Part shown: piece by piece, positions 1 to 64,000 of the stretch | Numbering within the stretch: the first letter of the stretch is position 1 | Layout of the letters: each line of letters begins with the position of its first letter | From: Clostridia bacterium | GTDB taxonomy: Bacteria; Bacillota; Clostridia; Oscillospirales; CAG-272 | Length of the DNA: 64,000 bases | NCBI GenBank assembly: GCA_017428635.1 | Contig: JAFRQK010000035.1 | Location: 12,632-76,631, forward strand | Reading direction: 5' to 3' | Program-made: the position numbers and the translations under genes | The notes under the pieces: generated by a model | Databases searched by the model: none | The model's input: the letters and a program-made list of their open reading frames with translations, nothing else | What the model was told of the DNA's origin: nothing

Positions 1-129
1 CTGAACAAGGTCCGCCCGGCGACGGTCGGTCAGGCGTCGCGGATATCGGGCGTCAACCCCGCCGATATCTCCGTCCTCATGATCTGGCTTGCGTCCCTGA
101 AAAACGGAGGGGTGCCCGATGAAGATTGA
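1..129 (+). CDS. mnmG: tRNA uridine 5-carboxymethylaminomethyl modification enzyme MnmG, C-terminal end (partial)
   Basis: Frame 1 reads [26 protein letters not shown]..., the characteristic GidA/MnmG C-terminus; stop TGA at 127-129; directly upstream of rsmG. Confidence 0.9.
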
Positions 130-910
130 GACTGCCGTCAGCCGCGAAGAATTTGCGGCGGCGTATCTTGACGCGGTCGGGTCGTCGCAGAACGCAAAAG
201 ACGACGGACGGCTGATATCGGATCGTTTTGTCGGGACGGCATACGGGATATACGAAAAACTGATCGAGGGATCGAAAAAGGCGAATCTTACCGCGATCCT
301 GTCGCCCGACGGCGTCGCACAGCGCCATATCCTCGATTCCCTTATACCGTATCTCTTTCTCGAAAAGAGGGAGATCATCAAAGACGGCGTCCGGATCGCG
401 GACGTCGGCTGCGGGGCGGGTTTCCCGACTCTGCCGATCGCCGCTTTCGCCGCGTCGTGCGGTACGTCCCTGTCGGTCACCGCGATCGACTCGACGGCGA
501 AGAAGATCCGGTTTCTCGACTCGACGGCGGAGTCGCTCGGGATCCCCGGGATCGCCGCCGTAACGGGACGCGCGGAAGAACTCGCTCTGCCGGGCGGGGA
601 GTACCGCGAAAAATTCGACGTCACCGTCGCGCGCGCCGTCGCGCCGCTTCACGTTCTGCTCGAGCTGACTGCTCCTTTCGTCAAAAGAGGCGGATTCGTC
701 ACGGCGTACAAGGGACGCGAAGACGAGGAGAAAGACGCCGCGGAAATATCGAAGAAACTGGGGCTCTCGGAGCCCGAAAAGATCGCTTACACGCTCCCGT
801 CGGGCGACGCGCGGACGTTTTTCATCTATGAAAAGACGGGGAATACCCCCGCCGCTTACCCGCGAGCGTACGCGAAAATAATTTCGGAAAAACAAAAAAC
901 CGACGAGTGA
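119..910 (+). CDS. rsmG: 16S rRNA (guanine527-N7)-methyltransferase RsmG
   Basis: [22 protein letters not shown] motif, RAEE, ARAVA; mnmG-rsmG synteny. Confidence 0.95.
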
Positions 911-999
911 TCTTTCAACCTGAAAGCTACTCGCCGGCTTTTTATATTTTTATATAAGTACGATACCGCGCCGATCATGCGCGCCGGACAGCCGACAAA

Positions 1000-1437
1000 T
1001 CAAGCATGTGCGTTATCAAACAGCTTTTGAATATCAGGCGGAAGTTTGTCGGGGATCATTTCACGCAGTCTGTCCTCGTTTCCGTCACGGATCGCGGTAT
1101 CATAGTACCAGCACTTGAATTTCAACATATCAAGAGCTTTTTTGAGCTTCGCCAGTTCCGCTTCGATGACCGCTTTCCTTGCCTCGATCAGCGCCTTGCG
1201 GTCGGAGTAGGACGACGGTCCCTCCGCGGCCCAGATCATAAACTGCTTGATATCTTTGATCTCAAGACCGGATTTTTTCAGGCATTCGATCAAGCGCAGC
1301 GCTTCCAATTCCCGATCGCTGAATCTGCGTATCCCGGACTTTCGTTCCAATTCGGGGAAAAGACCTTCTTTATCATAATAACGGAGAGTAGAAATCGGAA
1401 GATCAAACATTTCGGACACTTGACCGATCGTATACAT
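1000..1437 (-). CDS. MerR-family regulator (AdhR/NmlR-like)
   Basis: MYTIGQVSEMFDLPISTLRYYDKEGL MerR HTH; Cys in IECLKKSG; GGAGG upstream of ATG 1437. Confidence 0.9.
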   Translation of the reverse strand: MYTIGQVSEMFDLPISTLRYYDKEGLFPELERKSGIRRFSDRELEALRLIECLKKSGLEIKDIKQFMIWAAEGPSSYSDRKALIEARKAVIEAELAKLKKALDMLKFKCWYYDTAIRDGNEDRLREMIPDKLPPDIQKLFDNAHA

Positions 1438-1465
1438 AAAAAATTCCTCCAATTTGAAAAAATCC

Positions 1466-1496
1466 TTGACATAAAGTCAGGTTTAGGTATTACAAT
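1466..1496 (+). promoter_or_regulatory. MerR-type promoter/operator for the dehydrogenase-flavodoxin operon
   Basis: TTGACA-19 bp-TACAAT with an imperfect dyad (CATAAAG..GTTTAGG) in the spacer; a long spacer is typical of MerR targets. Confidence 0.75.
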
Positions 1497-1584
1497 GAGA
1501 TTGTAACACGGAAATCGAGGAAAAGCAACCCCGTTTTCGGGATTTTTCTTTACTTGAATTTTTATATTTACGGAGGAACAGACC

Positions 1585-2751
1585 ATGCTCGGAAATTTCA
1601 GTTACAAAAACGCGACGAAACTTTACTTCGGGGAGGATTCTTTGAAGTATCTGAACGACGAGTTGCCGAAATACGGAAAGAACGTCGTTTTCATTTACGG
1701 AGGCGGTTCGATAAAGAAAAACGGGATATACGACGAGGTGAAAAAGATCCTCTCTGAAAACGGCAAGAACGTCGTCGAGGACACCGGGGTAATGCCGAAT
1801 CCCACTTCCGACAAGCTGCGCGAGGGCGTGAAGATCGCGCGCGAGCACAAAGCGGATCTTCTTCTCGCGGTCGGCGGCGGATCGTGCTGCGACTACGCGA
1901 AGGCGGTGTCGGTTTCGGTCAATTGCGGGGAGGATCCGTGGGAGAAATACTTCGTTCGTTTCGACGAGCCGACGTGCGAGATCGTTCCCGTCGGGTGCGT
2001 TCTGACGATGGCGGGAACGGGCTCCGAGATGAACGCCGGGGCCGTGATCACCGACCGCGAAACGCGTCAGAAGACGGGTCACGTTTTCGGCGACGAAGTA
2101 ATGCCTAAATTTTCGATCCTCAACCCGCGCTTCACGATGAGTCTCCCGAAACGTCAGATGGTCGCGGGCATTTACGATATATTCAATCATATCTGCGAGC
2201 AGTATTTTTCCGGTGAAGACGATAACGTGAGCGACCGTCTTGCCGAAGCGCTGATGAAATCGGTGATAAGGGATTCGCTTGTCGCGGTCGAGGACCCGTA
2301 TAACTACGAAGCGAGATCCAACGTTATGTGGGCGGCGACGTGGGCGTTGAATACGCTGATCTCGTGCGGAAAGACGACCGACTGGATGGTACATATGCTC
2401 GGTCAGGCCGCCGGAGGCTTTACCGACGCGACGCACGGAATGACGCTCGCGGCGGTCTCGCTGCCGTATTACAGATACGTTATGCCGTACGGTCTTCGAA
2501 AGTTCAGAAGATTCGCCGTTGAAGTCTGGGGCGTCGAAGAGAAAGGAAAGACGGACGAGCAGATCGCAAGCGATGGACTTGACGCGATGGCGGAGTGGAT
2601 GAGAACGATCGGCGTGACGATGAGTCTTTCCGAACTCGGCGTGACCGACGACATGATCGAGGGGATCGCGGACGCGACGTTTATTCTGGACGGCGGATAC
2701 AAGATCCTGACTCACGACGAGGTCGTCGCGATCCTGAGGGACAGTCTGTAA
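1585..2751 (+). CDS. Iron-containing alcohol dehydrogenase (BdhA/YqhD-like)
   Basis: GGGSIKKNG, AVGGGS, GTGSE, DIFNH, HMLGQ and HG metal ligands. Confidence 0.92.
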   Translation: MLGNFSYKNATKLYFGEDSLKYLNDELPKYGKNVVFIYGGGSIKKNGIYDEVKKILSENGKNVVEDTGVMPNPTSDKLREGVKIAREHKADLLLAVGGGSCCDYAKAVSVSVNCGEDPWEKYFVRFDEPTCEIVPVGCVLTMAGTGSEMNAGAVITDRETRQKTGHVFGDEVMPKFSILNPRFTMSLPKRQMVAGIYDIFNHICEQYFSGEDDNVSDRLAEALMKSVIRDSLVAVEDPYNYEARSNVMWAATWALNTLISCGKTTDWMVHMLGQAAGGFTDATHGMTLAAVSLPYYRYVMPYGLRKFRRFAVEVWGVEEKGKTDEQIASDGLDAMAEWMRTIGVTMSLSELGVTDDMIEGIADATFILDGGYKILTHDEVVAILRDSL

Positions 2752-2768
2752 AGAAAGGAGAAAATCAA

Positions 2769-3290
2769 ATGACGAAAATACTGATTGCGTTCTTTTCAAG
2801 AGCGGACGAAAACTACTTCGGCGGCGCCATGCGTTACGTAAAGGTCGGAAACACCGAGATCGTGTGCGGCATTATCAAAGATCTGATCGACGCGGATACG
2901 TTCAGGATCGAAATGAAGGATCCGTATTCACCGTCCTATGCGGTCTGTATCGAGGAAGCGAAGAAGGATCTTCGCGAGGGGGCAAGACCGGAGCTGGTCC
3001 GTTATCCCGACGGCGTCGACGGATACGATACCGTCATTCTCGCGTACCCGAATTACTGGGGAACGATACCGATGGCGGTGGCGACGTTTCTTGAGAAGTT
3101 CGACTTCACGGGCAAGAGGATCCTTCCGCTCTGCACCAACGAGGGCAGCGGGATGGGCTCAAGCGAGCGAACGATCCGTCAGTGCGCGCCCGGCGCGGAA
3201 GTCGGAAACGGGCTTTCCGTTATCGGGAGCGGCGCCGCGGACTCCTCGCCGGACGTCAAACGGTGGCTGATCTCTAACGGACTTTTATGA
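2769..3290 (+). CDS. Flavodoxin
   Basis: ILIAFFSRA...GNT, YPNYWGTIP, CTNEGSGMG; AAGGAG RBS before ATG 2769. Confidence 0.88.
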   Translation: MTKILIAFFSRADENYFGGAMRYVKVGNTEIVCGIIKDLIDADTFRIEMKDPYSPSYAVCIEEAKKDLREGARPELVRYPDGVDGYDTVILAYPNYWGTIPMAVATFLEKFDFTGKRILPLCTNEGSGMGSSERTIRQCAPGAEVGNGLSVIGSGAADSSPDVKRWLISNGLL

Positions 3291-3370
3291 GTCGGGCGTC
3301 CTTTCAGATATCCGGCAATAGATCGGCACAAAGCGATCGGAGGATCGCGCAGACGATTATCGGAGGAAAA

Positions 3371-5656
3371 ATGGCAAGAAAAGTATTATCTTTGTTTATA
3401 TCGTTGTTATTTATGCTGTCTGCGGCGCACGCCGTTCTCGGAGACGGCGCCGCGGCGTCCTTTTCGGACGTCGACCCGAACGCATGGTATGCGGAATACG
3501 TAGAAGACGTATGCAGCCTCGGGATAATGACCGGCAAAGGCGGAGGAAAATTTGACCCCGAAGGCAACGTGACCCGCGCGGAGTTCGTGACTGTTCTCAA
3601 ACGGATCTCCGGCGACGCGGACGAAGTCGGCGCGTCGTCGTTTTCCGACGTTGCCGGTACGGACTGGTTTTATCCGTACGTGATCTGGGCGGCTGACAAG
3701 GGGATCGTGACGGGATACCCCGGCGGCGCGTTTTTGCCGAACGCGCGGATCCTTCGCTCGGAGATGGCGGCGATACTCGCCCGCTATATCCGGCTCACGG
3801 GATGCCGCGTCACGGAAGACCCCGACGCGGTCGCGAGTTTTCCCGACGTGCCTGCCGACGCGTGGTACGCCGCGGATCTTGAGGTGATGAGGACGACCGG
3901 ACTTCTGAGGGGCGACGCCGCGGGGCGTTTCCTGCCGGGCAATACCGCAACGCGCGCGGAAGCTGCGACGCTGTTCAAACGGTTTTACGATATGATCTCC
4001 GCGGAGGACCCGTACGAGAAACTGCTCGGCACGGTGCGCCTTGAAACAGAGACCGGACGCGACGTCGAGTCGAAAGAAGTGTATATAGGCACCTCGTTTT
4101 CGCTGACCGCGCCCGACGGACGCGAGATAGCCTACGACGAGATCAGTATCAGGGGACGCGGACAAGCGAGCTGGGGGCTCGAGAAAAAGCCATATAAGCT
4201 GAAGTTCCCCGAAAAGGTATGTCTTATGGACGAGAACGGAAGCGGGACGAAGGCGAAAGACTGGACGCTTATCCCCTGCCACTCGGACAAGAGCCTGATC
4301 AGGAATTATCTCGGATTCAAACTGGCGGGGACGCTTGACGGGATCGAGTGGACGCCGTATGGAGAACTCGTCCACGTATATCTCAACGGCGAGTACAGAG
4401 GCGTTTATCTTCTGTCGGAGCACGTCGAGGTCGCGAAGGGCAGAGTCGACATCAAGGACGGAACGAAGGACAATATCGGTTTCCTCATCGAGTACGACTC
4501 GTGGGCGACGGGAGAGTACAATACCGACTTTTTCTCCGTCGCGGGGATCAAATACTCGGTGCAGAGCGATTTCGGAAACGTCGACCAGGTGATCGCGATG
4601 AAGTGCCACCTGGAGACGGTATACAACGCCGTGCTGGAGGGAGACCTTGAGAAGGTCGAACAGTACGTCGATCTGGCGTCGGCTGTCGATATATACCTTA
4701 TCAACGAGATATACAGAAACAACGACGTCGACTGGTCGTCGTTCTTCATGTATTTCAAGGAGCCGCAGGGAAAACTCTATTTCGGTCCCGTATGGGATCT
4801 GAATCTCGCATTCGGCAACTCGTCCGAGCAGACGTCGACGTCGGGTCTCGCCGTCGGTCATATCATCTCGACGTCGGGCAAGTACAAGGGCGTCAGGAAC
4901 ACTTGGCTGGCCGCGTTCCTGTCCAACGACTGGTTCCGCCGGATGGCGGCGGAAAGATGGGAACAGATCAGGGACACCCTGAAAGAGACCGCCTCGGAAC
5001 AAATCGCCTTCGTCAAGTCGAGGATCGGGGATCTTGAGAAAAACTTCGAGGTCTGGGACATCCTGAACGTGGCGCTCGGGCAGGAGCCCGAGGCGACTCT
5101 CCGCTGCAATTCATGTCTTGAAAACGTCGAATACGTCGAGAACTGGCTGAAGGCGAGGATCGAATGGCTCGACGGATACTATTTGTCGCCCGCGTTCGGC
5201 GCGGACTATCCCGCCGACAAGACGAAGAACGGCTCCGCCGCGATCGGCAACACCGTGCCCGTCGGAACGCACGACGCGTGGGTGATCCCCGACTGGTTCG
5301 GAGGAGACAAGCAGGTACAGTTCATCGTCGACAACATTGAGGAGTTGTGCGGCATTACGCGCGGACGCATCGAGGTCCGGCTCGGCGGTTACGCGACGAT
5401 GACGCAGAAAAACGTCAGCAAGGTGCTCGTTGAGGAGTGCCTGAAATACGATCCCGCGAAATACGAAGTGTTCTTCGACGATGACGAATTTGAGGATGCG
5501 AGGGAACAGTACCACGGACTCGGGAACGGCCAGTCGATAATCTTCGAGTTCAGAACAGGCGTCAGGGACCTTGAGACCGGAGAAGAGTCGACGATGGTGA
5601 AAGTCAAATACACTTTTGTTAAAGACCTGTCCCTAAACGAAAAGTTCGGAGAATAA
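3371..5656 (+). CDS. Secreted S-layer homology (3x SLH) protein with CotH kinase domain
   Basis: Signal peptide; FSDV...WY and TRAE SLH repeats; RGRGQASW, KKPYKLKF, YRGVYLLSE, NNDVD, GPVWDLN CotH motifs. Confidence 0.88.
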   Translation: MARKVLSLFISLLFMLSAAHAVLGDGAAASFSDVDPNAWYAEYVEDVCSLGIMTGKGGGKFDPEGNVTRAEFVTVLKRISGDADEVGASSFSDVAGTDWFYPYVIWAADKGIVTGYPGGAFLPNARILRSEMAAILARYIRLTGCRVTEDPDAVASFPDVPADAWYAADLEVMRTTGLLRGDAAGRFLPGNTATRAEAATLFKRFYDMISAEDPYEKLLGTVRLETETGRDVESKEVYIGTSFSLTAPDGREIAYDEISIRGRGQASWGLEKKPYKLKFPEKVCLMDENGSGTKAKDWTLIPCHSDKSLIRNYLGFKLAGTLDGIEWTPYGELVHVYLNGEYRGVYLLSEHVEVAKGRVDIKDGTKDNIGFLIEYDSWATGEYNTDFFSVAGIKYSVQSDFGNVDQVIAMKCHLETVYNAVLEGDLEKVEQYVDLASAVDIYLINEIYRNNDVDWSSFFMYFKEPQGKLYFGPVWDLNLAFGNSSEQTSTSGLAVGHIISTSGKYKGVRNTWLAAFLSNDWFRRMAAERWEQIRDTLKETASEQIAFVKSRIGDLEKNFEVWDILNVALGQEPEATLRCNSCLENVEYVENWLKARIEWLDGYYLSPAFGADYPADKTKNGSAAIGNTVPVGTHDAWVIPDWFGGDKQVQFIVDNIEELCGITRGRIEVRLGGYATMTQKNVSKVLVEECLKYDPAKYEVFFDDDEFEDAREQYHGLGNGQSIIFEFRTGVRDLETGEESTMVKVKYTFVKDLSLNEKFGE

Positions 5657-5701
5657 AAAAAAGACCGTCCCGGTCGGCGTCACCGACCGGGACGGGTTTT
5701 T
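5657..5701. terminator. Bidirectional rho-independent terminator
   Basis: CCGTCCCGGTCGG/CCGACCGGGACGG stem flanked by A and T runs, between convergent genes. Confidence 0.8.
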
Positions 5702-5706
5702 GCGTT

Positions 5707-6267
5707 TTACCAAATAGGATTTCCGTCTTTATCAAAGATAGGAAGCGGTTCGAGATATATCAGATCGTCCCTGTTCCGTGCGTCGCCCTCGGCGAGGATC
5801 GCCATTTTGCCGACGATGTTTCCTCCTGCTTCCTTTACGAGGTGTTCGAGCGCGGCGAGGCTCTTGCCGGTCGAAATGACGTCGTCGACGATCAGGATCC
5901 TCTTGCCCTTCATCTCGTCCGCGTCCGCCCGGTCGAGGTAGAGTTTCTGATCGCCGTCAGTCGTGATGGAGCGGACGTCGACTTCAAAGACCTCCTGCAT
6001 ATAGAGTTTCGCTTTCTTTCTCGCGATGAAATATTTGCGGTTGCCCATCAGACGCGCCATCTCGTGAGCGAGCGGGATGCCCTTCGCCTCGGCGGTGATT
6101 ATGTAGTCGTGCTCCGGAGCGCGCTCGATGAGCGCCTTCGCGGCGGCCGTGGTGAGTTCGGGATCGCCGAAGATCACGAACGCGCCGATGTACAGATCCT
6201 CGTTCAGCGGGCAAAGGGGAAGAGCGCGCTCGCAGCCCGCAATGTTCATTTTATAAGATTTTTTCAT
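5707..6267 (-). CDS. apt: Adenine/purine phosphoribosyltransferase
   Basis: TAEAKGIP, ARKK, ILIVDDVISTG PRPP-binding motif. Confidence 0.8.
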   Translation of the reverse strand: MKKSYKMNIAGCERALPLCPLNEDLYIGAFVIFGDPELTTAAAKALIERAPEHDYIITAEAKGIPLAHEMARLMGNRKYFIARKKAKLYMQEVFEVDVRSITTDGDQKLYLDRADADEMKGKRILIVDDVISTGKSLAALEHLVKEAGGNIVGKMAILAEGDARNRDDLIYLEPLPIFDKDGNPIW

Positions 6268-6278
6268 TTTTCGTCTCC

Positions 6279-8717
6279 TTATTTCGATCTGACCTCTGCG
6301 CCCAACACGTGAGCGATCTTGCGCATCACGGAGTCCGCGACGCTCTCGATCTCGGCGCCTGTCAGAGTTTTTTCGTTCGATCCTATGACGAGTCTGACCG
6401 TGACTGACTTCTTTCCGTCCGGTATCTGACGTCCCCTGTATTCGTCGACGAAGAGAACGTCTTTCAGGAGCGATCCCTCCGCTCCCTTTCCGAGGATCGC
6501 AGACTTCATATCATCCCACTTGACGGAGCCGTCGACGAGGAACGAGATGTCGAAGGTGTTCTCCGGAAATTCGGAGATATGCTCGTAGCAATTCGTTCTC
6601 GATCTGAAGGGGACGAGAGAGTCGAGATCGATCTCTGCGAGAGCCGCGGTCAGTACCTTGATGCCGCATCCCTGCGCCGCTTTCCTCGAGATCAGTCCGA
6701 GGTCGCCGATCTTCTTCCCGCCGAGGCATATATTCAGCCACGCGGCGTCATCGGCCCAGTACGGCTTCTCGATGCGCTCAAAGGCGAGGGGCTCCTGGTG
6801 AGTGTATCTCGGCATCGAACCGATGATACCCTTCGCCTGTCTGAACAATTCCTCGGCTTTCTCCGGACTTCCCGCGACGGCGAACCCGAGACGCCTTTCC
6901 TGACGCGGGAGCTCCTCGTTCGGATAGACCGACGTGTAGTCGCGATCGATGAAGACCTTCGCCTCCTCGAAGATGCCGAAGGAATCGTAGTTGTGTTCGT
7001 TCTTCACTATGGCGCGGCAGATATTCGGGATCATGGACGAGCGCAGGTACTTCTCCTCCGGAGACGGAGGGGTCGAGAGCGCGAGCACGCCGTCGGCGGA
7101 CGGGAGAGTCGCGTCAACAAACTCTTCGCTCATCCACGGATAGGTGAATATCTCCTGCATATCGCATCTGAAAGCGAGGTATTCCTTGACTTTTCTGACG
7201 AGATCCTCGTCCAGCTGGTTGATCGCTCCCTCGAAGGAAGCGGTGATCGTCGTTGCCTCGAAGTTGTCGTAGCCGTACATACGGGCGACCTCTTCCATGA
7301 TGTCGGCTTTTATGCCGACGTCGCCCGTGGAACGCCAGGTCGGAACGACGACGTGCATCTCGTCGTCCGAGTACGAGACCTCGAAGCCCATGATTCCGAG
7401 TTTGCGCTCGACGATCTCTTTCGGGATCCTCATGCCGAGACGGCGGTCGAGCCATTCGAGCGGAACGTCGATCTCTTTTCTCTCAAGATGCTCAGGATAG
7501 CAGTCCGTGAACGCCGTGACTTTCATGTCGGGGTAAAGTTCTTTGAATAATTTCAACGCGAGGGAAAGCGCCTGATCGCATCTCTCGGGATCTATCGCTT
7601 TCTCGTATCTCGCCGAGGATTCCGTTCTGTTGTCGTATCGGATCGCCGTGCGGCGGACCCCCCGGGCGTCGAAGTTTGCGACCTCGAGGATCACGTCCTT
7701 CGTGTCGGGAAGCACGGAGTCCTTAGCTCCTCCCATGACTCCTGCGAGCGCGACTGCTTCTTGTTCGTCGGCGATGACGAGGTCGTCGGCAGTGAGCTTC
7801 AGTTCCTTATCGTTGAGGAGCCTGAGAGTTTCTCCGTCCTTCGCCCTTCTGACCTCGATGTGACCCTTTATCATGTCGGCGTCGAAAACGTGAGTCGGCT
7901 GACCGACCGCGAGCATTACGTAGTTCGTCACGTCGACGAGGGCGTTGATCGGACGGAGCCCCACCTTCCAGAGGCGGCTCCTCATCTCGAACGGGGCGTC
8001 CTTGACGCACAGCCCTTCGATCCTGCTTCCGATGTATCTCGGGCATCGCTTCGTATCAAGTATACGGACGTCGAAGGGGGTCTCTGTCTCGGGAACGCAG
8101 GCGGGGATCGGCTTCAGGGGCAGATCGTAGAGCGCCGCAAGTTCGCGCGCTATGCCGTAGTGGCCCCAGAGGTCGGGACGATTGGTCATCGATTTGTTGT
8201 CTATCTCAAGGATGTAGTCGTCAAGTCCGAGGGCTAGAGAGAGAGGAGTGCCCGCGGCAGCGTCGAAGGAGGAGAGATCCATTATCTCGTGCTCCTCTGC
8301 CGCCGGAAACAGTCCGTCCATGCCGACCTCGACCGACGCGCAGATCATTCCGAAGGACTCCGCTCCGCGGAGCGTCGCGTTCTTGATCTCGACGGGTTCG
8401 CCTTCCCCGTGCCATCGCACGAAAGCGCCCGGGGTCGCGACGACGACTTTCATCCCGGCCTCGAGGTTGCTCCCTCCGCAGACGATATCCTTTATCTCAC
8501 TGCCGATATCCACTCGGCAGATACGGAGTTTGTCGGCGTTCGGATGCGGGAGGACTTCCTCGATCACGCCTACGATCATTCCGTCATAGCGGCGCGCGAG
8601 TTCCTCCATGCCCTCGACCTCGACGGTAGACATTGTGAGATCGTAAGCGAGGCGCTTCAGGTCGAGCTCTGCGGGGAGATCGACGAAATCTTTTATCCAG
8701 TTGAGTGATAGCTTCAT
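6279..8717 (-). CDS. pheT: Phenylalanine-tRNA ligase beta subunit
   Basis: HPNADKL OB fold, NRPDL, ALAGVMGG, DIMEEVARMYGY, C-terminal FDX-ACB; follows pheS. Confidence 0.95.
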   Translation of the reverse strand: MKLSLNWIKDFVDLPAELDLKRLAYDLTMSTVEVEGMEELARRYDGMIVGVIEEVLPHPNADKLRICRVDIGSEIKDIVCGGSNLEAGMKVVVATPGAFVRWHGEGEPVEIKNATLRGAESFGMICASVEVGMDGLFPAAEEHEIMDLSSFDAAAGTPLSLALGLDDYILEIDNKSMTNRPDLWGHYGIARELAALYDLPLKPIPACVPETETPFDVRILDTKRCPRYIGSRIEGLCVKDAPFEMRSRLWKVGLRPINALVDVTNYVMLAVGQPTHVFDADMIKGHIEVRRAKDGETLRLLNDKELKLTADDLVIADEQEAVALAGVMGGAKDSVLPDTKDVILEVANFDARGVRRTAIRYDNRTESSARYEKAIDPERCDQALSLALKLFKELYPDMKVTAFTDCYPEHLERKEIDVPLEWLDRRLGMRIPKEIVERKLGIMGFEVSYSDDEMHVVVPTWRSTGDVGIKADIMEEVARMYGYDNFEATTITASFEGAINQLDEDLVRKVKEYLAFRCDMQEIFTYPWMSEEFVDATLPSADGVLALSTPPSPEEKYLRSSMIPNICRAIVKNEHNYDSFGIFEEAKVFIDRDYTSVYPNEELPRQERRLGFAVAGSPEKAEELFRQAKGIIGSMPRYTHQEPLAFERIEKPYWADDAAWLNICLGGKKIGDLGLISRKAAQGCGIKVLTAALAEIDLDSLVPFRSRTNCYEHISEFPENTFDISFLVDGSVKWDDMKSAILGKGAEGSLLKDVLFVDEYRGRQIPDGKKSVTVRLVIGSNEKTLTGAEIESVADSVMRKIAHVLGAEVRSK

Positions 8718-8732
8718 CGTTTCATCCTCCTC

Positions 8733-9767
8733 TCAGCAGAACTGTTTCAGGAATTTGAGGTCGGTGCTGTGGAACAGTCTGACGTCGTCGATGCCGTAGC
8801 GCATCATGACGAGACGGTCGAGACCGACGTTTACGTAAAAACCGGTGTACTCGTCGGGATCGAGCCCCGCTGCGCGGAGCACGTTCGGATGCGGGGTGCC
8901 GCCGGGCATTATCTCGATCCAACCCACGTGTTTGCAGACGCTGCAGCCTTGCCCGCCGCAGATCTGGCATCCCATATCTATCTCGAATCCGGGCTCGACG
9001 AAGGGAAAGAAGCCCGCTCTCATTCTGACCGGAACGTCTTTGCCGAACACCTTTGAAAGGATCGATTTTATCATGACCTTCCCGGCAGTAAAAGTGAATT
9101 CTTTATCGACGACCAGAGCCTCATACTGGAAGAATGCGCGCTCGTGGTGGCTGTCCGTCGTTTCGTTCCTGTAGACCCTTCCGGGATAGACGAAGCGGTA
9201 GGGCGGTTTGTGGGTCTGCATATAGCGAACGCTGTCGCCTGTCAGGTGAGGACGCAGGCAGAGCTTATCGGAAGCGGTCCCCGTGTCGTGACCCTCGATC
9301 CAGTAGGTATCCATGCTCTCCCTTGCGGGATGGTTCGGAGGAAAGTTGAGGTTGTCGAAGGCGTAGTATTCGCTCGTTATCTCGGGGCCGCCGAATATCT
9401 CGAAGCCCATTGAACGGAAAGCGTCGTTGAGGTCGTAGCACATCTGCGTGATCGGGTGAAGTCCGCCGCTCCCCGGAGCGAAACCGGGCAAAGTATAGTC
9501 GAAGTCGGGCGATACGCCGAATGCCGCCTCCTCGGCTTCCTCTTTTTTCTTCTGCAGCATTTCCTCGATCTCGGCTCTTACCTTGTTGGCAAACTGACCG
9601 ATGACCGGTCTTTGTTCGGGAGAGAGATTTCCCATTCCGCGAAGTACGGCGGTAAGTTCTCCCTTCTTGCCCAGGTACTTGATCCTGAACGCTTCGAGGT
9701 CGACGCCCGCCTGTGAAAGCGCTTCCGTCGCCTCCGCGCGGATCTTTTCAAGAATTTCCTTCATCAT
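8733..9767 (-). CDS. pheS: Phenylalanine-tRNA ligase alpha subunit (divergent active site)
   Basis: LGKKGELT, HPAR, GRVYRNE, FPFVEP, HPNVL, GLDRLVM; Phe T-box upstream. Confidence 0.93.
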   Translation of the reverse strand: MMKEILEKIRAEATEALSQAGVDLEAFRIKYLGKKGELTAVLRGMGNLSPEQRPVIGQFANKVRAEIEEMLQKKKEEAEEAAFGVSPDFDYTLPGFAPGSGGLHPITQMCYDLNDAFRSMGFEIFGGPEITSEYYAFDNLNFPPNHPARESMDTYWIEGHDTGTASDKLCLRPHLTGDSVRYMQTHKPPYRFVYPGRVYRNETTDSHHERAFFQYEALVVDKEFTFTAGKVMIKSILSKVFGKDVPVRMRAGFFPFVEPGFEIDMGCQICGGQGCSVCKHVGWIEIMPGGTPHPNVLRAAGLDPDEYTGFYVNVGLDRLVMMRYGIDDVRLFHSTDLKFLKQFC

Positions 9768-9804
9768 TGTCTCCTGTATCGTAAAAAAATAATTTCACCC
9801 GGTC

Positions 9805-10035
9805 AAAAAAGCCCCGTCCTCAACGGGACGGGGCTCAATGCTCCGCGGTACCACCCGAGTTCCGATTTTTCGATCGGCTCTCTTCATCGCTGTAACGGGC
9901 GACCCGCGCCGGCCTACTGTTTTCAACCGGCGTGCTCGGAAGTGAAATGCCGCGCCGGACCACGAAGCCCCTCCCAGCCGCGGGGGCTCTCTCTTTGCGT
10001 GCTTTTTCCGGCGAAGCCGTCTTCGTCTTCGCATC
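9805..10035 (-). ncRNA. T-box riboswitch, Phe specifier
   Basis: Minus strand: AGAGAG and GCTG boxes, specifier TTC (9946-9944), T-box GGGTGGTACCGCG (~9856-9844), terminator GCCCCGTCC..GGACGGGGC-TTTTTT. Confidence 0.92.
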
Positions 10036-10121
10036 TTCGTTTATTTTAACAGAAGATATTTGTCTTGTCAAGACCGCCGCGCGGGTGCTATAATATCAAT
10101 TGTAAAAAAGGGAGTGAGAAA

Positions 10122-11222
10122 ATGGCGAAAAAGGCGAAAAAGAAAAAAGAGCAGGCGACGGAAAGACTGTCCGTCGTCGGAGGGATCAATAAATACAGAG
10201 GCGTGATCATGGGCGCCGCCGCCCTTATGATCTTTCTGTTCCATCACTGGACGGTGATAATCCCGTCCCTTTTTCCGAACCATCCGACGCTCGGGGCGAT
10301 CTCTCTTTTCGCCGTCACTCACGGCCACGCAGGGGTCGATATCTTCTTCCTTCTGTCCGGGATCGGTCTGGTCTGGGCGGCTGACAAGAGTTCGGTCGGA
10401 CGGTTTTATCTCAGGCGGATAAAAAGGGTATATATCCCGTTTCTCATCTGCTACGCAGTCCTTTTCCTTCTCACGGGGCAGTCGTTTCTGCGGTGGCTTC
10501 AGCTCGTAAGCGGATATTCGTTCCTCTTTGAGAACATGTACTCCGTTCTGTGGTTCGTTCCCGCCGTTCTGATCTTCTATCTCTTGTTCCCGCTGTACAA
10601 TTTTCTTCTCAAAAAACTGCGTTTTCCCGTCCTCGTCACCGCCGTCGCGATCGGGCTCTGGTATCTCGGGTCTCTTCTGCCGATCAGATACGACCTGTAC
10701 GGCTTTTACAACAGGATCCCCGTGTTCCTGATCGGCGTGATGCTCGGGCGGCTCGAAAAAGACGGAAAATTCCCCAAAACGAAACTTATTTACCTCGCGG
10801 GTCCCGTTCTGTTCGCCGCGGGCGTCGTGACGGCGCGCCTCGTCGAAAATCACGGCGTCCCCATGCTCGTTCCCGTCCCGAATTGCTTCGTCCCGACGCT
10901 CTGCCTCGGGATCGGGACCGTTCTCATCCTCGCTTTCATTCTCGATTTTCTGTACCGTTTCAGGATCGCCGGGAAGGTCGCCGATTTCGTTTGCGTCCCG
11001 TTTTCGTATCTCGGGAAAACATCCCTTGAGTTTTATCTCGTCCAGATGTTCACCGTCCGCGGGATCCTGTATTCCGACCGCGGGATCGTATCCGTGTCGA
11101 CCGGATCGACGCTCGGGAACGATCTGTTGATCCTTCTCGCCGCCGTCGGTCTTTCGTTCGTCCTCTCGACCGTCTCCGGTCTCGTCTGCAGGCTGATACC
11201 CGAGGGGAGGAAAAAGCCGTGA
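10122..11222 (+). CDS. Acyltransferase-3 family membrane acyltransferase
   Basis: ~10 TM segments; GVDIFFLLSG, RRIKRV, WFVP..LIFY motifs. Confidence 0.85.
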   Translation: MAKKAKKKKEQATERLSVVGGINKYRGVIMGAAALMIFLFHHWTVIIPSLFPNHPTLGAISLFAVTHGHAGVDIFFLLSGIGLVWAADKSSVGRFYLRRIKRVYIPFLICYAVLFLLTGQSFLRWLQLVSGYSFLFENMYSVLWFVPAVLIFYLLFPLYNFLLKKLRFPVLVTAVAIGLWYLGSLLPIRYDLYGFYNRIPVFLIGVMLGRLEKDGKFPKTKLIYLAGPVLFAAGVVTARLVENHGVPMLVPVPNCFVPTLCLGIGTVLILAFILDFLYRFRIAGKVADFVCVPFSYLGKTSLEFYLVQMFTVRGILYSDRGIVSVSTGSTLGNDLLILLAAVGLSFVLSTVSGLVCRLIPEGRKKP

Positions 11223-11968
11223 GCGGCGTGTCCCCGCGCGGTCTGTCCGCGAACGTTCTGAAGATCATCGCGGCGATCTCGATGACCGTCGATCACGTCG
11301 GCGTCCTTCTGTTTCCGAAGATCTACGTTCTGCGCATCGTCGGGCGTCTCGCGATGCCTCTTTTTGCCTGGTTCATAGCAGAGGGGATGATCAGGACGCG
11401 CTCGCCCGTCAGATACTTTCTGCGGGTCTTCACTCTCGCCGTCGTCTGTCAGATACCGTATATTCTAGTCGAGCGGGAGTTTTATCTCGGCATCCTCTTT
11501 ACTTTTTCGTGTTCCATAGGGATAATGGCGATCGTCCGGATCCTTCTTTATTCGCCCGAAAAAGAAACGACCCGGGAGGCCCGGGTCCTGTATGCGCTCG
11601 GCCTTTGCGCCGCCGTCGCGTTTGCGTATTTCCTTTGTAAGTACGTGAAGATCGACTACGGATTTTTGGGGATCCTTCTTCCCGTGAGCGCCTATCTGTT
11701 CCGCGGGAAAGGGGCGCGGACGGTATCGTTCACCGTCTGCCTTCTCGCGATGTGCGCCGTCCTCGTCCTCGGGGAGAACCCGTCGTCGTTTGCCGATATC
11801 CCGCGCATCGTCATGACGAAGGAGCCCGAGCCGTTCGCGCTTCTCGCGATCCCGCTGATCGCTCTGTACTCCGGGTACCGCGGGAAACTCAGGATGAAAT
11901 ATTTCTTCTATATCTTCTATCCCGCGCACATGCTGATCATCTACGCTTTATCGCTTATTCTGAAGTAA
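11219..11968 (+). CDS. TraX-family membrane protein
   Basis: LKIIAAISMTVDH, GRLAMPLFA, AEG, KYFFYIFYPAH. Confidence 0.88.
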   Translation: MSGVSPRGLSANVLKIIAAISMTVDHVGVLLFPKIYVLRIVGRLAMPLFAWFIAEGMIRTRSPVRYFLRVFTLAVVCQIPYILVEREFYLGILFTFSCSIGIMAIVRILLYSPEKETTREARVLYALGLCAAVAFAYFLCKYVKIDYGFLGILLPVSAYLFRGKGARTVSFTVCLLAMCAVLVLGENPSSFADIPRIVMTKEPEPFALLAIPLIALYSGYRGKLRMKYFFYIFYPAHMLIIYALSLILK

Positions 11969-12662
11969 GATCGAAAAAGACGACCTCGGGCGGGTTGTTT
12001 ATCCTCGGAGCGGGCGATCTGTTGCCGATCCCTCTGCCGACGAAAAAACGGCCTCCGTCGTAGAACCCGGACGTGTATTTGGGAAATAAGCCCTGACCGG
12101 GAGCGAGAACTCCGCGTCCGAAAAACCTCCACTGGCCTCCGTGCGCGTGGCCGGACAGGGTGAGGTCGATCGGGGCGGTTTTGACGTATTTGTCGTAATA
12201 TTGCGGGTAGTGGCTCAGAAGGATCCGATAACCCTCCTCCCGCGCGAACCGGTCGAGAAACGCGATGTCCGGATCGTCGCCACGCGGGGTGAGCCCTCCG
12301 ATGAGCACCCCGCCGAACGGAACGAAGGCGTCGTCGAGCAGGACCGCGCCCGTATTCTCAACGTCGGAGCGCGCTACGTTCGCCTTGTTCTCATGATTGC
12401 CTAAACTGACAAAGGTCGGGAAGATCTCCGCGGCTTCGCCGAGGAAACAAAGCCCGACCTTTTTCGTTTTTTCACTGTGAACAAAGTCGCCGCATACGAG
12501 TACCGCGTCGGGGGCGCCTTTTTTTATCGCTTCGATCACCGGCCCGTTCGGAAAGCAGTGAAGATCCGAGACGAAGGAGAAGCGGACGGGCGAGGGGATA
12601 GGCGCCTTTACCTTGTAAAACGCCGTCGTGAGCCTGCGCCCGGGCCTTTTGCCTCCTTTCAT
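11955..12662 (-). CDS. Metallophosphoesterase
   Basis: SDLH, GD, GNHE, SHYP, GHAHGGQ motifs. Confidence 0.9.
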   Translation of the reverse strand: MKGGKRPGRRLTTAFYKVKAPIPSPVRFSFVSDLHCFPNGPVIEAIKKGAPDAVLVCGDFVHSEKTKKVGLCFLGEAAEIFPTFVSLGNHENKANVARSDVENTGAVLLDDAFVPFGGVLIGGLTPRGDDPDIAFLDRFAREEGYRILLSHYPQYYDKYVKTAPIDLTLSGHAHGGQWRFFGRGVLAPGQGLFPKYTSGFYDGGRFFVGRGIGNRSPAPRINNPPEVVFFDLTSE

Positions 12663-13015
12663 CGCGACACGTCCTTAGTGGCCACGACGGGGACGCCCGT
12701 GTTCGCCGCGTCGGGAACGATCACGTCGCCGATCTTCACGGGAAGGGAAGGTCTCGCCGCCTTGATATCGCCTACGACGTCGAAGATCGCCTTCTTCGGT
12801 ACCGTTCCCGCCGTTTTTACCGGGACGGGGACGCCGTCCTCGGAAAGCGCGGTCGAGGTGACCGTTCTTTTCGGCGCGGTGACCTCTTCCTCGGCGTATT
12901 TTTTGCCTATCGGACACGTGTTGCCCGTTACGGAAACGGGGACGCCGCCCTCAAGTTCGACCGTAAGATCGCATCCCATGGGGCATCCGATGCAGATCAG
13001 TTTTACCGTTTCCAT
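12659..13015 (-). CDS. DUF1667 family small Fe-S/CxxC protein
   Basis: CIGCPMGC, GNTCPIG; third gene of the usual FAD-oxidoreductase triplet. Confidence 0.85.
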   Translation of the reverse strand: METVKLICIGCPMGCDLTVELEGGVPVSVTGNTCPIGKKYAEEEVTAPKRTVTSTALSEDGVPVPVKTAGTVPKKAIFDVVGDIKAARPSLPVKIGDVIVPDAANTGVPVVATKDVSR

Positions 13016-13016
13016 A

Positions 13017-14279
13017 TCACACCCCCGCGATCGAGACCGTGACGGGACCCGTCACGCCCACAAGGTCTTTTTTCTTCAGGATCACGTCCTCCATCTCGGA
13101 GGGAACGGTGATCCTCTTCTTTTTTGACAGGATCGTTTTGCCGTCCGCGGAGACGACGATCTCGCATGACTTGTAAACGTCCCTTACTCGGAACCGCAGA
13201 TGGATGAGATCGTCGCACCTCACGGGATCGACGGTCGAGGGAACTGTGTACCTCACGCCTGCGCCGGGCACGATCTCAATTGCTCCGCCCGCCGACTTTT
13301 CAGCGCTTCCCGACAGATATCTCGCTGCGGACGCGCCTGCCCTTTCCGCCTCCTCGGAGACGAAGTCGACGAGGTCGTGAACGTGCAGAACGTTTCCGCA
13401 CGCGAAGACGCCCGTAACGTTCGTCTCGAGCCGGTCGTCGACGAACGGCCCGTTCGTGACGGGGTTGAGTTTCACGCCCGCGGTCAGCGACAGCTCGTTT
13501 TCGGGTATCAGTCCGCACGAGAGAAGGAGAGTGTCGCACTCGACGTACTCCTCCGTTCCCGGTACGGGAACGCCGTTCCCGTCGACTTCTGCGACGGTGA
13601 CGCCCTCCAGGCGCCGCTTGCCCTTGATATTTACGACGGTGTGGGAGAGCAGAAGCGGGATCCCGTAGTCGTCGAGGCATTGAACGATGTTTCTTTTGAG
13701 GCCGCCCGAGTACGGCATCAGTTCGGCGACGAGTTTTACCTCGGCGCCCTCGAGCGTCATCCTTCTCGCCATGATCAGCCCGATGTCGCCCGAGCCGAGG
13801 ATGACGACTTTTTTGCCCGGTACGAATCCGTCGCAGTTGACGAGTTTCTGCGCCGCGCCGGCGGTGTAGATCCCCTGCGGACGCGTTCCGGGGATGTTCA
13901 GCGCCCCGCGCGGCCGTTCGCGGCAGCCCATCGCGAGGACGACGGCGTCCGCCTCGATCATGCAGAGGCCGCGCGCGCGGCTGACAGCCGTTATCTTTTT
14001 GTCTTCCGAGATCGAGAGGACCATAGTCCCCGTCTCGTATCTTATGCCGAGTTCCTTTACCCGGTCGATATACCGTCCCGCGTACTCGGGGCCGGTGAGT
14101 TCTTCCTTGAACGTGTGAAGACCGAATCCGTTGTGGATGCACTGGTTGAGGATGCCGCCGAGTTCGGTATCGCGTTCGAGGATCACCATATCGCGGACGC
14201 CTGCTTCGTACGCGCCGACCGCCGCCGCCATTCCGGCGGGGCCTCCGCCGATGATCGCAAGGGAGACTTTCTCAGCCAT
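13017..14279 (-). CDS. NAD(P)/FAD-dependent oxidoreductase
   Basis: GGGPAG, GGILNQCIHNGFG, GSGDIG, GNVLHVHDLVD. Confidence 0.9.
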   Translation of the reverse strand: MAEKVSLAIIGGGPAGMAAAVGAYEAGVRDMVILERDTELGGILNQCIHNGFGLHTFKEELTGPEYAGRYIDRVKELGIRYETGTMVLSISEDKKITAVSRARGLCMIEADAVVLAMGCRERPRGALNIPGTRPQGIYTAGAAQKLVNCDGFVPGKKVVILGSGDIGLIMARRMTLEGAEVKLVAELMPYSGGLKRNIVQCLDDYGIPLLLSHTVVNIKGKRRLEGVTVAEVDGNGVPVPGTEEYVECDTLLLSCGLIPENELSLTAGVKLNPVTNGPFVDDRLETNVTGVFACGNVLHVHDLVDFVSEEAERAGASAARYLSGSAEKSAGGAIEIVPGAGVRYTVPSTVDPVRCDDLIHLRFRVRDVYKSCEIVVSADGKTILSKKKRITVPSEMEDVILKKKDLVGVTGPVTVSIAGV

Positions 14280-15684
14280 TTTTCTTCACCTCCCCGTAGG
14301 AGATACCGAGTTCCCGCGAGAGGATCGCGATGACGCGGGGCGAGCAGAAACCGGACTGGCATCTCCCCATTCCCGCGCGGACGCGTCTCTTCACGCCGTC
14401 GAGCGTCGTCGCGCCGAGCGGACGCCTGATCGCGTCGAGTATCTCTCCCTCGCTGACGCCCTCGCAGCGGCAGATTATCTGACCGTAATCGGGATTTTTC
14501 TTTATATATTCCGCGCGTTCTTCGTCGCTCATTCGGGACAGGCGCGGCACTCCCCGTCTTACGGGGTCGAAGTTTTCGTTTTCTTCAAGCGACAGCGCGT
14601 CGCTCACCGTTTCCGCGACGGCCGCGCCTATCGCGGGAGCGGAGGAGAGACCCGGCGATTCTATCGCCGCCGCCTCGAAAAAGTTCTTGACCTTTTCGTC
14701 CTCGCGGATGATGAAATCGCCCGTATCGCCCGTCGCGCGCAGACCCGCGAACGAGGTGATGACGAGTTTGTACGGGATATTCTTAACGTTGTGCGCGCTC
14801 ATATCTTTCAGCTTCGAGATGCCCGACCCGGTCGTCGCGGTGTCTTCGGGATCGTCGACCGCTTCCGCGGTCGGTCCGACCATCAGATTCCCGTGAACGG
14901 TCGGCGTGACGAGAACGCCCTTGCCCTGCTTCGACGGCGTGCCGAAGACGGTATGCGAGACGGTCCCGCCCGCGTTTTTGTCGAGAAGAAGGTACTCGCC
15001 TCTTCTCGGAGTTATCGTATAGTCGCGCTCGGCGATCATCTCTCTGATCTTCGCCGAGAAAACGCCCGCGCAGTTGACGACGGCGCGCGCGAAATACTCC
15101 GCACCCGACGCGGTCACGGCGAATCCTTCGCCTTCGCGCCTGATCGCTGTGACTTCGCTGTTCAGTTTGAAGACGACGCCGTTTTTCGCGGCGTTTTCCG
15201 CGAATCCGAGCGTCAGCTCGAACGGGCAGACGATCCCCGAAGACGGGCAGTAAAGCGCGGAGGTGACGTCGTCCGTCAGCCCAGGCTCAAGGGCTCTCGC
15301 CTCGTCGCCTGAGAGGACACGGAGGCCGCCGACGCCGTTTTTCTCACCGCGGGCGAGCAGTTCCCTCACCGTTTCGTCTCCCTCGGCGGAGCGGCTGACG
15401 ACGAGCGCGCCGATCCGGGAAAACGGTACGTCGAGCTCCTCGGAGACGCGGTCCATCATCGCGTTTCCGATGACGTTGTATTTCGCTTTGAGCGTACCGG
15501 GCTTCGCGTCGAAACCGCCGTGGATTATGGCGCTGTTCGCCTTGCTCGTCCCCTCGCCCACGTCGCTCTCGCGCTCGAGCACGAGAATACGGGCGCGGCG
15601 GCGGGAGAGTTCCCGCGCGACGGCGCATCCGATGACGCCCGCGCCGATCACGGCGACGTCGAAGATGTTTTCTTTATCGGTCAT
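14272..15684 (-). CDS. FAD-dependent oxidoreductase with BFD-like [2Fe-2S] domain (GlpA/LhgO-like)
   Basis: GAGVIG, TSKANSAIIHGG, CRCE...GRCQSGFC. Confidence 0.88.
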   Translation of the reverse strand: MTDKENIFDVAVIGAGVIGCAVARELSRRRARILVLERESDVGEGTSKANSAIIHGGFDAKPGTLKAKYNVIGNAMMDRVSEELDVPFSRIGALVVSRSAEGDETVRELLARGEKNGVGGLRVLSGDEARALEPGLTDDVTSALYCPSSGIVCPFELTLGFAENAAKNGVVFKLNSEVTAIRREGEGFAVTASGAEYFARAVVNCAGVFSAKIREMIAERDYTITPRRGEYLLLDKNAGGTVSHTVFGTPSKQGKGVLVTPTVHGNLMVGPTAEAVDDPEDTATTGSGISKLKDMSAHNVKNIPYKLVITSFAGLRATGDTGDFIIREDEKVKNFFEAAAIESPGLSSAPAIGAAVAETVSDALSLEENENFDPVRRGVPRLSRMSDEERAEYIKKNPDYGQIICRCEGVSEGEILDAIRRPLGATTLDGVKRRVRAGMGRCQSGFCSPRVIAILSRELGISYGEVKKNG

Positions 15685-15952
15685 ACGGCTATTTCCTCAC
15701 GTTGAAAAAGTGCGTTTTCTTCACGTTTATTATACACTATTTTCGCAGGGAAAAAAAGAGGAAAAACTCGCTCGCGGACGAAAAAACGGTAAATTCCGCG
15801 CGGTTGACATCGGCGGGCGTCTGCTTTATAATAAACGGTGAAAAAAAGGTCGGAAGGGGGCGAGGGAAACGGATAATCAAAGCGCCGGAAAAAGAGCTGC
15901 GGCAGCCGCTCTGCGCCGCGTTGCGGCTCTTATCGTCAAAGGCCGTTTTATC

Positions 15953-18121
15953 GTGATCGCCGTCTTCGTTCTGGCGTCCGTTTTTTGCGTTTTTTCGGCA
16001 GGCTGGGTCAAGGTGAACGCTGAGCTCACCTCGTATCTGCCTCCGTCGTTCGAGACGCGCCGCGGCCTTTCGATCATGGATGAAGAGTTTCCCGCGACGT
16101 TTTTCGCGGACTTTATGGTGAAGGACGTGACGCCTGACGAAGCGAGGGCGATCGCGGACAGGATCGAAAAGACCGATCGCGTTCTCGCCGTCTCGTTCGA
16201 AGGGACGAAGAAGGACTACGTTGATTCCTCCGCTCTCTTTTCCGTCACGTTCGACGGACCGGAGGCGGACCCGGACGTCGCGGCCGCCGTCCGCGCGGTC
16301 AGGGAAATCGCGGACGGGAAGGAACTTTACGAATATTCCGGTATAACCTCCGCGTATTCCGACACCCTCGCGCGCGAGATGATCCCGATCCTGGCGATCG
16401 CGGTCGCCGTTATCGTCGGCGCGATAATATTCACTTCGCGCTCGTATTTTGAGATCGCGCTCTTCGCGGTCGTATTTACCGTCGCCGCCGTTCTGAATAT
16501 GGGAACGAACTTCATATTCGGAGAGATCGGCGCGATCACGAATTCGGTCGCCGTGATCCTTCAGCTTGCGCTGGCGATCGACTATGCGATAATCCTGTCG
16601 CACCGGTATCAGGATGAGGCGGCGGTCAGGGGTTACGGAAAAGAAGCGCTGATCGAGGCGCTCTCGCATTCGATCGTCGAGATATCTTCGTCGTGCTTTA
16701 CGACGGTCGCGGGTCTTCTCGCCCTGACGCTTATGCAGTTCCGTCTCGGCTACGATCTCGGTATCGTGCTCGCCAAGGGCATTCTGTGCAGTATGCTCAC
16801 GGTTTTCTTGCTGATGCCCGCGCTCATCTCTCTGACTTCCCGCGCGATAGAAAAAACGCGCCATAAGTCTTTCGTTCCCGATATCGGACGGTGGGCCCGC
16901 TTTCTCGCGAAACGGGGGATCGTTTTCGCCGTGATCTTCGCGGTCCTTCTGCCGCTCTCCGCGTTTTTCGCGTCGCGGGTCGATTACGCGTTCTCAAACA
17001 AGACCGTCGATCCGGTCGTCGCATCGGGCGGGGACGGCGACGTCATCGACTCCGTTTTCGGGTACAGGACGCCCGTCGTTATCCTCGTCCCGGACGGGGA
17101 TTATGAAAAAGAAAAAGAACTCGTCGGGCGCGTTGCCGCGACCGACGGCGTCAGGACCGTCACGGGTCTGCCGAACGCGGGAGCCGACGGGATATATCTC
17201 ACGGATACCGTGTCCGCAGACGAACTCGCCGCGCTCGCCGGGGTCGACCCAGAGCAGGCGAGGCGGCTGTTCTCCGTTTACGGGAGGGCGAGGGGCATAT
17301 CGGACGCCGCGTTTGAGGCGCCGCTCTGCGATCTGCTCTCGTTTTTCTTCGATAATTTCGAGACGTCCGACGGCGACGGACGGTTCGACGCCTCGACGAT
17401 AAAGTCCGCTCTCGCGCAGCTCAAGGGCGCGGAACACGACCGCGTCGTGCTGACCGTTTCGCTCCCCGTAGAGGGAGAGGAAAGCCGCGCGCTGGTCGAT
17501 ACGCTGCGCGGGCTCGGCGACTCCGTTTACGGAGAGGGGAAGACGGTCGTTATAGGCGATATCACGAGCGCGCGCGACCTCGAGGCGTCCTTCAGAAGCG
17601 ACCGCGTACTGATCGGCACCCTCACCGTTCTGTTCGTCCTCGCCGTTTTGCTGTTCACGTTCAGATCGGTCGCGGGGTCGGTCCTTCTCGTCGCCGTGAT
17701 CCAGGGCAGCATCTGGCTCGGATTCGCCGTTTCGTATTTCACCGGGACGCGCGCCGCGTTCGTTACCGAGATGATAACGACGGCGGTGCAGATGGGCGCG
17801 ACGATCGACTACGCGATCGTCCTTATGAACAGATATCTAGCGAACCGCGAACAGCTTCCGAAAAAAGACGCGATGGTAGCGGCGCTTCGACAGAGTTTTC
17901 CGACGGTACTGACGTCGGGGACGATAATGACCGTCGCCGGTCTTCTCATCGCTTTCGGGATCAGCGACGTCTACGTCGGCCACATCGGTCTCGCCATCGG
18001 GCGGGGGGCGGCGTTCTCCGCCCTGATCGTCCTGACGGTCCTGCCGCCGCTGCTCGTTCTGTTCGACCGGGCGATAATCGGGACGACGTTTTCAAAACGA
18101 AGGGGCAGATTCGTGAAATAA
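15953..18121 (+). CDS. MMPL/RND-family transporter (true start probably upstream)
   Basis: Two repeats with AIDYAI and ATIDYAI motifs, ~12 TM. Confidence 0.88.
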   Translation: MIAVFVLASVFCVFSAGWVKVNAELTSYLPPSFETRRGLSIMDEEFPATFFADFMVKDVTPDEARAIADRIEKTDRVLAVSFEGTKKDYVDSSALFSVTFDGPEADPDVAAAVRAVREIADGKELYEYSGITSAYSDTLAREMIPILAIAVAVIVGAIIFTSRSYFEIALFAVVFTVAAVLNMGTNFIFGEIGAITNSVAVILQLALAIDYAIILSHRYQDEAAVRGYGKEALIEALSHSIVEISSSCFTTVAGLLALTLMQFRLGYDLGIVLAKGILCSMLTVFLLMPALISLTSRAIEKTRHKSFVPDIGRWARFLAKRGIVFAVIFAVLLPLSAFFASRVDYAFSNKTVDPVVASGGDGDVIDSVFGYRTPVVILVPDGDYEKEKELVGRVAATDGVRTVTGLPNAGADGIYLTDTVSADELAALAGVDPEQARRLFSVYGRARGISDAAFEAPLCDLLSFFFDNFETSDGDGRFDASTIKSALAQLKGAEHDRVVLTVSLPVEGEESRALVDTLRGLGDSVYGEGKTVVIGDITSARDLEASFRSDRVLIGTLTVLFVLAVLLFTFRSVAGSVLLVAVIQGSIWLGFAVSYFTGTRAAFVTEMITTAVQMGATIDYAIVLMNRYLANREQLPKKDAMVAALRQSFPTVLTSGTIMTVAGLLIAFGISDVYVGHIGLAIGRGAAFSALIVLTVLPPLLVLFDRAIIGTTFSKRRGRFVK

Positions 18122-18157
18122 AAAAGGACCGGGGACAGCCCCGGCCCTTTGGGATAA

Positions 18158-18598
18158 TTACTCGTTATCCTTTTTGATGATGTCTCTGATCTCGGAAAGG
18201 ATCTCTTCCGCGGTTTCCTTCTTCTCTTCCTCTTCCTCTTCCGCGGGCTCTTCTTTCTTGAATTTTTCCTTCGCTTTGAGGATTATCTTCAGGAAAATGA
18301 AGATGCACAGCGCGATAAGGATGAAGTCGATGATCGTCTGGATGAACGCGCCGTATGTGAGAGCCGCTTCCGGGGTCACGACCTCGCCCGCCTCGTCGAG
18401 GACTGCGGGTGAGAATACCCATTTCAGCTCGCTGATGTTGACGCCGCCGAACAGAAGACCGATGAGGGGCATGATGATGTCGTTCACGAAGCTCGACACG
18501 ATCTTTCCGAACGCACCGCCGATTACGACCGCGACAGCCATGTCGATGACGCTGCCTTTGGAGATGAATTCCTTGAATTCGGTTGCAAACTTTTTCAT
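18158..18598 (-). CDS. mscL: Large-conductance mechanosensitive channel
   Basis: EFKEFISKGSVIDMAVAVVIGGAFGKIVSS...YGAFIQ. Confidence 0.96.
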   Translation of the reverse strand: MKKFATEFKEFISKGSVIDMAVAVVIGGAFGKIVSSFVNDIIMPLIGLLFGGVNISELKWVFSPAVLDEAGEVVTPEAALTYGAFIQTIIDFILIALCIFIFLKIILKAKEKFKKEEPAEEEEEEKKETAEEILSEIRDIIKKDNE

Positions 18599-18691
18599 TT
18601 TCTGCTCCTTTCATAGATTTTCCGGGATTTGAGATAATTCTAACATCTGACCCGGTCGTTGTCAATATATAATTCAGGACGGAGGTACGCC

Positions 18692-19240
18692 ATGATAATC
18701 GAACTCGGCGACTTTTTCTCATCTCAGAAGAGCTCTTTTCCGCTCGATCTCTGCTTCTCGCCGGAGGACGGAGCGGACGCGACGGGGATGATCCCCGCGG
18801 AAATGAAGATAAAAGAAAACGGCATTATTCTGAAGGGCGAGATCAGGAGCGTCGGAGACTATCTGTCCCTTTCTTCGACAGTCACGGTGAAGTACCGCGC
18901 CGTTTGCGACCGCTGCCTTGCGCCGTTCGAAGCCGAGACGTCGTTCGGATTCGAACGCCAGATCGTCGCGTCGCAGAAAAAAGCAGTTCAGCGTGAGGAC
19001 GGCGAGGAAGAAGAACCGCTCGCGGTCGAGGAGGGAAAGATCGACGTCACGGAACCGCTGTCCGAGGCGATCGCGCTCGAGGCGCCGACGGTCTATCTGT
19101 GCCGCGAGGAGTGTCCGGGTCTCTGCCCGACGTGCGGGAAAATGCGGGACGATCCGACGTGTAAATGTTCCGAAAAAAAAGAAATTGACCCGAGATTCGA
19201 GATTTTGAAAAAATTACTTGATAATTCTTCCGAAGTGTAG
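18692..19240 (+). CDS. DUF177/YceD family protein
   Basis: CDRCL, CREECPGLCPTCG, DPRF; upstream of rpmF. Confidence 0.9.
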   Translation: MIIELGDFFSSQKSSFPLDLCFSPEDGADATGMIPAEMKIKENGIILKGEIRSVGDYLSLSSTVTVKYRAVCDRCLAPFEAETSFGFERQIVASQKKAVQREDGEEEEPLAVEEGKIDVTEPLSEAIALEAPTVYLCREECPGLCPTCGKMRDDPTCKCSEKKEIDPRFEILKKLLDNSSEV

Positions 19241-19311
19241 TATAATAATCTGTACTCGCGTAAAAATGCGTAAAAAATGTATTGTGATATATATGGTAGG
19301 AGGTGTAGATC

Positions 19312-19497
19312 ATGGCAGTACCGAAGGGTAAGGTGTCTAAGGCCCGCAGAGATAAAAGACGTTCCAACGTTTGGAAACTGGGGCTTCCCGGTATGGTAAA
19401 ATGCTCTCATTGCGGAGAGTACAATCTCGCGCACCGCGTTTGCAAGGCTTGCGGCTGGTACAACGGAGAGCAGGTCGTCAACAAGGAAGAGGCGTAA
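19312..19497 (+). CDS. rpmF: 50S ribosomal protein L32
   Basis: [17 protein letters not shown], CxxC...CxxC. Confidence 0.97.
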
Positions 19498-19569
19498 GAC
19501 AAGTTATGCCCGGACCGTGGCGTCGGAACACGACGCGGCGGTCTGTTTTTTTAGGACGGAGGCGAGAAT

Positions 19570-20160
19570 ATGAAATATTCACCCGCGTCGGGCGGCGGCA
19601 GAGTATCGGTTTCGGCGGTGCTCCTTCTCGTCGCGGCGGCGGTCACGTTTATGATCCCGAACATCCCGTCCGTTTCGGCGGCGGTCCCGTCAGGCGTCGT
19701 TCAGTTTATCGCTCTTCTTCTCGCCGTGGCAGGCATCTTTATCCTCGTCCGGTTCAGATTCGTCACGTTCACGTACGTGCTCGACTTCCGTTCCGACGGA
19801 GCGGACCCCGACGCCGAGCGCGCGTACGCGGGTGAGGCCGACGTCAGCCGGATCCCGCGAGATATGCTCGACTTCACCGTCTTCAAAACGCAGGGGCAGA
19901 GACAGCCCGTAGCGGAGTGTATCCTCGGGATCGACGAACTTGAGGCCGTGAAGGAATTCCCCGGACGCCGCGGGATCGCCCGCGAACTGCGGCGCGAATA
20001 CGGCGCCGTCGCGTACTACGATTACACCGCGTCCCCGAGGCCGGAGAGCGTTACGGTCCTCGTCTTCTCCGAACCCGACAAAAAGGCGGCGATAGCCGTA
20101 GAGTGCGACGAAAAAATGAGAAACGCGCTGAAAGATCTCATCTCCGGAGGTGTCAGTTGA
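19570..20160 (+). CDS. Hypothetical membrane protein (2 N-terminal TM)
   Basis: GGAGG RBS, host-like codon usage, operonic. Confidence 0.65.
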   Translation: MKYSPASGGGRVSVSAVLLLVAAAVTFMIPNIPSVSAAVPSGVVQFIALLLAVAGIFILVRFRFVTFTYVLDFRSDGADPDAERAYAGEADVSRIPRDMLDFTVFKTQGQRQPVAECILGIDELEAVKEFPGRRGIARELRREYGAVAYYDYTASPRPESVTVLVFSEPDKKAAIAVECDEKMRNALKDLISGGVS

Positions 20161-20732
20161 AAGTTTTCGGTAAGATCGTAAAATACTTTTTAATATCGGT
20201 CGTCGTTATATTCAACGCGATCATAATATTCCGCGTCGCTCTGTCGCTCAACAAAGGCGAACTGAAAGCGATCGAGCCGACGGAGGCTCTTTGCGCCGCG
20301 TACGCGGAAGACGAAAATCTTGAGATCCTCACGAACAAACTCCCGAACGATCTGTCGACGAACAGAGCGTTTACCGCATACTCGTTCTGCTACGTTCCCG
20401 CCGCGGGCGAGGCCCAGATCACGGTCAGGATCAACAGGGGCGAGTACAAGAAAGTCTCGCTTCCCGAGGGCGGGGAGTTCACTTTCTCCCTGCGCGATAC
20501 GGAGACCGACGAGCTGACGGAGGGCGAGATCCTCGAGATCAGGGACTGGATGATGTACCGCTATTTCAGAGTGTCGTTCCCCTGCGGGAAGCTGAAGGAC
20601 GGAGTCACCTACGGGGTGCTGCTCCTCGCGAACGGGGAGGCGGAGGACGAGATGATCGTCCGTCATAAAGATCAGGCTTTTTCGACCCGTTCGCTCACGT
20701 CGGGCGAGCGCGGCGCTCTCTCTTTGAAATGA
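20157..20732 (+). CDS. Hypothetical protein with N-terminal membrane anchor
   Basis: TTG start after GGAGG, overlaps the upstream stop. Confidence 0.65.
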   Translation: MKVFGKIVKYFLISVVVIFNAIIIFRVALSLNKGELKAIEPTEALCAAYAEDENLEILTNKLPNDLSTNRAFTAYSFCYVPAAGEAQITVRINRGEYKKVSLPEGGEFTFSLRDTETDELTEGEILEIRDWMMYRYFRVSFPCGKLKDGVTYGVLLLANGEAEDEMIVRHKDQAFSTRSLTSGERGALSLK

Positions 20733-20738
20733 GGTTTT

Positions 20739-21608
20739 ATGGAAATAATCAGTCACCGTGAGTTTACGGAAGAACGCGCGCTTTTTCGCGCGGCTGACGT
20801 CTCGGTAGAGGACTGCGTGATAAAGACGGGCGAGTCGCCTCTCAAGCACTCCGTCGGCGTAACTCTTGAGCGCTCGACGATCGCGTCGAAATACCCGCTT
20901 TGGTATTCGGAGGGCGCCGCCGTCAGAAACAGCGTCTTCGAGCCGACCGCGCGCGCGGGGATCTGGTATTCGCGCGGCGTTAAGACGGAGGACACGAAGA
21001 TCCTCGCTCCGAAAACGTTCCGCAGATGCGACGGGATCGAACTTTACGGCGTTGAGATCCCGGACGCGCAGGAGACGCTCTGGTCGTGCTCGAACGTAAA
21101 AGCGCGGGATCTTTCGGCGGCGAACGCCGACTATCTTTTCATGAACTCGTCGGCGGTCTATATCGACGGGATGACGCTCGTCGGCAGATACGTATTCGAC
21201 GGCGCGTCGGACGTCGTCATCAGAAACGCGAAGATCGAAACGAAGGACGCCCTCTGGAACTCGAAAAACGTCACCGTGTACGATTCGGTGATATCGAGCG
21301 AGTATATCGGATGGAACTCCGAGAACGTGACGCTCGTCCGCTGTACCGTTGAAAGTCTGCAGGGGTTCTGCTACATAAAAAATCTGAAACTCGTCGACTG
21401 CCGCCTGCCGGGCACGACGCTCGCGTTCGAATATTCGACCGTGGACGCGGACGTGAAGGGCGGGATCGTGAGCGTTCTCGACCCCGCGGGCGGCGTGATA
21501 AAAGCGGATTCGATAGGAACTCTGACCGTTCGGGACCGATACGCGGACCCGGACGCGACGAAGATCGACGCCGCGGTCGAAAGAATGACCGAAGAACCCG
21601 AGTTCTGA
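20739..21608 (+). CDS. DUF3737 family beta-helix protein
   Basis: ERALF, GESPLK, KYPLW, APKTFR, TKDALW; usual partner of PatB. Confidence 0.88.
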   Translation: MEIISHREFTEERALFRAADVSVEDCVIKTGESPLKHSVGVTLERSTIASKYPLWYSEGAAVRNSVFEPTARAGIWYSRGVKTEDTKILAPKTFRRCDGIELYGVEIPDAQETLWSCSNVKARDLSAANADYLFMNSSAVYIDGMTLVGRYVFDGASDVVIRNAKIETKDALWNSKNVTVYDSVISSEYIGWNSENVTLVRCTVESLQGFCYIKNLKLVDCRLPGTTLAFEYSTVDADVKGGIVSVLDPAGGVIKADSIGTLTVRDRYADPDATKIDAAVERMTEEPEF

Positions 21609-21630
21609 TATTAAAAAAGGAGGAAACGGC

Positions 21631-22794
21631 ATGAGTTACGATTTTGATTCCGTGATCGAAAGAAGAGGTACCGACTCGGTCAAGTGGTCTGTCGGAGAAG
21701 GCGAACTCCCCATGTGGGTGGCCGATATGGATTTCAAAACGGCTCCCGAGATAACGGAGGCGATCCTCTACCGCGCCGAACACGGGGTCTACGGCTACAC
21801 CGAAGTCCCCGACATCTGGTACGAATCGTATATCGGATGGTGGTCGCGCCGCCACGACTTCACGATGAAAAAAGAGTGGCTCGTTTTTTGCACGGGCGTC
21901 GTCCCGGCGATCTCGTCGGCGATAAGAAAGCTGACGACTCCGGGCGAGAACGTGCTGATCCAGACGCCCGTTTACAACGTTTTCTTCAACTCGATCCTCA
22001 ACAACGGATGCCGCGTCGTCGAAAACCCGCTGATCTTTGAGGGCGGCGAGTACCGGATGGACTTCGACGATCTTGAAAAGAAACTCGCCGATCCGCAGAC
22101 TACGGTGATGCTCCTTTGCAACCCGCACAACCCGGTCGGCAAGATATGGGACAAAAAAACGCTCGCCGCGGTCGGCAAAATGGCGTCACGGTGCGGCGTC
22201 ACGGTGATCTCCGACGAGATCCACTGCGATCTGACGACGCCGGGGGTCGATTACGTTCCGTTCGCGTCCGTCTCCGACATCTGCCGCGAGACAAGCGTTA
22301 CCTGCATCGCGCCGACGAAGGCGTTCAACCTCGCGGGGCTCCAGACAGCGGCCGTGTCCGTTCCGGACGAACGGCTCCGCCACAAGGTGAAAAGAGCGCT
22401 CAACACCGACGAGGTAGCCGAGCCCGGCACGTTCGCCGTGACCGCGGCGGTCGCCGCTTTCGAGCGCGGAGAGGCGTGGCTCGACGAGCTGAGAGCGTAC
22501 CTGTACGAGAACAGACAGACGGCGGTGAACTTCATCCGCGAGCGGATCCCGACGCTCGCTCCCGTTGACGGGGACGCAACGTACCTGCTCTGGGTGAACG
22601 TCGCGGGCACGGGTCTGTCCGGCAAGCAGTTCGCAACGGGACTGCGGGAGCAGACCGGTCTGTTCGTAACGCCCGGCGCCGCGTACGGCGCGGTCGGCCG
22701 CGATTTCTTCCGGATCAATTTCGCTTGCCCGCGCTCCGTCCTTCAGGACGGCCTCGACCGGCTTGAGAGATATGCGAATTCGATAAAAGAATAA
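21631..22794 (+). CDS. MalY/PatB PLP-dependent C-S lyase (cystathionine beta-lyase)
   Basis: LPMWVADMDF, CNPHNPVG, SDEIH, PTKAFNLAGL. Confidence 0.93.
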   Translation: MSYDFDSVIERRGTDSVKWSVGEGELPMWVADMDFKTAPEITEAILYRAEHGVYGYTEVPDIWYESYIGWWSRRHDFTMKKEWLVFCTGVVPAISSAIRKLTTPGENVLIQTPVYNVFFNSILNNGCRVVENPLIFEGGEYRMDFDDLEKKLADPQTTVMLLCNPHNPVGKIWDKKTLAAVGKMASRCGVTVISDEIHCDLTTPGVDYVPFASVSDICRETSVTCIAPTKAFNLAGLQTAAVSVPDERLRHKVKRALNTDEVAEPGTFAVTAAVAAFERGEAWLDELRAYLYENRQTAVNFIRERIPTLAPVDGDATYLLWVNVAGTGLSGKQFATGLREQTGLFVTPGAAYGAVGRDFFRINFACPRSVLQDGLDRLERYANSIKE

Positions 22795-22817
22795 CGCGTC
22801 GAAGAGGCGCAATTAAC

Positions 22818-22846
22818 GACTCCCGTGACAAAACGTCACGGGAGTC
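22818..22846 (+). terminator. Hairpin terminator after the PatB gene
   Basis: GACTCCCGTGAC-aaaac-GTCACGGGAGTC perfect stem. Confidence 0.65.
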
Positions 22847-22863
22847 GGATTGATATAAGGTTC

Positions 22864-22966
22864 GGACGCCTGAGAGGCGTCCCTACGGACTTTATTCATA
22901 AACACGCATATTTTATGTTAAATGATCATCCTCATTCCCGACTGTAGGGAGGGCACTTTGCCCTCC
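22864..22966. repeat. Pair of GTAG-type REP-like palindromes
   Basis: GGACGCCT-gag-AGGCGTCC-CTAC and GTAG-GGAGGGCA-ctt-TGCCCTCC. Confidence 0.65.
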
Positions 22967-23015
22967 GCACCTTAGATTATGCTTGCACCGCAAGCAGATG
23001 CGCCGTAAGGCGCAT

Positions 23016-24116
23016 TTATTTTAGAATCTCGAGTATCTCCTGAAACTCCGGCTTCGCTTTGAATTCCTCTGACAGCGGATAGTGTTTTGTCATCAATTCA
23101 TACATCCGTTTGCTCAAACTCAAATCGCGAAAACGTTCCTCGCGCTCATATAACAGAGCGAGTCTTTCCGCCTCGGGAAGGGTGTCAAACAGCACCGCCT
23201 GTTCGGCGGCGAGACGAAGATAATGAAACGCCTCTTCGATATCTCCGATCTCCGCGTACAGATGACCCAAATGACCGTAATTATAAATCAGATGAATTCT
23301 GTTTTTAGACGGATGGGTTTCGGAATCGGTCATCCGGAAGATACCGTTCAGATGTTTAATGACTTCGATCTTATACTCGGGGATAAAGGCCATATCATAA
23401 TAACAATAACTGATAATCGTATTCTGCAGAAGGTATGACAGTTCTTCAATGGCGCGCTGTCTGTTTTCGTACCACTTTTGAAAGTCGTGGTTTTTCGGGT
23501 CAAAGTCAAGATCGGGAAGAACGGATTCTTTAGAATCGCTCATTGACGGTAAGCTGTCAGCGATGGTTTTTGCCTGTTGCAAGTATTCTTTATCGAATCC
23601 ATAACACTGATATTTATGCATAAGGTGTTCGATCATCAAACGTTTTGAGCGGATCCGTATCGCGTCGTCAGTGCAGTATTTTTGGATTTTCTCGTAAAAG
23701 GCGGCCATTTGATTTGAGATTTGTTCGTGATCCTGTTTTGTTTCGCCGCCTTTTACAATTTGCAGCAGTTCCATATACCTAACGAGGATAGGGTACTCGT
23801 TCGGAAACTCATTTACGGCTTTTTTGTATTCGGTCATGACAGAGAGAGCATCTTTTAATTTCATATTGTCAAACAGATCAAGATACTTTTTTACTCTTTG
23901 TTCAATACGGACTCTGTCTGTCCCGAGCAAAACGTCGACGGTGACGCCGAAGAAAGAAGATATTACCGGAAGCATCGTAATATCCGGATAACTTTCTCCC
24001 CGTTCCCATTTGCTGACCGTCTGAAACGAAATGCCGAGTTCGTCGGCGAGCGCTTCCTGCGTCAGGTCTTTTTCTTTTCTCAAGTGTTTAACGTTTTCGC
24101 TGAAGCAGATATTCAT
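23016..24116 (-). CDS. XRE-family HTH regulator with helical/TPR-like C-terminus
   Basis: LTQEALADELGISFQTVSKWERGESYPDI; AT-richer than its flanks. Confidence 0.85.
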   Translation of the reverse strand: MNICFSENVKHLRKEKDLTQEALADELGISFQTVSKWERGESYPDITMLPVISSFFGVTVDVLLGTDRVRIEQRVKKYLDLFDNMKLKDALSVMTEYKKAVNEFPNEYPILVRYMELLQIVKGGETKQDHEQISNQMAAFYEKIQKYCTDDAIRIRSKRLMIEHLMHKYQCYGFDKEYLQQAKTIADSLPSMSDSKESVLPDLDFDPKNHDFQKWYENRQRAIEELSYLLQNTIISYCYYDMAFIPEYKIEVIKHLNGIFRMTDSETHPSKNRIHLIYNYGHLGHLYAEIGDIEEAFHYLRLAAEQAVLFDTLPEAERLALLYEREERFRDLSLSKRMYELMTKHYPLSEEFKAKPEFQEILEILK

Positions 24117-24302
24117 TTGTTTTTCTCCGATCCGATCAAGTATTCGGCGATATCGTCTGATCAAATCATACATCAATACCCGATTCAATTCAATAACATT
24201 TTTGTTGAATTGATTCTACGGACAGGAGAATTATTCACCAGATACAAGAATTCAATTTAAAAACCATATGTTTTTTTATTTAGAATTTGGGAGATTGTTG
24301 AA

Positions 24303-24424
24303 TGAATTGATTTCCGCATCGTTGTGCGGAAATCATGAATTGCGCCCGGCGGGCGCATGAATTGAGCCCCGCGCCTTTCGGGCCGCGGGGCTCGTGAATT
24401 GATTTTGCGCATGCGCAAAATCAT
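24303..24424. repeat. Array of four different hairpins, each preceded by TGAATTG
   Basis: Read directly from the sequence; see findings. Confidence 0.8.
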
Positions 24425-25404
24425 TACATATCTTTCGTAACTTCCCCCGCGAGGGAGGAATTGTCGACGCCCCAGATCGCGAGGCGGGAGGTTTTGATCC
24501 TTTCGGCGACGGAGTTTTTTTCAAACGGAGTGCCGACGAGGTCGGAAAGCGCGTCGGTGCCGCCCCCCGAGAAGAAATCTCCCTGTGCGGCGACGTCTTT
24601 TATAATTCCGTTTTTGACGGAAAACAGAAGTTTCACCGTCCCGCCGGGAAACCGGCAGGCTTTTTCGACGTCGAACGCCGGGGAGTGCATAAAGACCGAG
24701 TCTCGCCCGCGGAAGTGCTCGTCGGCGAGCTTTTCGATCCGCTTGCGGTCTTCGTCCGTCAGCCCGTATTTCTCCATGCTGCCCGTGATTTCGGCGATCC
24801 GGTCGACGAGTTCTTCGGCGAAACGCTCCGACGTCATATCGAGCCCCGCCGTCGCCTTTATGTTCGTAACGCGGTCGCGGACCGATTTGATGCTTTTCGA
24901 CGTTATCTTGTACTCCGGCGGCCGCGACGCCCGTTCCATCATACAGAGGTCGGTGTCGAAGAGAAGGGAACCGTGGTGGACCGTTTTCCCGCCGAGTTTG
25001 AACTGCGCGTTGCCGGAGATCTTTTTGCCGTCCAGGAGCATGTCGTTCCGACCGCTGATCACGGCGGGCACGCCCATTTTGTTCAGCGCTTCGGCGACCG
25101 GTCTCATATATTCAGAGAAATCGATGAGGTCGCCGCCATTTTCGATAAAGGTGTACTGGAAGCCGCCCTCGTCGGTATATATCGTCCCGCCGCCCGAGAG
25201 GCGGCGCGTTATTTTTATTCCCGCCTCTCTTGCAAAGGCGAGATCGACTTCCTCGAAAACGTTCTGATACTTGCCGATCATCAGCGTCGGCGTCGTCGAC
25301 CAGAGCATGAAAACGGGCGCCCCAAGATCCCGCTCCGCTGCAAAGTAGTATTCCGCGCCGAAATTGAAGGCGGCGTCCCGCGAGCCGGTGTCAACGAAGA
25401 TCAT
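24424..25404 (-). CDS. lplA: Lipoate-protein ligase family protein
   Basis: GKYQN, RRLSGGGTIY, GRND, KISGNAQ, HHGSLL, SVRDRVTNI. Confidence 0.9.
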   Translation of the reverse strand: MIFVDTGSRDAAFNFGAEYYFAAERDLGAPVFMLWSTTPTLMIGKYQNVFEEVDLAFAREAGIKITRRLSGGGTIYTDEGGFQYTFIENGGDLIDFSEYMRPVAEALNKMGVPAVISGRNDMLLDGKKISGNAQFKLGGKTVHHGSLLFDTDLCMMERASRPPEYKITSKSIKSVRDRVTNIKATAGLDMTSERFAEELVDRIAEITGSMEKYGLTDEDRKRIEKLADEHFRGRDSVFMHSPAFDVEKACRFPGGTVKLLFSVKNGIIKDVAAQGDFFSGGGTDALSDLVGTPFEKNSVAERIKTSRLAIWGVDNSSLAGEVTKDM

Positions 25405-26279
25405 AACGTTTCATTCCTTTTTTGCACCGCTTCCCTCAGCATATCGCCCGCCATATACGACGAGCGCGCGAGCGGGTGAGCCGTCACCGAGAGGAATCCG
25501 AGCGAGAGGGCGCAGTCTTTGTATTCTTCGAACTTCTCCGGCGTCACGTATTCTGCGACGGGAAGGTGCTCCGCCGTCGGCGCGAGATACTGTCCGAGGG
25601 TGAGCAGGTCGCATCCTGTCGCTCTGACGTCGCGGATCAGTTCTTTAACTTCTTCTTCCGTCTCGCCGAGACCGACCATGAACGCGGTTTTTACAAAGCT
25701 GCCCCTCGAGTGTTCTTTCAGATATTTTAAAACGGCGAGCGATCTTTCGTATACCGCCTGCGGTCTTGCGGCGGGGTAAAGCCTTCTCACGGTCTCCACG
25801 TTGTGGCCGATGACCTCGGGGTTCGCGGCGATCACGGTATCGAGCGCTTTTTCGTCCCCCTTGAGGTCGGGTATCAGCACTTCGACCGTCGCGCCGGTCG
25901 TCTCTTTTATAGCGCGGACGCAGTCGGCGAAGACGGACGCTCCGCCGCCCTGCAGGTCGTCCCTCGTCACGCTCGTCACGACGGCGTGGGAGAGGCCGAG
26001 CGTCTTCACCGCCTCAGACAGGCGGCGCGGCTCGTCGGGATCTGGCGGCGCGGGAACTCCCGGATCGACTTCGCAGAAACGGCAGTTGCGCGTGCAGCGC
26101 TTGCCGAGGATCATAAAGGTCGCGCTGCCGCATTTGCTGCATTTTCCGATGTTCGGGCAGCCGCTCTCGCGGCATACCGTATTGAGCTCGAGCCGGTCGG
26201 CGAGATCGTAAACCGACCGCACCTCGCTCATGTTATAACTGACTCTGAGCCAGTCAGGTTTTTTTGTCAAATCTTTCAT
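25401..26279 (-). CDS. lipA: Lipoyl synthase
   Basis: KPDWL, CX4CX5C (CRESGCPNIGKC), CX3CX2C (CTRNCRFC), RSSY. Confidence 0.96.
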   Translation of the reverse strand: MKDLTKKPDWLRVSYNMSEVRSVYDLADRLELNTVCRESGCPNIGKCSKCGSATFMILGKRCTRNCRFCEVDPGVPAPPDPDEPRRLSEAVKTLGLSHAVVTSVTRDDLQGGGASVFADCVRAIKETTGATVEVLIPDLKGDEKALDTVIAANPEVIGHNVETVRRLYPAARPQAVYERSLAVLKYLKEHSRGSFVKTAFMVGLGETEEEVKELIRDVRATGCDLLTLGQYLAPTAEHLPVAEYVTPEKFEEYKDCALSLGFLSVTAHPLARSSYMAGDMLREAVQKRNETL

Positions 26280-26518
26280 TCGGCGGTCTCCGCTTCGAAA
26301 AGAGGCGCGCCGACGGCGACCTCGTCGCCCTCGTCGGCGAGCAGACGCAGGACGGTCAGGTCCTGTTCCGCCTCGACCGCGCTGACCGCCTTTTCCGTCT
26401 CGGTCTCGAACAGCTCGAAGCCCTTTTTGACCTGTTGCCCCTCTTCCACGTTCCAGCGGCAGAGGACGGCGGAGGTCATTCCTTTTTTGAGTTCAGGCAT
26501 CGTGACCGTAATCTTCAT
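26276..26518 (-). CDS. Stand-alone lipoyl-domain protein
   Basis: 80 aa, E2-type lipoyl fold signature with ETEKAV acceptor lysine. Confidence 0.88.
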   Translation of the reverse strand: MKITVTMPELKKGMTSAVLCRWNVEEGQQVKKGFELFETETEKAVSAVEAEQDLTVLRLLADEGDEVAVGAPLFEAETAE

Positions 26519-26548
26519 ATATAACTCCTTGATAGACAGTTGTCAAAT

Positions 26549-27499
26549 TTATGTTTTCCCCGTGAGGATGAATCTCTCGAGAAGAACGGCGTCGGGCTCC
26601 GCGACGCCCGCTTCCGTCAGCGCGCGGTGGGTCGCTCCGGGCGCGAGCGGCGCTCCGGCGAGTTTGTTTATCTGTTCGGCGAACGCGCCTTCGGCGCGGA
26701 CCGCGATGATCGCGCCTTTTCCCGACTCGTAAGAGAGAGTCAGCGACCCGCGCGCCGTTTCGCACTTTCCCGAAAAAGCGAATTTCGGGTTCTCGCCGTA
26801 CGTCCGGCCGTCGGATGCGTACTTTCCGGCGAGATCCGAGACGGCGAAGAGATCGAAGCCGTCCTCCGTCTGCCATCCGTACGCCCCGCCGAGCGCGGCT
26901 TTGACCGCCCCGACGAACTCATCCGTCGAAGTACCCGGCAGGAAAGCGGAAATATTCGCGACGGGTGATTTCCGGCTTGCGATCCCGCCTGAGACGAACG
27001 CGTCGCCCGAAACCGACGAGGTCAGCGAGCGAAGAGCGTCGAGATCCGTGTCGAACAGAAGAGTCGCGTGGTGGATCTCCCGGTCTCCTACCGCGGCTCT
27101 CGCGCTTCCGGAGATCTTATACCCTCCCGCCGTGACGTCCGAGCCGCCGCCGACTTCCGCCGGGATCCCGATCCTGCCGAGAGCCGCCGCGAGTTTTTCG
27201 GGCAGAAGAAGCGTGTCGATCCCGTCGGGCCCTTTGCGGGTGATATACGATACGTTTACGTTTCCTTCATCGTGGTATACCGTCCCGCCCCCGGTGATCC
27301 GGCGCAGGACGGGGACGCCGCGCTCGCGCGCCGCGATAACGTCCGTCTCGCGGAAAACGTTCTGAAATCTCCCGCAGACGACCGCAGGAGAATCGCGCCA
27401 GACGATGAGGACTTCGTCGCTTCCCGTATTGCGGACCATGTATTCTTCAAACGCGAGGTTGAACGCGGGATCGCGCCGCGTCGATTCGATCTTTTTCAT
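26549..27499 (-). CDS. Second lipoate-protein ligase family protein
   Basis: NLAFEEY, GRFQN, RRITGGGTVYHD, KISGSA, HHATLL. Confidence 0.88.
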   Translation of the reverse strand: MKKIESTRRDPAFNLAFEEYMVRNTGSDEVLIVWRDSPAVVCGRFQNVFRETDVIAARERGVPVLRRITGGGTVYHDEGNVNVSYITRKGPDGIDTLLLPEKLAAALGRIGIPAEVGGGSDVTAGGYKISGSARAAVGDREIHHATLLFDTDLDALRSLTSSVSGDAFVSGGIASRKSPVANISAFLPGTSTDEFVGAVKAALGGAYGWQTEDGFDLFAVSDLAGKYASDGRTYGENPKFAFSGKCETARGSLTLSYESGKGAIIAVRAEGAFAEQINKLAGAPLAPGATHRALTEAGVAEPDAVLLERFILTGKT

Positions 27500-27500
27500 A

Positions 27501-28643
27501 CTAATCCGGATTCCTCTCGGCGACGAGATCGTGATACTCGTTGTAGAACGACTCGAAACGGTCCTCGTCCATCGCCTCTCTTATCGAGCGGGTGAATTCG
27601 TTGTAGAAGTGGATGCTGTGCGTGACGGCGAGGCGCATCCCGAGCGCCTCTTTCGCCTTGATGAGGTGGCGGATATACGCCCTGCTGTGGTTGCGGCACG
27701 CCTCGCACGTGCAGTTTCCGTCTATCGGTCTGTCGTCGCGCGCGTATTTCTCGTTCAGAAGATTCATTTTTCCGTTCCACGTGAACACGTTTCCGTGGCG
27801 CGCGTTGCGCGACGGCATCACGCAGTCGAAAAAGTCGATCCCGCGGTGGACCGCCTCGATGATGTTCTGCGGCGTTCCGACGCCCATCAGGTATCTAGGT
27901 TTGTCCTCGGGCATATAGGGCTCGACCTGCTCGATCGTTTCGTACATCTCCTCGACCGTCTCGCCGACAGCGAGACCGCCGATCGCGTATCCCTCGCACG
28001 GGATCTCGCGGATGCGCTTCATGTGCTCGATCCGCAGGTCCGCGTACGTGCTGCCCTGATTGATCCCGAAGAGGAACTGCTCGGGGTTGACCGCTCCTTC
28101 CTCGGCTTTCAGCCGGTCGAGTTCGGCGCGGCATCTTTGCAGCCACCGCGCGGTGCGCTCGCACGATCTTTTCGTGTAATTGTATTCGGCGGGATTCTCG
28201 ATGCACTCGTCGAACGCCATCGCGATCGTCGAACCGAGATTCGACTGTATCCGCATGCTCTCCTCGGGACCCATGAAGATCCGCTTGCCGTCGATGTGGG
28301 AGGCGAAATAGACGCCTTCCTCCTTGATCCGGCGGAGTTTAGCGAGAGAGAAGACCTGGAACCCGCCGCTGTCTGTGAGGACGGGGCCGTCCCATCCGGT
28401 GAATTTGCGGATACCGCCCATGTCGCGGACGAGCTCGTCGCCCGGGCGAAGGTGCAGGTGGTAAGTGTTAGAGAGCATCACGCGGCAGTCGTTTGCTTTG
28501 AGATCGTACGCCGAAAGGCCGCCTTTGATCGCGCCGCACGTTGCGACGTTCATAAAGACGGGCGTTTCGATTTCGCCGTGCGGGGTTTTCAGCACCCCGC
28601 GCCGCGCTCTTGATTTTTTTTCTTTTTTCTTCAGAATGAACAT
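27501..28643 (-). CDS. tgt: tRNA-guanine transglycosylase
   Basis: TPVFM, NTYHL, TDSGGFQVFSL, YLMGVG, CTCEAC. Confidence 0.97.
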   Translation of the reverse strand: MFILKKKEKKSRARRGVLKTPHGEIETPVFMNVATCGAIKGGLSAYDLKANDCRVMLSNTYHLHLRPGDELVRDMGGIRKFTGWDGPVLTDSGGFQVFSLAKLRRIKEEGVYFASHIDGKRIFMGPEESMRIQSNLGSTIAMAFDECIENPAEYNYTKRSCERTARWLQRCRAELDRLKAEEGAVNPEQFLFGINQGSTYADLRIEHMKRIREIPCEGYAIGGLAVGETVEEMYETIEQVEPYMPEDKPRYLMGVGTPQNIIEAVHRGIDFFDCVMPSRNARHGNVFTWNGKMNLLNEKYARDDRPIDGNCTCEACRNHSRAYIRHLIKAKEALGMRLAVTHSIHFYNEFTRSIREAMDEDRFESFYNEYHDLVAERNPD

Positions 28644-28651
28644 GGCCCTAC

Positions 28652-30541
28652 CTACTCAAGTCTGCCGAACTGGCGGTCTATCGAAGAGCGTTTGATCTCA
28701 AACGCCACCGGTCTGCCGTGCGGGCAGGTGCGTATCACGGAGCCGCCCGGGTTCTTGACGAACAGCCGGTCGCAGATCCATTTTATATGCTCGACGCCGT
28801 ACCTTCTGCCGCCCTTTATCGCCGCCTTGCATGCGGACTGGAAGAGGCGCGACTCGAAGAACTCGGCGTATGCGGAGTCGATCGACGTCGTCGTGTCGGA
28901 GAGTTTTGAGAGGAGCGTCGAGAACAGCTCCCGCGCCTCGGCGGAGTCAAGCTGTTCGGGGATCGCCGTGACCGAGACGACGGTGCGGTTGCCCTCGTCC
29001 GACGCCTTGAACTCGAATCCGAGCGAACGGACGTCGTCCGAATAGTCGCGGAGCGTCTCGCCCTCCCACGCGGGTACGTCGAGGACGATCGGCGTCATGA
29101 GCAGCTGCGCGTTCTTCTCCGCGCTCCTCGCGTTGCGGCACAGCTCGTCGAAGATTATCCGCTCGTGGGCGGCGTGCTTGTCGACGAACGTGATCCTGTC
29201 CTCGAACTGGACGATGACGTAGCAGTTGTACGCCTCGCCGAGGATGATATATTCGGGCGGGTCGATCGGACCCGGGTCCGTGATCGCCGAGCGCTTTTCG
29301 CCGCCGTCGTCGGACGGAGCGGGCGTCGGCGTCGCTTTTTTCTCCGGCGGCGGGCTGTCGTATATTTTTACCTGCTCCGCCTTCGGTCTTTTCGTATCGG
29401 CGGGAACGAACGCGTTGAGAAGGCGCCGCGCCTCCTCGCCGTCGATCCAGAAATCTTCTTTGTTATGCGGCTTCGGCGCGACCGCCTCGGCGGGACTTCC
29501 CTCGCAGGGGATATCGGCGCCGGTCCCCTGAAATCTGAGTTCGGGACGTACCGTCTCGGACTGCAGCGCGCTCAGCACGGCGTAGTAGACCGAGTCGAAA
29601 ATGACCTTTTCGTCGGAGAATTTGACCTCGAGTTTCGCCGGGTGGACGTTAACGTCGACGGCGGCGAGATTGAGATCCACGTTGAGAACGCAGACGGGGA
29701 ACTTCTCCGCGGGGATCCGCGAACGGTACGCCTGCTCGACCGCCGCCATTATCGTGCGGCTTTTGACCAGACGGCCGTTGACGAAGAAGACCTCCATATT
29801 TCTGTTCGATTTGTACAGGTCGGGCTCGGAGATGAAACCGGTGACGGTCACTCCGCCGTCCGTGCGGTCGACTCTAATCGAGCGGTTCGCGCATTCCCTG
29901 CCGAAGACGGAATAGACCGCCTCCTTGAGGTCGCCGCTTCCCGTGGTCACGAATTTCACTTCGCCGTCGGAGATGTATTTGATCTCGACGTCGGGGCGCG
30001 AGAGAGCGATCCTCTCGACGACGGCGCTGACCGCCGCCGCTTCGGTCGCGTCTCTTTTCAGGAATTTGCGCCGCGCGGGGACGGAGTAGAAAAGGTCCTC
30101 GACGACGACGGTCGTTCCCGTCGCGCATCCCACCTCGCTGAGGGAGGTGACGCGGCCCGCTTCGCATTCGAGAAGAGTGCCCATTTCGTTCGCGGCGGGT
30201 TTCGAGAAGATCCTCATCTTCGACACGGACGCTATCGCCGCGAGCGCCTCGCCGCGGAAGCCGAGCGTGCCGATCTCGGACAGATCCCTCGCCGTTTTGA
30301 TCTTGCTCGTCGCGTGGCGCAGGATCGCCACGGGGAGATCGTCGGGCTCCATTCCGCATCCGTTGTCGGTGACGCGTATCAGAGCGACTCCTCCGCTTTG
30401 TATCTCCGCGGTGACGGAGGTCGCCCCCGCGTCGATCGAGTTTTCGAGCAGTTCCTTGACGACGGACGCCGGTCTGTCGACGACCTCGCCCGCGGCTATG
30501 AGGTTGGCTACGTCAAAGCCGAGTACGTTTATCTTTCCCAC
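28652..30541 (-). CDS. mutL: DNA mismatch repair endonuclease MutL
   Basis: AAGEVV, KELLENSIDAG, GFRGEAL, DKHAAHER, CPHGRP. Confidence 0.97.
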   Translation of the reverse strand: MGKINVLGFDVANLIAAGEVVDRPASVVKELLENSIDAGATSVTAEIQSGGVALIRVTDNGCGMEPDDLPVAILRHATSKIKTARDLSEIGTLGFRGEALAAIASVSKMRIFSKPAANEMGTLLECEAGRVTSLSEVGCATGTTVVVEDLFYSVPARRKFLKRDATEAAAVSAVVERIALSRPDVEIKYISDGEVKFVTTGSGDLKEAVYSVFGRECANRSIRVDRTDGGVTVTGFISEPDLYKSNRNMEVFFVNGRLVKSRTIMAAVEQAYRSRIPAEKFPVCVLNVDLNLAAVDVNVHPAKLEVKFSDEKVIFDSVYYAVLSALQSETVRPELRFQGTGADIPCEGSPAEAVAPKPHNKEDFWIDGEEARRLLNAFVPADTKRPKAEQVKIYDSPPPEKKATPTPAPSDDGGEKRSAITDPGPIDPPEYIILGEAYNCYVIVQFEDRITFVDKHAAHERIIFDELCRNARSAEKNAQLLMTPIVLDVPAWEGETLRDYSDDVRSLGFEFKASDEGNRTVVSVTAIPEQLDSAEARELFSTLLSKLSDTTTSIDSAYAEFFESRLFQSACKAAIKGGRRYGVEHIKWICDRLFVKNPGGSVIRTCPHGRPVAFEIKRSSIDRQFGRLE

Positions 30542-30573
30542 GGTGAGACCTCCTTTCGTTAATTGTCAAGTGG

Positions 30574-33171
30574 CTAATCTACAAGTTTCTTCCACTCGAA
30601 GATCAGATTCATCGCCTCTATCGGCGTGATGGTGTTCAGATCGCATTCGGCGATCTTCCGTTTGAGTTCTTCCGTCAGCGAATCGGTCATCGGTATCGCG
30701 AGTTCCGGCTCGTCCGACTCCTTCACGCCGTTCTTTTTCGCGAACGTGACGGGCTTGCCGTCCGATTCGAGATCGGAAAGTATCCTTTTCGCGCGTTTCG
30801 TGATCTCGGACGGGACGCCGGCGAGTTTCGCGACTTCGATGCCGTACGAGTCGTCCGTCGGACCTTTTACGATCTTGCGCAGGAAGATTATGTCGTCGCC
30901 GCGCTTTTTAGCGGCGATGTTGTAGTTCACGAAGCCCGGTATCTCGTCCTCGAGCGACGTCAGCTCGTGGTAGTGCGTCGCGAACATCGTCTTCGCGCCC
31001 AGTTTTGCCGACGCGGTGTACTCCGCGACGGCGCGCGCGATGCTCATGCCGTCGTAGGTGCTTGTCCCTCTGCCGATCTCGTCGTAGATGATAAAACTCT
31101 TTTTAGTCGCGTGGTTGAGGATGTATGCGACCTCTCTCATCTCGAGCATGAAGGTCGACTGGCCGGACGCGAGGTCGTCCGACGCGCCGACGCGGGTGAA
31201 CAGTTTGTCGACGATACCTACCCGCGCGTAAGACGCGGGGACGAAAGAGCCGATCTGCGCGAGCAGAACGATCAGCGCGGTCTGCCTCATGTACGTCGAT
31301 TTGCCCGCCATGTTCGGCCCGGTGATCAGCGCGAGACGGTTGTCTTTCGTGTCGAGGTACGCGTCGTTCGGGACGAAATACGCGTCGCGGACGAATTTCT
31401 CGACGACCGGGTGCCGCCCGTCGCGGATGTCGATCACGTCGCCGCCGTCGACGGTCGGGCAGACGTAGCCGTTCTGCGCGGCGACCTCGGACAGCGCGAT
31501 GAAAACGTCGAGCCGCGCGAGCGCGGACGCCGTCGTTCTGATCCTGTCCTCCGCCTCGCCGACCTTGTCGCGGACGGCCGTGAAGAGTTCGTATTCGAGG
31601 TTTTTCAGCCGTTCCTCGGCTCCGAGGACGGTCGATTCCATCTCTTTGAGTTCGTCGGTGATATACCGCTCCTTGTCGGAAAGCGTCTGCTTTCTGATAT
31701 ACCCCTCGGGCACGGATTCCGAGGCGGAGCGGGGAACTTCTATGTAGTAACCGAACACGCGGTTGTACCCGATTTTCAGATTCTTGATGCCGGTTTTTTC
31801 GCGCTCGCGGGTCTCCGCGTTCTTTATGAAGTCGCGGCCTCCGTTCATTATAGAGCGCAGCTCGTCGACCTCGGCGTTGTAGCCCTCGCGGATCATACCG
31901 CCGTCCCTTACGGTGAAAGGAGGCTGATCGACGATCGCCTCGTCGATCAGAGCGCGGACGTCCTCGAGTTCGTCGAGTTCGCCGCGGATCACGGAGAGTT
32001 CGCCGCCCGATACGTCGGCGAGCAGTTTGCGCACTCTCGGTACGACCGACGCGGTCGAACAGATCGCGCGCAGGTCGCGGCCTCCCGCCGTACCGTACGT
32101 GACGCGGGTGATAAGGCGTTCGAGGTCGAGAACGTTCTCCATCTCGGCGCGGAGTTCCTCGCGGAGCATCAGATTGGAAAACAGTTCGGTCACCGCCTGC
32201 TGCCGTTTCGTGATCGCGGCGGGACGGGTCAGCGGATGCTCGACCATGAATTTCAACAGGCGCGCGCCGGGCGACGTCGAGGTCTTGTCGAGGACCCAGA
32301 GCAAAGAGCCCTTCTTGTCCTTCGTCAGCATCGTCTCGGTCAGCTCGAGGTTGCGGCGCGTCGAAACGTCCATTTCGAGATATTCGGACGAATCGTATGA
32401 AGACAGATGCTTGAGATAGGAGATATCCTTCATCTGGGTTTGTTCGATATATTTCAGAGCCGCGCCCGCGGCGACGAGCGCCGCGCGGGGGATCCCGACG
32501 AGCGCCTCGTTACCGAACCGCTCCGACGTGCGTATGAGACACTCCTCTTCGTCGAAGTGGGCGGTCGATCTCTCCGTCACGAGCGCGCCGAGACGGTCCT
32601 TGACGACCGAGGCGACGGCGGGACGGCTTTTCAGCGTCACGTTCGTCACGATCTCGCGCGGGGCGAAGGTCGAGAGCTCGTTCACCACGGCGTCGTCGGA
32701 ACCGGAGGCGTCGACGGCGGTGGCGCAGATATACGCGGTCGATATATCGGAAAAGCACAGACCGACGGTCGGGCCGTCGCAGTACATCGTGCAGAGGTAG
32801 TTGTTGCGGTCCTCGGAGAGCAGGTCGGATTCGATCAGCGTGCCGGGCGTGATGACCCTGATGACCTCGCGCTTGACGAGCGTTTTCGTCTTCGACGGAT
32901 CTTCCGTCTGCTCGCAGATCGCGACCTTGTAGCCGCGGGAGATCAGTTTCCCGATATACGGCTCGCAGGAGTGGTAAGGAACGCCGCACATCGGCGCGCG
33001 CTCCTCCTCGCCGCAGTCGCGTCCGGTGAGCGTCAGGTCGAGTTCCTTCGAGGCGATCTGGGCGTCCTCAAAGAACATCTCGTAGAAGTCTCCGAGACGG
33101 TAAAACAGGATATAGTCGCGGTACCTGTCCTTGATCTCGAGGTACTGCTGCATCATTGGAGTCACTGCCAT
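30574..33171 (-). CDS. mutS: DNA mismatch repair protein MutS
   Basis: TPMMQQY, GDFYEMF, TGPNMAGKSTYMRQ, DEIGRGTST. Confidence 0.98.
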   Translation of the reverse strand: MAVTPMMQQYLEIKDRYRDYILFYRLGDFYEMFFEDAQIASKELDLTLTGRDCGEEERAPMCGVPYHSCEPYIGKLISRGYKVAICEQTEDPSKTKTLVKREVIRVITPGTLIESDLLSEDRNNYLCTMYCDGPTVGLCFSDISTAYICATAVDASGSDDAVVNELSTFAPREIVTNVTLKSRPAVASVVKDRLGALVTERSTAHFDEEECLIRTSERFGNEALVGIPRAALVAAGAALKYIEQTQMKDISYLKHLSSYDSSEYLEMDVSTRRNLELTETMLTKDKKGSLLWVLDKTSTSPGARLLKFMVEHPLTRPAAITKRQQAVTELFSNLMLREELRAEMENVLDLERLITRVTYGTAGGRDLRAICSTASVVPRVRKLLADVSGGELSVIRGELDELEDVRALIDEAIVDQPPFTVRDGGMIREGYNAEVDELRSIMNGGRDFIKNAETREREKTGIKNLKIGYNRVFGYYIEVPRSASESVPEGYIRKQTLSDKERYITDELKEMESTVLGAEERLKNLEYELFTAVRDKVGEAEDRIRTTASALARLDVFIALSEVAAQNGYVCPTVDGGDVIDIRDGRHPVVEKFVRDAYFVPNDAYLDTKDNRLALITGPNMAGKSTYMRQTALIVLLAQIGSFVPASYARVGIVDKLFTRVGASDDLASGQSTFMLEMREVAYILNHATKKSFIIYDEIGRGTSTYDGMSIARAVAEYTASAKLGAKTMFATHYHELTSLEDEIPGFVNYNIAAKKRGDDIIFLRKIVKGPTDDSYGIEVAKLAGVPSEITKRAKRILSDLESDGKPVTFAKKNGVKESDEPELAIPMTDSLTEELKRKIAECDLNTITPIEAMNLIFEWKKLVD

Positions 33172-33189
33172 TTGACGCCTCCGAAAAGT

Positions 33190-34614
33190 TTATTTTTCGA
33201 TCTCTCCGCCGACCCAGAATGCGCCGGCGCTCTTGATTTTCACGTTGACGAACCTCCCGGTCAGGTCCTCCCCGCCGGGGAAGTGCACGGGTCGCGCGGG
33301 CATGCCGCGCCCGGTCATCATCCCGGGATCGGTGCGGCTCACGCCGTCGGCGAGGACGCGCAGCGTCCGACCGACGAAGCGGGAGTTCCGCTCCTCGGAC
33401 AACTCCGTCCCGAGGGCGAGCAGCCGTTCCATCCTCTCCGCGGAGACCTCGTGCGGAACGCGCGGCTCCATCTTCGCGGCGGGCGTGCCGACGCGCGGGG
33501 AATAGATAAACGAGAAGATCATATCGTATCTCACGCGGCGCATCAGGTCGAGCGTGTCGAGGAAATCCTCTTCCTCCTCGCCGGGGAACCCGACGATGAT
33601 ATCGGAGGTCAGCGTCACGTCCGGGACGCGCGCGCGGAGTTTGTCCACGACGGATAAATACCGCTCTCTGTCATAGTGGCGGTTCATCAGTTTCAGGATC
33701 CTGTCGGAACCCGACTGAACGGGAAGGTGGAAGTGCTTAACGATCTTCGGCTCCTCGGCGATCGCCCCGATCAGCTCGTCCGACGCGTCCTTCGGGTGGC
33801 TCGTCATGAAACGGAGTTCGAAATCGCCGTCGATCGCGCAGATGCGGCGCATCAGCTCGGCGATGTCGCAGCAGCCGTCGGTGTCCCTGCCGTAGGAGTT
33901 CACGTTCTGACCGAGCAGGGTTATGTTCTTCGCCCCGCCGTCGACGAGGCGCTTCGCTTCTTCGATTATATCGTCGGGCCGGCGGCTGCGCTCGCGCCCT
34001 CTTACGTAGGGGACGATGCAGTACGAGCAGTAGTTATTGCAGCCGTACATAACGGACAGCCAGACGGAGTGGGAGTTCTCGCGCACGGTCGGCACGCCCT
34101 CGGCGATCGCGTCGCCGCTCTCGCGGATGAAGCGGCGTCTGCCGCCCATCGCGTCCCTGACGAGGGAGGGGAGGGAATAAGCGGACGCGGGCTCGAACAC
34201 GAAATCGACGTAGGGGTAACTCATTTTCAGCGTGTTCGCACGGTGCTCCTCCGCCGCCATACAGCCGCCCACGCCGATTACGACGTCGGGATCGGCGTCC
34301 TTTACGTGCTTGAACGAGCCGATTATCGAGAGCGCTTTCTTCTCGGCGTGTTCCCTGATCGCGCAGGTGTTGACGAGGATCAGTTTCGCCGCCTCGGGGA
34401 CCGGGACGGGGACGTACCCCATCGCCTCGCAGAGACCCGCGAGCCGTTCGCTGTCCGCCTCGTTCTGCTGACAGCCGAAAGTGCGGATGAAATACCCCGG
34501 CGCGCGCTCGTCCGTGAGGCCGCGCGAGGCGAATTCTTCTTTTATCTTACGGGCGGTCTCGAGTTCGGAGGAGACCTCCTCGGGGTCGCGGAAACGCGTA
34601 TTTTCCGACGCCAT
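33190..34614 (-). CDS. miaB: tRNA methylthiotransferase MiaB
   Basis: TFGCQQNEADSE, NTCAIRE, GCNNYCSYC, C-terminal TRAM; GGAGG before ATG 34614. Confidence 0.95.
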   Translation of the reverse strand: MASENTRFRDPEEVSSELETARKIKEEFASRGLTDERAPGYFIRTFGCQQNEADSERLAGLCEAMGYVPVPVPEAAKLILVNTCAIREHAEKKALSIIGSFKHVKDADPDVVIGVGGCMAAEEHRANTLKMSYPYVDFVFEPASAYSLPSLVRDAMGGRRRFIRESGDAIAEGVPTVRENSHSVWLSVMYGCNNYCSYCIVPYVRGRERSRRPDDIIEEAKRLVDGGAKNITLLGQNVNSYGRDTDGCCDIAELMRRICAIDGDFELRFMTSHPKDASDELIGAIAEEPKIVKHFHLPVQSGSDRILKLMNRHYDRERYLSVVDKLRARVPDVTLTSDIIVGFPGEEEEDFLDTLDLMRRVRYDMIFSFIYSPRVGTPAAKMEPRVPHEVSAERMERLLALGTELSEERNSRFVGRTLRVLADGVSRTDPGMMTGRGMPARPVHFPGGEDLTGRFVNVKIKSAGAFWVGGEIEK

Positions 34615-34831
34615 AAGACCGCCTCCTTTCGATAAATCTACATAATACTCCATTATATAAAGTATTATACACTAAAGGGGGAGCCAAGTCAACCGCGAAG
34701 GGGGCGTGAGACACGCTTTTTCGGGCCGTTTCTGAGGCGCTCCCGAGGCGCCGAAAAAATTTGAATTTGTTGTTGACAAAAGGGCGGGGTTATAGTATAA
34801 TACACTTTGCCGACGGGAAACCGGGGGCAAT

Positions 34832-34913
34832 GCGAGAGTGGCGGAACTGGCAGACGCGCACGTTTGAGGGGCGTGTGGTTCACACCGTACGGGTTCAAGT
34901 CCCGTTTCTCGCA
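34832..34913 (+). tRNA. tRNA-Leu(GAG), CCA not encoded
   Basis: Acceptor GCGAGAG/TTCTCGC, anticodon stem CACGT-TTGAGGG-GCGTG, long variable arm, GGTTCAAGTCC; TTGACA/TATAAT promoter upstream. Confidence 0.96.
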
Positions 34914-35138
34914 TAGAAAAAGGGCACTCGAAGAAGTGCCCTTTTTCTATGCGAGAAATAAGGAACGGGACTTGAAAAAGCGGCGGTAGTGAATGACAGC
35001 CCGGTGGGCTGTCAGAGCCGCCGCCTGACCGAGCGCCCGTCATCCTTTCGTATTTTGCGAAAGGATGACTCGCGGGCGCGAGAATCAAGTCCCCCGCGCC
35101 AAAGGCGCGGCAAAATTGAAATGCAGTAACCTTCATTT
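34914..35138 (+). other. tRNA-trailing structured element, copy 1
   Basis: Inverted copy of the tRNA 3' end, nested hairpins, second T-arm copy; homologous to the element after tRNA-Ser. Confidence 0.8.
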
Positions 35139-35348
35139 TGAGTATCCGGGTTTTTGTCCCGCTGCCCCGCGCCAAAGGCGCGGCATATTCGATTCTCGCC
35201 ATTCTTCATTTTGACCACCCCTGAACCGTTTTCATTACGTTTTTTCCAAAATGCAAGCGCTGCTTGACAAAATTCAAAGCAATTTATATTGAATGCAAGT
35301 AACAATTATAATATAATAAAACCGAAATTTTTGTCAGGGAGCGGCACA

Positions 35349-36482
35349 ATGATATCTGATAATATCAAAAAATATCGAAAAGAAAACGGTTTGTCTCAAG
35401 ACGAGTTAGCCGAAAAACTCGGCGTCTCGAGGCAAAGCATCAGCCTTTGGGAAACCGGACAAACGCAGCCGACGATAGAAAACATAATTGCCCTAGCAAG
35501 AATATTCAACGTATCCACGGACGCGATCCTTGATAACGTTGGAGGAGCAAACGTACCGGAGGAGGAAGTCCCCGCAAAGAAAAAATGGCTTATTCTCGGG
35601 ATTATTGCAGCTGCAGTGCTCGTCATCGGGATAGTCGTGACCGTCGTTTTATTGAACGGTCGGAATAAAGCCGCCCCTAAGGACGACGCCGACTCGGAAT
35701 CTGCTTCTCAGTCCGACTCCGACGTGATCACAGAAAGCAACGCTCTCTTTGAGACCGGGGAGCCTGAAAAAGAAACCGAAAGCAGTGTGCTTTCAGAGAC
35801 GGAGGAACCGGAAAAAGAAACCGGAAGTATCGCTCCCACCGAACCCGAACCAGACGATACGCCCGCATATGTTGCTCCCGAGGAAGACCCCGTCTACACG
35901 CCCGAAAACGTAACGCCATCGGTAACGCCTGAACCGGTTACCACTCCGGTTTTCGTTCCACCGGAGACGTCCAAGGTCCCGGAACCGGAACCGTTTGACC
36001 TATTCTCGTATTGCAAAGATTTTGCAATCAGCAAGGGACAGTTAAACGGTGATTACTGTATGTACCAGCAGCCGGCTTCGCTTTACGGCGGATACGAGAA
36101 CGAGTATTTTTCAATGTCGTATTGGGGCGACAGCAACATGGTGGAGTTTTGTCTTCATTGTCCCCTTGACGAGACGTACAGTATAAATTTCTATCTCCGT
36201 ATGAGAGGCGGATACAATCATAAATACGAGTATTTATCTTCGCGCTACTTCAGATCAAACGGCGCGTCTTTGAGAAGCGCGTCAGGTTATATTGATCCGT
36301 TCGTTTTTTCGGATTCCTACCCTTTGAGCTGCGACGAATACGTAGGAAGTTTTGACGGGCAAACCGCTTTTATGGAAGAAAGCCGGATCGGAATGTGCGA
36401 TCTTATACACTGTCTCAAGCAATTTGTCGCGGTGGAAAACATGAGCTGCGGTTTTTCGGCCTTTGAATTTGTCAACTATTGA
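35349..36482 (+). CDS. XRE HTH-TM-Pro/Glu/Thr linker-extracytoplasmic domain protein
   Basis: LSQDELAEKLGVSRQSISLWETG; one TM; low-complexity linker. Confidence 0.82.
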   Translation: MISDNIKKYRKENGLSQDELAEKLGVSRQSISLWETGQTQPTIENIIALARIFNVSTDAILDNVGGANVPEEEVPAKKKWLILGIIAAAVLVIGIVVTVVLLNGRNKAAPKDDADSESASQSDSDVITESNALFETGEPEKETESSVLSETEEPEKETGSIAPTEPEPDDTPAYVAPEEDPVYTPENVTPSVTPEPVTTPVFVPPETSKVPEPEPFDLFSYCKDFAISKGQLNGDYCMYQQPASLYGGYENEYFSMSYWGDSNMVEFCLHCPLDETYSINFYLRMRGGYNHKYEYLSSRYFRSNGASLRSASGYIDPFVFSDSYPLSCDEYVGSFDGQTAFMEESRIGMCDLIHCLKQFVAVENMSCGFSAFEFVNY

Positions 36483-36508
36483 TTTGAAGGATCATCACGT
36501 GTATAATA

Positions 36509-37024
36509 TTGTCTATGAACAGTATAGAAATAAAATACATCGACCTCTACAAATCCGTCGACTCTATTTGTAAAGATATCTTCCGTAACGAACGTCATTT
36601 CAACGACCGCGGGGAAGAAGTCTTCGGCGTAAGCGCCTACGTGGAAACAATGGAGTCGGAACGTTATTCCGCGGCGCCGCGCCCTCAGGATTGGGACGTT
36701 TGGTACAAAAAGCTGAAGCGCCTGCGCTGGCTTCGCAACACGATAGTACACGATTCCGGCACGTCCGAATGCGACGAAGAGGATTACGACGATCTGGAAC
36801 GGTTTTACAACGAACTGATCAACGGGAACGATATTCTTGCACGCGCGCGTCGTTTGAGAGCCGCAACATCAGCCCGAAAGAGAGCGTCAGCTGTAATCGC
36901 ACAACGCCCGGCGCAGTCGCGGACCGCTTCACCGAGGAAGAAATCTTACGTCGGTTGGGCGGTTTTCGGTATCGTCGCGGCGGTCGCCGCATTGGCTTTT
37001 ATCGTATATTACTTTTTGAAATAA
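36509..37024 (+). CDS. Hypothetical protein with HEPN-like RX4H motif and C-terminal TM
   Basis: LRWLRNTIVHD in a helical context; hydrophobic C-terminus. Confidence 0.65.
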   Translation: MSMNSIEIKYIDLYKSVDSICKDIFRNERHFNDRGEEVFGVSAYVETMESERYSAAPRPQDWDVWYKKLKRLRWLRNTIVHDSGTSECDEEDYDDLERFYNELINGNDILARARRLRAATSARKRASAVIAQRPAQSRTASPRKKSYVGWAVFGIVAAVAALAFIVYYFLK

Positions 37025-37174
37025 AACGCGGAGCGGGGGTCTTTATGATCCCCGCTCGTCCCTTATAAACCAACGGTTGACGAAATCTTTCCATTCCTCG
37101 ATTGACAAGCGGCGGGCGGGATGATAGAATGTCAACGGTTAAAACCGAAATTTTAAAGAAAGGAGACGACTGAT

Positions 37175-37288
37175 ATGAAGACCCGCATGAACACTCGTAT
37201 GCACACTCAGACTCTACACGAACACTCATACTCAGAACCCAGAAACTTAATCGATCGGACGTCATATCTGTCGCCTTCTTTACGCTGA
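37175..37288 (+). CDS. Putative 37-aa small/leader peptide
   Basis: AAGGAG RBS; MKTRMNTRMHTQTLHEHSYSEPRNLIDRTSYLSPSLR; promoter upstream and terminator downstream. Confidence 0.45.
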   Translation: MKTRMNTRMHTQTLHEHSYSEPRNLIDRTSYLSPSLR

Positions 37289-37463
37289 GCGCATAATCAG
37301 AGGCAATCTGTTTGACGCATCCGATCTCCGGATGCGTTTTTTATTCCGACGGGATGAGTCGGTGATCCCGTCGGCGCACCCGAAAAGGGTGCTTTTTGTT
37401 TTTCACCCAGATTTGCGGCAAACAGGATAAGACGATAACAACAAAGAAAGGCGGTGATGCCGT

Positions 37464-37688
37464 ATGAACTTGCCGACGTACCGTATAAAGATCTCTGAGA
37501 AGATTATCGGATACCGCAGAGAAAACGGACTTTCACAAATCAGATTCGGTCGGTTGATCGGAGTATCGGCGCAGGCGGTCTGCAAATGGGAACAGGAGGA
37601 CTGTTATCCCGATATATTCATACTGCCGCATATTGCGAAGATACTCGGCTGCCGGGTGGACGATTTTTTCGAAGAGGTCGTAAAATAG
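37464..37688 (+). CDS. Small XRE-family HTH protein
   Basis: LSQIRFGRLIGVSAQAVCKWEQEDCYPDI. Confidence 0.85.
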   Translation: MNLPTYRIKISEKIIGYRRENGLSQIRFGRLIGVSAQAVCKWEQEDCYPDIFILPHIAKILGCRVDDFFEEVVK

Positions 37689-37719
37689 GGAGGCGGGGAT
37701 CGCTCCCCGCCTCGCGTTT

Positions 37720-39006
37720 TTACAGAATATAGTCGGTGATACAGTCGTACCAATGCACGTAAGTTTCGCCGTTTACGACCAGGGTTTCATTTTCGGGAAA
37801 CATTTCAGTCCAAAGCTTTTGGTAACGGTCTTTTTTCCAGTTGTCGGCATTGAAGCGCCGCCAGAGGATCGTTCGGCCTTCGGCGTTCAAATACTGCTCC
37901 GTAACGACGCCTTCGCCGCCGTAGTTCGCCACGTCCATCACGCAGATCGTATCATACGCTTTCCCGTTGATCGTAACGGTATACCGCCCCACGACGTCCA
38001 GCAGAAACGGTTTGTCCTTCGTTGTTACGGTGCTTCCGTTTCGTGTGATGTCACCCTTTGGCGAGATATGCGTTTCATTGCCGCAGTTATTCTCGCCGAA
38101 CCCCCAACTACCAAGGAAGGCGTCGCCGTCGAGAAACGTGTAGTACCGTTTCACTCCGCCGCTTTCGTGGCTCTCCGCCAAGATACGGCAGTGGCTGTCC
38201 GTAATCTGCGCCACCAGACGGCGTTCGTTGAAATTTCGACCGTCGATTCGGTTATTCTCCATGGGTTCGTATTCCTTCGCAAGGATCTCCACGCCCTCTA
38301 TCCCGTGCACCTCGGCGCGAGCGACGGCTTCCTCGACCATATATTCCGTGCGTTTTCTTTCCGGAAAATCATACATTGCCCATTCGAGCCTTTCGCCGAT
38401 TTTCGGCACGATAAACCAGCCCATGATCTCCTCCCATTTCACGGAGAACGGAGGCTGATCCGCCGGCGTGATCGTATATTCCGGCAGGGTTTTCGGCATT
38501 TTTGTATTCATAAGTTTTTCTCCTTTCAGCGTATACGGATAACGTTTTTTGAAATGCTGCTTGGCGTTGTGAAGGCGGCTTTTGACCGTTCCGAGCGGTA
38601 GGCCGAGCCGTTTCGCGATCTGCTCCTGCGGCAATTCTTTGAAATAGTACAGATAAAGTATCTGCTTGTCCTTTCCGCCGAGCAAATCGAGCGTTTCGCG
38701 TACGACCGAGGCGGTCGTTTTGCCCTGCGCGCCGAACGTGAAGACTGTTTCGTTCAAATCGTCGATCGGTATTTCAAGGGTTTTCGCTTTTTCTCTGAAA
38801 TAGTCGTTTACCTTGTGCCGCGCGATGCCGAGCAGCCACGGTTTGAACATACTTATATCTTTAAGACCGTCAAAACCCCTGAACGCCGCGATCCGAATCT
38901 CTTGAAGAACGTCGTCTGCGTCGTGCAGATTCCCGATCCGGTATTTGACAAACCGTTCGAGAACCGTCGTTTCTTTGCCGAGCAGTTTTTCAAAGTCGCC
39001 CATCAT
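37720..39006 (-). CDS. ECF sigma factor with ~260-aa C-terminal extension
   Basis: DADDVLQE, FKPWLLGIARHK, IAKRLGLPLGTVKSRLHNA. Confidence 0.87.
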   Translation of the reverse strand: MMGDFEKLLGKETTVLERFVKYRIGNLHDADDVLQEIRIAAFRGFDGLKDISMFKPWLLGIARHKVNDYFREKAKTLEIPIDDLNETVFTFGAQGKTTASVVRETLDLLGGKDKQILYLYYFKELPQEQIAKRLGLPLGTVKSRLHNAKQHFKKRYPYTLKGEKLMNTKMPKTLPEYTITPADQPPFSVKWEEIMGWFIVPKIGERLEWAMYDFPERKRTEYMVEEAVARAEVHGIEGVEILAKEYEPMENNRIDGRNFNERRLVAQITDSHCRILAESHESGGVKRYYTFLDGDAFLGSWGFGENNCGNETHISPKGDITRNGSTVTTKDKPFLLDVVGRYTVTINGKAYDTICVMDVANYGGEGVVTEQYLNAEGRTILWRRFNADNWKKDRYQKLWTEMFPENETLVVNGETYVHWYDCITDYIL

Positions 39007-39051
39007 TTTCACCTCGCTTCCGTGATGACGTTGAAACCGGTTTCACATATA

Positions 39052-39079
39052 TAGTCGGAGAAAAAGCCGAAAAGGTTCA
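39052..39079 (-). promoter_or_regulatory. Putative autoregulatory ECF promoter
   Basis: Minus strand TGAACC-N16-CGACTA, matching the AAC/CGT-type ECF consensus. Confidence 0.6.
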
Positions 39080-39146
39080 TTTTCGCGGGAAAAACAGTAT
39101 TATGCCGCCGGATCTCTCCGACGGCAAAAGTATTTTGGCTTTGTAA

Positions 39147-40229
39147 TTATAAAAGGTCCGTATTCAAAACGATATAACCGTTTTTTCTTTCACACTTTTT
39201 GCATTTTGCGATAAAAACCTCAAAACGGAGGTCCGGACACTTTTGCAGGCACAAAGCGTAAACTCCCGCGACGTGCGGGATCGTCCAGCTCTCCGAAACG
39301 GTTTTGCTCCAGTGGATATAGGAATCATTAGTGTCGTTCGCCGCGGACGTTCTTCTTGTCGAAGGGACGAAGCACAGGGAAGAGAAATAGTCGGTAAACC
39401 CGGGTCTGTCCTTGTTGTTTTCGTAATTCTCCGTTTGCCATCCGTTCAAAACGAAAGAGGGATCCGGGCTGAATCTTTCGAAATCGATCCCCTGAAAACT
39501 GCGTCCGAAAACGGTCGCGTCGATCAAAGCGCATCTGGTTTTTTCAAGCTTGTCCGCGAGCGCATCCCGCGCCTCTTTCTGCTCGGGCAAAAACGGCGCG
39601 GATAAACTGACGACGCGGATCGGAGAGGGCGACGTTTCGTTATAACGGACGATCTTCTCAAGCGCGGACAGCTGATGAGAGTAATACCGCTTCAGATCGT
39701 TCGTTTCGTTCGGGATCGCGAAATAGACGAGTTCCGATCCGGGCGCAACGCCGCAGGAGGAGCCGCTCAGAAAACTCGCGCAAACCATACCGTGAAAATC
39801 CGCGTATTCGTTATCCGGGTGATCCGGCGCGACGTTTACGTATTCGATCCGGTCCCTGAACTCGATATGGTCCTTGTTTATCGGTCTGTCGATAACGGCG
39901 ACTTTTATACCTTTTCCGGTCAGGGAAGTATCTCCCAAAATATGCTTTTTTCCGTCCTGCATGACCCGATCCGCCATATCGCGAACGGCGTCCGGAAAGC
40001 ACGTCTCTGAATTGAAACACACCTGTGACAACTCGCGTGGCGAGTCGATACGAAAGTCGTAAGAATTCAGATCTCTGTAACAAAGCTGCCAGATCGCCTC
40101 TCTTGAAAACGGATCCAGAGAATCAAAATATTCCGCTGTGATCCTCCCGGGGAGGTCGAACGCAGAAGTAATGACAGAACCGAAACTATTCTTTTTTTCT
40201 TCATTCGGGTTTTTTCGACGGTCTGTCAT
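39147..40229 (-). CDS. S8 (subtilase) family peptidase, no signal peptide
   Basis: GKGIKVAVID, FHGMVCAS, GVAPGSEL, SESWTIPHVAG triad. Confidence 0.78.
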   Translation of the reverse strand: MTDRRKNPNEEKKNSFGSVITSAFDLPGRITAEYFDSLDPFSREAIWQLCYRDLNSYDFRIDSPRELSQVCFNSETCFPDAVRDMADRVMQDGKKHILGDTSLTGKGIKVAVIDRPINKDHIEFRDRIEYVNVAPDHPDNEYADFHGMVCASFLSGSSCGVAPGSELVYFAIPNETNDLKRYYSHQLSALEKIVRYNETSPSPIRVVSLSAPFLPEQKEARDALADKLEKTRCALIDATVFGRSFQGIDFERFSPDPSFVLNGWQTENYENNKDRPGFTDYFSSLCFVPSTRRTSAANDTNDSYIHWSKTVSESWTIPHVAGVYALCLQKCPDLRFEVFIAKCKKCERKNGYIVLNTDLL

Positions 40230-40244
40230 CCTGACTCTCCTTTA

Positions 40245-40685
40245 TCACATACCCGCTTCCAGCCGACATTTCAGCTCGTACAGCGCGGTCCTGTTCGAGT
40301 CCCATTTGAGCTTTGCTCTCGCTTCCTCAAAACTGAGCCATACGCACTCCGTGTGCTCGTGCGAGAGGACGATATCATCGGGACATTCGAACCCGAACGA
40401 GTATTCCGGGACCACGTATGTGTCGGCGGGCCAGTTGTAAAGGTAACGCTTCGGGAAAATATCGGTCGGGATATAGCACATGGACCGGAGCGGCGTGACT
40501 CTCACGCGTATCCCGCCTTCCTCGAAGATCTCCCTTACCGCCGCTTCTTCGGGCGTCTCGCTGTCTTCGCCGCCACCGGCGATGAACTGCCACTGATCGA
40601 AGTCCGATCTGTGAAAGACGCAGAACCGAAAACCGTCCCCCGTCTTTCTGTACGGAATCGCAAGAATCTGAAAAGGCGCTCTCAT
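40245..40685 (-). CDS. NUDIX hydrolase
   Basis: GGGEDSETPEEAAVREIFEEGG Nudix box; LSHEH. Confidence 0.9.
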   Translation of the reverse strand: MRAPFQILAIPYRKTGDGFRFCVFHRSDFDQWQFIAGGGEDSETPEEAAVREIFEEGGIRVRVTPLRSMCYIPTDIFPKRYLYNWPADTYVVPEYSFGFECPDDIVLSHEHTECVWLSFEEARAKLKWDSNRTALYELKCRLEAGM

Positions 40686-40956
40686 TTTTGCCCCTCCTTT
40701 TTCGGTAACGTATATCCAGTATATCACATCCCGGGGCTTATTGCAAAGATAGGGCGTTTGATTATTCGTTGGGCAAATGATATAATTGAGAACAAAAGCA
40801 GTACGTTTGATTCCGTCCGTTCGGTTTTCAATCGCCGGTTGAAGCGTAGAGCGGAGACCCGCCGCGGCGTTTCAATAACCGGTTGATTGACGGCGCGTCC
40901 GGCGTGTGTTACCATTAAAGCGTCGGCCGGCGAAACAAAACAAAGGAGAAATCAAA

Positions 40957-41622
40957 ATGTTCAATATGTCAGAAGTATCCGAGCGGATTATGCTCGCGAG
41001 AAAAAACAAAGGGATGACTCAGATGGAACTCGCTAACGCGCTCGGGATCTCTTTTCAGGCGGTCTCGAATTGGGAGAGAGGCGTTTCGATGCCCGATATC
41101 TCAAATCTCGAACCGCTCGCCGAGGTCCTCGGAGTGACCGTCGACGAGATTTTGTCCGACAAAAAAATCACGTCTCTGATCAAGGACGGCGAAATGCCCG
41201 ATGAGATATCGGCTGCGGAATTCAACGCCGTGTCTCCGCTTCTCGGACCCGAACAAAACGAGGAGTTGATCAAAAAAATAAACGTGGTAGACACCGCGGA
41301 CGAAGAGATCAACACAGAATCGTTGTGCAAAACGAGAAAAGAGTGTGAGGAGCTTGCTCTGAACGCCTATGAAAACGGACAGATGCCGGTTTTCGCCATG
41401 TTCATCTCCCGTTGTTCCGGCGAATTCATCGATTCGCTCGCAGACAGGGCGTTCGATGAAGGGAAAATACCCTTTTTCGCCATGCTCAGATCCCGTATCC
41501 CGGATGAAAAAAGAGCGTCGCTTTTAAAGCGAGCCGTTGAAAGAGGGGATATGCCCTTCACGGCGATCCTTTCCCCGCGCCACCGCTCAAAAGACCCGGA
41601 TGATTCCGACGACGAAGACTGA
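40957..41622 (+). CDS. XRE-family regulator with short helical C-terminal repeats
   Basis: MTQMELANALGISFQAVSNWERG; AAAGGAG RBS. Confidence 0.87.
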   Translation: MFNMSEVSERIMLARKNKGMTQMELANALGISFQAVSNWERGVSMPDISNLEPLAEVLGVTVDEILSDKKITSLIKDGEMPDEISAAEFNAVSPLLGPEQNEELIKKINVVDTADEEINTESLCKTRKECEELALNAYENGQMPVFAMFISRCSGEFIDSLADRAFDEGKIPFFAMLRSRIPDEKRASLLKRAVERGDMPFTAILSPRHRSKDPDDSDDED

Positions 41623-41698
41623 TCTGATATTCAACAAAAGAACCTAAAAATCGAGGCGGGGACGACGTCCCCGCCTCGATGCATTATTGTGGTAACTC

Positions 41699-43324
41699 CT
41701 AAGCCTCCGGAAGCACGTCGCTGAACATGATGAGGTTCGCGGTGACGCGCTCTTTCTCCGTCAGGGGCTTGAACGTACCGTTTTCATAAAGTATTTCAAG
41801 CGCCATTATGGCGGTCATGTTGTCGATGAACGCGCCCGCGTTCCAGTCGACGACCAGATCCTGCATCTGAGGAGGATATCTTTTCGCGGTCTGCATGGCG
41901 TATTCAAGCGCATAATCGGCAAACCGTTCCTTGATTTTGTCGTCAAGAGGCGGGATCCGGTCGTAGAAATCGGTATCGTCGCCCCTATAAACCATGATCA
42001 TGACCTTGCCGTCTTCGTCGATGAATCCGCGCTCTTTCAGACGGGCGAGCTTTTCGGCGTTCGTCACCCGGTCGGTTAGTTTACCGTTTATCAACTCGTA
42101 TACGTACTCGTAATCCTCGCCCTGATTGTTTTTCCACGTTCCCGTCCTTGTGTCAAAACGGCTGTCTATCGCCCACGCTTTTACGGCGGGATATTTGTCC
42201 GATGCTCTCCACATATTCCCGCACGACGAATATTCCCCGTTTGTTTTTGATACGTAATCCGGGTCGGTGCACTCGGAGGCAAGGTTGACGCATGCTATAT
42301 ACGTTCCTCCGTCAAGTGTTGAAACGCGGTACTTCGCCATATCGTGCTTGACCGAATCGAAGTCTATCGTACACTTATTCGCGATACCGTAAAAGATCGC
42401 CGCCGCTTCAAGCAGCTGCCTGTTGCCGCCGGGGATATAAACGTCTTTCATTCCCTCCACGGCGCGTCTGATCGACGGGACGTACTCGGAGAGGAGTATT
42501 TTCGCCGCTTCGCGTTTCTTTCCCCACGCGGCGTCCGTTTCCTCGTTTGAATACGTGCGGGGGGAGAATTTCACGTAGGTCGTGTACCTTCCGCCTTTCG
42601 TTTTTACGATGAAGCCGTTGTTCTCGAGCAGCTTGATCCTGTCCTCGATAAACACCGGGGTCACGCCGAGTTCCTCGGCGATCTCGCTTTGGTTTTTCGG
42701 CTCAAAGTAAACGCTGTATACGATATTCAGGTTCAGTTTGTCGCCGAGATAGTATTCCGGGCCGCCGTGCTCTCCCGGAGTTCCGCTGTGCCCGAAATCC
42801 ACGGCTTCAACGGGGTGGATGCCGAGTTCTCCGATCTTTCTTTCCATAGCAAAACCTTCTTTCAGTTCGTTTCTCGCCTTGTTCAGGTGCCACTTCACGG
42901 TGCCGACCGGAACGGCAAGCCGCGACGCGATCGACCTGACCGGCTCATTCTTGTAGTAAAAACGGAAAACGATCTCGCGCCTTTGCGAAGAGAGAAAAGC
43001 GATCTCCCTTCTCAACCGGTCGATCTCGCCGTCATCGTCCGCGACAGTGTCGTAATACGGGATATCCGCCGTCTCGTCGATAGAGACACCTCTTTGCTTT
43101 TTGACCGACGACACGTACCTCGCGTACGTATGCTCGCAGATCCGCCAGATATACCCCTCCGGGTTGACGACATCCTCGCTGCCGCGTAAAGCGCGGTATA
43201 CCTCGGACGTCATTTGCGCGGCGAGTTCTTCCGCCTCGCCGTAGGAGAAGGACTTCTTGTAGGCGAAACCGTATATCTTCCCGAGATAATCGGTTATCAG
43301 GGCGTCTGCTTTCGTTTTTTCCAT
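41699..43324 (-). CDS. ECF sigma factor with ~380-aa C-terminal extension
   Basis: IYGFAY, EAEELAAQ, YIWRI, IASRLAVPVGTVKWHLNKAR; a second HTH-like segment in the extension. Confidence 0.83.
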   Translation of the reverse strand: MEKTKADALITDYLGKIYGFAYKKSFSYGEAEELAAQMTSEVYRALRGSEDVVNPEGYIWRICEHTYARYVSSVKKQRGVSIDETADIPYYDTVADDDGEIDRLRREIAFLSSQRREIVFRFYYKNEPVRSIASRLAVPVGTVKWHLNKARNELKEGFAMERKIGELGIHPVEAVDFGHSGTPGEHGGPEYYLGDKLNLNIVYSVYFEPKNQSEIAEELGVTPVFIEDRIKLLENNGFIVKTKGGRYTTYVKFSPRTYSNEETDAAWGKKREAAKILLSEYVPSIRRAVEGMKDVYIPGGNRQLLEAAAIFYGIANKCTIDFDSVKHDMAKYRVSTLDGGTYIACVNLASECTDPDYVSKTNGEYSSCGNMWRASDKYPAVKAWAIDSRFDTRTGTWKNNQGEDYEYVYELINGKLTDRVTNAEKLARLKERGFIDEDGKVMIMVYRGDDTDFYDRIPPLDDKIKERFADYALEYAMQTAKRYPPQMQDLVVDWNAGAFIDNMTAIMALEILYENGTFKPLTEKERVTANLIMFSDVLPEA

Positions 43325-43391
43325 TTTTACAGGTCTCCCGAGCGCTCTTGACAATACAGTGCGCCTTTTTGAAAGAAGGTTGGGGATAATT

Positions 43392-44411
43392 TCAGTTTTT
43401 TTCCTCATTTTGGCGTCGTTCCGCCTGTTTCTGTATTCCGCGGGACACTTTTTCGTTGATTTTGCAGATAAGTTCAGATGCTTTTTCGGGCGTAAGGGAC
43501 TGATCGCCCGAAGGAAAGCTTCTTATGTCGTGAACACCCGTAATACCTGCGCGGTCGAGTAACTCACCTACTTTATGAGGCGGCAGGAACGCGGCGATAG
43601 CATGTACCTCGTCGAGTCCGAAGTCATCCGGGATGCTCGCGCGATCGACGAGACCGGCGAGTTTATTCGAGGGAAGAAACGGACCGAGACCGATCAGTTC
43701 CTCGACGCTGAATTCATCGTACGCGCTTATCCGGTCGGCGAGTTCGCCGAGTTTGTACGACGGAAGAAAAGGCGCGAGGGCGTACATTTCCGCGACCCCG
43801 AAACCGTCCGGTATCTTTGCACGGTCGACGAGCTCGGCAAGTTTGTCATGCGAGAAAAACGGGGCGAGATCCATCAAGTCTTCAAGATCGAAGCTTTGAC
43901 AGGGGTTTATCCGGTTGACCAGCTTTCCGAGATCGTACGACGACAAAAACGGCGCGAGCGCGTGAAGTTCGTCGATCCCGTAATCGTCGGGGACGTCAGC
44001 GACCTCCACGAGTTCGGCAAGTTTTTCTCTTGTCAGAAACGGGGCGAGCGCCGTGACTTCGTCAATGCCGACTTCTTCTCCGGCGCTGTTTTCAACTCTC
44101 TCTTCGAGTTCGCGAGGCGGGATGATGGGGGCGATCTTAGCCGTTTCGCTGAGCGAGATCGGCTCGCCTCCCATAACCTTTTTTACCGCGTCGGCTTCTT
44201 CCCGCTCGTCTCCGAGCAGTTCGTCAAGCGTCAGTCCGAGTACGTCGCACAGGTCGTTGAATTTGGATATATCCGGCATTGAACGGCATCTTTCCCAGTT
44301 CGACACCGCCTGATAGCTGACTCCCATCTTGTCGGCGAGTTCGGTCTGGGTCATATTCTTTTCGATCCTTGCGGCGCGGATCCTGTCCGCGATTTTTTGA
44401 ATATCAAACAT
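43392..44411 (-). CDS. XRE-family regulator with six 30-aa tandem repeats
   Basis: MTQTELADKMGVSYQAVSNWER; LAPFL repeats. Confidence 0.87.
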   Translation of the reverse strand: MFDIQKIADRIRAARIEKNMTQTELADKMGVSYQAVSNWERCRSMPDISKFNDLCDVLGLTLDELLGDEREEADAVKKVMGGEPISLSETAKIAPIIPPRELEERVENSAGEEVGIDEVTALAPFLTREKLAELVEVADVPDDYGIDELHALAPFLSSYDLGKLVNRINPCQSFDLEDLMDLAPFFSHDKLAELVDRAKIPDGFGVAEMYALAPFLPSYKLGELADRISAYDEFSVEELIGLGPFLPSNKLAGLVDRASIPDDFGLDEVHAIAAFLPPHKVGELLDRAGITGVHDIRSFPSGDQSLTPEKASELICKINEKVSRGIQKQAERRQNEEKN

Positions 44412-44535
44412 TGTCGGTTCTCCTTTTCATTTTTTGCGCAGGTGGCGCCCCCTACGCTTTCAGTCTAACATCCGAGCCGCAACCGGTCAATCAAGAGATG
44501 CTTTAGTTGACTCAAACTTTACAAAAGCGACGGTT

Positions 44536-45147
44536 TTATCTGGGTTCGTAAAGCTTGAACTCCGATTCCGTCATCACAACGACGCCGGATTTTCCAGGCG
44601 GGCTTTCTCTATTCGCAGACAACCAGATCCCCTCGTCGAGTCCTTCGATCATCGCGGGCTTGCCCTTGATAACGACGATCACGGATTCGTCCGCCTTTTT
44701 CTCCGGTCTTACGAGAACGTATTTTTCGACGGAGGGCTTCGTTACTCCACCCGCTATGTGATACTGTTTCCAGTAAACGGACCCGTCGCCCTCGCAGCAG
44801 ATATTCGTCGCTTTTGACGCCGCTCTTTTCGAGAAATAGACGGTATATTTCCGACCGCTGAAAACGAAACCGATCTTTTTGACTCTTTCGTTCTCTTCGA
44901 TCTGATTTCCGTATGCGCGGCAATAGCGATAGAGCGAAAGGGTGTTTTCATCGACGCATTCCATAATACTCCCGACGTCGCACGAAAGGGCGGCGCAGAT
45001 CTTCGAGAGCGTGTCCGTCGTGACCGTCTCGTTCTTCACGAGTTTGCCTATCACGCGGGAACTGAGGCCCGTCAGTTCCATCAGGTCGGATTTTGACAGT
45101 CCTTTCTCCGCCAACAGTTTCCACAGTTTGGAATAATCCATACACAT
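44536..45147 (-). CDS. Cro/C1-type HTH protein with C-terminal domain
   Basis: YSKLWKLLAEKGLSKSDL...TLSKICAALSCDVGSIME. Confidence 0.78.
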   Translation of the reverse strand: MCMDYSKLWKLLAEKGLSKSDLMELTGLSSRVIGKLVKNETVTTDTLSKICAALSCDVGSIMECVDENTLSLYRYCRAYGNQIEENERVKKIGFVFSGRKYTVYFSKRAASKATNICCEGDGSVYWKQYHIAGGVTKPSVEKYVLVRPEKKADESVIVVIKGKPAMIEGLDEGIWLSANRESPPGKSGVVVMTESEFKLYEPR

Positions 45148-45391
45148 ATTCGTCACCTCCGCATACTCTATTATACTCAAAAGCACGGAAAAGTCAATAA
45201 TAGTTTACGATAGTAAATAATTTAATGCGAATATGAAGGTTCTAATGTCATTATTAAAGCATGATTTATAGATTAAAAGTATAATATTGCAAAACAATGC
45301 AAAACAAATTACTAAAAACGAATGACAATGTGTTGACAACCAACCGGATTTGGGGTATAATAATACTGCAATATTGAGAGGAGGTGCTTTT

Positions 45392-45673
45392 ATGGCCACA
45401 ACAAATATCAACGTTCGTGTCGATTCCGAACTGAAACAGTCGGCCGAGGCCTTGTTTGACGATCTCGGCCTCAATATGTCCGCGGCGATCACGATGTTTT
45501 TGAAAAGCGCCGTCAGCCATGACGGTATCCCGTTTGACGTCAAGCGTTTTACTCCTAACGCAGATACCCGCGCGGCACTGGCGGAGTATGAAGAGATGAA
45601 GAAAAACCCCGGGAAATACAAACGTTACGATTCTTTTGACGATCTGATGTCCGAGGTGATTTCGGATGCTTAA
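45392..45673 (+). CDS. RelB/DinJ antitoxin
   Basis: TNINVRVDSELK, LGLNMSAAITMFL, GIPF, PNADT. Confidence 0.92.
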   Translation: MATTNINVRVDSELKQSAEALFDDLGLNMSAAITMFLKSAVSHDGIPFDVKRFTPNADTRAALAEYEEMKKNPGKYKRYDSFDDLMSEVISDA

Positions 45674-45938
45674 AATAGTATCGTCCAATCAGTTCAAGAA
45701 GGACTTAAAACTTGCGATAAAACGCGGATTGAAAATTGAAAAACTGCGTGACGTCGTCAACTCACTTGCCAGACAGGAGATTCTTGACGAGAAATTCCGT
45801 GATCACGTCCTTACCGGGGAATACCGCGGCTTTCGCGAATGCCATATTGAGCCGGACTGGCTGCTTGTTTATCGGGTGGATGAGGGTGAACTTGAGCTTT
45901 TTCTGTTCAGAACGGGAAGTCACTCGGATCTGTTTTGA
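45666..45938 (+). CDS. yafQ: YafQ-family mRNA interferase toxin
   Basis: FKKDLK, RDHVLTG, RECHIEPDWLLVY, RTGSHSDLF. Confidence 0.94.
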   Translation: MLKIVSSNQFKKDLKLAIKRGLKIEKLRDVVNSLARQEILDEKFRDHVLTGEYRGFRECHIEPDWLLVYRVDEGELELFLFRTGSHSDLF

Positions 45939-45991
45939 TCAGCGGGTAAAAAATGAGGCGGGGATCTTAAAGATCCTCGCCTTACTCTTTT

Positions 45992-47560
45992 TTATTCCAG
46001 AACGGCTTCGACGTCTTCTTTTATCACCACCGGTTCGCCTTTACAGACGATCCTGTTCCGCCGGACGATCGCGCGCTTCGTATCCGCGACGATTATCCCG
46101 TGCTCGCACTCGGGGCACTCGATTTCGTTGTCCTCGATCACGACGGTCCCGTGGACCGGTTTGTGTACCTCGGCGTCCATATAGACGCCGATCCCGCCGC
46201 AGAGATTTTCCCGGCGGTCGTTGTTCGAAAACCGGCAATTCCTTATCGTGACGTTCTCGGAGTTGATCCCCTCCGCCCATCCGGACTCCGCCGCGATCTT
46301 GACGCCGAGTTCGAAAACGTCGGAGATCTCGCAGTTCTCGATAAGCGCCTCGCGCGACTTGATGAGGATCGAGCGGGCGAAGTGGCTCCTCGCTCGGCAG
46401 TTGACGAACTCCACGCGCGGGACCTGATCGGGGTCGGCGAGCAGCATCCCGTCAAGGTCTTCGGGCAGTTCGCGGTCGAGCGTGACGCGGCATCTGTTTT
46501 CCCCGACGATCGCCGCTTCCTCGACGCGGTACGTGTCGAGCGGAGCGCACGAGGACGCCTCAGTCAGCTCCATCCTGTCGCCCTTTTCCGGGCAGTCGGT
46601 ATTCTGCGTGTGCGTTCCGTCAGGCGCGCGGACCTCGAGCGTCACGGTACGTCCCTCGACCTCGCAGATCGAATAATAATAAGTGTGAACGTTGATCGAG
46701 TCGTCTCCCTGACCTTCGAACTCGCACCCGTCGAGGCGGACGAGACCGCGGCACGACGCGAAGTGAGTCGCGTCGGTCGTCGTTGAAAAATGTTCGCCCT
46801 CGGACGGCACGACGAAAAGGCGGTTGACGGTCACGTTCGTCGCGTGGAACGCCGTGATCCCCATGCCGGGGTGGGTGTGTATCGTTATATCCTCGAGCAG
46901 AACGTCACGCGCCTCCTCGACGAGGACGGCGGGTCTGCCGTGGAATACGTGGCAGATATAGAATTCGTCGCCCTCCCTGACGACGCCCGGGACGGTCGGC
47001 GCGCCGATCCCGTGATGCGGGTCGACGTACTTGAAATCGCCGATACGGCAGATCGAGTGCGGTATCAGCCGTCCCTCTTTTTGCGAGTACAGAGCGGAAC
47101 GCAGAAACGGCATCGTCGCCGTTATCTCATCGGGGAATTCGAGCGTGACGCGATCTCCGTCGAACCCGGTGACGACGCCCTTCGAGTACGGTTTTCTTTT
47201 CAGGTCTACCGTAAGCCCGCGGACGGTCACGCCGGCGCATTCTCTGATCGAGATCTCCTCCATGAATCCGTCGACGAGCAGCGTCGCGCCGTACGCCTCG
47301 ACCGTCGAGTTCACGTGACCTTTGAAATCGAGCCCGCGATCGTATACGTAATCGGGCGTGAACATCACATTTTGCGGGTTTTCGCCGTATTCTCCCGCCA
47401 TGACGGCGCGCTGCGCCTCGCGGGCGCGCTCGGTCGTGATATTATAGACCCCCGGCTCGACGTGAAGCGTCGTTCCCGGGTTGTCCCTCATAAAGGAGAG
47501 CGCCTCTGCGAACCGTTCGCGGTCGTCGCCGCCCTCGAAAGAGGAGAGAGATATCCTCAT
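45992..47560 (-). CDS. Right-handed beta-helix glycosidase, GH110 alpha-galactosidase-like
   Basis: DATHFASCRG...EGQGDDSINVH resembles the GH110 catalytic region; no signal peptide. Confidence 0.65.
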   Translation of the reverse strand: MRISLSSFEGGDDRERFAEALSFMRDNPGTTLHVEPGVYNITTERAREAQRAVMAGEYGENPQNVMFTPDYVYDRGLDFKGHVNSTVEAYGATLLVDGFMEEISIRECAGVTVRGLTVDLKRKPYSKGVVTGFDGDRVTLEFPDEITATMPFLRSALYSQKEGRLIPHSICRIGDFKYVDPHHGIGAPTVPGVVREGDEFYICHVFHGRPAVLVEEARDVLLEDITIHTHPGMGITAFHATNVTVNRLFVVPSEGEHFSTTTDATHFASCRGLVRLDGCEFEGQGDDSINVHTYYYSICEVEGRTVTLEVRAPDGTHTQNTDCPEKGDRMELTEASSCAPLDTYRVEEAAIVGENRCRVTLDRELPEDLDGMLLADPDQVPRVEFVNCRARSHFARSILIKSREALIENCEISDVFELGVKIAAESGWAEGINSENVTIRNCRFSNNDRRENLCGGIGVYMDAEVHKPVHGTVVIEDNEIECPECEHGIIVADTKRAIVRRNRIVCKGEPVVIKEDVEAVLE

Positions 47561-48693
47561 ACTTTGCCTTCCTTGTACCCTCTGTATATCTCGAGCACGC
47601 GCGAATACGAATAGTTCATTTCCGCGATCATGTTGTCGCAGAAAAAGCCGGTAAAGGCGTTCTTGCCGCCGATCGCGCGGCGGAAGAGCGCGGCGGGCGC
47701 GTTTTTAAGATATTTGACGCGGAATTTGTCCGTTTCAACGACGAATTTCGCGATCGGTCCGACTTTTTCAAGATACGACTTTTTGAAGTCGGGCGTCTGA
47801 GCGGCTTCCCCTGCGGCGACGCCGCTCGAGAGGGCGAAATAGATCCCCTCGCCGGTCACCTGATCGACGAATCCCGCCGCGTCGCCCGCAAGAACGACGG
47901 AGTCGGCCCCTTTTCTCTGATCGACCGGTCTTCCGAACGGCAAAAACGCGCCTCTCATCTTGTATTTGTCCGGGTCCGCGCCGAGAGAGGCGACGTATTC
48001 GCGCAGCAGATCGTCGTAACGGCGGTCCTTTTTGCTCTTGCCTCCGAGGCCGATGCAGTAGTCGTCCCCCGACGGAAAGACCCAGACGTACCCGTTTTTC
48101 ACGAAGCCGAAGTCGATCACGACGCGCTCTTTTATATCGAGGTCCGCTTTCGGGACGTACGTCTCGGTGCAGAACGCGAGCTCCGGCGCCTCGAATCCGA
48201 GCGCGCGCCTCGACGGGCTCAGCGCGCCGTCGGCGACGACGAGGCGGCGGTATTTCACCCGCCCGCCGTCCGAGAGGGTGAGCGTTCTGTTTTCGGCGTC
48301 GAGATCCTCGACGGTCGTTTCTTCGAGAAGCGTCCCGCCGATCGATTGGAATTTTTTAACGAGATAGTCGTCGAACGTGACGCGTCTCACGGAGCGCAGC
48401 TTCTTTTCGACCTTCGAGCCGGCAAGACGCTCGCCGCCGTAAAAGAGATCGAGCCGGTCGCTCACGTCGCAGAAAACGTCGCCGAGGTCGGACGCGTCGA
48501 CGGGGTCGACGAGGAGCGTCTCGGTCAGGACGCGGTAAGTCTTTTCGGTGAGAAGACCGCCGCACGTCTTGTTCCGCGGGAAACGGCTCTTGTCGATCAG
48601 GACGTTCGCGATCCCCGCCTTTTGCAGAGTGATACCGCACGCCGACCCGGCGGGTCCCGCGCCTATCACGGCGACTTCAACGTCGTAGTTCAT
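47557..48693 (-). CDS. Geranylgeranyl reductase-family FAD oxidoreductase
   Basis: GAGPAG, FPRNKTCGG, ADG, GYVWVFP, GDAAGFVD...GEGI. Confidence 0.88.
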   Translation of the reverse strand: MNYDVEVAVIGAGPAGSACGITLQKAGIANVLIDKSRFPRNKTCGGLLTEKTYRVLTETLLVDPVDASDLGDVFCDVSDRLDLFYGGERLAGSKVEKKLRSVRRVTFDDYLVKKFQSIGGTLLEETTVEDLDAENRTLTLSDGGRVKYRRLVVADGALSPSRRALGFEAPELAFCTETYVPKADLDIKERVVIDFGFVKNGYVWVFPSGDDYCIGLGGKSKKDRRYDDLLREYVASLGADPDKYKMRGAFLPFGRPVDQRKGADSVVLAGDAAGFVDQVTGEGIYFALSSGVAAGEAAQTPDFKKSYLEKVGPIAKFVVETDKFRVKYLKNAPAALFRRAIGGKNAFTGFFCDNMIAEMNYSYSRVLEIYRGYKEGKV

Positions 48694-48823
48694 ATACTAT
48701 AACTCCGTGCAGATTTATTCTTACTTATAGGATAACACACGATCCGCCGTTTTTCAACAAACGCCGCGGTATTTTTACATTGAAAAAAACCTCCCCGTAT
48801 GGAGAGGTTTTTTGCGTTGTCGA

Positions 48824-51553
48824 TCAGTATCGACCGATCAGATCATATGGAATATTTGCGAATTCCGCGCCGTCCTTCATTCTGTAGTCGCCGATCGTCG
48901 GGTTGACGAAGAACGGATTTTGGTCGAGGGTGTATCCGGTATCGGGCGTGATATCGCAGTATTGTGCAGCGACCGCGTCGTGCTCTTTTACCGCGCCCTC
49001 GATATTGATCTCCGCGTTGTCCCTTATGGTGACCGTAGAGTTCAGACAGAATTCCGGCTCGTTTATCCGGTCAAGGTCGCACGTGATATCAAGCAGTCCC
49101 GGCCACAGCTCGGCGACCTTCGCCTTGTACTCGGGATGCGCGTCGTAATTTCTCAGCGCGCTCTGCCAGTTCGTGTAGCACCAGTCTTCGGTGATGCTAT
49201 CCGGTTCGCCGTTTTCCAATGCGTAGTTGATGAGATCGATCCCCTCCGCATGGACGGTTGCGATCGCAGCGAGTTTCGACTGCGGATTGACGACGATATT
49301 GTCGTGGATAAAGTTGCGCTTGGGCACCCCGTTGTTCATCACTCCGAGGTCGACGTTGTAGAAGATGTTATTGCAAACCTCACAGCCCCACGAGCCGTCG
49401 AGGTAAAGGCAATACCTGCCGTTCGACCCGCCGCGGATGTTGAGGAACAGGTTATACCGTACGACCGAGCCCTCCGAGTCGCTCATCTGACGGAACGTCT
49501 GCATCGCGCCTGTGTCGTCGCCGTTGTAGCAGGACGACTCGAAAACGTTATACTCCGCCGTCAGGTTCGCGGCGTTGCGGAAGTCGATATCTTCCCAGTA
49601 GTTTTTATAGAAATGGTTGTGCGATACCTTCGCGAACGGCGCGGCGATCCTGAGCGCCCCGTTGCATCCGTCTCGCAGACAAGTGAGAGTGAAATAGTTG
49701 TTGTCGACGACGACGTTCGTCCCCGACGTGAATCTGTCTTCCCAGTTGAAGTCCGACTCGATCCGGAGAGCTATCCCGGCGCACACCGAGAACTCGCATC
49801 CGGTGACGGTGACGTCGAGCGGGATCCCGCCCGGATCGCCCTCGATAAAGACCATCGTTCCGGTGGAGCATCCGGAGAATCCGCAGCGGTCGACCGTCAG
49901 GCCGCGCGGATGACCGACCGCCCACATAACAGGCCCGTCGGAGTTCCTGAAATCAAGACCGAGGAGCGTGACGTACTCCGTTCCGGACATCGTCAGCATC
50001 GTGTCGCCTCCGCCGGTGAAGTGATACTCGCCGGAGGGTTCGAAGACGTAGAAAACGCGCGTGGATTCGTCGATCCAGTATTCACCCGCATGATCGAGCT
50101 CCTCGGAGACGTTGACGATCGCCATCTGGTTCCACTCCGCGCTGTCGAAGCCGTCAAGTTCAAGGTAACGGAGCTGACCCATCCTCGCCTGATTCGGATA
50201 CGGGATCGTGCAGATACCCGTTTCTTTATCGTAATCGGCGGTCGTGAGCAGATCCTTGTACCAGCCGGTCGTGATGTAACCGTAGATCAGCATACAGTCC
50301 GTCGTATGATAATAATTGTCTATCCTTTTCTTCAGATGTCCCGATTTGAACTGGAAATGGTTCGCGTCCGGAATAAATCCGTTTTTCTTCATCAGATTAT
50401 CGGTTCCGTCGTCGTATTTGTTCGGGTAACGGGCGAGCGTCATTTCGCCTCCGTCGCCGAGGATAAGACAGGTACGCGGATCGTATTTTGTCAACCTTCC
50501 GGAAAGATCGACCTTCTTTATCTTGTCGACGGCGGTTGAGCGGAACAACGTTTTTTCTTCCGCGGTAAGGGAGGTGAATTCGTTTTCCGCAACGTCGAGG
50601 CCGTCGTTGAATACGACGTCGCCGTCGCCGTACGCGCAGTATATGATCCTCTGCGACACGGAGCCGGAGTCTTCGGCTGTCAAAACGACGGAGATCGGGC
50701 CGTAATCACCCGCAAAGAAAGCGACTTTGATATCGCCCTCGGTTTTCCTCGTTTTGAGGTCTCTGACCGCCTCGATCGCGCGCTGCCACGTTTTGAAGGG
50801 ATGATCGAAAGAACCGTCCGCCGAGTCGTCGCCGTCGGTCGCCACGTAGAAGTCGGCGTCGCCGACGAGCGGGTATTCGGGTTCGGTGTACGTCGAACGG
50901 AGGACCGGTTCGTTATACTTCAGTTTGAACGTATTGTCGAATCTCTCTATTATCGCTGCGAACTGTTCGCGCGTCGCTTTTCCGCCGGGTGCGAGAAGGT
51001 TGCCGGTCGTGCCTTTTATCAGGCCCGCTTCGACCGCCCACTGCATCGCGTCGTCCGCCCAGCCGGAGACCTTTCCGCCGTCTGAAAAAGACGAAAGATC
51101 GGCGCGCTCCGGAACGGAAACGAGGGAGTCCGACGAGAAACGGAATAGCATCGTTCCGAGCTGTTCGCGCGTGATGAGCCCTTCGGGACCGAATTTTTTA
51201 TCGCTGACGCCGTTCACGACGCCCCCTTCTTTTGCCCACGCCACGGCGTCGGCGTACCACGCGCCGGCCCTGACGTCATCAAAGCCGCTCGCCGCCTTCG
51301 GGGCGGGAGAGCCCTCGCGCCGCCAAAGGGCGGTCACTACCATCGCCCGGGTGAGCGATCCTTTGGGATTGAATTTCCCGCCGCCTACGCCCTGCATATA
51401 GCCGGACTTGACGGCGTAGACGATCGAATCGTAACTCCACATCGACTTGTTCACGTCGGAGAAGACGGGATCCGCCGCGGATGCCGGGACGACTGCGGCG
51501 AACGCCGCCGCGATCATAACGACGGCGAGAAGGGAAGCGAGAAGTTTTTTCAT
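48824..51553 (-). CDS. Secreted SLH-domain protein with parallel beta-helix domain
   Basis: Signal peptide, 3 SLH repeats, YVATDGDD...PFKT, ARYPN, ELDHAGEY, DTGA, LYLDG. Confidence 0.85.
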   Translation of the reverse strand: MKKLLASLLAVVMIAAAFAAVVPASAADPVFSDVNKSMWSYDSIVYAVKSGYMQGVGGGKFNPKGSLTRAMVVTALWRREGSPAPKAASGFDDVRAGAWYADAVAWAKEGGVVNGVSDKKFGPEGLITREQLGTMLFRFSSDSLVSVPERADLSSFSDGGKVSGWADDAMQWAVEAGLIKGTTGNLLAPGGKATREQFAAIIERFDNTFKLKYNEPVLRSTYTEPEYPLVGDADFYVATDGDDSADGSFDHPFKTWQRAIEAVRDLKTRKTEGDIKVAFFAGDYGPISVVLTAEDSGSVSQRIIYCAYGDGDVVFNDGLDVAENEFTSLTAEEKTLFRSTAVDKIKKVDLSGRLTKYDPRTCLILGDGGEMTLARYPNKYDDGTDNLMKKNGFIPDANHFQFKSGHLKKRIDNYYHTTDCMLIYGYITTGWYKDLLTTADYDKETGICTIPYPNQARMGQLRYLELDGFDSAEWNQMAIVNVSEELDHAGEYWIDESTRVFYVFEPSGEYHFTGGGDTMLTMSGTEYVTLLGLDFRNSDGPVMWAVGHPRGLTVDRCGFSGCSTGTMVFIEGDPGGIPLDVTVTGCEFSVCAGIALRIESDFNWEDRFTSGTNVVVDNNYFTLTCLRDGCNGALRIAAPFAKVSHNHFYKNYWEDIDFRNAANLTAEYNVFESSCYNGDDTGAMQTFRQMSDSEGSVVRYNLFLNIRGGSNGRYCLYLDGSWGCEVCNNIFYNVDLGVMNNGVPKRNFIHDNIVVNPQSKLAAIATVHAEGIDLINYALENGEPDSITEDWCYTNWQSALRNYDAHPEYKAKVAELWPGLLDITCDLDRINEPEFCLNSTVTIRDNAEINIEGAVKEHDAVAAQYCDITPDTGYTLDQNPFFVNPTIGDYRMKDGAEFANIPYDLIGRY

Positions 51554-51735
51554 GTTTTACCTCTTGACAGATGTATTCGCGGACAAGCGATATTTTCAAT
51601 AGAAAATATATATCAAAAAGGACAAAAAGTCAAGCAAAGGGCTGTAAACAAACAAAACCGTCTTTTGCCCGACCGGGCAAAAGACGGTTCCTGAATATGG
51701 AGAACTATGAAAAGGTTCCAGCGTATGCGCGTGGC

Positions 51736-52482
51736 TTACCAGACGACGCTTTCGGTTATCGCGATAAGTTCGTCTATGCTTAAACCGTATCCGGATACCT
51801 CAACCATAACGTCACTATCCCCGAAAAAGATACTTCCGCCGTCAAAGTCGTCAAGATCGATTCCCCACTGTTCATATTGCTTTTTGAGTTCTTCATCTTC
51901 GTCGAGAGCCTTCACGTAATAGTCATGTTCGTCATAAATAAATGCGTCCATCCCTCTGATCGTTGTCGGCGTGAAACGATCTTCAAACGCATCCGCCGGG
52001 TGGATCTTCGTTTCATAAAGTCTCGAAGAATAGATATAGATCGTTACACCCCGGGGAGCATTATTATACGGATCCTCCGCCGTTTCGTCCAACAGATCGA
52101 TTACCCTGGATTCCTCATATTGATAATCAGGGTCGTTAGCGGGATTATATTCCTTCACGGTAAAACCGTCCGGTACGTATCCGACGGTGGCGTCGAAAAC
52201 GGTTTTGGGTTCGGCGGATTCACCCGCGGAATCCGGATCTGCGAATTTCACGACGGTAAGGTCGTCATCCGTATGCCATATGAACACGCCGAGAATTGCG
52301 GCTCTGACGTTCGCGTTCAGCATAAGCAGGCCGCATGCGGTGAGCACCACCGCGAGCGCGATGACCGCGACGCGCTTGAAGCCGAGCGATTTGCGCGGAG
52401 CTTTGACGGATTCCGCGTCTGCGCTTTCGACGAGCCGCGGGTCGATCCCGCCTATGGCGCGTCTCATTACGTCTTTCTTCAT
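51736..52482 (-). CDS. Putative anti-sigma factor (single TM, DUF4367-like)
   Basis: AIGGIDPRLVESA N-terminus, TM, YVPDGF, ELIAITES; overlaps the sigma stop. Confidence 0.72.
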   Translation of the reverse strand: MKKDVMRRAIGGIDPRLVESADAESVKAPRKSLGFKRVAVIALAVVLTACGLLMLNANVRAAILGVFIWHTDDDLTVVKFADPDSAGESAEPKTVFDATVGYVPDGFTVKEYNPANDPDYQYEESRVIDLLDETAEDPYNNAPRGVTIYIYSSRLYETKIHPADAFEDRFTPTTIRGMDAFIYDEHDYYVKALDEDEELKKQYEQWGIDLDDFDGGSIFFGDSDVMVEVSGYGLSIDELIAITESVVW

Positions 52483-53036
52483 TTCAAATAACCTCTTTCT
52501 TTCAGGTATCGGGCGAGGTCTTCCCTCGTCCTTTTGAGCATCATGAGAACCTTACTTTTTCCGAAGCCGTATCTTCGGCAGATACTTTTTACCGGGTCGT
52601 AGAACCAGTATCTTCGGATAAAAACGTTTCTCTTGTCTTCGTTGACGGAAAAAAGGAACCGTGAGATCTCCCGGGACAGCTCCGCTTCTTCAAATTCCGC
52701 GTCGGGATCGCCGCCCGAAACGATCTCTTCGATCTCGTCGAGAGACCTCACCAGGTCAGACCGGATCCGCTTCCCGCTCGTGTTTTTGCGCCAACGGCTT
52801 ATCGCGATCTCCCGCGTGAGCTTACCGAGATAAGTTTTGAGATTGTCGGGATTTTGCGGCGGGATGCTCTCCCACGCGGCGAGAAGCGCGTCGGAAACGC
52901 ATTCTTCCGATTCTCCCCGGTCGTGAAGAACGTTGTTCGCGATATACGTAAGATACTTTTCGTATTTTTCTTTTGCTGCCGCGAGAGCGTCTTCGTCCCG
53001 GTCCCGGAACATCTGAACGATCAGGTGGTCATCCAA
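52479..53036 (-). CDS. ECF RNA polymerase sigma factor
   Basis: DEDAL, EECVSDALLAAWESIPP, FIRRYW, LKRTRE. Confidence 0.9.
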   Translation of the reverse strand: MDDHLIVQMFRDRDEDALAAAKEKYEKYLTYIANNVLHDRGESEECVSDALLAAWESIPPQNPDNLKTYLGKLTREIAISRWRKNTSGKRIRSDLVRSLDEIEEIVSGGDPDAEFEEAELSREISRFLFSVNEDKRNVFIRRYWFYDPVKSICRRYGFGKSKVLMMLKRTREDLARYLKERGYLK

Positions 53037-53193
53037 GGTTTACCTCCTTTCCGACTGAAAGGCCTTTCACCCTTATACCCGCAAAAAAACCGGATTGATC
53101 ACATTTTTTGAAAAATTTTGAAAAAAGGTTATAAGTTACGTTTTTGAATGAGGTGACTGCATTCTGAGCTGGCTGATACTGCGAGGCGGAGGA

Positions 53194-53240
53194 GGCTTCC
53201 CCTTGAGGGGAAGCTGTCACCGGAGGTGACTGATGAGGTG
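53194..53240. repeat. Clostridial REP-like double hairpin
   Basis: GCTTCCCCT-tg-AGGGGAAGC followed by GTCACC-gga-GGTGAC-TGATGAGG. Confidence 0.6.
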
Positions 53241-53242
53241 AG

Positions 53243-53472
53243 AAAGGGTACTGCATTTTGAGCAGGCTGCTCCTGCAGGGCAGGAGCAGAGGGATTCGAG
53301 TCGCGCTCCCGCGAGCTCGTTTTTCGCTGAACGCGAAAAACTCACGGTCGCTTGGTCGGGGAGGCGGGAAAACAGTCCCCCGGACTGTTTGCTGACACGC
53401 CTCCCATTCGAATCCCTTCCTTATGCTCTCCGAACGGAAAAAGGAGCCCACTTTGTGGCTCCTTTTTCCGTT
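53243..53472 (-). other. tRNA-trailing structured element, copy 2
   Basis: Same architecture and linker motifs as 34914-35138, with arms matching tRNA-Ser. Confidence 0.8.
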
Positions 53473-53561
53473 CGGAGAGAGAGGGATTCGAACCCTCGAA
53501 ACCGTTTTGCGATTTACGCGATTTCCAGTCGCGCGCCCTCGACCAACTAGGCGACCTCTCC
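53473..53561 (-). tRNA. tRNA-Ser(GGA), CCA not encoded
   Basis: GGAGAGG/TCTCTCC acceptor, CGCGA-CTGGAAA-TCGCG anticodon arm, long variable arm, GGTTCGAATCC. Confidence 0.96.
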
Positions 53562-53689
53562 GTGCCCCTAACCGGACGTGTGGTATTATAACATAGAATA
53601 TAATCTTTTGCAACACTTTTTTCAAAACTCCGGGGGCCTCGGAGCACTTGTGAGTTTGCTTCCGATATGGTAAAATATATCAAACGGAG

Positions 53690-54607
53690 GTGATAAAAAC
53701 GGCAAGCGATAAATCTCTCGTTATAAGAGCGATCTCATCCGACGGCTCGGCGCGTATCGTGTTCTGCGACAGCACGGCGATCGTGCGGCGCGCCTGCGAG
53801 ATACACAAAACGGCGAAGACGGCGACCGCCGTCCTCGGGCGGTGTCTGACAGCCGCCTCGATGATGGGCTCGCTTCTCAAAGACCGCGACGATTCCCTGA
53901 CGCTGCGCTTCGACGGCGACGGCCCCGCGGGCAGCGTCGTATGCGTCAGCGACTACAAGGGCAACGTGCGCGGATATATGGATAACCCTTCGGCGGAACT
54001 GCCGCCGAACAAGGCGGGCAAGCTCGACGTCGGAGGCGCGATAGGAAAGGGATCGCTTTACGTGATCCGCGACCTCGGGCTGAAGGAGCCGTACGTCGGC
54101 GCGTCCCCGATAGTGACGGGCGAGGTCGGCGACGACGTGACGGCCTATTTCGCCAATTCCGAGCAGATACCGACCGTGTGCGCCGTGGGCGTGCGTGTGG
54201 GCCGCGACAATATGTGCTTTGCGGCGGGCGGTTTTCTGATCCAGCTTTTGCCGGGAGCCGACGACGAAGTGGCCGAGATAATTGAAAAGAACGTCAGCGG
54301 GATGAAAAGCGTCTCGGAACTGATCGCATCCGGCGTTTCGGGCGCCGAGATCATCGCTCAGACCTTCGCCGGTATGGAATACGAGACGTTCGACGAATTC
54401 GACGTCGGTTACGTCTGCGCCTGCTCGCGCGGCAGATACCTCTCCGCGCTCGCGTCGCTCGGCGGGAAAGATCTCGACGAGCTGATAGCCGACGGCAGTC
54501 CCGTCGAGACGGGATGCCTGTTCTGCGGCAAGAAATACGTTTTCAAAATCGAAGAGATCCTCGCCGAGAGGGACAAAAAGAAAAAGGAGAAAAAAGAAGA
54601 TGAGTAA
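53690..54607 (+). CDS. hslO: Hsp33 redox chaperone
   Basis: GKLDVGGAIG, YFANSEQIPT, AGGFLIQLLPGA, CXC...CXXC. Confidence 0.95.
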   Translation: MIKTASDKSLVIRAISSDGSARIVFCDSTAIVRRACEIHKTAKTATAVLGRCLTAASMMGSLLKDRDDSLTLRFDGDGPAGSVVCVSDYKGNVRGYMDNPSAELPPNKAGKLDVGGAIGKGSLYVIRDLGLKEPYVGASPIVTGEVGDDVTAYFANSEQIPTVCAVGVRVGRDNMCFAAGGFLIQLLPGADDEVAEIIEKNVSGMKSVSELIASGVSGAEIIAQTFAGMEYETFDEFDVGYVCACSRGRYLSALASLGGKDLDELIADGSPVETGCLFCGKKYVFKIEEILAERDKKKKEKKEDE

Positions 54608-55100
54608 TTTGCGTCACGTCGTTATGAATATCAGGGATTACGGCGAGGTGAAACTCGAACTCGACGCGGACGCCGCGCCGATCACCGTGGACAATTTCTT
54701 GAAACTGGCGAAGAGCGGTTTTTACGACGGACTTACGTTTCACCGCATTATCGACGGATTCATGATCCAGGGCGGAGACCCGCTCGGAACGGGGTTCGGC
54801 GGCTCGGACGAAGAGATCAAGGGCGAGTTCCGCGCCAACGGCGTTGACAACCCGATCTCCCACGAAGAGGGCGTCATCTCGATGGCGAGATCGTCGAACC
54901 CGAACAGCGCGTCCTCGCAGTTCTTCATCACCGTCGCCGACGCGACGTTTCTGGACGGTCAGTACGCGGCGTTCGGCCGCGTCACAGACGGCTACGACGT
55001 CGTTCGGCTCATCGCGCGTCAGGCGCGCCCGGTCGACGGAAACGGCACGGTCCCGAAAAGCGAGCAGCCGGTGATAGAGTCCGTCCGGGTGACCGACTGA
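54600..55100 (+). CDS. Cyclophilin-type peptidyl-prolyl isomerase
   Basis: APITVDNF, FHRIIDGFMIQGGDP, SQFFI, LDGQYAAFG. Confidence 0.95.
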   Translation: MSNLRHVVMNIRDYGEVKLELDADAAPITVDNFLKLAKSGFYDGLTFHRIIDGFMIQGGDPLGTGFGGSDEEIKGEFRANGVDNPISHEEGVISMARSSNPNSASSQFFITVADATFLDGQYAAFGRVTDGYDVVRLIARQARPVDGNGTVPKSEQPVIESVRVTD

Positions 55101-55151
55101 TCATTCATAGATCCCCGTCTCCCCGCGTAATATATGCGGGGGTGATCCGCG

Positions 55152-55448
55152 ATGAACAAGTGGGGAAGAGAACGGAAAAGCGATACCCCGTCGGGGTATC
55201 GCTTTCTTACGCTCGGAGCGGCGGCCGTCGTTTTCGGGCTCGCAGTTTTTTCATTCGGCGGGGACGGCGGGCAGTCCGTTCTGCGCCGCGAGGAGACCGC
55301 TGCTGCGGCCCTGATCGTGGGCGAGACCGCGGCGTCTCCCGGGACGTCCGCGGAAACGGACGGAGAACCGCCCGGGTATCTGAACGGAAAATGGAATTTC
55401 TGGGAAAGCCTCGGAGACGCGCTCGCCTCCCTGATAACGGGGAAATGA
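55152..55448 (+). CDS. Small hypothetical membrane-anchored protein
   Basis: One hydrophobic segment; stop overlaps the next ATG (ATGA). Confidence 0.55.
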   Translation: MNKWGRERKSDTPSGYRFLTLGAAAVVFGLAVFSFGGDGGQSVLRREETAAAALIVGETAASPGTSAETDGEPPGYLNGKWNFWESLGDALASLITGK

Positions 55449-56041
55449 AGCGCGAGAAAAAGCGCGGGGTCCCCGTCGCATCGGGCCCCGCGGGTTTTTT
55501 GTCTTTCTTTCTCTCTTTCGCGCTGATCGCTTTTTTGGGAGGCCCCGCTTATCCGCTCGCCGTCGGCGCGGCGCTTCTCGTTCACGAGGCGGCTCATTTT
55601 ATGACGGCGGGGGCGCTAGGCGTTCCTCTCTCGTCCGTTCGGATCGGCGCGTGGGGGGCGCGCACCGCCTTCGATTACTCAGCCGTTTCGGCGGGGAGGG
55701 AAATCGCGGTGCTCGTCTCGGGACCCGCTGCGAGTATCGCCGCGGCGTTCGCCGTGATAAAAACGCCGCTCACGGACGTGCCGGGCGGCGTTTATTTCGT
55801 TTTGTCCTCTTTCGCGCTCGGCGCGGTCAACCTGCTCCCCGTGCGCGGACTCGACGGAGGCGCGATCCTTTCCGCCGCCGTAGGCCGTTTCGTTCTGCCC
55901 GACCGCGCGTGGCGGATTTGCCGGGCGGTTTCCCGCACTTTCGCGTTCCTTTTCTGGGGACTTGCCGCCGCAGCTCAAGCGGCGGGGTTCAGTTGGTCTC
56001 TTCTTCTGCTTTCTCTGTATTTTCTCGTTCGGGCATGGTGA
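55445..56041 (+). CDS. M50 site-2 protease (SpoIVFB-like)
   Basis: VHEAAH, SGP, NLLPVRGLDG. Confidence 0.82.
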   Translation: MKREKKRGVPVASGPAGFLSFFLSFALIAFLGGPAYPLAVGAALLVHEAAHFMTAGALGVPLSSVRIGAWGARTAFDYSAVSAGREIAVLVSGPAASIAAAFAVIKTPLTDVPGGVYFVLSSFALGAVNLLPVRGLDGGAILSAAVGRFVLPDRAWRICRAVSRTFAFLFWGLAAAAQAAGFSWSLLLLSLYFLVRAW

Positions 56042-57068
56042 AACCGAGCGCCTCGTTCACGTCGTCCGCGGTCAGGAGCATCAGGTCGTCTTTTGTGACC
56101 GTCTCCATCCCGGCGAGCCGGTCCGCCTGAGCGGACAGGATCTTCTCGAACACGTTGCGGACGCCGCGCGCGTTTCCGAATTCTCCCGCGTCGTCCGCGG
56201 CTGCGGCGAAATAGTCGCGCAGGATCTCCTCGGCGTCGTCGGAGACCGTATAACAGCCCTTTTTGCATCTGAAAACGAAGATGTCGGTCATCTCGTCGCC
56301 CGTGTAGTCCGCAAAGTCGACGTATTTGTTGAAGCGCGAACGCAGACCGGGGTTCGAGTCGATGAAATCCTCCATCAGTTCGGTGTACCCGGCGACGATG
56401 ACGACGAGGTCGTCGCGGTGGTCTTCCATGTATTTGAGGACCGTGTCGACCGCCTCGAGACCGAAGTCGTTTTCAGTCTTGTTCGTCAGGGCGTACGCTT
56501 CGTCGATAAAGAGCACGCCTCCGAGCGCGCTCTCGAGCACGCCCGTCGTTTTGATCGCGGTCTGACCGATATATCCGGCGACGAGACCGCCTCTGTCGCA
56601 CTCGACGAGCGTTCCTTTCGAGAGGATGCCGATCGAGCGGTAGACTCTCGCCATGAAGCGGGCGATCATCGTCTTGCCCGTTCCGGGGTTGCCCGAAAAG
56701 ACCATGTGAAGGGAGACGTCCTCGACCGGGAGGTCGTGTTCGCGGCGGAGTTTGTAGACTTTCGCCATGTTGATCAGCCCGCGGACCTCTTTTTTCACCT
56801 CGGAAAGGCCGATATACGAATCGAGTTCGGCAAGGAGATCGTCGAGGTTCTCCGGCGGCGGGAGTTCTTCCTTTTTCTCCTTTTCGGGAGCGGCGGCGTT
56901 CCCCGTCGACTTGGCGGACGGCGGCTTTTTTTCGCCGGCGTCCCCCTCGGAAACGGACGGCACTCTGCCCCAGATGTCCTCTCCGAGCCGCTTTATGTTG
57001 CTCTCCGTCATCTGACGGATCAACTCTATCTGAGAGGCGATTATTTCGTCTTTCTTATCCATAGACAA
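55989..57068 (-). CDS. SpoVK/CbxX-family AAA+ ATPase
   Basis: IGLSEVK, GNPGTGKT, LFIDEAY, NPGLRSRF, GNARGVRN. Confidence 0.92.
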   Translation of the reverse strand: MSMDKKDEIIASQIELIRQMTESNIKRLGEDIWGRVPSVSEGDAGEKKPPSAKSTGNAAAPEKEKKEELPPPENLDDLLAELDSYIGLSEVKKEVRGLINMAKVYKLRREHDLPVEDVSLHMVFSGNPGTGKTMIARFMARVYRSIGILSKGTLVECDRGGLVAGYIGQTAIKTTGVLESALGGVLFIDEAYALTNKTENDFGLEAVDTVLKYMEDHRDDLVVIVAGYTELMEDFIDSNPGLRSRFNKYVDFADYTGDEMTDIFVFRCKKGCYTVSDDAEEILRDYFAAAADDAGEFGNARGVRNVFEKILSAQADRLAGMETVTKDDLMLLTADDVNEALGFTMPERENTEKAEEETN

Positions 57069-57086
57069 GGTCTCCTGAAAACCGGA

Positions 57087-57509
57087 TTATTTTACGACGC
57101 CCTTCTTCAAGATCACGTTTGCATAGATCGCGCTCTCGCCCGTCACGACGACGGCGTACGCCTTTTTCGCTCTCTCGTAGAACTCGAATCTCTCGAGAAA
57201 AACGGGCTCGCGGTCGGTGTGATCCGCCACTATCTTTCTGTATTCGTCCCAGATCTCGATCTTCAGATCGCGGTCCTTTTCGGTTTTATCCATCAGGTAC
57301 ACGTTGTTGTCGTATTCGTCGAGCGGGAACAGCTCGAGAATGGCGGAAAGGAGTTCCGGCACGCCGGTCCCGTCGCTGCGCAGTACGATCCGTCCGATGC
57401 TCTCGCCCGGGAAGTTTCCGTCGGAGAGGACGATCTCGTCGCCGTGACCCATTTTAGCGAGGATCCTGAGAAGATCGGGGGAGATGATCTTGTTGATACC
57501 TTTTAACAT
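57087..57509 (-). CDS. fucU: L-fucose mutarotase (RbsD/FucU family)
   Basis: MLKGI...MGHGDEIVLSDGNFP, RFEFYERAK, YANVILKKGV. Confidence 0.88.
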   Translation of the reverse strand: MLKGINKIISPDLLRILAKMGHGDEIVLSDGNFPGESIGRIVLRSDGTGVPELLSAILELFPLDEYDNNVYLMDKTEKDRDLKIEIWDEYRKIVADHTDREPVFLERFEFYERAKKAYAVVVTGESAIYANVILKKGVVK

Positions 57510-57531
57510 ATTTGCATACCGTCCTTTCGGA

Positions 57532-58227
57532 TTAAAATGTTTCGATAAATCTGAAAACGATACCGGACGACTTTTTCGCAGTCTCTTTGACGAACTCCGG
57601 ATACGTATCCGGAGCGTCGCCGTCGGCGCTGTCGGAGATAGCGCGCACCACGCAGAACGGAACGTTGTTCGCGGTACAGACGTGACCGATCGCGGCGCCC
57701 TCCATCTCGCACGCTACGGCTGAGAAAGCAGAGACGATCTCGGCTTTTCTCTTCGGGTCGCAGATGAACTGATCGCCGGACGCGATCGGACCGACGACGG
57801 TATTTATCCCCGCCTCGCGCGCGATCGCGGCGATCCGTTCGACCGTCTTTTCATCGGCGGGAATGTGAGCGCCCTCGACGCCGGGGATCGCCACCGCTCC
57901 GGGCGCGTCGCCTATCGCGGTCGTGTCGAAGTCGTGGTGGCATACGGACGACGAGACGGCGACGTCGCCGATCGACAGTTTGTCCGTCAGCGTGCCCGCC
58001 ACGCCCGTGTTTATGATGAGATCGGGCAGAAAGCGGATAATCATCGCTTCCGCGCAGATAGCGGCCCACACTTTGCCGACTCCGCAGACGGCGAGTACGA
58101 CGTCGCTTCTTCCGATCTTTCCGGTGACGTAATGAACGGAACCGACGGTCCCTTCTCTTTTGTGAGCCATCCGTTCTTTGATGAGTTCCGCTTCCGCCTT
58201 CATGGCGGCTATTATTCCTATCTTCAT
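57532..58227 (-). CDS. mtnN: 5'-methylthioadenosine/SAH nucleosidase
   Basis: IGIIAAM, GVGKV, NTGVAG, SGDQF, EMEGAA, RAISD. Confidence 0.95.
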   Translation of the reverse strand: MKIGIIAAMKAEAELIKERMAHKREGTVGSVHYVTGKIGRSDVVLAVCGVGKVWAAICAEAMIIRFLPDLIINTGVAGTLTDKLSIGDVAVSSSVCHHDFDTTAIGDAPGAVAIPGVEGAHIPADEKTVERIAAIAREAGINTVVGPIASGDQFICDPKRKAEIVSAFSAVACEMEGAAIGHVCTANNVPFCVVRAISDSADGDAPDTYPEFVKETAKKSSGIVFRFIETF

Positions 58228-58377
58228 ACCAAAAACTTTCCTTTATTCGTTACTGATTTATGATACCACGGTTTCCGCCCGGATGTCAATAACCGGGGAG
58301 CGGGGGTTTTGTTTACTTTTTCGCGCTTTTATGATATAATCGGACGTGGGAAAAAGAGGAGAAGGAGGAGGATTTCT

Positions 58378-59439
58378 TTGAACAGAAAGATCGCCGGCGT
58401 CGGCGTCGGTTTCCTGTATTTCTACGTTCATTTCGTGACTGAGATCCTGTGCTTCTTCGTCCTTTCAAGATACGTAGGAACGAATACCGATTTTTGGGCG
58501 TACTATCTGTTTTTCGATATGCTCGCGTTCGTGCCACAGGGAGTAATCGGATACGTGAGCGACAGATTTCCTAAGATACCGTTCGGCGCCGTGGGGTTTG
58601 CTCTCATGGCTGCCGCGATCTTTATCCAGACGGCGGTCCCGAATCCTTACGTTTCGCTCGCCGTTTTGTGTATCGGCAACGCGTGTACCCACATAGACGG
58701 CGCGGAGGCGACGCTCCGCACCTCGCGCGGGTCGCTTACCCCGAGCGCGATCTTTGTCTCGGGCGGAGCGTTCGGTATCCTGACGGGGCACCTCATTTCG
58801 ATGGATCCGCTTCCGTGGTGGGTGTTCGTCCTGCTCGCGGCTTCCGCGGTTCCGTTCACGATCCTCGGCGAGATGTGCCGCAGAGATTCGGACAGAAAAT
58901 CCCCCGTTCCGTGCGCGCCTTTTGACCTTGCGAAGAAGACGGCCGCGCCTGTCGGCGCGATCATTGCCATGGTCTTCATCATCGCCACGCGCGGATATAT
59001 GGCTTACGGTATTCCGATGTCGTGGAAGAACACGGTGTGGGAGACGATCGCCATACTCGCCGTGATGGGCGTCGGCAAGGCGCTCGGCGGAGTTTTCGCC
59101 GATCTGTTCGGCGCGAGGAAAGTCGCCGTTATCAGCGCCGCCGCCGCCCTTCCGTTTCTTCTGTTCGGCAACAAGCTGGTCGCAGTTTCGCTTTTCGGGG
59201 TCATGCTTTTCAGCATGACGATGTCCATAACTCTGGCGGCGCTCGTTTCCGTCCTCAAAAAGCGGCCGGGGCTCGCGTTCGGGCTGACGACCATCGGATT
59301 GTTTATCGGAACTGCGCCGGTGTTCTTCTTTAAGTTCACATCGTTTGCGGCAAACTGTATTATGATCTCGGTTCTGACCGCCGTCTGCATTTTGCTGACG
59401 CTCGCGGTCATGAGAAAGGACGGTGACCCGAATGAGTGA
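58378..59439 (+). CDS. Polytopic membrane protein (MFS-like)
   Basis: ~11-12 hydrophobic segments, GYVSDRF and GVFADLFGARK MFS-like loops; TTG start after GGAGG. Confidence 0.65.
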   Translation: MNRKIAGVGVGFLYFYVHFVTEILCFFVLSRYVGTNTDFWAYYLFFDMLAFVPQGVIGYVSDRFPKIPFGAVGFALMAAAIFIQTAVPNPYVSLAVLCIGNACTHIDGAEATLRTSRGSLTPSAIFVSGGAFGILTGHLISMDPLPWWVFVLLAASAVPFTILGEMCRRDSDRKSPVPCAPFDLAKKTAAPVGAIIAMVFIIATRGYMAYGIPMSWKNTVWETIAILAVMGVGKALGGVFADLFGARKVAVISAAAALPFLLFGNKLVAVSLFGVMLFSMTMSITLAALVSVLKKRPGLAFGLTTIGLFIGTAPVFFFKFTSFAANCIMISVLTAVCILLTLAVMRKDGDPNE

Positions 59440-59587
59440 TTTTTTCTGGTTTGCGGCTTTCGAATACGTTCGGATGAAAGCGGCTCCTCTGATCGCGACC
59501 GCCGTAATATTTATCGTTTTCACGGCGGTGACGACCGTTCTCGTTGCAAAATCTCTCAGGGAGCGTGACGGCGGTGGGGATAGCTGA
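59432..59587 (+). CDS. 51-aa single-TM small protein (not in the ORF track)
   Basis: MSDFFWFAAFEYVRMKAAPLIATAVIFIVFTAVTTVLVAKSLRERDGGGDS; overlaps both neighbours. Confidence 0.55.
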   Translation: MSDFFWFAAFEYVRMKAAPLIATAVIFIVFTAVTTVLVAKSLRERDGGGDS

Positions 59588-59927
59588 ACTCCCGAAGGTG
59601 ATGGCGTGGTGCCTCGCGCTTACTCTCCTGCTTGAGGTTTTCGCCGCCGCGGCGCTCGGACTGAGAAAGCGGGATCTTTTGTTCGTCGTTCTCGTGAACG
59701 TGATAACGAATCCCGTTCTCGTGAGCGCGACGACGCTGATCTGCTGGTTTTACGGAATGCGGGCGTATTACGTCTCGCTCGCCGTCTTCGAGATCGCGGC
59801 GTTTTTCACCGAAGCTTTATTGTACAAATACGCGCTGAAACCTAAGTTAAACCCGTTTCTTTTGTCGCTCATCCTGAACGTGTTCTCCGCGATGATCGGA
59901 AACGTTATAAACGGAATATTCTTCTGA
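59544..59927 (+). CDS. Hypothetical 4-TM membrane protein (start uncertain)
   Basis: LTLLLE...VNVITNP...FE...E...LNVFS pattern. Confidence 0.65.
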   Translation: MQNLSGSVTAVGIAELPKVMAWCLALTLLLEVFAAAALGLRKRDLLFVVLVNVITNPVLVSATTLICWFYGMRAYYVSLAVFEIAAFFTEALLYKYALKPKLNPFLLSLILNVFSAMIGNVINGIFF

Positions 59928-59940
59928 AGGAGGATTTAAA

Positions 59941-60918
59941 ATGAAAAGGATAGCTCTTTTCCTCGCGGCGCTGACGGTCGCCGCCGCCCTCGCGGTCGGC
60001 GTTTCTGCGGACGTGTGGTATATCGAGCCCGAGCCCGACGTTATGATGGTGGGAAAGGACGGGATCGACGTTTTCAGCTATACGGGCGAAGAGGGAGACA
60101 TTCACGTTGACGCCGAGTTCGGGACGGTAGTTCAAATATCCGGGGCGGACTATGATGAAGATCCGCCCGCATGGGAATTGATGATCAAATTGCCCGACAG
60201 AGACGTGATAGGCAGGATTTCTTCCGAGGAGTATAACAAACTGCTTTCCTCCACGACGGAGATCACACCCGAATACGGTATCGGAGAGAAAGTGCCGGCG
60301 GTGACCTCGACAGTTACCGGCGGCGACGCAAAATTCAGATACGGTCCCGATAATAATTTTGCGTATTCTTACAGATTCATCCCTATGTGGACGGTCATTA
60401 AATACGAGTACGTATATAACGGGTGGGCTTATACGCAGTACGAAGGCGAAGGCGGATGGGTCTCTCTTGACTGGCTTGAAGAAGGCGTTCATACCGCTCC
60501 GCCTGACCCGGATCCGATCCCCGACCCGGTTCCCGACCCGATCCCCGACCCGGTCCCGGATCCGGTCCCCGATCCGGACCCCGTTCCTGCCCCGGATCCT
60601 ATTCCGGAGACTACGGCCGAGCCTGTGACCGAGTCCGTCGAGACGAAAGAAGAGACCGGGACCGCCGCTCCCGTGCAGACGGAAACCGATCCGACGCAAA
60701 CCTCGGGACCCGCTTCCGAGACGGAAAAAACGGATAAACCGGAGAAAAGATCCGGGCTGCCCTCGGTCGCGAAGACGACGATCTACTGCGTGATCGCCGC
60801 CGTTATCGTTTCAGCGGTCACTCTCGTTATCATCCTGATCGTCGTCAAAAAGGGAAGAAAACAGGCTGACGGCGGCGACGGGAACGAAGACGGGGACGAC
60901 GGGAACGCCGACGCTTGA
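59941..60918 (+). CDS. Secreted, C-terminally membrane-anchored protein with SH3-like domain and Pro-Asp repeat linker
   Basis: Signal peptide; FRYGPD...GWAYTQYEGEGGWVS SH3b-like segment; (PDP[IV])n; C-terminal TM. Confidence 0.75.
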   Translation: MKRIALFLAALTVAAALAVGVSADVWYIEPEPDVMMVGKDGIDVFSYTGEEGDIHVDAEFGTVVQISGADYDEDPPAWELMIKLPDRDVIGRISSEEYNKLLSSTTEITPEYGIGEKVPAVTSTVTGGDAKFRYGPDNNFAYSYRFIPMWTVIKYEYVYNGWAYTQYEGEGGWVSLDWLEEGVHTAPPDPDPIPDPVPDPIPDPVPDPVPDPDPVPAPDPIPETTAEPVTESVETKEETGTAAPVQTETDPTQTSGPASETEKTDKPEKRSGLPSVAKTTIYCVIAAVIVSAVTLVIILIVVKKGRKQADGGDGNEDGDDGNADA

Positions 60919-60985
60919 CACGGATCGCGGCAGGTGATAAAATAGTCGTGTTTTTGATCAGTTTCCCTTCCCGGAGGTTATTCTC

Positions 60986-62065
60986 ATGGCAGACAAAATG
61001 AAAGTATGCGTGGTCGGAGCGACCGGCATGGTGGGGCAGAGATTCGTCACACTTCTCGACGGTCATCCGTATTTCGAAGTAACGGCGGTCGCAGCGAGCG
61101 CGCGGAGCGCGGGCAGCAGATACGGGGACGCCGTCGGGGGCCGCTGGAAGATGAAGACCGCGATCCCGGGCGGAGTGAGGGATCTGCCCGTTATCGACGC
61201 CGCGGATACGGACGCGATAAAGGCGCGCGCCGATATGGTCTTCTGCGCCGTCAATATGAAAAAGGACGAGATCCTCGCCCTTGAAGAAAAATACGCGAGG
61301 GCGGAGCTCCCCGTCGTTTCGAACAACTCGGCGAACCGCTGGACGCCCGACGTTCCGATGGTCGTGCCGGAGATCAACCCCGGCCACCTCGAAGTCATTA
61401 AGGCGCAGAGAGCGCGTCTCGGCACGAAGCGCGGATTCATCGCCGTCAAACCGAACTGCTCGATCCAGAGTTACGTTCCGATGCTGACGCCTCTTCTGAA
61501 ATACGGCGTCAAAGAGGTCGTCGCGACGACTTATCAGGCGATCTCCGGCGCGGGCAAGACGTTCTCCGACTGGCCCGAGATGATCGACAACGTGATTCCC
61601 TATATCGGCGGCGAGGAAGAGAAGAGCGAAAGAGAGCCGCTTCGTGTCTGGGGCAGGGTCGAAAACGGCGCGATCGTCCCCGCAGAGGCTCCGCTGATCA
61701 CGACGCAGTGCATCAGGGTCCCCGTTTCCGACGGACACACGGCCGCCGTTTTCGTGAACTTTGAAAACAAGCCGACAAAAGAGCAGATACTCAAAGACTG
61801 GGCGGAGTTCAGAGGACTTCCGCAGGAACTTGAACTTCCCTCCGCTCCGAAGAAGTTCATAACGTATTTTGAAGAAGACAACAGACCGCAGGCTAACCTC
61901 GACCGCGATCTTTACGGCGGCATGGGCGTCTCGGCCGGACGGCTCCGCGAGGACTCCCTCTTCGACTGGAAGTTCGTCGGTCTTTCACACAACACCCTCC
62001 GCGGAGCGGCGGGCGGCGGTTTGCTCACCGCAGAGCTCCTGTTCAGGACGGGGTGGCTTGACTGA
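60986..62065 (+). CDS. asd: Aspartate-semialdehyde dehydrogenase
   Basis: GATGMVGQ, VVPEIN, PNCS, RVPVSDGH, HNTLRGAAG. Confidence 0.96.
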   Translation: MADKMKVCVVGATGMVGQRFVTLLDGHPYFEVTAVAASARSAGSRYGDAVGGRWKMKTAIPGGVRDLPVIDAADTDAIKARADMVFCAVNMKKDEILALEEKYARAELPVVSNNSANRWTPDVPMVVPEINPGHLEVIKAQRARLGTKRGFIAVKPNCSIQSYVPMLTPLLKYGVKEVVATTYQAISGAGKTFSDWPEMIDNVIPYIGGEEEKSEREPLRVWGRVENGAIVPAEAPLITTQCIRVPVSDGHTAAVFVNFENKPTKEQILKDWAEFRGLPQELELPSAPKKFITYFEEDNRPQANLDRDLYGGMGVSAGRLREDSLFDWKFVGLSHNTLRGAAGGGLLTAELLFRTGWLD

Positions 62066-62067
62066 AG

Positions 62068-62100
62068 TAAAAAAGGCTCGGTTTGACCGAGCCTTTTTTT
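62068..62100. terminator. Bidirectional terminator
   Basis: AAAAAAGGCTCGGT-ttg-ACCGAGCCTTTTTT. Confidence 0.85.
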
Positions 62101-62356
62101 ATTCGTCACAAGACCATGAAGCAAACGAGGTTTTACAACTGATATCGTCCAGCTTGCCGATCTTTCCTGCGAGCGCGGAGATGACGTCCTGCGGGGCGTC
62201 GATCGCGATGCTGATAACGTGGATGCCTTTCTCTTTGTACGGGATCCCCATTCTTCCGATGATATAGTCACCGTACTCGTGAAGGACCTCGTTCAGTTTG
62301 TCGGCGGACCCTCTGTCCGATACTATGATACCTATAAGAGCGACTCTCGTTTCCAT
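62099..62356 (-). CDS. TM1266-family (iron-only hydrogenase system regulator) ACT-like protein
   Basis: METRVALIGIIV, LHEY, IIGRMGIPY, LAGKIGKL. Confidence 0.88.
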   Translation of the reverse strand: METRVALIGIIVSDRGSADKLNEVLHEYGDYIIGRMGIPYKEKGIHVISIAIDAPQDVISALAGKIGKLDDISCKTSFASWSCDE

Positions 62357-62393
62357 TTTACGTCCTCCGTATTTTACGCGCCTCAGCGCTTTT

Positions 62394-63461
62394 TTATTTT
62401 TTCATTGCGGATGCGATAAGCCTGTCGATCAGCTCGCCGTACGGGATCCCGCCGTATTCCATCAGTTTAGGATACATGGATATCGGCGTGAAACCGGGCA
62501 TCGTGTTGATCTCGTTGAAGATTAGTTCGTTATCTTCTGTCAGGAAGAAATCTACGCGCGACAGACCTCTGCAGCCGAGGATCCTGAATATCCGCGCGGC
62601 GGCATCTCTGACTTCCTCTATGCTCGCGCTCTGTATCCTCGCGGGGATGAAGAACGACGATTCGTCGGTCACGTATTTCGTGTCGTAATCGTAGAAATCG
62701 CTCGATCCGACGTCGATCTCGGCGGGGGCGGAGACGGTCAGGTTCCCGTCCTCTTCGAGAACGGCGACCTCGATCTCCTTGCCTCTGATACGCTCCTCGA
62801 TAAGGATCTTATCGTCTTCCGCAAACGCGGAATCGAGCGCAGCGGGAAGGTCCTCGCGGCTCTTCACGGCGGAGCATCCGACGGACGAGCCGGAGCGCGA
62901 CGGTTTGACGAACATCGGATAACCGATCTTTTCCTCCGCCGCTTTTATAACGGCGTTTCTGTCGTCGCGAGCGAACGCGGTGACGGCTTTCGCCTGACGC
63001 ACCGTAGAGAACAGACTGACGACCGCTTTGGTCAGCGCCTTGTCCATCGTGACGGCGCTCGCGGTGCATTCGCACCCGACGGTCGGGACGCCCATGACCT
63101 CGAGCATTCCCTGCAGTCTTCCGTCCTCGCCGAATCTTCCGTGCAGAACGGGGAAAACGGCGTCCAGGACGATCTGTTTCTTTTCACCCGAAGGCGAGAC
63201 GGCGAACAAACGCTTTTTGCCGAACGAGGGATCGACGACGATCCCGTCGAGCGACGCTTTGTCGGCGCACCACGAACCGTCCCTGATCGACTCGGGATCT
63301 CCGCCGTAGACGAAGAACTCCCCGTCCTTCGTTATGCCTATGCGGACGACGTCGTATTTTTCGGGGTCGACGTGCGACAGCACGGCGTACGCCGACGAGA
63401 GCGATATTTCGTATTCGGACGATTTCCCTCCGAAGAGGACGCCGAGTTTGATCTTTTCCAC
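62394..63461 (-). CDS. ddl: D-alanine-D-alanine ligase
   Basis: GGKSSEYEIS, LHGRFGEDG, GSSVG, FYDYDTKY, EINTMPGFT. Confidence 0.96.
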   Translation of the reverse strand: MEKIKLGVLFGGKSSEYEISLSSAYAVLSHVDPEKYDVVRIGITKDGEFFVYGGDPESIRDGSWCADKASLDGIVVDPSFGKKRLFAVSPSGEKKQIVLDAVFPVLHGRFGEDGRLQGMLEVMGVPTVGCECTASAVTMDKALTKAVVSLFSTVRQAKAVTAFARDDRNAVIKAAEEKIGYPMFVKPSRSGSSVGCSAVKSREDLPAALDSAFAEDDKILIEERIRGKEIEVAVLEEDGNLTVSAPAEIDVGSSDFYDYDTKYVTDESSFFIPARIQSASIEEVRDAAARIFRILGCRGLSRVDFFLTEDNELIFNEINTMPGFTPISMYPKLMEYGGIPYGELIDRLIASAMKK

Positions 63462-63463
63462 AG

Positions 63464-64000
63464 TCAGACCTCCGTATGCGGCGCGGGCGCGCTTTTAGTG
63501 ACGTGCGTGAGCATATACTCCACTGAGTCGCGAAGCGCCTGCCAGCTCGCGTTGATTATGTCGGTCGAAACGCCGACGGTCCGCCAGACGGTCACTCCGT
63601 CCGTCGACTCGATAAGAACGCGGACGGCCGCCGCCGTCGCGCCGGAGTCGATGACGCGGACGCGGTAGTCGGTAAGTTTCATCCCGCCGACCTCGGGGTA
63701 AAAGCGCGTGAGCGCGCGGCGAAGGGCGCGGTCCATCGCGTTGACGGGACCGTTTCCTTCCGCGGCGGCGATCTCTTCCGAACCGCCGACGGCGATCTTT
63801 ATCATCGCCGAACTCTTCATCAGTTCGTCCCCGTCAGGGGTGTCTTTCGCGTCCTCGGCGATGACCTTGAACGCGAGCAGATCGAAGTGCGAGACGCGCT
63901 CGCCCGCGATCCCGTCGACGAGAAGCGAGAGGGAACCCTCCGCCTGTTCGTAAACGTAACCGAGCTTCTCACGCTCGCGCAGGACTTTAACGGCTTCTGC
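63464..64000 (-). CDS. cimA: Citramalate synthase C-terminus (partial)
   Basis: GYVYEQAEGS, AEGNGPVNAMDRALRRAL, LTDYRVRV, WRTVGVSTDIINASWQAL. Confidence 0.85.
   Translation of the reverse strand, partial: AEAVKVLREREKLGYVYEQAEGSLSLLVDGIAGERVSHFDLLAFKVIAEDAKDTPDGDELMKSSAMIKIAVGGSEEIAAAEGNGPVNAMDRALRRALTRFYPEVGGMKLTDYRVRVIDSGATAAAVRVLIESTDGVTVWRTVGVSTDIINASWQALRDSVEYMLTHVTKSAPAPHTEV

Follow-up and report, generated by a model that had tools for sequence, protein, structure and literature searches.

A Tyr/Asn-pocket phenylalanyl-tRNA synthetase at the pheST locus of a Clostridia bacterium, apparently an undescribed homeoallele

In a 64,000-nucleotide stretch of the genome of a Clostridia bacterium (GenBank assembly GCA_017428635.1, contig JAFRQK010000035.1, positions 12,632 to 76,631; hereafter the window), the gene for the alpha subunit of phenylalanyl-tRNA synthetase (PheRS) departs from canonical bacterial pheS in its amino-acid pocket, which raises the question of whether it still encodes a phenylalanine enzyme and, if so, why such a pocket is found here. 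A first-pass annotation of the DNA had listed five motif substitutions, placed Tyr at the E. coli Ala294 position and Asn at the conserved Gly that follows, and offered three readings: an alternative solution for Phe recognition, an inhibitor-resistant PheRS, or altered substrate specificity. We found all five motifs in the translation of the open reading frame (8733-9767, minus strand), which encodes 344 aa; since database members have 343 aa, translation likely begins at the second ATG. The product carries the Pfam domains PF02912 and PF01409 and passes the model TIGR00468 by less than 2 bits (239.3, cut-off 237.45), and it lies under the cut-offs for archaeal/eukaryal PheRS alpha (NF003210, 144.2 vs 350), SrmL (NF051887, 100.1 vs 300) and SepRS (TIGR00470, 24.5 vs 380.65). 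Its AlphaFold2 model (pLDDT 85) has bacterial PheS as the best structural match, superposing 223 residues on E. coli PheS 6OZ5 (Z 30.2, 1.6 A), and the class II catalytic fold and the motif 2/3 arginines are present (R200=R195, R318=R301; window PheS first, E. coli second, here and below).

In bacterial PheRS the substrate ring is clamped by two Phe residues above a floor of invariant glycine, and Arg, Gln, Glu, His and Ser hold the Phe backbone (accessible text of PMC3275996 and PMC8136816). Ala294 gates para-substituted analogues, and Gln174 together with Glu210 holds the hydroxyl of m-Tyr (accessible text of PMC4066437), which reports a Phe/m-Tyr ratio of 35-fold for the E. coli enzyme. We aligned the window PheS with E. 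coli PheS (PDB ID 3PCO) using HMMER, counting residues along the printed rows of an alignment that runs without gaps through motif 3; for M. tuberculosis and T. thermophilus, residue numbers were matched by motif and not by printed alignment. The gate and floor assignments of the first-pass annotation are borne out: Y311=A294, V312=F295 and N313=G296, with codons that can be read directly (Tyr311, TAC, 8837-8835; Asn313, AAC, 8831-8829), followed by D317=E300. Misalignment as the source of the Tyr and Asn was rejected by this alignment and by the structural superposition. The further correspondences are S179=Q174, H174=Q169, T176=S171, M152=H155, P288=G271, P292=V275 and V257=T251, and, with the residue unchanged, F254=F248, F256=F250, Q214=Q208 and E216=E210. 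The amino/carboxyl ligands are therefore kept (R200, Q214, E216, H174 and T176, the last a change from Ser to Thr), as are both ring-clamping Phe (F254, F256), and the canonical Ala294 gate, glycine floor (G271, G296) and Gln174 are absent, with Tyr, Pro, Asn and Ser in their places. The window PheS has the same PF02912 and PF01409 domains, fold, motif 2/3 arginines, Q208/E210, F248/F250, full pheT and T-box control as canonical bacterial PheRS alpha (3PCO/6OZ5, P. aeruginosa 4P71, T. thermophilus 1B7Y; TIGR00468). It differs from it in having Y for A294, V for F295, N for G296, S for Q174, M for H155/Q, and P for each of T168, G271 and V275. The features of the locus are collected in Table 1.

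Table 1. Features of the pheST locus in the window
Feature	Positions	Strand	Basis
Sigma-70/sigma-A-like promoter match, 11/12, upstream of the T-box	10043..10071	-	consensus match only
T-box leader, host-genus type	9821..10038	-	RF00230, 88.3 bits, E 5.7e-20; just below the Rfam gathering score of 93 and not called at the gathering threshold
Intrinsic terminator hairpin then U run, overlapping the antiterminator	9811..9829	-	sequence
Coiled-coil tRNA arm (about aa 1-74) encoded by the 5' part of pheS, native to the host genus	9546..9767	-	identity, DNA matches, tree
Inferred crossover zone in pheS, about codons 74-86	9512..9546	-	DNA matches
Ser179 for E. coli Gln174	9231..9233	-	alignment and clade comparison
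pheS catalytic domain, Tyr/Asn-pocket clade	8733..9512	-	identity, SH-aLRT 99
Pro288-Gly-Gly-Thr-Pro292 for E. coli Gly271-Cys-Gly-Met-Val275	8892..8906	-	alignment and clade comparison
Tyr311-Val-Asn313 for E. coli Ala294-Phe-Gly296, motif 3	8829..8837	-	alignment and clade comparison
pheT, 812 aa, all domains, editing residues kept	6279..8717	-	TIGR00472 627.8 vs cut-off 402.65
apt-like phosphoribosyltransferase, native flank, downstream edge of the replaced block	5707..6267	-	NF005592

The T-box has a UUC specifier (9946-9944) and a UGGU bulge (9853-9850), and the pheT that adjoins pheS encodes a complete beta subunit, its anticodon-binding domain and editing domain both present. The operon with intact pheT and UUC T-box described by the first-pass annotation holds at the scores given in Table 1. 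The editing residues, named Asn250, His261 and Glu334 in PMC3275996, are kept throughout the carriers of this PheS type: in 161 carrier loci Asn was found in 161, His in 161 and Glu in 160. Besides pheT, no conserved neighbour was found in the best 80 carrier loci. Elsewhere in the window, an acyltransferase-3 and TraX-family pair (10065-11968, plus strand) is divergent from the T-box, and 3287-5656 (plus strand) encodes an S-layer-homology protein with a CotH-like region, read from the sequence with a weak NCBIfam match only.

This PheS is, moreover, the only one we could find in its genome. The source genome (G000, 96% complete) has one PF01409 match of PheS strength, the other being marginal at 19.9 bits, and a search of it for a second, canonical pheS returned none. 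The same was seen in 49 of 50 carriers from the best 80 loci, with G052 having a second, canonical match; in all five carriers of the class sample at 97-100% completeness, including the single-contig G377; and in the family sample, where 0/17 carriers hold a canonical pheS as well. In 24 regions of the source genome aligned to non-carriers, TTT/TTC codons face Phe at 203/329 positions and there is no sign of Phe-codon reassignment; in the same alignments the rates are similar for Tyr, which faces Tyr at 201/294, and for Leu, which faces Leu at 543/777. TyrRS is present in 5/5 carriers, and tRNA-Phe(GAA) in G184, G169, G022 and G377. In the source genome a contig-edge half of this tRNA was found, and its apparent absence was traced to a contig break, the 3' half at the start of contig C46 matching the tRNA-Phe of G022. 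Considering the single copy, the Phe T-box, the intact pheT editing and the unreassigned Phe codons, we regard it as very likely that the window PheRS charges tRNA-Phe with Phe. These same observations support the first reading of the annotation, an alternative solution for Phe recognition, well though indirectly, and make altered specificity for another amino acid unlikely. At position 37 the tRNA-Phe(GAA) of G377 (L241:1469-1544) has G and not A, and its anticodon stem differs too. Contig C29 of the source genome (183 kb), which holds the tyrS match, has a GC of 0.47 vs about 0.55-0.57 in most large contigs and is possibly misbinned or foreign.

The altered pocket is shared by a large and well-separated group of proteins. 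When 637 fetched PheS-like proteins covering the pocket region were split on identity at non-pocket positions, 416 fell into a high and 221 into a low group, and the bin from 55-60% held just 3 sequences. The counts are not independent, as many of the rows are near-copies. In the high group we found Y311 in 416/416, N313 in 408/416 (Ser in 8), S179 and P292 in 416/416 each, P288 in 415/416 and M152 in 414/416, so that the back and floor of the pocket are changed and fixed at these six positions, and the equivalents of the ring clamp (F248, F250) and of Q208, E210 and R195 are found in 416/416 clade members. In the low group the corresponding positions hold Ala (220/221), Gly (218/221) and Gln (205/221). 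The complete substitution set occurs in 405/637 proteins and in three congeneric genomes, which argues that the pocket changes are neither chance nor assembly error. In a quick, midpoint-rooted tree of the pheS catalytic domain (124 rows), the 50 Tyr/Asn rows group with one Ala/Asn outlier, P0129, and a branch of length 0.42 with SH-aLRT 99 divides them from all other rows, so the variant stands as a distinct clade. In a literature search that covered mainly openly accessible articles we found no earlier description or characterisation of it. Many clade members fall below the TIGR00468 cut-off, with NCBIfam scores of 213-239 vs 237.45. In GTDB genomes at least 569 of 599 candidate stretches were confirmed as relatives; across the best 80 loci median pS was 0.78 and pN 0.062, with dN/dS about 0.03 among unsaturated pairs, from which we conclude that the clade is under purifying selection. 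Two deep relatives show part of the signature: P0129 has Asn at the G296 position with Ala294 kept and P0344 has Tyr with Asp, and both are possible intermediates in the building of the pocket.

By source name the clade includes Clostridia, one Spirochaetaceae MAG, Kuenenbacteria, Dadabacteria, Methylococcales and many actinomycetes, with the same motifs in Streptomyces, Micromonospora, Kibdelosporangium, Actinokineospora, Frankia, Pilimelia and Nocardioides members (actinomycete accessions include WP_401419724.1, WP_233722988.1 and WP_328530094.1). It is rare in Clostridia (6/401 genomes of the class, the source genome counted) and occurs in 17/151 genomes of the family (source genome counted), spread over 13 genera; in this family sample, 9 carrier genera are represented by more than one genome, and 6 of these are mixed. 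Between genera, catalytic domains share 88-99% identity and the N-terminal arms differ widely. GC3 follows host GC (r 0.96, n=144), and clade pheST is found at housekeeping infC-rplT loci in L148, L156 and L224. A habitat restricted to ruminants was considered and rejected: 25 of the best 80 record titles name a ruminant host, but 7/80 metagenome titles are human gut, and the Patescibacteria and actinomycete members also contradict it. No mobile carrier was found, with 0/61 plasmid matches above 60% identity. Of 16 'phage' matches, one belongs to the clade; this record (L134, MT836033.1), filed as 'Bacteriophage sp.', has clade pheS-pheT among ordinary chromosomal genes and is probably a bacterial contig. 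In IMG/VR 1 contig matched. As regards expression, contigs from RNA runs with matches were short and made up a small share.

Comparison within the genus suggests how the window gene arose. Of 19 congeners searched, 3 carry the Tyr/Asn type (94-97% identical), 15 have another PheS and 1 has none. Where the flank is long enough (L037-L040, L051), canonical congeners show the same pheS-pheT-apt order, and in L037-L040 a T-box of the window's type precedes the canonical pheS; apt lies 3' of pheT in canonical congeners too and is 65-71% identical to that of the window. Within PheS, aa 21-60 share 76-82% identity with canonical congeners and 28-33% with other clade members, and aa 101-340 share 81-98% with clade members and 20-59% with congeners. 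At the DNA level, congener matches end at 9546-9585 and matches to carriers from other genera begin at 9507-9512. In the N-terminal tree a split with SH-aLRT 100 sets the window group apart from the rest of the clade, and the group shares an unresolved fork with relatives of the canonical type. The window pheT is 31-32% identical to the pheT of canonical congeners and 72.5% identical to that of a carrier in another genus, and it likely entered together with the catalytic domain. Judged from these comparisons, the window pheS is a chimera, in which a native T-box and N-terminal arm are joined to a foreign catalytic domain and pheT and followed by a native apt, and horizontal replacement of pheST in place is highly probable. 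The first-pass annotation had recognised neither this chimeric make-up nor the membership in a large clade that spans phyla. A pseudogene or misassembly was ruled out, the frames being open in all carriers with the low dN/dS given above and the same chimera occurring in G001, G002 and G014 and in about 50 database proteins.

Three PheRS lineages occupy the same locus within this one genus. In the third (G015, G006, G009) Pro stands at the G271 position and the Ala and Gly are canonical. This lineage lies behind a native-type T-box in L043-L047 (G015, G006, G009, G003, G021; same genus and family), apt follows in G015, G006 and G009, and pheS appears foreign throughout, its N-terminal arm included. 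Its PxG type was considered as a sister group of the Tyr/Asn clade; this status found no support, and the PxG type does not form a single clade in the quick tree. P0052 is a reciprocal mosaic, with a clade-type N-terminal arm and a catalytic domain nearly identical to that of the window, and may reflect recombination still going on at this same linker, or else an assembly artefact that joined two sequences.

On sequence grounds the pattern is a homeoallele-type replacement. Aminoacyl-tRNA synthetase homeoalleles (bacterial TyrRS-A/B, archaeal SerRS/ThrRS) are divergent forms that are seldom found together in a genome and displace one another at a shared locus through homologous recombination (accessible text of PMC3191353). 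Here a second, canonical match was found in 1/50 carriers and 0/17 of the family sample, and the T-box-pheS-pheT-apt order is shared by carriers and non-carrier congeners. For Phe, the accessible text of PMC3191353 names only the archaeal-type PheRS of spirochaetes, and the window form is bacterial-type; it further differs from described homeoalleles in that the crossover appears to lie inside pheS, giving a chimeric subunit, and in that the ligand pocket itself is rebuilt. The nearest likeness in the pocket is human/archaeal cytosolic PheRS (PheRS-A; 3L4G), which shares the Ser at the Gln174/Mt Gln180 position, a floor Asn and an altered aromatic set (PMC8136816 and PMC3275996, accessible text). 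PheRS-A differs in belonging to another family (NF003210, 144 vs 350), in having Asn at the Gly282 position, where the Tyr/Asn clade has Pro, and in losing one of the two clamping Phe, both of which the clade keeps. In the accessible text of PMC11580382 the PheRS families are A, B and M only. Taken together, the Tyr/Asn-pocket subtype is real and conserved, and as a PheRS homeoallele with a rebuilt pocket it is apparently undescribed so far.

How might such a pocket work? In human cytosolic PheRS, with Ser at the Gln position and Asn at the floor glycine (PMC8136816, accessible text), m-Tyr binds about tenfold more weakly and the aromatic triad is shifted (PMC3275996), so that a working PheRS with a re-lined pocket has precedent. 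In the window PheS, Tyr311 would fill the para-side space gated by Ala294 and may add a third aromatic contact, Ser179 would take away the Gln that holds the meta-hydroxyl of m-tyrosine, and Asn313 and Pro288 would raise the glycine floor and place Phe in a shifted pose. The tighter pocket would then reject ring-substituted Phe analogues and probably Phe-site inhibitors, with expression presumably still controlled by uncharged tRNA-Phe through the host T-box, and exclusion of such analogues or inhibitors would be the likely reason for spread. We lean towards this model, in which the sole PheS of this genome, chimeric and replaced in place, charges Phe through a re-lined pocket that excludes analogues or inhibitors and has spread for that reason. 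Several points speak against it. Tyr and Asn at these positions would probably leave the canonical Phe pose short of room. The E. coli pheT editing site already removes Tyr and m-Tyr (PMC4066437, accessible text), and an intact pheT editing site means less need for a stricter first sieve. The human-gut, fermentation and Patescibacteria records mean that no single habitat singles out one agent, and the M. tuberculosis auxiliary-pocket residues (accessible text of PMC12447630) are apparently unchanged by motif, so the drug pocket is not obviously closed. The lack of a conserved neighbour other than pheT in 80 carrier loci, the low frequency in Clostridia and the Ala/Gly lineage that swaps at the same locus weigh against the model too. 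The 'inhibitor-resistant PheRS' of the first-pass annotation is plausible, and repeated in-place replacements fit it; a literature search for resistance positions already described gave no result. A stronger form is tentative: this fourth Phe-pocket design could be a natural resistance PheRS that escapes a Phe-mimicking antibiotic or analogue, lies near actinomycete biosynthetic clusters and is sweeping gut Clostridia, where native pheST would have been overwritten from inside the gene. If so, the distribution of the clade would point to an undiscovered compound.

Among the alternatives to the exclusion model, the one that survives best, which we hold to be possible though doubtful, is that the clade is a neutral homeoallele, an old alternative pocket with ordinary Phe selectivity that moves by recombination without advantage. 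The exclusive and patchy distribution at one locus is as described for TyrRS, SerRS and ThrRS homeoalleles (PMC3191353, accessible text), the GC3 correlation implies long residence, and the low frequency in the class agrees; in addition, the unrelated lineage with canonical Ala/Gly swapping at the same locus in G015, G006 and G009 fits frequent neutral swapping. However, carriers are spread over several phyla and, within one family, over 13 genera, the substitutions concentrate on residues that line the ligand site and leave the catalytic residues untouched, and the catalytic domain keeps its high identity across genera despite the widely differing N-terminal arms. A second alternative, that the clade began as a self-resistance synthetase against a microbial PheRS inhibitor in actinomycetes or others and was adopted by gut bacteria as their only copy, seems to us improbable. 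Self-immunity synthetase genes are a known route (PMC7916415, accessible text), and such paralogues are likewise divergent with an altered active site; named actinomycetes from seven genera share the motifs, and some actinomycete members lie near biosynthetic genes, with pheS-pheT tail-to-tail with a terminal NRPS module in L143, a pair beside tailoring-type genes and not infC-rplT in L141/L142, and a pheST of a different lineage inside an NRPS-PKS cluster on pAB510a of Azospirillum B510. Yet the loci with context amount to two distinct actinomycete-like ones, one of them adjoining NRPS; the Azospirillum copy has the canonical Ala/Gly and is not a clade member; environmental and Patescibacteria sequences make up the deepest branches of the midpoint-rooted quick tree, in which the actinomycetes are nested; L148, L156 and L224 are at housekeeping loci; and, unlike self-resistance paralogues, the window gene is the only copy in its genome, at a housekeeping locus, with no extra copy in a biosynthetic cluster. 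That the enzyme loads a Phe precursor or an amino acid other than Phe, through reassignment of Phe codons or a two-step tRNA route, is very improbable. In its favour, six positions in or beside the pocket have changed at once and clade scores straddle the pheS cut-off. Against it, nearly all carriers have no other PheRS, the window keeps its UUC T-box, the Phe codons of the source genome face Phe, TyrRS is present in 5/5 carriers, no conserved partner enzyme lies nearby, and F254 and F256 are invariant.

The bacterial Phe pocket, with its Ala294 gate and glycine floor, has been treated as invariant, and here a natural, widespread, single-copy enzyme breaks these rules. The pheS counter-selection system rests on this pocket, which also underlies para-substituted-Phe engineering and antibacterial design against PheRS. 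The enzyme offers a direct test of Phe recognition, a new scaffold for non-canonical amino-acid work and a test of m-tyrosine rejection at the synthetic site, which the accessible text of PMC4066437 calls unlikely; it would also mark bacteria that PheRS-site compounds may miss. Moreover, the matched canonical alleles in the same genus provide paired enzymes for asking what selects homeoallele swaps.

Two further loci deserve mention. In L142 (6212-8257) and L141 (3592-5637), an actinomycete-like member has a short, 682-aa PheT without a tRNA_bind (B2) match, and the genes upstream of the pair encode a glycosyltransferase, an SDR, a histidine phosphatase and a TylF-like methyltransferase. In Azospirillum sp. 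B510 (L227:13004-44785, plasmid pAB510a, NC_013855.1), the pheS-pheT pair with canonical Ala/Gly has Pro at the G271 position and sits in a hybrid NRPS-PKS cluster with an autoinducer synthase, a WelO5-like oxygenase, a class IV aminotransferase, a thioesterase, a formyltransferase and LuxR. The cluster is a candidate for making a product that targets PheRS or uses Phe-tRNA.

What the first reader, a model, noticed from the sequence alone, without database searches (positions are those of the whole stretch)
34894..35138. tRNA-tailored multi-hairpin element after tRNA-Leu, homologous to the one after tRNA-Ser
Seen in sequence, in order: tRNA 3' end; a terminator-like hairpin whose stem extends into the tRNA (TGCGAGAAA); an ATAAGGA insert; an anti-T-arm ACGGGACTTGAA; stem GCGGCGG..[ACAGCCC-ggt-GGGCTGT]..CCGCCGC; linker CTGACCGAGCG; stem GTCATCCTTTCG/CGAAAGGATGAC; TCGCG/CGCGA; a second T-arm copy TCAAGTCCC (35085-35093); a small hairpin; then AAATGCAGTAACCTT. 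The element after tRNA-Ser has the same order and linkers (ATAAGGA, CCGACCAAGCG, TCGCG/CGCGA, AAATGCAGTACCCTT), but its stems differ in sequence while keeping their pairing, and its arms are Ser-specific (AGGGATTCGAA ... TCGAATCCC). The element therefore covaries with its host tRNA. Inference: the anti-T-arm can pair either with the tRNA T-arm/acceptor, unfolding the pre-tRNA, or with the distal copy, freeing it. That would make it a conformational switch for tRNA maturation, or a non-autonomous tRNA-targeting mobile or recombination element that copies its ends from the target. I do not recognise it as a described family.
Basis: partly seen in the sequence, partly recalled or inferred. Interest (0 to 1): 0.9.

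Follow-up and report, generated by a model that had tools for sequence, protein, structure and literature searches.

The report
tRNA-tailored hairpin repeat behind tRNA genes
This is one copy of a protein-less, hairpin-rich repeat that sits just behind many tRNA genes in a group of gut Clostridia and carries an inverted and a direct copy of its own tRNA's T-arm, much like the little-understood RtT repeats behind tRNA-Tyr in E. coli.

Summary
Behind tRNA-Leu(GAG) and tRNA-Ser(GGA) lie homologous elements: terminator, inverted copy of the tRNA 3' end, a conserved core of two hairpins, then a direct copy of the T-arm.

It is a family.
- My covariance model finds 8 full copies in this genome.
- It finds matches in 28 of 151 genomes sampled from the order, and in 1 of 149 other genomes of the class.
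- Of 61 matches in fetched loci, 32 lie 37-56 nt behind a same-strand tRNA (14 identities), with arms matching that tRNA. One genome also has tmRNA-specific arms.
- Cores group by genome (81% identity across tRNAs) rather than by tRNA (67% across genomes).
- One relative has an empty site at tRNA-Leu(TAG).

No Rfam family matches. However, E. coli RtT (RF00391) has the same build: anti-T-arm, hairpins, tRNA 3' end.

Best reading: a non-autonomous repeat that colonises tRNA 3' flanks and takes its arms from the target, joining inside the T-loop (nt 53-58). No transposase or integrase goes with it. The copying mechanism (template switching or an unknown enzyme) is inferred. RNA expression could not be tested.

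The parts
34832..34913 (+). tRNA-Leu(GAG), no encoded CCA. T-loop 34894-34900, T-stem 3' strand 34901-34905, acceptor 3' strand 34906-34912, discriminator 34913. Its own consensus promoter lies at 34773-34801.
34917..34946 (+). Terminator hairpin (arms 34917-34927 and 34936-34946, loop 34928-34935). It is the centre of a longer perfect palindrome.
   Evidence: read from the sequence
34947..34957 (+). Inverted copy of the spacer, discriminator and acceptor 3' strand. It extends the terminator palindrome into the tRNA.
34958..34964 (+). 7-nt insert ATAAGGA between the inverted acceptor and the inverted T-stem. Other copies of the genus have ATTGAAA or ATTGAAC here.
34965..34976 (+). Anti-T-arm (a'): reverse complement of tRNA nt 54-65.
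34977..35084 (+). Conserved core. Hairpin 1 with nested apical hairpin 34980-35024, linker 35025-35032, helix with tandem G.A plus hairpin 2 at 35033-35079, GAGAA 35080-35084.
35085..35093 (+). Direct copy (a) of tRNA nt 55-63. It pairs with a' to close the core. In this copy the acceptor part has been lost.
35094..35132 (+). Genus-specific 3' module: a GC hairpin (35094-35110) and the AATGCAGT motif (35120-35132). A second copy of the hairpin lies at about 35165-35185.
53473..53562 (-). tRNA-Ser(GGA), host of the sister element.
53288..53472 (-). Sister element: terminator 53433-53472, inverted acceptor 53426-53432, insert 53418-53425, a' 53407-53417, core 53300-53406, a 53288-53299.
53151..53287 (-). 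3' modules behind the sister element: a hairpin, AATGCAGT (53245-53257), a hairpin-rich repeat that is also found separately elsewhere, and a second AATGCAGT (53151-53163).

Best explanation
The element is one copy of a family of small (about 90-130 nt core), protein-less, hairpin-rich repeats that live in the 3' flank of tRNA and tmRNA genes in this order of gut Clostridia. Each copy has three parts:
- an inverted copy of the host tRNA's T-loop and T-stem 3' strand (a')
- a conserved core of two hairpins
- a direct copy of the tRNA from the T-loop onward (a), often running through the acceptor strand, CCA and part of the terminator

On the tRNA-sense strand, a' and a pair and clamp the core into a three-way junction.

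I read it as a DNA-level selfish repeat that spreads from one tRNA gene to another within a genome. Its arms are taken from the target at each new site, and both junctions lie in the universally conserved first bases of the T-loop.

What is shown:
- family membership
- arm-tRNA matching
- clustering of cores by genome
- presence/absence at an orthologous site
- junction positions
- absence of a linked recombinase

What is inferred:
- The copying step. My preferred version is replication template switching at the terminator hairpin and at the core, with T-loop microhomology, giving the order direct-inverted-core-direct. An unknown nuclease or recombinase that cuts in the T-loop is the alternative.
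- That read-through from the tRNA promoter yields an RtT-like RNA.
For: Family and arms:
- 8 full copies in the own genome.
- Matches in 28 of 151 genomes of the order, 18 of 97 genera.
- 32 of 61 matches lie 37-56 nt behind a same-strand tRNA, with anti-matches of 9-15 nt and direct matches of 8-23 nt.
- a' follows the 3' strand, not the 5' strand, where the T-stem has a G.U pair (L075).

Spread within genomes:
- Core identity is 0.81 for same genome and different tRNA (46 pairs), against 0.67 for different genome and same tRNA (46 pairs).
- In G119, near-identical cores sit behind Ser, Gln, Ala and Arg tRNAs, each with its own arms; two more copies downstream of ssrA carry tmRNA arms.

Insertion polymorphism:
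- At tRNA-Leu(TAG), G002 is empty. G000 has 127 bp plus a 46-bp perfect direct repeat that runs from nt 55 to the end of the terminator.

Junctions:
- a starts at nt 54-58 in 35 of 37 copies; a' reaches nt 52-55 in 37 of 37.
- The order direct-inverted-core-direct, centred on the terminator loop, is seen.
- In G119 the direct repeat ends at the terminator loop behind tRNA-Gln and tRNA-Ala.

No linked enzyme:
- No recombinase gene lies between the two elements of the window.
- Y1 transposase is found in 10 of 28 genomes with the element against 56 of 151 overall, and not at all in this genome.

Structure:
- 94.3% of cells are paired against 74.2% in shuffles, and 25 of 35 pairs show double changes.
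Against: - No mechanism was observed.
- The empty site could be a deletion between the direct repeats rather than a never-filled site.
- Template switching does not explain the conserved 7-nt insert between the inverted acceptor and a' in this genus. It also does not explain loci where the two terminators differ (Val-cac in G000, L077, L078, L082, L083).
- The core's sequence, including unpaired linkers, is conserved across many families of the order. That is more than a passive palindrome needs and suggests a protein or RNA function.
- G.U pairs outnumber A.C 72 to 15 on the tRNA-sense strand, as expected for an RNA. The model-based alignment leans that way, though.
- Only 5 candidate protein families were tested for linkage.
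Confidence: 0.5

Rival explanations
1. It is an RtT-like functional RNA. Read-through from the tRNA promoter makes a trailer RNA whose clamp helix plus acceptor strand (and CCA) imitate the top half of the tRNA. tRNA-processing enzymes would then release and stabilise it, and the core would bind a protein or act in stress signalling, as proposed for E. coli RtT.
For: - The build is the same as Rfam RtT: an outer helix of anti-T-arm and T-arm copy, then the acceptor strand with CCA.
- The element is always on the tRNA strand behind a strong promoter.
- Direct copies often run through CCA.
- In this genus the inverted acceptor would complete a minihelix.
- Unpaired linkers are conserved, a tandem G.A is kept while its flanking pairs flip, and G.U exceeds A.C.
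- RtT is reported to respond to stress and may modulate the stringent response (passage).
Against: - Every unit lies behind an intrinsic terminator, and no promoter lies inside it.
- In the window's two copies the acceptor part of the direct copy is lost.
- The anti-arm does not compensate when the direct copy mutates.
- Copy number varies from 0 to more than 10 between close relatives.
- The same core also occurs away from tRNAs and in viral contigs.
Confidence: 0.2
2. It is a miniature integrative element. A cargo-less attP-like module would be moved in trans by a site-specific integrase that crosses over in the T-loop, restores the tRNA 3' end and leaves the old 3' end as attR.
For: - A direct repeat from the T-loop to the tRNA 3' end flanks the insert, as in tRNA-targeting islands.
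- Tandem arrays occur.
- Different terminators on the two sides at several loci fit an element that brings its own terminator.
- Islands do sit at these tRNAs: a 9.6-kb island with a large serine recombinase lies between tRNA-Leu(CAG) and its element.
Against: - No integrase is adjacent to the elements.
- This genome has only 5 tyrosine recombinases, yet at least 11 tRNAs carry inverted copies.
- Five targets share near-identical cores in G119.
- Junction positions vary over nt 54-58.
- The serine-recombinase island is joined at the very 3' end of the tRNA and merely displaced an existing element.
- A standard integrase does not explain the inverted arm.
Confidence: 0.13
3. It is the first reader's RNA switch. 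The anti-T-arm would pair either with the T-arm of the nascent pre-tRNA, blocking folding, or with the distal copy, releasing it, and so control tRNA maturation.
For: Both pairings are possible on paper. a' matches the tRNA over 9-15 nt and the distal copy over 7-13 nt. In several copies a' matches the tRNA better than it matches the distal copy.
Against: - a' lies after the terminator T-run.
- Elements are present or absent at the same tRNA in sister species, and tandem arrays exist. Neither fits a tuned regulator.
- The same core with other flanks exists away from tRNAs.
Confidence: 0.07

Closest known systems
RtT RNA / rttR repeats of the E. coli tyrT-tyrV operon (Rfam RF00391)
   Same: - It lies directly behind a tRNA gene on the same strand.
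- Each unit has an inverted copy of the T-arm 3' half, internal hairpins, then a direct copy of the tRNA 3' end with CCA.
- The inverted and direct copies form the outer helix.
- The units occur in tandem.
   Different: - There is no detectable sequence or profile similarity. RF00391 does not match the window element at E up to 10. My model scores RtT no better than E 0.34.
- RtT is tied to tRNA-Tyr of enterobacteria. This family serves at least 14 tRNA identities, and one genome has tmRNA arms, each with its own arms.
- This family carries a terminator in each unit.
MITEs and REP/REPIN-type palindromic repeats
   Same: It is short, non-coding, hairpin-rich and multi-copy. It breaks assemblies and varies between close relatives.
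   Different: - The 'terminal inverted repeats' are copied from the target tRNA, not from the element.
- The direct repeat is long and variable (8-38 nt), not a fixed short target duplication.
- There is no link with Y1 (RAYT / IS200-type) transposases.
Genomic islands integrated in tRNA/tmRNA genes with crossover in the T-loop (recalled from the literature on integrase sublocation classes; not read here)
   Same: The direct repeat runs from the T-loop to the 3' end of the tRNA, the tRNA is kept intact, and successive units stack up downstream.
   Different: There is no integrase and no cargo. An inverted arm and a structured core sit exactly at the junction, and the junction position varies.
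Template-switch products at inverted repeats (tandem inversion duplications, quasipalindrome correction). Search listing and abstract starts only: PMC8794818, PMC4689423, PMC7202029
   Same: The order is direct-inverted-direct, with junctions at hairpins. Hairpins stay perfectly paired through double changes.
   Different: Those are sporadic mutations. Here a conserved core travels with the event and recurs at many tRNAs and in many genera.

Membership tests
RtT RNA (Rfam RF00391) | Lies directly 3' of a tRNA gene on the same strand | tested here: met
   32 of 61 model matches lie 37-56 nt behind a same-strand tRNA
RtT RNA (Rfam RF00391) | Outer helix formed by an inverted copy and a direct copy of the T-arm 3' half | tested here: met
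   for the window; for E. coli
RtT RNA (Rfam RF00391) | Unit ends with the tRNA's 3'-terminal acceptor strand and CCA | tested here: inconclusive
   Met in many family members (direct match up to 38 nt). In the window's Leu copy only 9 nt remain, and in the Ser copy 12 nt.
RtT RNA (Rfam RF00391) | Scores with the family's covariance model | tested here: not met
   no RtT match at E up to 10.: the reverse test gives a best E of 0.34. one search is the positive control (4 hits in E. coli).
MITE | Element-specific terminal inverted repeats and a short target duplication of fixed length | tested here: not met
   Arms differ with each host tRNA. The direct repeat is 8-38 nt and variable.
REP/REPIN or IS200/IS605-derived palindromic element | Co-occurs with a Y1 (HUH) transposase | tested here: not met
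   none in this genome (96% complete).: 10 of 28 genomes with the element against 56 of 151 overall.
IS91-type rolling-circle element (target GTTC) | Y2 transposase present | tested here: inconclusive
   no match in this genome, but the family rang in none of the 14 control genomes, so the search has no positive control.
tRNA-targeting integrative element | Direct repeat of the tRNA from the crossover to its 3' end on both sides of the insert | tested here: met
tRNA-targeting integrative element | A cognate integrase, in the element or at least in the genome, for each target | tested here: not met
   none near the window's elements.: 5 tyrosine recombinases.: 11 tRNAs with inverted copies.
Template-switch (inverted triplication) product | Order direct-inverted-direct with junctions at palindromes | tested here: met
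   The first junction is the terminator loop and the second is the core.
Template-switch (inverted triplication) product | Arises during replication without a dedicated enzyme | not testable with these tools
   Needs mutation-accumulation or fork-stalling experiments.

The most novel reading that the evidence does not exclude
A self-propagating DNA element with no gene of its own that re-targets itself. Its conserved hairpin core would use the invariant GTTC of every T-loop as a landing point. At each new tRNA or tmRNA gene it would write a fresh inverted and a fresh direct copy of that gene's 3' end around itself. That makes it a 'programmable' palindromic parasite of tRNA genes, with E. coli RtT as an old, frozen example. 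If a dedicated enzyme exists, it would be a new T-loop-DNA-specific nuclease or recombinase.
Probability: 0.3. Interest if true: 0.85.

Novelty: new variant of a known kind. Interest (0 to 1): 0.7.

Why it matters
RtT has been an isolated curiosity of the E. coli tyrT operon for decades, with no agreed origin or role. Here the same architecture appears as a large, evolving family across an order of gut Clostridia. It serves many tRNAs, and in one genome tmRNA too, with arms re-made for each host.

This makes two questions testable:
- How is an inverted plus a direct copy of a tRNA 3' end generated around a structured core?
- Do such trailer elements make RNAs that imitate the tRNA top half?

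It also has practical consequences:
- These repeats break metagenome assemblies at tRNA genes.
- They can be mistaken for att sites of islands.
- They add pseudo-3'-ends that confuse tRNA and island annotation.

Tried and rejected
Known RNA families
- Rfam at gathering score on the window and on 6 loci gave only tRNA.
- At E up to 10, only chance hairpin hits to microRNA models appeared.

Candidate enzymes
- IS200/IS605 or RAYT: rejected.
- IS91: no hit, but the search had no positive control.
- IS110: one copy in this genome, 1.9 kb from tRNA-Pro(GGG), with no family core beside it. Not pursued.
- Reverse transcriptases: two of unclear class, not next to any element and without template/variable repeats. 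No link was found.
- Large serine recombinase: it lies just upstream of the 'orphan' element with Leu(CAG) arms. The island carrying it is joined at the tRNA's very 3' end and only pushed the element 9.6 kb away. It is not the element's enzyme.

Ideas dropped
- A CRISPR-like 5' handle: ATTGAAA before a' resembles one, as I recall. Dropped because genera outside this one have no such insert.
- A kink-turn in hairpin 1: the internal loop is not kept between the two core variants.

Searches that gave nothing useful
- Phage records: no match.
- Viral contigs: 8 loci. One is a host flank with two tandem tRNA-type units; the others are the non-tRNA form of the repeat.
- Sequencing runs: no RNA holder was listed. 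The DNA contigs that were laid break at the elements and gave no usable joints.
- Literature: searches found no description of such elements behind bacterial tRNA genes. led to RtT. Supplementary files were not consulted.

Full report
THE OBSERVATION

The window holds two tRNA genes: tRNA-Leu(GAG) on the plus strand and tRNA-Ser(GGA) on the minus strand.
- Behind tRNA-Leu comes a terminator hairpin. Its palindrome runs on through the spacer, the discriminator and the acceptor 3' strand.
- Next come a 7-nt insert and a 12-nt reverse complement of the T-loop plus T-stem 3' strand, which I call a'.
- Next comes a core with a long hairpin that carries a nested apical hairpin, a linker and a second hairpin.
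- Last come 9 nt that repeat the T-loop/T-stem in direct orientation (a), a small GC hairpin and an AATGCAGT motif.

The Ser element aligns with it part by part. Both fold far better than shuffles, with z of -8.2 and -6.4. In the fold, a' pairs with a and closes a three-way junction.

IT IS A FAMILY

BLAST of the element against the window's own 2.27-Mb assembly gave 32 matches. I scanned the 300-400 nt behind all 41 tRNAs. Many carry an inverted copy of their own 3' end 30-57 nt downstream and a direct copy 130-190 nt downstream. In a control, 8 of 36 tRNAs meet both criteria with their own tail, against 31 of 1260 mismatched tRNA/flank pairs.

I aligned 12 copies and built a covariance model from them.
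- It finds 8 full-length copies in this genome.
- It finds matches in 28 of 151 genomes sampled from the order, in 18 of 97 genera.
- It finds matches in only 1 of 149 other genomes sampled from the class.

Of 61 matches in the loci I held, 32 lie 37-56 nt behind a same-strand tRNA. Their anti-matches are 9-15 nt and their direct matches 8-23 nt. They cover Leu, Ser, Gly, Glu, Val, Thr, Gln, Arg, His and Met tRNAs, 14 anticodon identities in all. Most of the rest are second units of tandem arrays or a non-tRNA form of the repeat.

In genome G119, two copies downstream of the tmRNA gene carry arms specific for tmRNA.

Where a T-stem has a G.U pair, a' follows the 3' strand and not the 5' strand (L075). 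So a' is a true reverse complement.

STRUCTURE

On 59 distinct sequences, 94.3% of cells in the model's 35 pairs are standard pairs. Shuffles give 74.2% and slid controls 33-42%. Of the 35 pairs, 25 show double changes.

The helix next to hairpin 2 keeps a central tandem G.A while its flanking pairs flip between two variants.

G.U pairs outnumber A.C 72 to 15 on the tRNA-sense strand. This points to that strand as the folded one, but the alignment was fitted to a model of that strand.

Covariation alone does not prove an RNA function. Template switching at inverted repeats has been reported to create and maintain perfect hairpins (PMC8794818; I saw only the listing and the start of the abstract).

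EVIDENCE THAT IT MOVES AND TAKES ITS ARMS FROM THE TARGET

- Cores group by genome. With the arms stripped, cores are more alike within a genome at different tRNAs (mean identity 0.81, 46 pairs) than between genomes at the same tRNA (0.67, 46 pairs). The highest between-genome values come from pairs such as G127/G088, G002/G001 and G130/G065.
- In G119, near-identical cores stand behind four different tRNAs, each with its own arms. Two further copies downstream of ssrA carry tmRNA arms.
- An empty site exists. At tRNA-Leu(TAG), relative G002 has tRNA, terminator and flank only. G000 has an extra 127 bp plus a perfect 46-bp direct repeat, running from nt 55 of the tRNA to the end of the terminator. 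Whether this is a gain or a loss by repeat recombination cannot be told.
- The junctions are narrowly placed. In 37 tRNA-linked copies, a starts at nt 54-58 in 35 of them. a' reaches nt 52-55 in all 37. That is, both junctions fall inside the invariant start of the T-loop, with 1-2 nt of scatter.
- The order of copies is regular. In this genus it is tRNA 3' half, terminator loop, inverted 3' half, core, then direct 3' half again. In G119 the direct repeat ends at the terminator loop at two loci.

WHAT DOES NOT GO WITH IT

- Between the window's two elements lie regulators, sigma factors and S-layer proteins, but no recombinase.
- This genome has no Y1 transposase. It has one IS110 far from any element, two reverse transcriptases elsewhere and five tyrosine recombinases.
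- Across the order sample, Y1 transposase is present in 10 of 28 genomes with the element and in 56 of 151 overall.
- Two 'orphan' copies have arms for tRNAs 8-10 kb away. Other DNA has been inserted between the tRNA and its element. One insert is a 9.6-kb island with restriction-modification genes and a large serine recombinase, joined at the tRNA's last bases. The other is a single 2160-residue gene.

THE CLOSEST KNOWN THING

Recalling the old 178-bp repeats behind E. coli tRNA-Tyr, I fetched that locus. Each unit holds a 10-nt reverse complement of the T-arm 3' half, about 90 nt of hairpins, then 19 nt of the tRNA 3' end with CCA. It folds with the two copies as the outer helix.

Rfam's RtT model (RF00391) hits it four times, and its consensus structure has exactly that outer helix.

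What I saw of the RtT literature:
- One passage says RtT is involved in processing of the tyrT transcript, perhaps modulates the stringent response, and that its mode of action is unknown (bioRxiv 10.1101/2024.07.17.603846, passage).
- Another says rttR is one of the repeat units of the tyrT operon (PMC3318445, passage).
- The original paper (PMC329039) is not held.

RF00391 does not match the window element, and my model does not match RtT (best E 0.34). The two are therefore alike in build, but not detectably related.

HOW IT MOST LIKELY WORKS

What is shown: a core with target-derived arms spreads among tRNA genes within genomes, and both joins lie in the T-loop.

What I infer, as my preferred version: replication template switching.
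- A nascent strand turns back at the terminator hairpin and copies the tRNA 3' half in reverse.
- It then uses the T-loop bases shared by all tRNAs to jump into and out of a core elsewhere.
- It resumes on its own T-loop, which yields the direct copy.

This accounts for the order of copies, the junction scatter, the terminator-loop boundaries and the lack of an enzyme.

It does not account for the conserved 7-nt insert of this genus, for loci with two different terminators, or for the strong conservation of unpaired core bases. An unknown T-loop-DNA nuclease or recombinase, or a trans-acting integrase, therefore remains possible.

A read-through RNA like RtT may well exist. The tRNA-Leu promoter matches the consensus in 12 of 12 positions, and no promoter lies inside the element. 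Expression could not be tested, because no RNA holder was listed.

VERDICT

The maturation switch is unsupported.

Novelty: a new, much broader variant of the RtT kind of tRNA-linked repeat. My searches found no description of it in print.

Noticed in passing
G000 contigs C14:58730-58930, C41:111220-111380, C9:66900-67090, C44:12440-12630, C76:29230-29400, C25:170-330; viral loci L125-L131: A second, non-tRNA repeat of about 150 nt shares hairpin 1 and the GACCGA linker with the tRNA element but has its own flanks ending in GGATGAGGTGAGA. It often lies just upstream of genes or at contig ends. It also occurs in 7 of the 8 IMG/VR loci found with the hairpin pattern.
   Followed up: partly
window 53187-53236 (-) and 35094-35185 (+): Behind the elements of this genus come further short modules: a GC hairpin plus an AATGCAGT-type motif, once or twice, and a hairpin-rich piece that looks like the non-tRNA repeat without its core.
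   Followed up: partly
L122 (G000:C41:50150-60450): A 9.6-kb island lies between tRNA-Leu(CAG) and the element that carries Leu(CAG) arms. It holds two DNA methylase genes and other genes without a Pfam match. At its far end it has a 489-residue large serine recombinase. It is joined at the last bases of the tRNA.
   Followed up: partly
L123 (G000:C3:31950-41000) and L049: A single 2160-residue gene lies between tRNA-Tyr and an element with Tyr arms. In that element, hairpin 1 is interrupted in its apical loop by another repeat. The same interruption is seen behind tRNA-Gln(CTG) in C76 and in L009. A GIY-YIG-like gene in AT-rich DNA follows.
   Followed up: partly
L120 (G119:C49:3000-9313): Downstream of the tmRNA gene, two 212-nt repeat units (91% alike) each end in an element with tmRNA arms and a copy of the tmRNA 3' end. 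About 1 kb of DNA with two further reading frames lies between them. I did not scan these; by eye one looks like a four-helix-bundle protein and the other like a cytidine deaminase.
   Followed up: partly
L059, L062, L061; G000 C40:21000-21900, C19:78811-79100, C26:14692-15000, C41:142522-142800, C79:56211-56500: Other, unrelated hairpin cores occupy the same position behind tRNAs, again followed by a copy of the tRNA 3' end. In L059 and L062 the copy is a whole T-arm with a 9-nt loop. The architecture seems more general than this one core.
   Followed up: partly
L142 (G001:C48) against L036 (G000:C9:47060-47560): The tRNA-Val(CAC) gene with its promoter is inverted between two species of the genus. 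G001 has no element there, G000 has one, and G002 has a tandem array with Val arms at a contig end.
   Followed up: partly
L123:220-420; L120:4860-5060; L084, L022, L014 downstream parts: Arrays of short hairpins separated by GTGAAATCC-like or GTGATATT-like words follow the terminators of several tRNA and tmRNA genes in different genera.
   Followed up: no
L071 (G000:C71) and L072 (G000:C36): Two reverse transcriptase genes (422 and 359 residues) match group II intron and defence-type RT models only below their cut-offs. No nearby direct repeats were found.
   Followed up: partly
G000:C78:63180-65437: An IS110-family transposase gene lies 1.9 kb downstream of tRNA-Pro(GGG), at a contig end. 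The non-coding stretch before it looks GC-rich and hairpin-prone by eye; I did not fold it.
   Followed up: no

Follow-up and report, generated by a model that had tools for sequence, protein, structure and literature searches.

The trailer of tRNA-Ser(GGA) in the window (the whole 64-kb stretch of DNA that was analysed) carries a non-coding, structured repeat unit, and together with its sister copy behind tRNA-Leu(GAG) it is a member of a multi-copy family tied to tRNA genes. This family is a widespread, previously undescribed variant of the rare tRNA-distal repeats of the tyrT type, and the feature lies far above chance. The layout read from the letters in the earlier note, consisting of a terminator hairpin, an inverted copy of the tRNA 3' end (A'), a core and a direct copy (A2), was borne out at both Ser(GGA) and Leu(GAG). 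The two host genes were located in the 64-kb window with ARAGORN, at 53472-53562 (-) and 34831-34914 (+) respectively. Read along the minus strand, the parts of the Ser(GGA) locus are the following:

53585-53613, minus strand: sigma-70-like promoter of tRNA-Ser(GGA), TTGCAA, 17 nt, TATAAT (consensus scan, 10/12 matches)
53472-53562, minus strand: tRNA-Ser(GGA), a stand-alone gene without encoded CCA (Rfam tRNA, 54.9 bits)
53473-53492, minus strand: A, the T-loop, T-stem 3' strand, acceptor 3' strand and discriminator of tRNA-Ser(GGA), the segment copied downstream (sequence)
53433-53472, minus strand: intrinsic-terminator-like hairpin, a GC stem with an A-tract before and a T-tract after it (read from sequence)
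53426-53432, minus strand: A'acc, reverse complement of the acceptor 3' strand and discriminator, with 1 mismatch in 8 (sequence comparison with the host tRNA)
53418-53425, minus strand: linker between the two inverted segments, 7-8 nt, ATAAGGA at Ser(GGA) (copy comparison)
53407-53417, minus strand: A'T, reverse complement of the T-stem 3' strand and T-loop, 5' strand of helix P1 (sequence, consensus fold)
53360-53405, minus strand: HP2, a hairpin with a GC clamp, an internal loop and a palindrome conserved at its apex (model helices 2-3, 91.5-98.7% of cells paired)
53355-53359, minus strand: J2/3, conserved junction (YGAC) into P3 (copy alignment)
53302-53354, minus strand: P3, an irregular helix whose base carries two tandem purine-purine (G.A-type) motifs and whose distal hairpin varies (alignment, fold)
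53289-53299, minus strand: A2, direct copy of the 3' part of the T-loop and the T-stem 3' strand, 3' strand of P1 (sequence, consensus fold)
53268-53288, minus strand: HP4, a hairpin kept in position but not in sequence (copy comparison)
53246-53267, minus strand: small hairpin and conserved tail (..CTCAAAATGCAGTAMC..) (copy comparison)
53194-53245, minus strand: separate interspersed repeat module outside the tRNA-matched unit, very abundant in gut metagenome contigs

The sister copy is laid out on the opposite strand:

34831-34914, plus strand: tRNA-Leu(GAG), host of the sister copy (ARAGORN)
34914-34949, plus strand: terminator hairpin (sequence, fold)
34950-34976, plus strand: A'acc (34950-34957), linker (34958-34964) and A'T (34965-34976) (sequence comparison)
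34980-35082, plus strand: HP2 (34980-35024), J2/3 (35025-35029) and P3 (35030-35082) (consensus fold)
35085-35131, plus strand: A2 (35085-35093), HP4 (35094-35110) and tail (35111-35131) (sequence comparison)

Part for part, the Leu(GAG) trailer (34914-35131, +) has the same order as the Ser(GGA) trailer. Each of the two loci holds a single unit and no tandem array, the repeats at Ser(GGA) lying ~180 nt apart. A 10-mer from the Ser T-loop and T-stem occurs three times in the 64-kb window, against a chance expectation of 0.36: in the tRNA (53482-53491, -), inverted (53408-53417, +) and direct (53290-53299, -). The corresponding Leu 9-mer likewise has three matches (tRNA, inverted, direct) versus 0.32 expected. 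At Ser(GGA), A'acc directly adjoins the terminator hairpin and lengthens its palindrome. This hairpin (53433-53472) was not among the calls of a simple terminator scan; it is paired in the predicted folds, and its palindromic nature makes termination in both directions possible. The element continues past the start it had been given earlier, as HP4 and the hairpin and tail at 53246-53267 are kept among copies, while 53194-53245 belongs to the separate module. Only the latter, at 53193-53240, is heavily covered by contigs of three RNA runs and one DNA run, a contig-level observation that carries no information on strand, ends or level.

In the earlier note, the distal copy had been taken to reproduce nearly the whole T-arm 3' strand and acceptor strand, like an attR remnant. 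The T-loop and T-stem 3' strand are indeed copied exactly (53289-53299, 11 nt), but the supposed acceptor part shows 5/8 mismatches and is the 5' arm of HP4 (53268-53288). The likeness to attR holds insofar as the copy of many relatives spans the acceptor strand, discriminator and CCA up to a second terminator; it fails insofar as there is no integrase or other ORF inside, and the units measure only ~170-230 nt.

A covariance model spanning A' to A2 (R1), based on four copies of the assembly, recovered the Ser and Leu trailers with 144.6 and 145.1 bits (E ~1e-34). The two are thus homologous, which answers the structural-alignment check proposed in the earlier note. The own genome contains 19 R1 matches at E <=1, eight of them full-length (E <=8.6e-23). 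Seven of these eight lie 22-41 nt behind tRNA genes (Gly-CCC, Leu-GAG, Ser-GGA, Glu-CTC, Leu-TAG, Ser-TGA and Val-CAC), and the eighth behind the terminator of a protein gene. R1 matches were found in 21/61 genomes of relatives at E <=0.01 and, within the genus, in 7/19 genomes when the own genome is excluded; across the order, 31 of the 151 genomes sampled (completeness 90% or higher) are matched at E <=1e-5, in 12/26 sampled families. In 11 genomes annotated with ARAGORN, a co-oriented tRNA gene lies 22-41 nt upstream of 36/56 matches. Among the other 20, eight have less than 130 nt of upstream sequence and one is a later unit with its tRNA 178 nt upstream. The remaining 11 comprise three behind a tRNA 3' end missed by ARAGORN, five later units of tandem arrays, one behind a copy of a tRNA-Met end in an array, one partial copy after another repeat module, and the one behind the protein-gene terminator. 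In a sample of 20 distant copies across the order, 15 are directly behind a tRNA and two are later array units. Hosts comprise 20 anticodons of both tRNA classes, with or without encoded CCA; they include Gly, Glu, Gln, Val, Arg, Thr, Pro, Ala, His and Met tRNAs, and the host tRNAs of other genera encode CCA. The suggested preference for class II or CCA-less tRNAs is therefore unsupported. Rfam holds no family for the unit: only tRNA and chance-level matches were obtained in the whole window at gathering scores and in 53100-53600 at E <=10. A literature search by sequence string returned no relevant paper, and a word search only a 2026 preprint that deals with other tRNA mimics, unrelated to the unit.

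As had been proposed, the Ser and Leu trailers are two copies of the same element, with variable segments tailored to the respective host tRNA. Among the 36 tRNA-linked copies, A'T matches positions 54-65 of its own host without mismatch in 22/36 and with at most two mismatches in 12 in 36/36, and A2 shows 0-3 differences in 10 positions to its own host tRNA. Where the tRNA differs between species, the unit follows, as seen for the T-loop of Arg-ACG (A or G) and the acceptor of Gly-CCC (T or C), and acceptor differences of Ser-GGA in four other species are likewise mirrored in A'acc. A long form, found in the genus of the window, has A'acc and a linker of 6-7 nt with the consensus ATTGAAA; in one species this linker is the same as the complement of the T-loop. 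In the short form, which is found across the order and measures ~105 nt, A'T is preceded only by a variable spacer, and A2 usually runs through acceptor, discriminator and CCA to a second, often different terminator. About 15/20 distant copies duplicate the full tRNA 3' end including CCA, the acceptor part having no pairing partner in the unit. Since this acceptor-CCA part is copied without a partner, copying accounts for the extent of A2 and pairing in P1 does not. The copy at the non-tRNA terminator has kept a Leu-like P1, and its terminator-adjacent segment mirrors the local upstream flank.

Three other readings of the tRNA-matched segments were rejected. A' is not a direct copy of the tRNA 5' strand, as the T-loop part at Leu is clearly a reverse complement, with Watson-Crick pairs in place of G.U. 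If A' were to bind mature tRNA as a primer, the CCA would be left uncovered. As for a minihelix mimic recognised by RNase P or Z, the long forms pair through the discriminator and the acceptor part of the short form is partnerless.

The consensus fold (RNAalifold and model) is a three-way junction of P1, formed by A'T with A2, HP2 and P3. Standard pairs occupy 93.7% of the cells in 79 aligned matches versus 72.0% in shuffles, both sides have changed in 37/42 pairs, and pairing falls to 29-47% when partners are slid by 1-3 columns; because the alignment was fitted to the model and many of its rows are related copies, these figures lean towards structure. At the base of P3, C-GA-NN-GA-NNN stands opposite NNN-GA-NN-GA-G, with NN pairs that co-vary (GC/GC versus GG/CC) and GA..GA swapped for AA..GC, the appearance expected of two sheared purine pairs in tandem. 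G.U outnumbers A.C at paired positions (83 versus 32, and 59 versus 14 outside P1), and this excess points to the tRNA-sense strand as the folded strand. Predicted whole-transcript folds reach -162.4 kcal/mol for Ser and -165.9 kcal/mol for Leu, versus -143.1 and -147.5 kcal/mol for the tRNA (as a cloverleaf in the Ser case) combined with a P1-closed trailer. Nearest-neighbour energies would thus favour, in a read-through transcript, the pairing of A' with the tRNA's own 3' half.

Such a fold could belong to a functional, cis-encoded RNA made by terminator read-through, a serious rival reading, if on the unlikely side. A' would pair either with the 3' half of the tRNA, extending the terminator and unfolding the tRNA, or with A2, forming P1 and the junction. 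The unit would then be a switch or insulator for read-through, or give a stable rtT-like RNA with a tRNA-like 3' end, and selection for pairing would keep A' and A2 matched. The strong structure signal of the sense strand and its G.U excess argue for this, as do the tandem G.A motifs kept amid co-varying flanks, the way A' follows acceptor and T-loop differences between species, the occupation of the same loci across species, and the two predicted folds, which by energy are real competitors at both Ser and Leu. Moreover, two sources report rtT RNA as a processed product of the equivalent E. coli repeats (PMC3318445; bioRxiv 10.1101/2024.07.17.603846). However, the unit sits behind a good-looking intrinsic terminator and no promoter of its own was seen. 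The swappable cores, nesting with other repeats, variable arrays and cores homogenised within genomes are the behaviour of repeat DNA, and the partnerless acceptor-CCA of short-form A2 and the copy at a non-tRNA terminator also speak against an RNA function.

The fold also brings to mind a self-cleaving ribozyme or a unit-length circular RNA with the strand order of a type III hammerhead, drawn out as a rod of core, P1, bulge, acceptor helix and terminator hairpin. Topology and motif order (YGAC-C-GA, helix, GA-G-AA) resemble the hammerhead core, and tandem units could yield multimeric transcripts. Yet neither the hammerhead nor any other ribozyme family gave a match at E <=10, the positions equivalent to C3 and U4 vary, the core holds an extra C:G pair, and there is no conserved U-H cleavage site between P1 and HP2, so that we regard this reading as highly improbable.

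In several respects, the units behave as repeat DNA. Their cores group by genome and not by tRNA: a P3 hairpin is common to all copies of genome G014 and occurs in no other genome, and the HP2 variant of the Leu-GAG copy in the own genome (G000) differs from that of its orthologues. Between G000 and G001, loci that are otherwise near-identical have HP4 swapped for an unrelated hairpin, and the terminator arms co-vary. In the tRNA-Ser(GGA) trailers of G019, G004, G008 and G007, the terminator, linker and A'T are present along with an A'acc that matches, and another kind of structured insert comes next; those of G005, G009 and G016 consist of a plain terminator. In G000, what lies between A' and an A2-like segment with HP4 is a different insert in the Thr-GGT and Gln-CTG trailers, and the Met, Asn and Trp trailers hold other units with tRNA-end copies. 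Rfam searches of loci with such alternative cores, and of the alphaproteobacterial HP2 loci described below, gave only tRNA and chance-level matches. Tandem arrays of tRNA 3' end, terminator, A' and core are common at other loci and in other genomes, and at tRNA-Leu(TAG) one 47-nt repeat, terminator included, is identical. No empty tRNA-Ser(GGA) site was found in close relatives, all close species being occupied, and the three species without the frame are too diverged at this locus for insertion junctions to be defined.

The explanation we prefer, tentatively and at somewhat less than an even chance, is that of a locally copied tRNA-distal repeat unit, maintained by recombination behind the intrinsic terminators of stand-alone tRNA genes. 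The unit consists of the inverted copy A', a swappable structured core and the direct copy A2, with A' and A2 pairing as P1 to close the core; it would arise, and stay matched to its tRNA, through DNA-level copying of the neighbouring tRNA gene. Tandem arrays and an A2 that stays identical would result from recombination or gene conversion between the tRNA 3' end and the direct copy; template switching across the terminator hairpin ('palindrome correction') would form and lengthen A'acc; and exchange of core modules among loci by gene conversion would account for concerted evolution. Upon terminator read-through, the tRNA-sense strand would fold into the junction, with an outcome akin to the rtT RNA of E. 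coli. Alongside the anatomy, tRNA matching, covariation, concerted evolution, arrays, core swapping and lack of an adjacent recombinase, all of them observed, we infer these copying mechanisms, which would need no dedicated enzyme.

We favour copying over selection for pairing because of the unpaired acceptor-CCA in A2, the flank-mirroring copy at a non-tRNA site, and the arrays together with concerted evolution. The constant 7-nt linker lies exactly at the boundary of acceptor and T-stem in many tRNA loci, so one-step template switching would be insufficient. Nor does local copying alone explain the first arrival at 20 tRNA species with the correct arms. The occupation of the same loci across four species, the genus-wide frame, the non-Watson-Crick motifs and the G.U excess also stand against copying, and look like selection on a folded sense strand; RNA function may therefore be the reason for the tRNA matching.

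A third possibility, likewise a serious rival though an unlikely one, is a non-autonomous mini integrative element: a small circle would carry a tRNA 3' end along with its own terminator, A' and core, and a recombinase acting in trans would integrate it at the T-loop of the matching tRNA gene. Integration would regenerate the tRNA and displace its original 3' end, now A2 with the second terminator, and in single-stranded DNA the target site would be copied in folded form by P1. The direct repeats of 18-22 nt from T-loop to tRNA end, with CCA where encoded, are consistent with this, as are the two terminators, whose frequent difference would follow if the unit came with one, and the identical 47-nt repeat that includes the terminator at tRNA-Leu(TAG). 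The tandem arrays at tRNA genes, the copy at another site, the patchy distribution among genomes and the five tyrosine recombinases of the genome point the same way. Nevertheless, none of the copies seen has a linked recombinase, each lineage would require its own tRNA-specific arm (20 anticodons), the same loci are filled in all four close species with no empty or polymorphic site found, and a double-stranded circle of ~200 bp is an unlikely intermediate. Matches in viral contigs (searched for exact HP2) and in phage records (blastn) are also missing.

Neither an ORF nor a recombinase lies within or adjoining the units, and the neighbours of the window copies are ordinary (Hsp33, an ECF sigma factor and an HTH protein). 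The own genome, 96.19% complete, has no PF01797 match that would indicate a Y1 (RAYT) transposase, and no TnpB-type protein. Its single IS110 element, on another contig with no core nearby, is unrelated to the unit, and none of its two reverse transcriptases and five tyrosine recombinases was seen adjoining one. A direct repeat of a tRNA 3' segment is a typical integrase leftover, and one might think of an ordinary prophage or island whose integration left a scar that has since decayed, or of chance resemblance. We give this next to no credence, as the family numbers dozens of copies, each with an inverted copy and a structured core that is conserved, and the motif counts lie far above chance; the inverted copy, as the earlier note had pointed out, is outside what an ordinary att duplication accounts for.

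The apical 27-mer of HP2 has a distribution of its own. It occurs exactly at 76 loci of species-representative genomes, including Rhodobacterales and a few other Proteobacteria, where it is present once or twice per genome and away from tRNAs. In two cases, HP2 forms, by our reading, a palindrome of ~45 nt that breaks the reading frames of IS transposases, and one Albidovulum locus also has the layout of P1, HP2 and GA-hairpin. Hence HP2 may be an independently moving hairpin module. One could go further and picture the unit as a programmable element guided by base pairing, a single-stranded RNA or DNA rod of ~200 nt whose P1 is a folded likeness of the T-loop region of one tRNA gene, and which would home to, or act on, that tRNA or its gene through nothing but matching sequence. 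A catalytic or protein-recruiting role would then fall to the conserved junction, of which parts are also found in Alphaproteobacteria, and the tyrT repeats of E. coli would be a relic of the same mechanism; we put this forward as a very unlikely reading.

Several known systems share parts of this anatomy. The att duplications of tyrosine integrases, and their deleted derivatives (cis-mobilisable elements), have a direct repeat that starts in the T-loop, leave the tRNA intact and accrete in tandem. All of this also applies to the present units at tRNA genes, which differ in their size of 170-230 nt, in having no ORF, cargo or linked integrase, and in the inverted target copy within a conserved fold. 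With REP/BIME, mosaic extragenic repeats and MITEs they have in common that they are multi-copy, intergenic, hairpin-rich, modular, nested, found near terminators and subject to concerted evolution, but their P1 arms vary by copy and equal the neighbouring tRNA sequence. Unlike a MITE, the unit has no fixed terminal inverted repeat, and no flanking target-site duplication of fixed length was seen; in contrast to REP/REPIN, no RAYT/Y1 transposase was found in the own genome (96% complete); and it differs from IS110 bridge RNA and TnpB omega RNA in having no adjacent recombinase or nuclease gene. Type III hammerheads share the three-way junction, the strand order and a core rich in GA, with one helix that has tandem G.A pairs at its base, whereas the core consensus CUGANGA plus GAAA does not apply here, a conserved cleavage site is lacking and Rfam gave no match.

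The 178-bp distal repeats of tyrT/tyrV in E. coli (rtT RNA, rttR, Rfam RtT) are likewise non-coding and directly 3' of a tRNA on the same strand. Their original descriptions reportedly date from 1978-1991. In K-12, the last 19 nt of tRNA-Tyr recur in three exact direct copies, with which the units end, and in the predicted fold a 10-nt inverted copy within each unit pairs with the direct copy and closes an insert of ~90 nt. Tandem repetition, seen in the tyrT units, occurs in the present family at loci other than the two of the window. The direct copy of the tRNA 3' end that characterises the tyrT type amounts to 11 nt of T-loop and T-stem in the Ser copy, and to the full end up to discriminator or CCA in many relatives. 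The E. coli insert has no detectable homology to the core (R1 scores 3.5 bits, E 1.2, on the E. coli locus, and RtT has no match in the window). Furthermore, E. coli has the repeats at one locus and the present family at many tRNA loci per genome, where, unlike in E. coli, every unit stands behind an intrinsic terminator and the core is a three-way junction conserved across loci and genera. One tyrT repeat unit is reported to encode rttR (PMC3318445), and the mode of action of the rtT product is still called unknown in another source (bioRxiv 10.1101/2024.07.17.603846).

The tyrT repeats have so far looked like a single-locus curiosity. The same logic at many tRNA loci per genome, with 20 anticodons and in at least 12 families of one gut-dwelling order, and a conserved three-way junction with abundant covariation turn this curiosity into a comparative data set, which can be used to study the origin of the units, whether they are expressed, and whether they influence tRNA maturation, read-through towards genes downstream or recombination at tRNA genes. 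The units also matter for annotation, as they look like tRNA fragments and the att scars of integrases, and metagenome contigs break at them. The distal repeat of E. coli tyrT (rtT) is the closest precedent for them: the logic of an inverted plus a direct copy is shared, and the core is not homologous.

The tRNA-matched structured repeat (the unit) is not the only element found behind tRNA genes. Other unit families lie behind tRNA-Met, tRNA-Asn and tRNA-Trp of the window's own genome (G000), in which the tRNA 3' end and the terminator are copied directly, in tandem in the tRNA-Met units, and the insert differs; the inverted copy is absent from these G000 trailer units. In the tRNA-Ser(GGA) trailers of four relatives, an alternative structured insert, consisting of two hairpins (one with a GCAA loop) inside a closing GCCG/CGGC stem, replaces the HP2/P3 core, and this insert has no match in Rfam.

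G000 C40:21790-21864 (-) trailer, C46:122505 (-) and C26:14618 (+): other unit families behind tRNA-Met, tRNA-Asn and tRNA-Trp
L191, L193, L196 and L192 (genomes G019, G004, G007 and G008, respectively): tRNA-Ser(GGA) trailers with the alternative insert

The surroundings also vary. The tRNA-Ser(GGA) promoter is separated from hsp33 by ∼1.3 kb in three relatives (G001, G002, G014), whereas the two adjoin in G000 (G001 locus L040/L011 versus window 53562-53690). At the tRNA-Leu(GAG) copy, the HP4 hairpin (window 35094-35110) recurs ∼70 nt downstream, at 35165-35182. At the tRNA-Pro(GGG) gene of G000, the terminator is plain and a unit is absent. Downstream of this gene lie:

G000 C78:63200-63650: long, structured-looking non-coding stretch
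G000 C78:63900-65200: IS110-family transposase gene

Downstream of the Ser unit lies a separate repeat module, covered at very high depth (53193-53240) by many contigs of gut DNA and RNA runs.

Window 53194-53245 (-): second interspersed repeat, ..TCTCACCTCATC.., then a hairpin, then ..CTTCCCCTCAAGGGGAAG..
G000 C44:12486, C14:58778, C9:66944, C41:111226 and C76:29267: further copies

The RNA run X19, whose library may contain DNA, has one contig in which 53149 is joined to 53223; the contig skips 73 nt (window 53150-53222) flanked by 10-nt direct repeats. This junction is an insertion/deletion variant of the module. At other loci, the core (HP2 and the GA hairpin) was found inserted, in opposite orientation, in repeats of this type.

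The HP2 palindrome extends beyond Clostridia, as an exact 27-mer of it is present in Rhodobacterales and other Proteobacteria, at 1-2 copies per genome and away from tRNAs.

L115:150-195: HP2 palindrome, Loktanella
L136:7023-7068: HP2 palindrome, Thioclava
L164:160-800: HP2 palindrome, Albidovulum

In two cases, proteobacterial HP2 appears to be a ∼45-nt insert breaking frames that read as IS3-type and IS5-type transposases. In Albidovulum, it sits within a tandem unit of ∼520 nt laid out as P1 (the helix of inverted and direct copy in the clostridial unit), HP2 and GA hairpin.
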